Shown: piece after piece, positions 1 to 8,442 of the stretch
Position numbering within the stretch: position 1 is the stretch's first letter
Layout: each line of letters starts with the position of its first letter
IMG/VR virus record: IMGVR_UViG_3300005859_000132
Span: 1-8,442 of that record
Reading direction: 5' to 3' (one strand)
DNA: 8,442 bases
Translations under genes and position numbers: made by a program
Notes under the pieces: generated by a model
Databases searched by the model: none
What the model was told of the DNA's origin: nothing
What the model saw: only the letters and a program-made list of their open reading frames with translations

Positions 1-113
1 AACTGAACTACGAGTCTTTTTAGACCTTTTATTTTTAAAATTCTAGATGCTATTTTGTTTTGTTCTTTTGCTGTCTTGCCTAACTCATCAATTATTTCTT
101 TAAGGGAAGCCAT
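1..113 (-). CDS. Rudiviral ssDNA-binding protein (SIRV2 gp17/ORF131-like), 5' part only; runs off the left edge
   Basis: Hand translation from ATG at 113 gives MASLKEIIDELGKTAKEQNKIASRILKIKGLKRLVVQ..., matching the N-terminus I recall for SIRV ORF131/gp17. GGGG upstream of the ATG and a TATA+TGTCA promoter at 143-157. Confidence 0.85.
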   Translation of the reverse strand, partial: MASLKEIIDELGKTAKEQNKIASRILKIKGLKRLVVQ

Positions 114-214
114 TTATGTCCCCGAATTAAAAATTTGAAATATGACAAATTTAAATATTCGAGAATTTAATAGCTTAATATATTCATCATTAAAAAAAGA
201 ATATAAAAAAAGAT

Positions 215-487
215 TTAAATTAGTTGAAAGAATATAGATCTAATTATCTTGGAGATTTTGAGATTATATTTTTTTGCTAATTCTTCTAACTTTTGGTAAT
301 ATAGTTCATCAATTGTAAAAAATACTCGTTCATCATAGTTGTCCATGCTTTCTATTAGCTTAAGTTCACTTTGACAGTTTAGTATTTTGTCAATTTCTTC
401 CTTAATTTTTTCTCTTTTCTCGTAAAAAAGAGATTTATACTTTGATGGAATTCGCAATTCGATATATTTGTTCTTCTGTCGTTTCAT
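215..487 (-). CDS. Putative DNA-binding protein with tandem RHH-like motifs (conserved rudiviral ~95-aa family)
   Basis: C-terminal RVFFTIDELYYQKLEELAKKYNLKISKIIRSIF is a typical ribbon-helix-helix pattern; N-terminal YIELRIPSKYKSLF looks like a second one. Own TGTCA element at 520-524. Confidence 0.7.
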   Translation of the reverse strand: MKRQKNKYIELRIPSKYKSLFYEKREKIKEEIDKILNCQSELKLIESMDNYDERVFFTIDELYYQKLEELAKKYNLKISKIIRSIFFQLI

Positions 488-558
488 ACATTTCTTTATT
501 TTTATAAAATATATAAACGTGACATATACATTTAAATGTCAGGTTTTCATTTTGAAAT

Positions 559-906
559 GTGATCTGTGAAAAAGTTTTCATTTATCATTTTCTTTACAAT
601 TATACATATTTTGTTACTATTGCTACAAATTATCGCTATAATGATACGAGAAAAATCTATAAAAAATTTCGACAATATGTTTATAATCATGATAAAAATT
701 CTCATATATTTAGTGTAAAAGAATATACTAAAAACTTTCATGGTCTTCATTACCATGTTTTAGTTTTCACGAATAAAAGACTTGATTATTCCAGAGTTCA
801 TAAGAAAATGCCGAAACATAGTGATATTAGAATTCAATTAGTTCCGAAAACAAAAAAAGATATAAAAAAAGTTTTAACTTATATGTTAAAAAATCAAATT
901 ACTTAA
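559..906 (+). CDS. rep: HUH-superfamily replication initiator Rep (SIRV ORF119/gp16-like)
   Basis: Motif I FVTIAT, motif II GLHYHVLVF, motif III YMLK. GTG start; in-frame TGA at 553-555 prevents upstream extension. Confidence 0.92.
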   Translation: MICEKVFIYHFLYNYTYFVTIATNYRYNDTRKIYKKFRQYVYNHDKNSHIFSVKEYTKNFHGLHYHVLVFTNKRLDYSRVHKKMPKHSDIRIQLVPKTKKDIKKVLTYMLKNQIT

Positions 907-907
907 A

Positions 908-1204
908 TTATTTGGATTGTGAAGTTTGAGAGTTTGAATTTTGTTCAGCTTTTTTCTGTGCTAATGAATTTACATCTCTTAATGTGTCCATATTTAATAA
1001 TGAATTAATTCCAAGAGTTGTAGTATCTTTAATTGATTCAACTGCTGAAATTGTAGATTTTGTCATTTGATCTATCGCCATTTGAAATGATTCGTTTGTT
1101 TGCTTTTGATTATAAAGATGTATTATTTCTCCGACAACATATGAACCTATTAGCACGCCCATTAATACTAGAAATCCTTCTAAAGCATCTGTTGTTATGC
1201 TCAT
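908..1204 (-). CDS. pvap: Virus-associated pyramid protein PVAP (SIRV2 P98/STIV C92 family), virion egress and lysis
   Basis: From ATG 1204 the ORF is exactly 98 aa: N-terminal transmembrane helix (GFLVLMGVLIGSYVVGEII) then HLYN..AIDQMTKST..ESIKDTT..GINSLLNMDTLRDVNSLA, as recalled for SIRV2 P98. The track's start at 1276 is probably spurious. Confidence 0.93.
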   Translation of the reverse strand: MSITTDALEGFLVLMGVLIGSYVVGEIIHLYNQKQTNESFQMAIDQMTKSTISAVESIKDTTTLGINSLLNMDTLRDVNSLAQKKAEQNSNSQTSQSK

Positions 1205-1302
1205 TTCAATTCTATTATATACAAATTTCTTAATAATAAAGTTTGTGCAAAAATTCGAAATATATAAATATGTCATAATATATGTTTATAAACTGAGGAG
1301 AA

Positions 1303-1464
1303 ATGGAGGAAAGAACAAAGAAAGAAAGAATTACATTTGGAATTCACATAGACAAAGATCTAAAGAGAAGACTAAAAATTTACTGCGTAAACAACAATAT
1401 CACAATGACTGAAGCAATAGAGGAAGCACTTGAAGAGTATTTGCAAAGGAGGCAATCGAAATGA
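1303..1464 (+). CDS. svtR: RHH transcriptional repressor SvtR (SIRV1 P56b ortholog), 53 aa; not in the ORF track
   Basis: Hand translation MEERTKKERITFGIHIDKDLKRRLKIYCVNNNITMTEAIEEALEEYLQRRQSK matches the SvtR pattern FGI.hDKDLK.RLK.YC..NN....AIEEA..EYLQ. SD-like GAGGAG at 1295-1300. Confidence 0.88.
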   Translation: MEERTKKERITFGIHIDKDLKRRLKIYCVNNNITMTEAIEEALEEYLQRRQSK

Positions 1465-1634
1465 GAGTAATAAGTATAAAAATTCCGGAAAAACTTCTTG
1501 ATGAGATTGATAATTATGCTATGAATCATGGTTTCTTTAGGTCTGAAGTTGTTAGATTAGCAATTATAGAATTTCTAGATAATCATGCTAAAAAGAAAGA
1601 AGATAATGAAGTTAAAGTTGAAAAAATTATATAA
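1461..1634 (+). CDS. CopG/RHH transcriptional regulator (SIRV ORF59-like), 57 aa; not in the ORF track
   Basis: MRVISIKIPEKLLDEIDNYAMNHGFFRSEVVRLAIIEFLDNHAKKKEDNEVKVEKII has the canonical RHH RSEVVR.AI motif. ATGA overlap with the svtR stop and AGGAGG upstream. Confidence 0.88.
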   Translation: MRVISIKIPEKLLDEIDNYAMNHGFFRSEVVRLAIIEFLDNHAKKKEDNEVKVEKII

Positions 1635-1662
1635 CTAAAAAAAGTTGTTAATTTTTTTTCTT
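1635..1662. terminator. Probable bidirectional archaeal oligo-T terminator between convergent genes
   Basis: A-tract followed by T-tract (aaaaaaagttgttaattttttttc), giving a T run on each strand just after each stop codon. Confidence 0.55.
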
Positions 1663-2205
1663 TTAGCTTCTATAATTCTGAACTTTATGAATTTCGAATT
1701 TTGGAAGTGTTACATTATTCTGTTTCTGATATTTTCCGTGATAAGGATTCTCAACTGGTGTTAAAGTTCTAGCAAAAATTAAATGTAAAAATCTACTTCC
1801 ACTTGTTAATCTAATTGGAAATTCTGAGCCTACAATTTCTATAGTTAATTGTCCTTTGAATCCAGCATCAACAATTGTTGGAGGTATGGAAATTCCAAGT
1901 CTAGCGTAAGTTGATCTTAAATTCACGAAAGCCATTATGTCATTTGGCAATTCTATATATTCCAAAGTTGTCATTAATAAATGTTCATGTGGCTGTACTA
2001 TAATTTCGTTCAAATCTATAATTTCATAAAAATCTTCTATATTATCTCCTTCATTAAATATTTTGTTTGTCTTTTTCAATCTAGCAAATTGTGAGCCAAT
2101 TCTCAAATCTATGCCATTTTCTCTAACTATTTCTTCACTAAATGGCACTATCTTTATCCATTCTTTTTCTAGATAATATTTTAAATCTCTATCGCTTAAA
2201 ATCAT
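1663..2205 (-). CDS. dcd: dCTP deaminase/dUTPase family protein (trimeric dUTPase fold)
   Basis: MILSDRD start, [30 protein letters not shown] and PYHGKYQKQ motifs. Rudiviruses carry this family as a dUTPase; actual activity here is undetermined. Confidence 0.92.
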
Positions 2206-2260
2206 ATTCGGTCAAGTTAAAAAAACATAATATGACATATATATTCTCATTTTCGTTTTT

Positions 2261-2428
2261 TCAATCTTTATCTAGATGTTGATTTGTAATTATTTCTACA
2301 GTCATATCATTTATAAGTTTATACAATTTCCCATTACATTCAATAAAATAATCTCCATTATCATAAATTATTTTACTTTCTTTACAATTTTCTGGATTTT
2401 TTGGGTTTGAGTCGACATTCTTTTTCAT
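2261..2428 (-). CDS. Hypothetical protein, 55 aa; not in the ORF track
   Basis: MKKNVDSNPKNPENCKESKIIYDNGDYFIECNGKLYKLINDMTVEIITNQHLDKD fills the gap, has its own TATA+TGTCA (2449-2460) and a T-rich/A-tract boundary after the stop. Confidence 0.7.
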   Translation of the reverse strand: MKKNVDSNPKNPENCKESKIIYDNGDYFIECNGKLYKLINDMTVEIITNQHLDKD

Positions 2429-2466
2429 GATTATAACTTTTTATTTTATGACATATATATTTTTAT

Positions 2467-2709
2467 TTATCGTTTTCTTTTTAATCTCTCAATTTCTGCT
2501 TTAAGTTCATCAATTTCATCATAAATATCTGCAAAAATGCTATAAATTTCTAAATACATAGATGCGAAAATTCCAGATGCAAAAATTACTGATATTATAA
2601 TTTCTAATATATTTTTTGTTAGAATTCCTAATGACAAAATTACTAAAGCTAAAAATATAAAAGCTAGAAAAATTAGGAAAACTATTATTTCACGAAATTC
2701 TCTATCCAT
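2467..2709 (-). CDS. Small membrane protein (two predicted TM helices plus C-terminal coiled coil)
   Basis: Hydrophobic stretches at about aa 8-30 and 35-58, then DEIDELKAEIERLKRKR. TATA+TGTCA at 2737-2750. Confidence 0.75.
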   Translation of the reverse strand: MDREFREIIVFLIFLAFIFLALVILSLGILTKNILEIIISVIFASGIFASMYLEIYSIFADIYDEIDELKAEIERLKRKR

Positions 2710-2764
2710 TTTTTCTCAGTTTTATTTTTCGTTTTCTGACAAATTTATAAGTATTTATTTCAAG

Positions 2765-2899
2765 TCATTTTGAAGACTTAGACTTATGTTCTGGATGAAG
2801 TTCATAATAAGCCTCAATTAACATTTTTCTGAATTCTTCTAAATCTTCATCAGTTTCGATAACTAGAAATCTTTCTCCATCTTTTTCTTCAATTCTCAT
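2765..2899 (-). CDS. Hypothetical acidic protein, 44 aa; not in the ORF track
   Basis: MRIEEKDGERFLVIETDEDLEEFRKMLIEAYYELHPEHKSKSSK has protein-like composition (beta-hairpin plus helix) and its own TATA+TGTCA at 2918-2930. Confidence 0.72.
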   Translation of the reverse strand: MRIEEKDGERFLVIETDEDLEEFRKMLIEAYYELHPEHKSKSSK

Positions 2900-2955
2900 A
2901 TATGAATATTTGTTACTTGACATTTTAAAATTTTTGCCTTATTCTCAATTTTAAA

Positions 2956-3267
2956 TTAAAGGATTTCGCTTTGTTCAGTTCTATCGATTTTACCGCAAAA
3001 TACATTAATATCAAACATGTTTCTGTTATATCTCCAATTTACTTTTATTAATTCTGGATATCTAAAAGTTTTAATTATATAATTTATAATTCCTAGTCCA
3101 TTTTTTTCGTAAAATTTTTTCGATACATTCATTTTAATTTTTATACTTACAAGATTTTCATCTTCCAAAACTATAAAATCATAAACATTATCAAAGTAAC
3201 GACTTTTCAACCATTTAAAAATTTGAACTGTATATTTTCTACATTCATATTTTGCAAAATCACTCAT
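2956..3267 (-). CDS. Conserved rudiviral hypothetical protein (ORF103-like)
   Basis: 103-aa ORF between the dUTPase and capsid genes, as in SIRV gene order. TATA+TGTCA at 3286-3299. Confidence 0.75.
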   Translation of the reverse strand: MSDFAKYECRKYTVQIFKWLKSRYFDNVYDFIVLEDENLVSIKIKMNVSKKFYEKNGLGIINYIIKTFRYPELIKVNWRYNRNMFDINVFCGKIDRTEQSEIL

Positions 3268-3311
3268 ATTTTAAAATCTATGATGTGACAATTTAAAAAT
3301 TTTGTATTATT

Positions 3312-3509
3312 TTGTATATAGGATATTTCATAATAAGTAACTCTCGGAATTATCTTAATTTTTTAGTCTATAATTTCCACAATTCATATACAAAATATTA
3401 TGTATATAGCTTTTGTCTTGAATTATTCATCAATTTCAACAATTATTATTCATCATATTACATATACGGCGTGAAAATTTATATTGTAGAAATTAAAATT
3501 TTTAATTGA
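3312..3509 (+). CDS. Doubtful ORF upstream of the capsid gene (position of SIRV ORF75/76)
   Basis: TTG start and Y/N/F/I-rich composition typical of AT-rich non-coding DNA. It overlaps the capsid promoter; only synteny supports it. Confidence 0.25.
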   Translation: MYIGYFIISNSRNYLNFLVYNFHNSYTKYYVYSFCLELFINFNNYYSSYYIYGVKIYIVEIKIFN

Positions 3510-3515
3510 CCAAAA
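3472..3515 (+). promoter_or_regulatory. Putative capsid gene promoter (BRE+TATA, no TGTCA)
   Basis: GAAAATTTATATT at about 3473-3485, about 30 nt before ATG 3516. Confidence 0.5.
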
Positions 3516-3920
3516 ATGGCGAAAGGTCACACACCAAGAAGCTATTCACAAAGATACGCAAAATGGGGAGCTAAGTTTACTGCATTTTCAAATCCTACTG
3601 TAGCTAGTACAATATTAACTAATGTATCTCCTGTAGCTCAAGAAAACTTCCAGACTAATGTACCAAAATTTGTAGCTGTTAATCAACAAGTAGCCGCAGT
3701 ACTTTCCGAATACGGAATTACTGGCCCACAAAGAGCAATTTATCAAGGTTATGGACTTAAGGTAGCTAGAGCTTTAAATAGGTTAGGCGGAGGCCCTGCT
3801 TTAGTAAATATGATAAACGGTTTGAAGGCTTATTATATAAATGCCTTTAATGCTAATCCAACTGTTCTAGATGCAGTTACCAATATAATTACTGGATCTC
3901 CAACTGGATACGTGAGCTAA
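3516..3920 (+). CDS. Rudivirus major capsid protein (ORF134/gp26, SIRV2 fold)
   Basis: 134 aa, MAKGHTPRSYSQRYAKW..KF.AFSNPTVASTIL..GITGP.RAIYQG.GLKVARALNRLGGGPALVNMINGLK.YYI.AFNANP.VLDAVTNIITGSPTGYVS, close to the SIRV coat protein as recalled. Confidence 0.98.
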   Translation: MAKGHTPRSYSQRYAKWGAKFTAFSNPTVASTILTNVSPVAQENFQTNVPKFVAVNQQVAAVLSEYGITGPQRAIYQGYGLKVARALNRLGGGPALVNMINGLKAYYINAFNANPTVLDAVTNIITGSPTGYVS

Positions 3921-3944
3921 AAAGTTCTATATTATCTTTAAAGC

Positions 3945-4010
3945 TATTCTATTTTTTTATTTTTTTAATTTTAGAATTCTAGTTCAAATTTAAATTTTAA
4001 AAAAATTTAC
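3945..4010. terminator. T-rich terminator region between the convergent capsid and zinc-finger genes
   Basis: ttttttta-ttttttt on + at about 3952-3966 and an A-tract at about 3999-4005 that serves the - strand. Confidence 0.5.
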
Positions 4011-4019
4011 TTTTAACTT

Positions 4020-4190
4020 TTAATCATTATCTTCTACTTTTGTTTCGACATATTCATAAGTTTTCTTACTAATTCTTTTACAGTCACTTAATTTTAAGTT
4101 TTTGTTATGTCTTTTTATATGGTTTATCATACTATTTCTGTTTCTACTGATAAAACCACAAATTGGACATTCGTATAAAAATATGCCCAT
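4020..4190 (-). CDS. C2H2 zinc-finger protein (SIRV ORF55-like), 56 aa; not in the ORF track
   Basis: MGIFLYECPICGFISRNRNSMINHIKRHNKNLKLSDCKRISKKTYEYVETKVEDND has C-x2-C-x12-H-x3-H. Syntenic between the capsid and glycosyltransferase genes. Confidence 0.88.
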   Translation of the reverse strand: MGIFLYECPICGFISRNRNSMINHIKRHNKNLKLSDCKRISKKTYEYVETKVEDND

Positions 4191-4290
4191 GTGCTTAATT
4201 TCAAACAGGACAAATATAAAAGCTTTGAACTTGCACTGGTTCAGCCTTAATTTAGAAAAAAAGAATTTCTAGTTTGGCTTCACCATATGA

Positions 4291-4316
4291 TTTTTAAGTG
4301 TCATGACATTTAAAAA
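4291..4316. promoter_or_regulatory. Palindromic overlapping divergent promoter
   Basis: TTTTTAAG-TGTCATGACA-TTTAAAAA is a near-perfect 26-bp palindrome that reads TATA+TGTCA on both strands, with ATGs at 4323 (+) and 4286 (-). Confidence 0.75.
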
Positions 4317-4322
4317 TTCTTC

Positions 4323-5354
4323 ATGGAAGTGTCGAACACAGTTCGCCACAAAACCGTAATTTTGACTATGAATTATTCTTCAATTCGAAATGTAGCAGAA
4401 GATATAGCTCAAGTTCTTAGAAAGAATGGAGAAATTGTAACAATTTCAACAAATCCATATTTAATACCACAAAGTGATAAATTAATTGTTTTTGTTCCAT
4501 TTCATCCGCCATCACTGAATCCGTATCTTTTTACATTTCATGAATTTAAAGGAGAAAAATACTTTTATACAACTTGTGATGGTCAGCCTAATTTAAATAT
4601 TGTAAATCAATATCTATTAAAAGACATAAAATTTATTCCAAATTCAAAATTTACAGCTCAAAATCTACAGGAGGCTGGACTAGATGTAGATTTGCCGGTT
4701 TTTCATGGAGTTAACTTTGAAATTGTAGAAAAAGCTGAAAAATTAGCTATTCAATTAAAACAAAAGTTGGATAAAGACTTTCCAGACACGATAAAATTTG
4801 GCATAGTTTCTGGTTTAACTAAGAGAAAAAACATGGATTTAATGTTGAAAGTTTTCCAGGAGATAAATACTAAAATTCCAGATTTAGCTAAAAAGGTTCA
4901 CTTTTTTGTTATTTCTCATAAACAATTTAAAGATTTTGAAGTTCCTGAAAATGTACATTTTGTTTCAGAATTTGGACTAAATCCTAGAGAATATATTTTT
5001 GCATTTTACAAAATTATGGATTTTACAATTGTACCGAGTGGAACAGAAGGGTTTGGGATGCCAGTTCTAGAAAGTATGGCCATGGGTACTCCAGTTATCC
5101 ATCAACTTATGCCTCCATTTGATGAATTTACATCATGGCAGTGGAATTTATTAATAAAATCTAGTGAAGTTGAAGAGTATTACGATAAAGATCATGGACA
5201 AAAATGGAGAATTCATAAATTTGATATTCAAGATATGGTAAGTGCAATATTAATAGCTTCAGAACTTCAAGATAGAGAAGAAAGAAGTAAAAACTTAAGA
5301 GAATTAGCTAAGAGATATGATATTAATAATTTATATGTCAGATTCTTAGAATGA
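4323..5354 (+). CDS. Glycosyltransferase, GT-B fold, family 4 (SIRV ORF335-like)
   Basis: KRKN donor-binding region and PSGTEGFGMPVLESMAMGTPVI (E-x7-E) signature. Confidence 0.95.
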   Translation: MEVSNTVRHKTVILTMNYSSIRNVAEDIAQVLRKNGEIVTISTNPYLIPQSDKLIVFVPFHPPSLNPYLFTFHEFKGEKYFYTTCDGQPNLNIVNQYLLKDIKFIPNSKFTAQNLQEAGLDVDLPVFHGVNFEIVEKAEKLAIQLKQKLDKDFPDTIKFGIVSGLTKRKNMDLMLKVFQEINTKIPDLAKKVHFFVISHKQFKDFEVPENVHFVSEFGLNPREYIFAFYKIMDFTIVPSGTEGFGMPVLESMAMGTPVIHQLMPPFDEFTSWQWNLLIKSSEVEEYYDKDHGQKWRIHKFDIQDMVSAILIASELQDREERSKNLRELAKRYDINNLYVRFLE

Positions 5355-5372
5355 TTTCGTAAATCGATAAAC

Positions 5373-5417
5373 CGAAAAATTTATATGCATAAAATAGTAT
5401 ATAATTATTGTGAGAGT
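5373..5417 (+). promoter_or_regulatory. BRE-TATA promoter, accessory class, copy 1
   Basis: CGAAAAATTTATAT begins 45 nt before ATG 5418; similar to the copies at 6797 and 7277. Confidence 0.65.
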
Positions 5418-5546
5418 ATGGAGGAAGTGATAATTGAGTGTGAAAATTTAGGAAAGTTTCACGTAAAAAAAGAAGATGGAATAATAATTAAGAATATCAT
5501 AAAAATGTGTAATGATTATGGATTAGAGATCAAAGTGGTGGAATAA
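5418..5546 (+). CDS. Hypothetical protein, 42 aa; not in the ORF track
   Basis: MEEVIIECENLGKFHVKKEDGIIIKNIIKMCNDYGLEIKVVE has an upstream promoter, and its TAA directly abuts ATG 5547, which has GTGGTGG upstream. Confidence 0.72.
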   Translation: MEEVIIECENLGKFHVKKEDGIIIKNIIKMCNDYGLEIKVVE

Positions 5547-5846
5547 ATGCCGAAATATTATTACTGTTATATTTGTAAAATTTCAATATCAGGCAAAAAA
5601 CAATTTAAAAAACATGTACAGAAACATTATAATGGCGAAAGATGTCCATATTGTAATATGAAAACTAAGAATTTATTTATACATTTATCATTTTATCATA
5701 TCAATTTCAAGAAAAGCATGCTGTTGAATCGAGATTTAGCAATATTAGCGAAAGAAGCAGGAAGCGTGACAATATTAGATGACCCAGAACTAAAGTTAGA
5801 CAGATTTAAAAAATATAATATAATCAGATTGATGAAAAAGTTATAA
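5547..5846 (+). CDS. Double C2H2 zinc-finger protein
   Basis: CYIC-x12-HVQKH and CPYC-x9-HLSFYH; basic protein. Confidence 0.85.
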   Translation: MPKYYYCYICKISISGKKQFKKHVQKHYNGERCPYCNMKTKNLFIHLSFYHINFKKSMLLNRDLAILAKEAGSVTILDDPELKLDRFKKYNIIRLMKKL

Positions 5847-5870
5847 TTCTTTTTTCTTTTTTTATCTTTT
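5847..5870 (+). terminator. Oligo-T terminator
   Basis: ttcttttttctttttttatctttt immediately after the stop codon. Confidence 0.6.
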
Positions 5871-6068
5871 TCATTTCTTGTTTTGTGAATTTTCTCTTAT
5901 CAAAATTGTTACTTCTGTATTAAGATCAGATATTGCATCTCTTAAACTTAATAATAATGTCATTATGTCTTCATCACTCAAAGCTTTATTATTTTCAATT
6001 TCTTCAGCTATGTTATATAGCCATTTTGTTAATAATTTAATTCTTACTAATTCTATTTCTTTTACCAT
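5871..6068 (-). CDS. Conserved helical hypothetical protein (SIRV ORF64-like)
   Basis: Amphipathic helical pattern, GTGAG upstream of the ATG, TGTCA element at 6097-6101, synteny. Confidence 0.72.
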   Translation of the reverse strand: MVKEIELVRIKLLTKWLYNIAEEIENNKALSDEDIMTLLLSLRDAISDLNTEVTILIRENSQNKK

Positions 6069-6105
6069 CTTCTCACGTATATAAAAATTTATAATATGAC
6101 AAATA

Positions 6106-6333
6106 TCAAGTTTTACCTAGTCTGATTTTTATTTCTTCAATTTGCTTTTTAAGCTCATTCTGATTTATCTTCAACTCTTCAATTTCTGTTTTCAAATTCT
6201 GTAACTCTGAGTCCACAATTTCTTTTACTGCATCTTTTAGAGCTTGTTTTATTTTTAAATAAAGTTGAACAATAGCAAATAGTGTAGTTATAAATGTAGA
6301 AATTATAGTTAAAATAAGAGTTATCTCACTCAT
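6106..6333 (-). CDS. Membrane-anchored coiled-coil protein (SIRV ORF84-like)
   Basis: N-terminal hydrophobic helix, then heptads LQNLKTEIEELKINQNELKKQIEEIK. 8-nt overlap with the upstream ORF. Confidence 0.8.
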   Translation of the reverse strand: MSEITLILTIISTFITTLFAIVQLYLKIKQALKDAVKEIVDSELQNLKTEIEELKINQNELKKQIEEIKIRLGKT

Positions 6334-6694
6334 TTTCCGATTCGCCTAAATCTTCTTCTAAATTATCTAAATTTAAATTCTCATCTTCTTTGAACTTTTG
6401 ATATACTGAATCAACTTGTTTCGCGTATGACTGTGGATAAACTACGCGGAAATCTGCAATATAAATTGTATTCTTTTTTGGATCTTTTGCAATTAGAAAT
6501 TGAAAATAGAAAGTAAAACCTGGAATATATAAATCTACAACCATAGGCAATTCTGCATTTTTTAAAACTATAATTGAATGAGGTAAATATTTTGATAATC
6601 CATAAATTTGTCCCTGTAGTTCTAGTTCTCTAATTTTATCTATCGCGATTCGTACCGGGCCGAAAATATTCGCAAACTCATCTTTGACTTGCAT
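6326..6694 (-). CDS. Conserved rudiviral hypothetical protein (SIRV ORF110-like) with acidic tail
   Basis: 122-aa ORF coupled to the downstream gene; synteny; tail EDENLNLDNLEEDLGESENE. Confidence 0.78.
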   Translation of the reverse strand: MQVKDEFANIFGPVRIAIDKIRELELQGQIYGLSKYLPHSIIVLKNAELPMVVDLYIPGFTFYFQFLIAKDPKKNTIYIADFRVVYPQSYAKQVDSVYQKFKEDENLNLDNLEEDLGESENE

Positions 6695-6796
6695 AATTAT
6701 TTATTTCACAAAACAAGAATAAATAAAATCAAAGCAAATTTGCCATATACATTATATTATGTATATGCATTTGTTAATTGACATGTAAAGCATGAG

Positions 6797-6843
6797 CGAA
6801 AGATTTATATATTTAGATTTCGAAATGTATAATAGGGATAAAT
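6797..6843 (+). promoter_or_regulatory. BRE-TATA promoter, accessory class, copy 2
   Basis: GCGAAAGATTTATATATTT; the C at 6797 is 47 nt before ATG 6844. Confidence 0.7.
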
Positions 6844-7197
6844 ATGAGAAGTCAAAATAGACAAATTAAAAGTAAAAACAAATTACTTTTTTGTAAATTA
6901 TGTGCATTTGTAGCTCAAGATGAAAATGAGTTAGATTTTCATTATAAAATGGCTCATGATCCGGATCCAGATTTAGAATATGAATTTGAGCCAATTTTTG
7001 TAGATAAAAAAACTTATAAGAAATTGTTATATCAAGATTATTTAAGAATTTGCAAATCATATGTATGTGTCATACGTCCAAGAATTGATATTGAAGATGA
7101 TAAAAGTGAAATAAGAAGACTGTACAGAGAATATTGTTCAACTTGTGTATTAAAAAAGTTTTTAGTCGAAGAATTGAAACAAAATGGAAAAATGTGA
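6844..7197 (+). CDS. Zinc-finger protein (one C2H2 finger plus four further Cys)
   Basis: CKLC-x12-HYKMAH, acidic linker DPDPDLEYEFE, then CKSYVC and CSTC. Confidence 0.82.
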   Translation: MRSQNRQIKSKNKLLFCKLCAFVAQDENELDFHYKMAHDPDPDLEYEFEPIFVDKKTYKKLLYQDYLRICKSYVCVIRPRIDIEDDKSEIRRLYREYCSTCVLKKFLVEELKQNGKM

Positions 7198-7263
7198 GTT
7201 TTTTAATTCTTTATTTTTTTATCTATAATTTTTTTCATCTTTTAAATAATATTTCTATTTTTT
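7198..7263 (+). terminator. T-rich terminator region
   Basis: Several T6-T7 runs directly after the stop at 7197. Confidence 0.55.
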
Positions 7264-7276
7264 AATGAACAGAAAG

Positions 7277-7323
7277 CGAAAGATTTTTATATTTCGAAAG
7301 CGTATATTATATTGTGAAAGAAA
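7277..7323 (+). promoter_or_regulatory. BRE-TATA promoter, accessory class, copy 3
   Basis: GCGAAAGATTTTTATATTT; the C at 7277 is 47 nt before ATG 7324. Confidence 0.7.
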
Positions 7324-7539
7324 ATGGGAAGATATGAAGTTGAGCAAAAAATAGTCGAATTAGCTCATAAATTTGCAGTACAATATGGAGAAGAAATTTT
7401 ACATCTAAAAGTTGATGAATTAATAATGTATCTATCATCTTATTTTGACTATGAGTCATGGTTAATTTTTAAGCATAACCAATATGAGTTATTAAAACTT
7501 TTTGTAGAAACTGTAAAAGAAGATTTATCTAAATCTTAA
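7324..7539 (+). CDS. Small acidic helical hypothetical protein
   Basis: 71-aa ORF with its own promoter and a helical amphipathic pattern; about 13 D/E versus 8 K/R. Confidence 0.78.
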   Translation: MGRYEVEQKIVELAHKFAVQYGEEILHLKVDELIMYLSSYFDYESWLIFKHNQYELLKLFVETVKEDLSKS

Positions 7540-7751
7540 GTTAATATTTTTTTAATTTTCTCTTTGTCAATCTTGTAAGGTATGTAAAATTTATAATTCC
7601 AAGTATTCGGATAAAAAATCCAACCTTTACGTTTTCTAAGTATATAAAATTTCCTATTCCATGGATTTTTATAAGGAATATAAAATTTTCCGTTCCATGT
7701 ATTTGGGTCAAAATTCCAACCTTTTTTCTTTTTAACTATCATGTTTATCAT
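7536..7751 (-). CDS. Basic, Trp/aromatic-rich internal-repeat protein
   Basis: Repeats KKKKGWNFDPNTWNGKFYIPYK / NPWNRKFYI / RKRKGWIFYPNTWNYKFYIPYK. Starts just after the upstream gene's stop; alternative ATG at 7742. Confidence 0.65.
   Translation of the reverse strand: MINMIVKKKKGWNFDPNTWNGKFYIPYKNPWNRKFYILRKRKGWIFYPNTWNYKFYIPYKIDKEKIKKILT
7576..7733. repeat. Imperfect ~62-bp direct repeat with 96-bp period, plus a partial middle copy
   Basis: taaggtatgtaaaatttataattccaagtattcggataaaaaatccaaccttt (from 7576) versus taaggaatataaaattttccgttccatgtatttgggtcaaaattccaaccttt (from 7672); partial copy at about 7641-7668. Confidence 0.85.
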
Positions 7752-7755
7752 CTTT

Positions 7756-8442
7756 CTATCTTTCAGCTATATTTTTAAAGTTTTTGTAGTAGAAAATTGG
7801 CTTATATTGTTTAGCTTTTGCAGACTTTTGAGCTATTTTTATCGAATTTTCAATTTTTGCCTGACCTTGTAATTGTTCACCAAGTTGCTGAGCAAATTGT
7901 AAATCTGAATCTGAAATTCCATAAAATTTCCACTTTGTTCTCCAATAATTCAAAAAGTCAGAATATGATAATGTTCTTTTTCCAGAATTGTAACTATAAT
8001 TTTGTTGATAAGGATATCTAGCAATTTCCAAAATTGCACTAGCTATCATTTTTGCATACCAAACGTTAGAATATTTCTTATTAACAATTTGTTGAACTTG
8101 TAGAAATTGTTCGTATGAAACTGCGTAATTTTCAATTTCAGAGCTGTAAGTTATGTTTATTCCGCCAGGTGATGGATCATAAAGATGTGCTTTAAATAAT
8201 AAGCCAAATATTGAGATTACAGTTTTATCAGCTGTTAAAATTGAAACTAAATCTAATTCTGTCACGTTTTGTGGATTAAATTCTGGAATTAAAACGGCTA
8301 AATCTAGCGGAGTATAATCTAAAACCATTCCAAATACATCTGCAAAATTTTGTAAAATCATCCCATTTTCTAGTTGAACTTTGTAAGTTGGAGAATTTTC
8401 AATCTCTGGAACTAAAACAAATCTATCTAGCCACCCTAAATC
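7756..8442 (-). CDS. Large rudiviral protein, probably the minor virion protein (SIRV ORF488-like); 3' part only
   Basis: The frame stays open from 8361 to the window edge (DLGWLDRFVLVPEIENSPTYKVQLENG-MILQ...), so the true start lies outside the window. Identity inferred from synteny and recalled C-terminus. Confidence 0.75.
   Translation of the reverse strand, partial: DLGWLDRFVLVPEIENSPTYKVQLENGMILQNFADVFGMVLDYTPLDLAVLIPEFNPQNVTELDLVSILTADKTVISIFGLLFKAHLYDPSPGGINITYSSEIENYAVSYEQFLQVQQIVNKKYSNVWYAKMIASAILEIARYPYQQNYSYNSGKRTLSYSDFLNYWRTKWKFYGISDSDLQFAQQLGEQLQGQAKIENSIKIAQKSAKAKQYKPIFYYKNFKNIAER

What the first reader, a model, noticed from the sequence alone, without database searches (positions are those of the whole stretch)
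4190..4286. Zinc-finger gene has an in-frame 32-codon leader broken by one amber stop, with predicted hairpins
Seen: the - strand promoter at 4304-4316 points to ATG 4286, at the same spacing as other apparently leaderless genes, not to the zinc-finger ATG at 4190. ATG 4286 is in frame with the zinc finger: MVKPN*KFFFSKLRLNQCKFKAFIFVLFEIKH-MGIFLYECPIC..., with a single TAG at codon 6. The leader can fold: AGCC..TAGAAA/TTTCTA..GGCT places the TAG in a stem, followed by TGAAC-CAGTGCAA-GTTCA. A 96-nt structured leader is unusual in Sulfolobales. Inference: a uORF/readthrough switch, a structured regulatory leader or small RNA, or a recently truncated hydrophobic N-terminus.
Basis: partly seen in the sequence, partly recalled or inferred. 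Interest (0 to 1): 0.6.

Follow-up and report, generated by a model that had tools for sequence, protein, structure and literature searches.

The report
Dispersed viral repeat inserted before zinc-finger gene
The "96-nt leader with an amber stop" is non-coding: it is one copy of a small hairpin-forming repeat scattered through Yellowstone rod-shaped archaeal viruses, inserted in this virus alone between the zinc-finger gene's old promoter and its start codon, and it carries what looks like a replacement promoter.

Summary

The interpretation mostly fails. In 14 related rudivirus genomes and contigs the zinc-finger ATG sits directly behind that same promoter. Only this window has 96 extra bases.

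Those bases (element 4283-4191, plus ATG) are a shortened copy of a repeat that is 117 nt long at full length. The repeat lies at about ten different intergenic sites in Usarudivirus genomes, with 1-3 copies found in each genome searched. Copies are present or absent between related genomes, always in steps of 12 bp (96, 108, 120). Copy lengths (69, 93, 105, 117, 165) also differ by multiples of 12. That explains why the insert is in frame.

No reading frame is conserved across copies. The second is not.

It has exactly the same spacing to ATG 4190 as the old promoter has to ATG 4286, and no Shine-Dalgarno motif precedes ATG 4190.

Most likely the gene is still leaderless, driven from inside the insert. 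No RNA data exist to prove this.

The repeat family matches no Rfam family and I found no description of it in the searchable literature.

The parts
4309..4316 (-). Distal (ancestral) TATA box TTTTTAAA of the zinc-finger gene. It is half of a compact bidirectional promoter shared with the glycosyltransferase gene.
   Evidence: It aligns with the only zinc-finger promoter of SIRV4-11, V3, V60 and L014, where the ATG follows 22 nt later.
4299..4308 (.). 10-bp palindrome TGTCATGACA between the two TATA boxes. It supplies the rudiviral GTC motif to both divergent promoters.
   Evidence: The GTC motif downstream of TATA in SIRV promoters is reported in PMC5569661, citing Kessler 2004.
4291..4298 (+). 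TATA box TTTTTAAG of the glycosyltransferase gene, whose ATG is at 4323.
4284..4286 (-). ATG at the position the zinc-finger start codon holds in relatives. It now heads a 5-codon ORF (MVKPN*). It is also one copy of the 3-4 nt ATG(G) repeat that brackets the insert.
   Evidence: Alignments; translation.
4191..4283 (-). 93-nt copy of the 117-nt Usarudivirus dispersed element (GTGAAGCC...AAGCAC). With the flanking ATG it makes the 96-nt (8 x 12) insertion.
   Evidence: Covariance model R1 scores it 77.2 bits, E 2.6e-13. blastn gives 91% identity over 56 nt to SIRV11 18149-18204. Alignments.
4243..4279 (-). Hairpin 1 of the element: outer stem 4279-4276/4246-4243, inner stem 4271-4267/4257-4253. 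The TAG lies in the inner stem.
   Evidence: 97% of cells paired, 3 pairs with compensatory changes, 0 of 500 shuffles reach the score. Still supported over 23 distinct copies.
4256..4262 (-). T7 run in the loop of hairpin 1. It is a possible intrinsic stop for archaeal RNA polymerase on transcripts from the distal promoter.
   Evidence: The sequence is. The role is inferred from general knowledge of oligo-T termination in archaea. The run is also present in the SIRV11-type copies but not in others.
4209..4221 (-). Proximal promoter candidate inside the insert: TTTTATATT (4221-4213) plus TGTC (4212-4209), 18 nt before ATG 4190.
   Evidence: The W6TGTC motif (six A/T then TGTC) occurs 17 times against 6.2 +/- 2.4 in shuffles; 7 of them lie 18-30 nt before a gene start. 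This 17-nt stretch is the only part of the window's copy with no counterpart in other copies.
4020..4190 (-). C2H2 zinc-finger gene, 56 aa, with the pattern CX2CX12HX3H.
   Evidence: Pfam zf-C2H2 E 1.2e-4, 22.7 bits, below the 25.2 cut-off. Homologues are present in all SIRVs; the SIRV3 record names it a C2H2-finger transcriptional regulator.
4323..5354 (+). Divergent glycosyltransferase gene. Bases 4326-4349 are a 24-nt (2 x 12) in-frame insertion shared only with SIRV10.
185..192 (.). Empty site A. At this point the nearest relative's contig carries a full-length (117-nt) copy of the element, as a clean 120-nt gap.
   Evidence: the collinearity break is.

Best explanation
Bases 4286-4191 are not a coding leader. 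They are a lineage-specific 96-bp (8 x 12) insertion of a small non-coding repeat.

The repeat:
- It is 117 nt long at full length, begins GTGAGG/GTGAAG and ends AAGCAC.
- It has two covarying hairpins.
- It is scattered over about ten intergenic or intercistronic sites in Usarudivirus genomes.
- Copies are gained, lost and resized in steps of 12 bp. This is the known but unexplained rudiviral 12-bp indel behaviour.

What happened here:
- The copy landed on the ATGG of the leaderless zinc-finger gene.
- The ancestral TATA/TGTC promoter now aims at an orphan ATG (4286).
- The real ORF keeps its own ATG (4190).
- This copy has lost 24 nt of hairpin 2. In that place it carries a canonical rudiviral promoter (TATA 4221-4213, TGTC 4212-4209) at the same 18-nt distance from ATG 4190 as in the ancestral arrangement.

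How it most likely works now:
- The zinc-finger mRNA starts at or next to 4190 and stays leaderless.
- Transcripts from the old promoter either stop at the T7 run in the hairpin-1 loop or read through as a minor leadered form.

Shown: the insertion, the repeat family, the 12-bp steps, the covariation, the promoter-like motif and its geometry.
Inferred: which promoter fires, the termination at T7, and the way the copy arrived (ATGG microhomology or a 3-nt duplication).

Confidence by part: about 0.9 that the 96 nt are an inserted copy of a dispersed repeat and non-coding; about 0.6 that the proximal promoter drives a leaderless mRNA.
For: 1. Orthologous locus. SIRV4, 7, 8, 9, 10, 11, V3, V60 and contigs L013, L014, L017 (SIRV5 via L016) have TATA, then 22 nt, then the zinc-finger ATG, with no insert. 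Only the window has the 96 nt.
2. Reads. Only run X1 covers 4204-4270 (depth 238, similar to the flanks). Three other hot-spring runs cover the flanks but have zero depth there.
3. Paralogous copies. blastn finds the same sequence at other loci in SIRV11, V60, V65 and V3. It is also at site A of the nearest contig, G002. Three more rudiviral contigs of the same metagenome carry it.
4. Model search. Model R1 finds 1-3 copies in each of the nine Usarudivirus genomes searched, and none in SIRV2.
5. Presence/absence in 12-bp steps: 96 at site B; 120 at site A; 120 and 108 at site F; 108 at site G. Copy lengths 69, 93, 105, 117 and 165 are all 9 mod 12.
6. Literature. 12-bp indels are described as a common feature of rudiviruses (PMC4390879).
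7. Structure. Hairpin 1 is 97% paired with 3 compensatory pairs, and 0 of 500 shuffles reach its score. Over 23 distinct copies, 16 pairs have compensatory changes, again 0 of 500.
8. Promoter. TATA+TGTC sits 18 nt before ATG 4190, identical to the distal geometry and to other genes in the window. The GTC motif is a documented SIRV promoter feature.
9. No GGTGA-type Shine-Dalgarno motif lies in the 15 nt before ATG 4190.
10. No frame is conserved across copies.
Against: - There are no RNA data for this virus or any close relative, so no transcription start is mapped.
- TATA-like strings are common in a 74% A+T genome.
- The distal promoter is intact and will probably fire, so some 96-nt-leadered mRNA may exist.
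- No near-identical donor copy was found. The best matches are 85% (SIRV11) and 80% (G002) over the left part, so neither the event's age nor its mechanism is known.
- X1 may be the window's own source sample, so the read support is not independent. No listed contig was shown to bridge both junctions.
- The alignment behind one search was fitted to the model, which favours the structure.
Confidence: 0.65

Rival explanations
1. Structured 5' leader. The zinc-finger mRNA starts at about 4286 from the old promoter, and the 96-nt element acts as a regulatory 5' UTR, for example through hairpin-dependent stability or attenuation at the T7 run.
For: - The distal TATA/TGTC is intact and identical in geometry to the working promoter of relatives.
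- Hairpin 1 is a conserved structure.
- G-U pairs outnumber A-C mismatches 64 to 25, which favours folding of this strand.
- Many other copies lie in the sense orientation inside operons, so they are probably transcribed.
Against: - No Shine-Dalgarno motif precedes ATG 4190, so an internal AUG 96 nt from the 5' end would be poorly translated in Sulfolobales (established knowledge).
- A canonical promoter sits at the right distance inside the insert.
- A T7 run 25-31 nt from the start should stop many transcripts.
- The overall fold is only z = -1.81.
Confidence: 0.2
2. The element copy is made as a separate small RNA from the orphaned old promoter. It would start at about 4286 and end at the T7 run or at the element's end, with a function of its own.
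For: - The old promoter ends 3 nt before the element's first base.
- The strand asymmetry of G-U pairs.
- Several other copies have a TATA-like string 20-30 nt upstream.
Against: - Upstream TATA-like strings are expected by chance in this genome and are absent at the intercistronic copies.
- No Rfam family matches.
- There are no expression data.
Confidence: 0.12
3. The 96 nt are ancestral at this locus and were deleted, possibly several times, in the other Usarudiviruses.
For: - Icelandic SIRV1, 2 and 3 also have a 131-nt spacer here.
- Precise 12-bp-step deletions clearly occur in this family.
Against: - The Icelandic spacer shows no convincing similarity to the element, and model R1 finds no copy in SIRV2.
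- All 14 North American relatives, including the two with 93-95% identical zinc-finger proteins, lack it.
- The short form keeps a perfect promoter-to-ATG geometry.
Confidence: 0.06
4. Programmed amber readthrough, a uORF switch, or a decayed N-terminal extension giving an 88-aa protein.
For: Only that the frame is open apart from one TAG.
Against: - About 23% of random 31-codon frames of this composition have one stop or fewer.
- Being in frame follows from the 12-nt step size.
- The frame is not conserved in other copies, where stops fall at other positions.
- No relative has any N-terminal extension.
- Nothing in the genome points to another genetic code.
Confidence: 0.02
5. Metagenome assembly artefact that pasted another locus into the contig.
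For: The window is a metagenomic contig, and the same sample holds other copies of the element.
Against: - An independent assembly of run X1 covers 4204-4270 at the depth of its flanks.
- The copy differs from every other sampled copy.
- Both junctions are clean and the length is a multiple of 12, like genuine indels in isolate genomes.
Confidence: 0.03

Closest known systems
12-bp indels of rudiviruses and lipothrixviruses (Peng et al. 2004, as summarised in PMC4390879)
   Same: All presence/absence differences measured (96, 108, 120) and all copy-length variants (steps of 12, 24 and 48) are exact multiples of 12 bp. They occur between related genomes, in both coding and non-coding DNA.
   Different: The published phenomenon concerns short 12-bp blocks, mostly inside ORFs. 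Here whole structured elements of 69-165 nt come and go at many loci and are recognisable as one sequence family.
PeSL promoter/stem-loop cassettes of T4-type phages (PMC2839356, PMC4122927)
   Same: Both are short repeated intergenic modules in a viral genome that combine a stem-loop with a promoter-like motif. Both sit at gene boundaries and differ in presence between close relatives.
   Different: This is an archaeal virus with TATA/GTC promoters. Only the 105-nt and 93-nt variants have the TATA+GTC signature. A role in gene shuffling was not tested. Length changes in 12-bp steps are not a PeSL property.
Bacterial REP/BIME, ERIC and Correia-type small dispersed repeats, and MITEs
   Same: Multi-copy, non-coding, hairpin-forming, about 100 nt, intercistronic, in either orientation, with insertion polymorphism.
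   Different: There are no terminal inverted repeats beyond GTG/CAC. No clear target-site duplication is seen, only 3-4 nt repeats or Shine-Dalgarno-like direct repeats. No partner transposase is known, and no copy was found in 185,579 prokaryote genomes by core pattern.
Leaderless Sulfolobales and rudiviral promoters (TATA, BRE, and the virus-specific GTC motif; Kessler 2004 via PMC5569661)
   Same: Both the distal and the proximal site have a TATA octamer, then TGTC, then 18 nt, then ATG, like seven other genes in the window.
   Different: Two such promoters in tandem, 96 nt apart, before one gene. The upstream one is orphaned.

Membership tests
Rudiviral 12-bp indel phenomenon | Insertions or deletions between related genomes whose length is 12 bp or a multiple of it | tested here: met
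   Differences are 96, 120 and 108. Copy lengths 69, 93, 105, 117 and 165 are all 9 mod 12.
MITE (non-autonomous transposon) | Terminal inverted repeats | tested here: not met
   Only GTG...CAC is shared between the two ends.
MITE (non-autonomous transposon) | Target-site duplication of fixed length | tested here: inconclusive
   The window has ATG(G) on both sides. Other copies have GTGAGG-like or GGTGA-like direct repeats of variable length, and the junctions are ambiguous by +/- 4 nt.
MITE (non-autonomous transposon) | Multiple dispersed copies with insertion polymorphism | tested here: met
   About ten distinct genomic contexts. Filled and empty states were seen at sites A, B, F and G.
MITE (non-autonomous transposon) | A related autonomous element with a transposase | not tested
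   A core-pattern scan of host genomes found nothing. No search for a transposase was made.
PeSL-type promoter/stem-loop cassette | Stem-loop next to a functional promoter, repeated at gene boundaries | tested here: inconclusive
   The stem-loops are shown by covariation. The promoter is supported only by a consensus match: TATA+TGTC in the 93-nt and 105-nt variants, and an A-rich TATA-like loop without GTC in the 117-nt form. Promoter activity is not testable here.
Known RNA families (Rfam 15) | Score at or above a family's gathering threshold | tested here: not met
   No hit on any element copy in three loci, including the window's region.
uORF or stop-codon readthrough leader | The reading frame and the stop position are conserved in relatives | tested here: not met
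   The region is absent at the orthologous locus in 14 relatives. In paralogous copies the stops fall at different positions and only one copy has an ATG.
Leaderless rudiviral promoter | TATA box about 26 nt upstream of the start, with the GTC motif just downstream of the TATA | tested here: met
   This holds for both 4316-4305 (to ATG 4286) and 4221-4209 (to ATG 4190). The actual transcription start is not testable with these tools.
C2H2 zinc finger | CX2-4C...HX3-5H motif and a Pfam zf-C2H2 match | tested here: inconclusive
   The motif CX2CX12HX3H is present at residues 8-28. The Pfam score is 22.7 bits against a 25.2 cut-off, E 1.2e-4.

The most novel reading that the evidence does not exclude
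The 117-nt element is an active, structured mobile unit or RNA of Usarudiviruses. Its gain, loss and resizing in exact 12-bp steps would expose the mechanism behind the 12-bp indels that have puzzled rudivirus workers since 2004. One possibility is replication or repair constrained by the 12 bp bound per capsid-protein dimer (a figure reported for AFV1 in PMC5517147). In this window it would have rewired a transcription-factor gene by bringing its own promoter.
Probability: 0.25. Interest if true: 0.75.

Novelty: new variant of a known kind. Interest (0 to 1): 0.5.

Why it matters
For the finding itself, the result is deflationary. There is no recoding, no uORF switch and no lost N-terminus, and the gene probably still makes a leaderless mRNA.

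The by-product is more interesting:
- A previously unreported family of hairpin-forming dispersed repeats is present in every North American SIRV genome searched.
- Its copies come and go between related genomes, and their lengths change only in multiples of 12 bp.
- That gives the long-known 12-bp indels a concrete, traceable substrate.
- It is also a candidate example of promoter replacement by a repeat in an archaeal virus.
- Because SIRV4, SIRV11, V3, V60 and V65 are cultured, expression, processing and mobility of the element can be tested directly.

Tried and rejected
- The sigma-70 promoter and hairpin-terminator scan does not apply to archaea and showed nothing.
- The exact 25-mer of the insert is absent from IMG/VR.
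- The first 18-mer pattern gave one chance hit in a GC-rich terminase-like gene (L024).
- The 23-nt degenerate core gave four chance hits in unrelated contigs (L043, L045, L051, L053) and none in 185,579 prokaryote genomes. So there is no sign of a host-derived MITE.
- Rfam gave no family. The microRNA-like hits at the end of L048 are long AT-rich hairpins near a genome terminus.
- Plain blastn missed the copies in SIRV4, 7, 8, 9 and 10. The covariance model later found them.
- I asked whether the element is the early-gene regulatory sequence of Usarudiviruses (PMC11065993). Its supplements contain none of the element's core strings, and the listed V60 anti-defence genes lie near the genome ends, not at the element sites. 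No link was found.
- I asked whether the element is built of 12-nt units. Autocorrelation shows a period of about 7 nt, not 12.
- A resemblance of part of hairpin 2 to the Sulfolobus CRISPR repeat 3' end was considered from memory only and not pursued. By eye it matches about 13 of 24 bases.
- No run on record as RNA was found, so expression could not be examined.

Full report
**1. What is in the window**

The window is a metagenomic rudivirus contig, about 80% identical to Yellowstone SIRV4-11. IMG/VR treats it as a 25%-complete linear fragment.

Around the finding lie three genes:
- the major capsid protein gene, 3516-3920 (+);
- a 56-aa C2H2 zinc-finger gene, 4020-4190 (-);
- a glycosyltransferase gene, 4323-5354 (+).

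- TTTTTAAA at 4316-4309, then TGTC at 4308-4305;
- ATG at 4286, then 96 nt, then the zinc-finger ATG at 4190;
- in frame, with one TAG at 4271-4269.

**2. The orthologous locus in relatives**

I aligned the region from SIRV1, 2, 3, 4, 7, 8, 9, 10, 11, V3 and V60. I then aligned three IMG/VR contigs, L013, L014 and L017, plus SIRV4, SIRV5 and SIRV11 via L015, L016 and L018.

- Every North American relative has a compact bidirectional promoter: TATA, the palindrome TGTCATGACA, TATA.
- In all of them the zinc-finger ATG follows 22 nt after its TATA.
- This includes the two contigs whose zinc-finger proteins are 93-95% identical to the window's.
- The window's ATG 4286 sits where that start codon is. 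ATG 4190 is the homologue of the codon itself (ATGGGC...).
- The window alone has 96 extra bases between CATATGG and CACATGG.

Contigs of four hot-spring runs were laid on 3400-5400.
- Only X1 covers 4204-4270, at depth 238 against 244 and 123 in the neighbouring bins.
- X2, X3 and X10 cover the flanks but have zero depth there.
- So the insert is real DNA in one sample and absent from relatives elsewhere.
- X1 may be the source sample, and no bridging contig was listed.

**3. Where the 96 bases come from**

A blastn search of the insert found 56 nt at 91% identity in SIRV11. It also found 80-83% identity in V60, V65 and V3. All these matches lie at quite different, unannotated intergenic places.

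The nearest relative's contig (G002, collinear at 79-90% identity) carries a full copy between a 133-aa and a 90-aa ORF.
- The window's orthologous site (about 185-192) lacks that copy, as a clean 120-nt gap.
- So G002 is filled at site A and empty at site B, and the window is the reverse.

A degenerate core pattern found further copies in three other rudiviral contigs of the same metagenome, and in SIRV11-like contigs. It found none in prokaryote genomes.

Six full-length copies from four distinct contexts are each exactly 117 nt, from GTGAGG/GTGAAG to a final AAGCAC-type end (AAACAC in one copy, TTTGAAC in the SIRV11-type copies). The V60 type is 105 nt and the window's copy is 93 nt.

A covariance model built on these copies (R1) found 1-3 copies in each of SIRV4, 7, 8, 9, 10, 11, V3, V60 and V65. 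SIRV2 had no hit better than E = 0.028.

Copy lengths are 69, 93, 105, 117 and 165 nt, which all differ by multiples of 12. The copies occupy about ten contexts. Several sit exactly between two co-directional genes:
- the element's initial GTGA supplies the upstream TGA stop;
- a GGTGA-like Shine-Dalgarno motif plus the next start codon follow the element's end.

**4. Steps of twelve**

Filled-versus-empty differences are:
- 96 nt at site B;
- 120 nt at site A;
- 120 nt (SIRV7, SIRV4) and 108 nt (SIRV8) at site F;
- 108 nt at site G, where the spacer is 115 nt in SIRV4 and 7 nt in SIRV11.

This is the 12-bp indel behaviour described for rudiviruses and lipothrixviruses (PMC4390879). It fully explains why ATG 4286 is in frame with the gene.

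The element itself has a sequence period of about 7 nt, not 12. A link to the 12 bp of DNA per capsid-protein repeat (reported for AFV1 in PMC5517147) is speculation.

**5. Structure**

On ten MAFFT-aligned copies, 97% of cells pair and three pairs show compensatory double changes (A-U/G-C, U-A/C-G, U-A/A-U/C-G). No shuffle of 500 reaches the observed covariation, and slid controls collapse.
- Over 23 distinct copies aligned to the model, 16 pairs show compensatory changes, again 0 of 500. That alignment leans towards the structure.
- The full-length (117-nt) copies have a second, 18-bp hairpin with an A-rich, TATA-like loop. The window's copy has lost it through a 24-nt deletion.
- The window's stretch folds only modestly better than shuffles (z = -1.81).
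- G-U pairs outnumber A-C mismatches 64 to 25, which favours folding of the GTGA-to-CAC strand. In the window that is the zinc-finger sense strand.
- No Rfam family matches.

**6. Coding potential**

- One stop or fewer in 31 codons is expected in about 23% of random frames at this composition.
- In other copies the same frame is closed at different positions, and only one copy has an ATG.
- No relative's zinc-finger protein has an N-terminal extension.
- Readthrough, a uORF switch and a decayed N-terminus are therefore rejected. No alternative genetic code was invoked.

**7. How the gene is probably expressed now**

- Inside the insert, TTTTATATT (4221-4213) is followed by TGTC (4212-4209) and then 18 nt to ATG 4190. 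The distal TGTC is also 18 nt from ATG 4286. Several other genes of the window follow the same TATA-TGTC-ATG plan.
- The motif W6TGTC (six A/T then TGTC) occurs 17 times against 6.2 +/- 2.4 in shuffles. Seven of them lie 18-30 nt before a gene start.
- A GTC just downstream of the TATA box is a documented signature of SIRV promoters (PMC5569661).
- These 17 nt are the only part of the window's copy without a counterpart in other copies. The 105-nt variants that sit just upstream of genes also carry W6TGTC, while the 117-nt variants do not.
- No Shine-Dalgarno motif precedes ATG 4190.
- I therefore favour a leaderless mRNA from the proximal promoter (about 0.6).
- The old promoter would give short RNAs ending at the T7 run (4262-4256), or a minor 96-nt-leadered form.
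- This is inference. No RNA run exists.

**8. Comparison with what is known, and verdict**

The nearest analogues are:
- the rudiviral 12-bp indels (membership feature met);
- the PeSL promoter/stem-loop cassettes of T4-type phages (PMC2839356, PMC4122927);
- bacterial REP, ERIC and Correia elements, and MITEs.

The element is not a MITE in the strict sense: it has no terminal inverted repeats, and a target-site duplication is unclear.

I found no description of this repeat family in the searchable literature.

Verdict:
- The thing itself is an ordinary non-coding insertion with a probable replacement promoter.
- The repeat family behind it is a new variant of a known kind and is moderately interesting.

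Noticed in passing
window 4326-4349: A 24-nt (2 x 12) in-frame insertion directly after the glycosyltransferase start codon. It is shared only with SIRV10 and mirrors the 96-nt insertion after the divergent gene's start codon.
   Followed up: partly
window 4291-4316: A compact bidirectional promoter: two TATA boxes flank the 10-bp palindrome TGTCATGACA. Each TATA lies just upstream of the other gene's predicted transcription start. It is conserved in all Usarudiviruses aligned.
   Followed up: partly
window 7573-7643 and 7669-7739: A 71-nt direct repeat (75% identity) with 96-nt (8 x 12) spacing inside ORF 7536-7751 (-). It may be another 12-bp-step duplication.
   Followed up: no
window 531-540 (+): A TATA+TGTC motif 18 nt before GTG 559. 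This suggests that ORF 559-906 (+, 115 aa), which overlaps the - strand ORF 547-756, may be the real gene there.
   Followed up: no
L078 784-948 (SIRV10, NC_034625 21583-21747): A 165-nt copy of the element that holds a nested 48-nt partial copy in inverted orientation, that is, an element inside an element. The same form occurs in SIRV9.
   Followed up: partly
L013 about 400-768 (IMGVR_UViG_3300005977_000014): Two zinc-finger genes in tandem. The upstream paralogue ends just before the promoter of the copy that is 95% identical to the window's.
   Followed up: no
L001 421-609 and the equivalent features in SIRV7-11 records: RefSeq annotates the zinc-finger ORF as 62 aa, starting at the ATG inside the palindrome. 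That ATG is only 4 nt after the TATA box, so the 56-aa start (ATGGGC or its equivalent) fits the promoter geometry better.
   Followed up: partly
Alignment, 3' end of the zinc-finger gene in SIRV8, 9 and 10: A 12-nt insertion (TAATTTCAAGTT) just after the zinc-finger stop codon in SIRV8, 9 and 10 only. This is another clean 12-bp indel.
   Followed up: no
Element copies in alignment A3: The 117-nt element has a strong internal sequence period of about 7 nt (AATTNNN-like units). The motif TTCAGAATTAAG occurs twice, once after each hairpin.
   Followed up: partly
window 6795-6851 and 7275-7331: Two + strand genes (starts at 6844 and 7324) share a 57-nt upstream block, AGCGAAAGATTT(A/T)TATATTT..., which looks like a duplicated promoter.
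   Followed up: no

What the first reader, a model, noticed from the sequence alone, without database searches (positions are those of the whole stretch)
5373..7539. Three accessory cassettes under a shared strong promoter inserted among core genes: candidate anti-defence (anti-CRISPR-like) module
Seen: CGAAARATTTWTAT occurs at 5373, 6797 and 7277, 45/47/47 nt before an ATG. All three lack the TGTCA element used by core genes; copies 1 and 3 also share GTATA..ATTGTGA, and copies 2 and 3 share ATTTCGAAA. They drive four small uncharacterised + strand genes (42 aa, 99-aa double zinc finger, 117-aa zinc finger, acidic 71 aa), three cassettes placed among mostly - strand core genes. Established: rudiviral early genes, including AcrID1 and AcrIIIB1, sit behind a shared strong BRE-TATA regulatory sequence, and this has been used to find anti-defence genes. 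Inference: these are early, independently acquired host-takeover or anti-defence genes. None resembles an Acr I can recognise.
Basis: partly seen in the sequence, partly recalled or inferred. Interest (0 to 1): 0.75.

Follow-up and report, generated by a model that had tools for sequence, protein, structure and literature searches.

The report
Rudivirus internal island with shared promoter
Two of the three small gene units sit in a swap-prone spot of a Sulfolobus rod-shaped virus behind one highly conserved promoter block that elsewhere drives four unrelated small-protein families, so they are reasonable but untested anti-defence or regulator candidates; the third unit is an ordinary conserved gene pair.

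Summary
CGAAARATTTWTAT occurs exactly three times (5373, 6797, 7277; 0.01 expected by chance), 45/47/47 nt before an ATG.

The window is a complete 8.4-kb metagenomic contig of a Yellowstone-type usarudivirus, about 81% identical to SIRV8.

- **Cassette 2** (117-aa C2H2 + Cys4 zinc protein) belongs to the published ADG.04 cluster. Its SIRV5-8 orthologues are already listed as low-probability anti-defence genes (Bhoobalan-Chitty 2024).
- **Cassettes 2 and 3** occupy a variable island between two core genes. They share a roughly 50-nt BRE-TATA-TTTCGAAA block.
- In public rudiviral contigs this block precedes four unrelated small-protein families. Two of them are homologous to terminal early clusters ADG.04 and ADG.02.
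- The block matches the BRE-TATA core of terminal early promoters but not their downstream half. It is found only in this central island.
- **Cassette 1** (42 aa + 99-aa double finger) is not accessory. It is in all 11 usarudiviruses, and the 42-aa ORF is also in SIRV1/2/3. Most orthologous promoters carry the GTC element.

No product resembles a known Acr. Expression timing and function remain untested.

The parts
5373..5387 (+). Cassette 1 core promoter: purine-rich BRE (CGAAAAA) plus TATA box
   Evidence: Exact motif hit. The CGAAAAAT part is conserved in nearly all orthologous promoters examined. Seven of 11 relatives have GTC just after the TATA box; the window, SIRV8, 9 and 10 do not.
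5418..5546 (+). 42-aa acidic ORF (PHROG 12004). The true start is 5418, not the ATG at 5385 that lies inside the TATA box.
   Evidence: Orthologues are 41-42 aa in all usarudiviruses, with an unannotated 42-aa ORF in SIRV1/2/3. dN/dS 0.08-0.18.
5547..5846 (+). 99-aa basic protein with two C2H2 fingers. Its start codon directly abuts the stop of the 42-aa ORF, so the pair is bicistronic.
   Evidence: Present in all 11 usarudiviruses at 57-64% identity. dN/dS 0.15-0.32.
5847..5870 (.). T-tracts ending cassette 1, convergent with the 5871-6068 minus-strand gene
   Evidence: Read directly from the sequence.
6794..6843 (+). Cassette 2 regulatory block: BRE-TATA (6797-6811), TTTCGAAA palindrome (6818-6825) and a short leader
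   Evidence: Best match in the window to the BRE-TATA half of the terminal early-promoter matrix (17.2 bits). 90-94% identical to SIRV5, SIRV7, L015 and L019 while the CDS is 71-75% identical.
6844..7197 (+). 117-aa zinc protein: basic tail, C2H2 finger, acidic linker and a helical Cys4 domain. Member of the ADG.04 cluster.
   Evidence: SIRV8 gp35 orthologue is listed as ADG.04.
7199..7240 (+). T-tracts ending cassette 2
   Evidence: Read directly from the sequence.
7274..7323 (+). Cassette 3 regulatory block: BRE-TATA (7277-7291), TTTCGAAA (7292-7299), GTATATTATATTGTGA leader
   Evidence: A 34-nt stretch is identical in the divergent contig L018, where the protein is 47% identical and pS is 0.58. 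Matches the block found at 44 sites in public contigs.
7324..7539 (+). 71-aa acidic four-helix protein (PHROG 21593)
   Evidence: AF2 pLDDT 95.4, pTM 0.83. No structural relative other than its SIRV8 orthologue. Narrow family. dN/dS 0.26-0.51.
6326..6694 (-). Core gene (SIRV2 ORF110-like) forming the left border of the variable island
   Evidence: 85-93% identical in usarudiviruses, 67% in SIRV2.
7756..8442 (-). Core gene (SIRV2 ORF488-like, runs off the contig) forming the right border, after the small 7536-7751 gene

Best explanation
All three motif copies are canonical Sulfolobales BRE + TATA core promoters. Each heads its own + strand transcription unit, which ends in T-tracts. They do not form one class. 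Cassettes 2 and 3 lie in a variable island between two core genes (ORF110-like and ORF488-like). They carry a roughly 50-nt regulatory block: BRE-TATA, an adjacent TTTCGAAA palindrome, and a short leader ending in a GGTGA-like ribosome site 46-47 nt from the BRE. The block is kept almost unchanged while its cargo is exchanged. In related rudiviruses it drives the 117-aa zinc protein, a zinc-finger variant with a different C-domain, the 71-aa four-helix protein, a 74-aa winged-helix regulator and a 54-66-aa basic-tailed protein. Inferred mechanism: host TBP/TFB/RNA polymerase load strongly on the early-like BRE-TATA without the rudiviral GTC element. The palindrome between the TATA box and the start site is an operator for a repressor other than the one presumed to act on terminal early promoters. 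That would give the island its own timing. The cargo genes are host-interaction genes from the same pool as the terminal early/anti-defence genes: nucleic-acid-binding zinc fingers, a wHTH regulator and small acidic binders. Cassette 1 is different. It is a genus-wide, partly family-wide conserved bicistron (acidic 42-aa protein + basic double zinc finger). Its promoter is orthologous to GTC-type promoters and lost GTC in this lineage. It most likely encodes a conserved DNA-binding regulator. Shown: anatomy, distribution, conservation and homologies. Inferred: promoter strength, operator role, timing and anti-defence function.
For: Motif statistics and spacing. Identity of the virus and synteny. 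Cassette 2/3 presence or absence; cassette 3 alone in L018 and cassette 2 without cassette 3 in L016. Early-like core: a matrix from 38 distinct terminal early promoters scores cassette 2 at 17.2 (top of the window) and cassette 3 at 9.5 (second); the SIRV8 orthologue of cassette 2 is the best internal site of that genome. Constraint on the block: 34 of 34 nt are identical between the window and L018 against pS 0.58 in the adjoining CDS; the cassette 2 block is 90-94% identical versus 71-75% for the CDS. Shared block with varied cargo: 44 sites, 26 distinct sequences, 4 protein superfamilies, all in low-GC rudivirus-like contigs, and in the same island wherever context is visible. TATATTTCGAAA occurs once per complete genome, only in this island. 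Links to terminal early genes: SIRV3 gp06 is a 48-aa stand-alone version of the cassette 2 finger, sits behind a canonical early promoter and lies next to an AcrID1-family gene. The wHTH cargo is 38-46% identical to ADG.02 genes such as SIRV8 gp11. Faster divergence than core genes. Cassette 1 conservation and GTC-type orthologous promoters.
Against: There are no expression data for any usarudivirus, so strength, timing and operator function are inferred from sequence alone. The block lacks the conserved downstream half of the terminal early consensus and lies in the core region. The authors of the regulatory-sequence method put such genes in a low-probability list and expect them not to be immediate-early. 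A BRE-TATA without GTC also heads the major capsid protein gene, so this architecture does not imply early expression. Part of the cassette 2 block's conservation may simply reflect the conserved neighbouring core region. The window has no wHTH in the island and its termini are missing, so no cognate regulator can be named. The zinc proteins could equally be ordinary viral transcription factors. The cassette 2 structure model is of low confidence (pLDDT 66).
Confidence: 0.55

Rival explanations
1. One reading: all three cassettes are immediately-early, independently acquired anti-CRISPR-like or anti-defence genes under one shared strong promoter.
For: Shared BRE-TATA. Cassette 2 is ADG.04. Small, fast-evolving, uncharacterised products. 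The finger module is homologous to an early gene beside an AcrID1-family gene in SIRV3.
Against: Cassette 1 is conserved in every usarudivirus and partly in icerudiviruses, has GTC-type promoters in most relatives, and does not score as early-like. All 47 canonical early promoters are terminal and share a downstream element that the cassettes lack. No similarity to any known Acr. The published view is low probability.
Confidence: 0.12
2. The zinc-finger and wHTH cargo are viral transcription regulators that tune viral or host gene expression, for example the middle/late switch, and the palindrome serves autoregulation. There is no direct anti-defence role.
For: C2H2 fingers with basic tails. 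A wHTH with a Pfam HTH_24 hit above threshold sits behind the same block. The only characterised archaeal viral C2H2 protein binds DNA (PMC5569661). A palindrome lies between the TATA box and the start site.
Against: The 71-aa helical protein and the 54-66-aa family have no DNA-binding signature. Cargo is exchanged and lost freely (SIRV4, 10, 11 have none; the SIRV9 copy of cassette 3 is truncated), which is unexpected for core regulators. In L018 the block is kept without any zinc-finger gene in the visible 4.7 kb.
Confidence: 0.2
3. The repeated motif is only the generic strong archaeal promoter. Its conservation reflects promoter function and local recombination, with no shared regulation and no special gene class.
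For: CGAAA-type BREs and TTTATAT boxes occur at other promoters, including the capsid gene and the RHH gene. Allowing 2 mismatches gives chance-level extra hits. Promoter types swap between orthologues.
Against: The conserved block extends well beyond BRE-TATA, through TTTCGAAA and the leader, in 26 distinct sites. It is confined to one island, once or twice per genome. It stays identical where synonymous sites are near saturation.
Confidence: 0.1

Closest known systems
Regulatory-sequence-defined early / anti-defence genes (ADGs) of Rudiviridae (Bhoobalan-Chitty et al. 2024, PMC11065993)
   Same: A strong purine-rich BRE plus a TTTAWATA-type box. The regulatory sequence is far better conserved than the diverse small genes behind it. 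Cassette 2 orthologues are already listed as ADG.04. Two cargo families are homologous to the terminal ADG.04 and ADG.02 clusters.
   Different: The location is central, between core genes, not terminal. The segment downstream of the TATA box is TTTCGAAA instead of the AGTTTttACATA-type element of the terminal promoters. The published status is low probability. Cassette 3, the 54-66-aa family and cassette 1 are not in the published tables.
ADG.04 cluster (SIRV3 gp06, SMV3 gp47, SIRV5-8 orthologues)
   Same: The N-terminal basic tail, C2H2 finger and acidic tail of the 117-aa protein match SIRV3 gp06 (E 5e-6) and SMV3 gp47 (E 4e-11), and match SIRV8 gp35 over the full length (70% identity).
   Different: SIRV3 gp06 is the 48-aa finger alone. 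SMV3 gp47 has an unrelated C-domain. The window protein adds a helical domain with an invariant Cys4 site.
Rudiviral GTC-type promoters (Kessler et al. 2004, as summarised in PMC5569661)
   Same: Same BRE-TATA spacing and distance to the ATG. Orthologues of cassette 1 (7 of 11 relatives, plus SIRV2) and of cassette 3 (V3, V60, V65) use GTC-type promoters.
   Different: The three window promoters lack GTC. In cassettes 2 and 3 the same position holds TTTCGAAA.
Phage acr-aca operons
   Same: Diverse small genes behind a strong promoter that carries a palindrome. An HTH regulator is among the cargo in some relatives.
   Different: No HTH gene is in the window's island. Repression, binding and anti-defence activity are all untested. 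The units are monocistronic rather than a single operon.
AFV1p06-type viral C2H2 zinc-finger DNA-binding proteins
   Same: Small archaeal-virus proteins with a eukaryote-like C2H2 finger (PMC5569661).
   Different: No sequence similarity was detected beyond the finger signature. Pfam finger hits stay below the gathering scores.

Membership tests
Rudiviral early/ADG regulatory-sequence class | Predicted strong promoter: BRE + TATA close to the early core consensus | tested here: met
   Met for cassette 2 (17.2 bits, best in the window; its SIRV8 orthologue is the best internal site) and more weakly for cassette 3 (9.5 bits). True early sites score 25-32. Cassette 1 is not among the top 14 sites, so it does not meet this feature.
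Rudiviral early/ADG regulatory-sequence class | Shares the virus-specific sequence around the promoter with the other early genes of the same genome | tested here: not met
   The downstream half of the terminal consensus is absent from all three cassettes. The window's own termini are missing, so the test used seven related genomes.
Rudiviral early/ADG regulatory-sequence class | Clustered near the genome termini with acr/aca genes | tested here: not met
   All 47 canonical sites in seven genomes lie within about 5 kb of an end. The cassettes lie between the glycosyltransferase and the ORF488-like core gene.
Rudiviral early/ADG regulatory-sequence class | Transcribed immediately after infection | not testable with these tools
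   No transcriptome of any usarudivirus was found. SIRV2 lacks cassettes 2 and 3.
ADG.04 protein cluster | Sequence homology to cluster members | tested here: met
   The 117-aa protein is 70% identical to SIRV8 gp35 (E 1e-42). Its finger region matches SMV3 gp47 (4e-11) and SIRV3 gp06 (5e-6).
Anti-CRISPR proteins | Homology or fold similarity to a characterised Acr | tested here: not met
   tblastn against all phage and archaeal-virus records hits only orthologues. Pfam, NCBIfam and PADLOC give nothing relevant. PDB and BFVD fold searches are negative.
Anti-CRISPR proteins | Inhibits a CRISPR-Cas system | not testable with these tools
   Needs infection or interference assays.
GTC-type rudiviral promoters | GTC directly downstream of the TATA box | tested here: not met
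   Absent in the three window promoters. Present in orthologous cassette 1 promoters of SIRV4, 5, 7, 11, V3, V60, V65 and SIRV2, and in cassette 3 promoters of V3, V60 and V65.
C2H2 zinc fingers | C-X2-C-X12-13-H-X3-4-H with conserved hydrophobic core | tested here: met
   C17, C20, H33 and H38 are invariant in 17 homologues of the 117-aa protein. A PDB profile search hits CTCF and ZNF fingers at about E 1e-3. The 99-aa protein has two such signatures. Pfam scores are below the gathering cut-offs.
acr-aca-type locus | An HTH regulator encoded in the locus, with a palindromic operator in the promoter | tested here: inconclusive
   The TTTCGAAA palindrome is present. There is no HTH gene in the window's island. 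A wHTH gene sits behind the same block in L023, L024, L030, L036 and L041. Binding is untested.

The most novel reading that the evidence does not exclude
The ORF110-like/ORF488-like junction of Yellowstone-type rudiviruses is an internal anti-defence hotspot. It would run on its own repressor-controlled promoter class (BRE-TATA-TTTCGAAA), separate from both the GTC core class and the Aca8-type terminal early class. On this reading the 71-aa four-helix protein and the 54-66-aa basic-tailed protein are new anti-defence families with no known fold relatives.
Probability: 0.22. Interest if true: 0.65.

Novelty: new variant of a known kind. Interest (0 to 1): 0.45.

Why it matters
Archaeal anti-defence genes are hard to find because they have no detectable homologues. 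The regulatory-sequence approach is the main lever, and so far it trusts only genes near the genome termini.

If the internal island proves to be early or defence-related, three things follow:
- The method's search space should include core-region hotspots.
- Several new candidate families become available: the 71-aa four-helix protein, the 54-66-aa family and the zinc-finger variants.
- A second regulatory circuit, with a simple 8-bp palindrome, becomes testable in the genetically tractable S. islandicus / SIRV8-9 system.

If it is not early, that confirms the published caution. It would also show that BRE-TATA similarity alone over-predicts.

Tried and rejected
- **Parent genome.** I looked for it to compare the cassettes with this virus's own terminal promoters. 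The window is the entire contig.
- **Exact 14-mer in SIRV8.** Only the cassette 1 and cassette 2 orthologues match, so the motif is not the terminal early promoter itself.
- **aCcr1 (SIRV2 gp21-type RHH) motif AGTATTA.** It is not in any cassette promoter and occurs at chance level in the window.
- **Family and solved-structure sequence searches.** Pfam, PHROGs, NCBIfam, PADLOC and sequence searches of solved structures (PDB) give only sub-threshold finger hits and unannotated PHROGs.
- **Exhaustive profile search with the 117-aa family.** The full-length family is tiny. Other hits are eukaryotic multi-finger proteins matched through the finger only.
- **Fold search of the 117-aa model.** The model is low-confidence and returns only generic fingers, none significant.
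- **Fold search of the confident 71-aa model.** No relatives. A weak SsoCsm subunit hit (probability 0.09) was dismissed.
- **Rfam.** Nothing in the window.
- **Bidirectional promoter idea.** I considered whether the near-symmetric BRE-TATA-inverted-BRE arrangement also drives the 6326-6694 operon. That gene keeps its own conserved upstream region in genomes lacking the cassettes, so I did not pursue it.
- **Papers not held.** Kessler 2004 and Okutan 2013 could not be read.
Full report
**What the window is**

The 8442 bases are a complete metagenomic contig (IMGVR_UViG_3300005859_000132). It comes from a rod-shaped virus of Sulfolobus/Saccharolobus. It is about 81% identical in nucleotides to SIRV8 and other Yellowstone usarudiviruses and has the same gene order. 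It covers the central core block:
- two RHH genes
- a dUTPase-like gene
- the 134-aa major capsid protein (3516-3920)
- a glycosyltransferase (4323-5354)
- minus-strand homologues of SIRV2 ORF64, ORF84c, ORF110 and ORF488

The genome termini, where rudiviral early genes cluster, are not on the contig.

**The observation**

The degenerate 14-mer occurs exactly three times, all on the + strand, at 5373, 6797 and 7277. Chance expectation is 0.01. Relaxing to two mismatches adds only chance-level hits. The copies lie 45, 47 and 47 nt before the ATGs at 5418, 6844 and 7324.

Copies 1 and 3 share GTATA..ATTGTGA, and copies 2 and 3 share ATTTCGAAA. The motif reads as a purine-rich TFB-recognition element followed by a TATA box. 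Each unit ends in T-tracts. The ATG at 5385 lies inside the TATA box, and orthologues start at the equivalent of 5418, so the first product is 42 aa.

The TGTCA element is the known rudiviral GTC motif just downstream of the TATA box (Kessler 2004, as summarised in PMC5569661). About 10 of about 18 transcription units in the window have it. The capsid gene, the pyramid-protein-like gene and the 6326-6694 gene also lack it. A GTC-less strong promoter is therefore not a mark of early genes.

**Cassette 1 is not an accessory gene**

- The 42-aa ORF and the abutting 99-aa double C2H2 finger are present, intact and syntenic in all 11 sequenced usarudiviruses.
- A 42-aa orthologue, unannotated, lies in SIRV1, SIRV2 and SIRV3.
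- In SIRV2, and in SIRV4, 5, 7, 11, V3, V60 and V65, its promoter has GTC right after the TATA box. The window, SIRV8, 9 and 10 have lost it; in the window TATGTCATAA has become TATGCATAAA.
- Its promoter is not among the best matches to the early-promoter matrix.
- The 42-aa ORF is strongly constrained (dN/dS 0.08-0.18).
- One divergent contig (L018) lacks the pair.

**Cassettes 2 and 3 are a variable island**

They lie between the ORF110-like and ORF488-like core genes. SIRV2 has only a 90-bp gap there. They are present in SIRV5, 6, 7, 8, 9, V3, V60 and V65, and absent from SIRV4, 10 and 11. The SIRV9 copy of cassette 3 is truncated. L018 has cassette 3 alone, and L016 has cassette 2 without cassette 3.

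Their products are 50-70% identical to usarudiviral orthologues, against 85-93% for the flanking core proteins. dN/dS is 0.25-0.51, against 0.07-0.11 for the capsid protein.

**Relation to the published early/ADG promoters**

In seven complete usarudivirus genomes I found 47 sites (38 distinct) of the canonical terminal promoter: AGAGAAAAnTTTAwATA followed by an AGTTTttACATA-type segment and a GGTGA leader. All lie within about 5 kb of an end.

A matrix built from its BRE-TATA half gave these scores:

| Site | Score (bits) |
|---|---|
| Cassette 2, window | 17.2 (best in window) |
| Cassette 3, window | 9.5 (second in window) |
| True terminal early sites | 25-32 |
| SIRV8 cassette 2 orthologue | 13.8 (best internal site in that genome) |

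The downstream half does not match.

Bhoobalan-Chitty et al. list the cassette 2 orthologues SIRV5 gp29, SIRV6 gp28, SIRV7 gp27 and SIRV8 gp35 as ADG.04. They appear in the low-probability sheet, reserved for genes with an early-like BRE-TATA that sit among core genes. [quoted passage not shown] Orthologues of cassettes 1 and 3 are not in their tables.

**A shared block with exchangeable cargo**

The cassette 3 block is identical over 34 nt between the window and L018. Yet the proteins there are 47% identical and synonymous sites are more than half changed. The cassette 2 block is 90-94% identical to SIRV5, SIRV7, L015 and L019, against 71-75% for the CDS.

I scanned the viral and metagenome collections with the block (BRE, TATA, TTTCGAAA). 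This gave 44 sites with 26 distinct sequences in low-GC rudivirus-like contigs, always 46-47 nt before an ATG. Conservation continues outside the searched 22 nt. Hits in higher-GC contigs look like chance.

The genes behind the block fall into four unrelated superfamilies:

| Cargo family | Sites | Notes |
|---|---|---|
| 71-73-aa four-helix protein (cassette 3) | 16 | |
| Zinc-finger proteins | 15 | 117-aa Cys4 type (cassette 2); 104-112-aa type with an SMV3 gp47-like C-domain; that C-domain alone |
| 54-66-aa protein | 9 | Basic tail and a DPEYR..DELAKLF core |
| 74-aa winged-helix protein | 5 | Pfam HTH_24 above threshold |

Wherever flanks are visible, the site is the same island. In complete genomes TATATTTCGAAA occurs once, and only there.

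Two cargo families tie back to terminal early genes:
- SIRV3 gp06 is a 48-aa stand-alone copy of the cassette 2 finger module. It sits behind a canonical early promoter and next to an AcrID1-family gene.
- The wHTH cargo is 38-46% identical to ADG.02 genes such as SIRV8 gp11.

Promoter type is not fixed per gene. Cassette 3 in V3, V60 and V65, and the wHTH gene in L016, use GTC-type promoters.

**The proteins**

- **117 aa.** Basic tail, C2H2 finger (C17, C20, H33, H38 invariant), acidic linker, and a helical domain with invariant C70, C75, C98 and C101. The model is weak (pLDDT 66) and only fingers match. The full-length family is tiny.
- **71 aa.** A confidently predicted four-helix protein (pLDDT 95.4, pTM 0.83). 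It has no structural relative beyond its SIRV8 orthologue.
- **Known Acrs and defence proteins.** None of the four products matches a known Acr, a defence protein or a curated family.

**Most likely mechanism**

Shown: three independent promoter-to-terminator units, and a conserved regulatory block specific to one variable island whose cargo overlaps the pool of terminal early gene families.

Inferred: strong GTC-independent initiation, with a repressor binding the TTTCGAAA palindrome between the TATA box and the start site. This would give the island a timing distinct from both the core genes and the terminal early genes. The cargo would act on host or viral nucleic acids (fingers, wHTH) or proteins (small acidic helices). 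Anti-defence is plausible but untested.

Cassette 1 is best read as a conserved DNA-binding regulator pair.

**Verdict**

The kind of thing is known, and cassette 2 is already listed. The island-specific block with swapped cargo is a new variant worth a time-course and deletion test in the SIRV8/9 laboratory system.

Noticed in passing
L006 3489-3617 (SIRV2 NC_004086 about 16394-16522); also SIRV1 and SIRV3: An unannotated 42-aa ORF, orthologous to the window's 5418-5546 gene, lies behind a GTC-type promoter between ORF156 and ORF64 of SIRV2. It appears to be a missed conserved small gene in the Icelandic type viruses.
   Followed up: partly
window 2261-2428 (-): A 55-aa ORF with a GTC-type promoter has no match in the phage/archaeal-virus collection or in the fetched usarudivirus genomes. 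It does have a 59% identical homologue next to the dUTPase gene in L027, a 40.7-kb rudivirus contig from the same metagenome.
   Followed up: partly
window 7536-7751 (-): The 71-aa product contains two copies of a roughly 21-aa W/Y-rich unit (KKKGWNFDPNTWNGKFYIPYK / KRKGWIFYPNTWNYKFYIPYK). Most orthologues are 43-68 aa and align over only about half of it, which suggests an internal duplication. No DNA-level tandem repeat was detected.
   Followed up: partly
L003 13022-13321 (SIRV8), and the same gene in SIRV9, SIRV4 and SIRV7: The 99-aa double-finger ORF is intact. It is annotated as a 62-aa product starting at an internal ATG, which cuts off the first zinc finger.
   Followed up: yes
window 3468-3515 (capsid gene promoter): The major capsid protein promoter lacks GTC.
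   Followed up: partly
L009/L010/L011 (V3, V60, V65) cassette 3 orthologues; L016 979-1203: Orthologous genes switch promoter class between viruses. Cassette 3 in V3, V60 and V65, and the 74-aa wHTH gene in L016, use GTC-type promoters. Elsewhere the same genes use the TTTCGAAA block.
   Followed up: partly
window 1663-2205 (-): Among the seven fully fetched usarudivirus genomes, only SIRV5 matches this dUTPase/dCTP-deaminase-like gene. It is also found in SIRV2 and L027, so it is a variable gene inside the core block.
   Followed up: no
window 5871-6068 (-): The ORF64-like 65-aa gene is only about 30% identical to the SIRV8, SIRV9 and V3/V60/V65 versions, but 59% identical to an SIRV4 gene. 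SIRV8 and SIRV9 carry two extra + strand genes (gp31, gp32) here. The glycosyltransferase/ORF84c junction is therefore a second variable spot.
   Followed up: no
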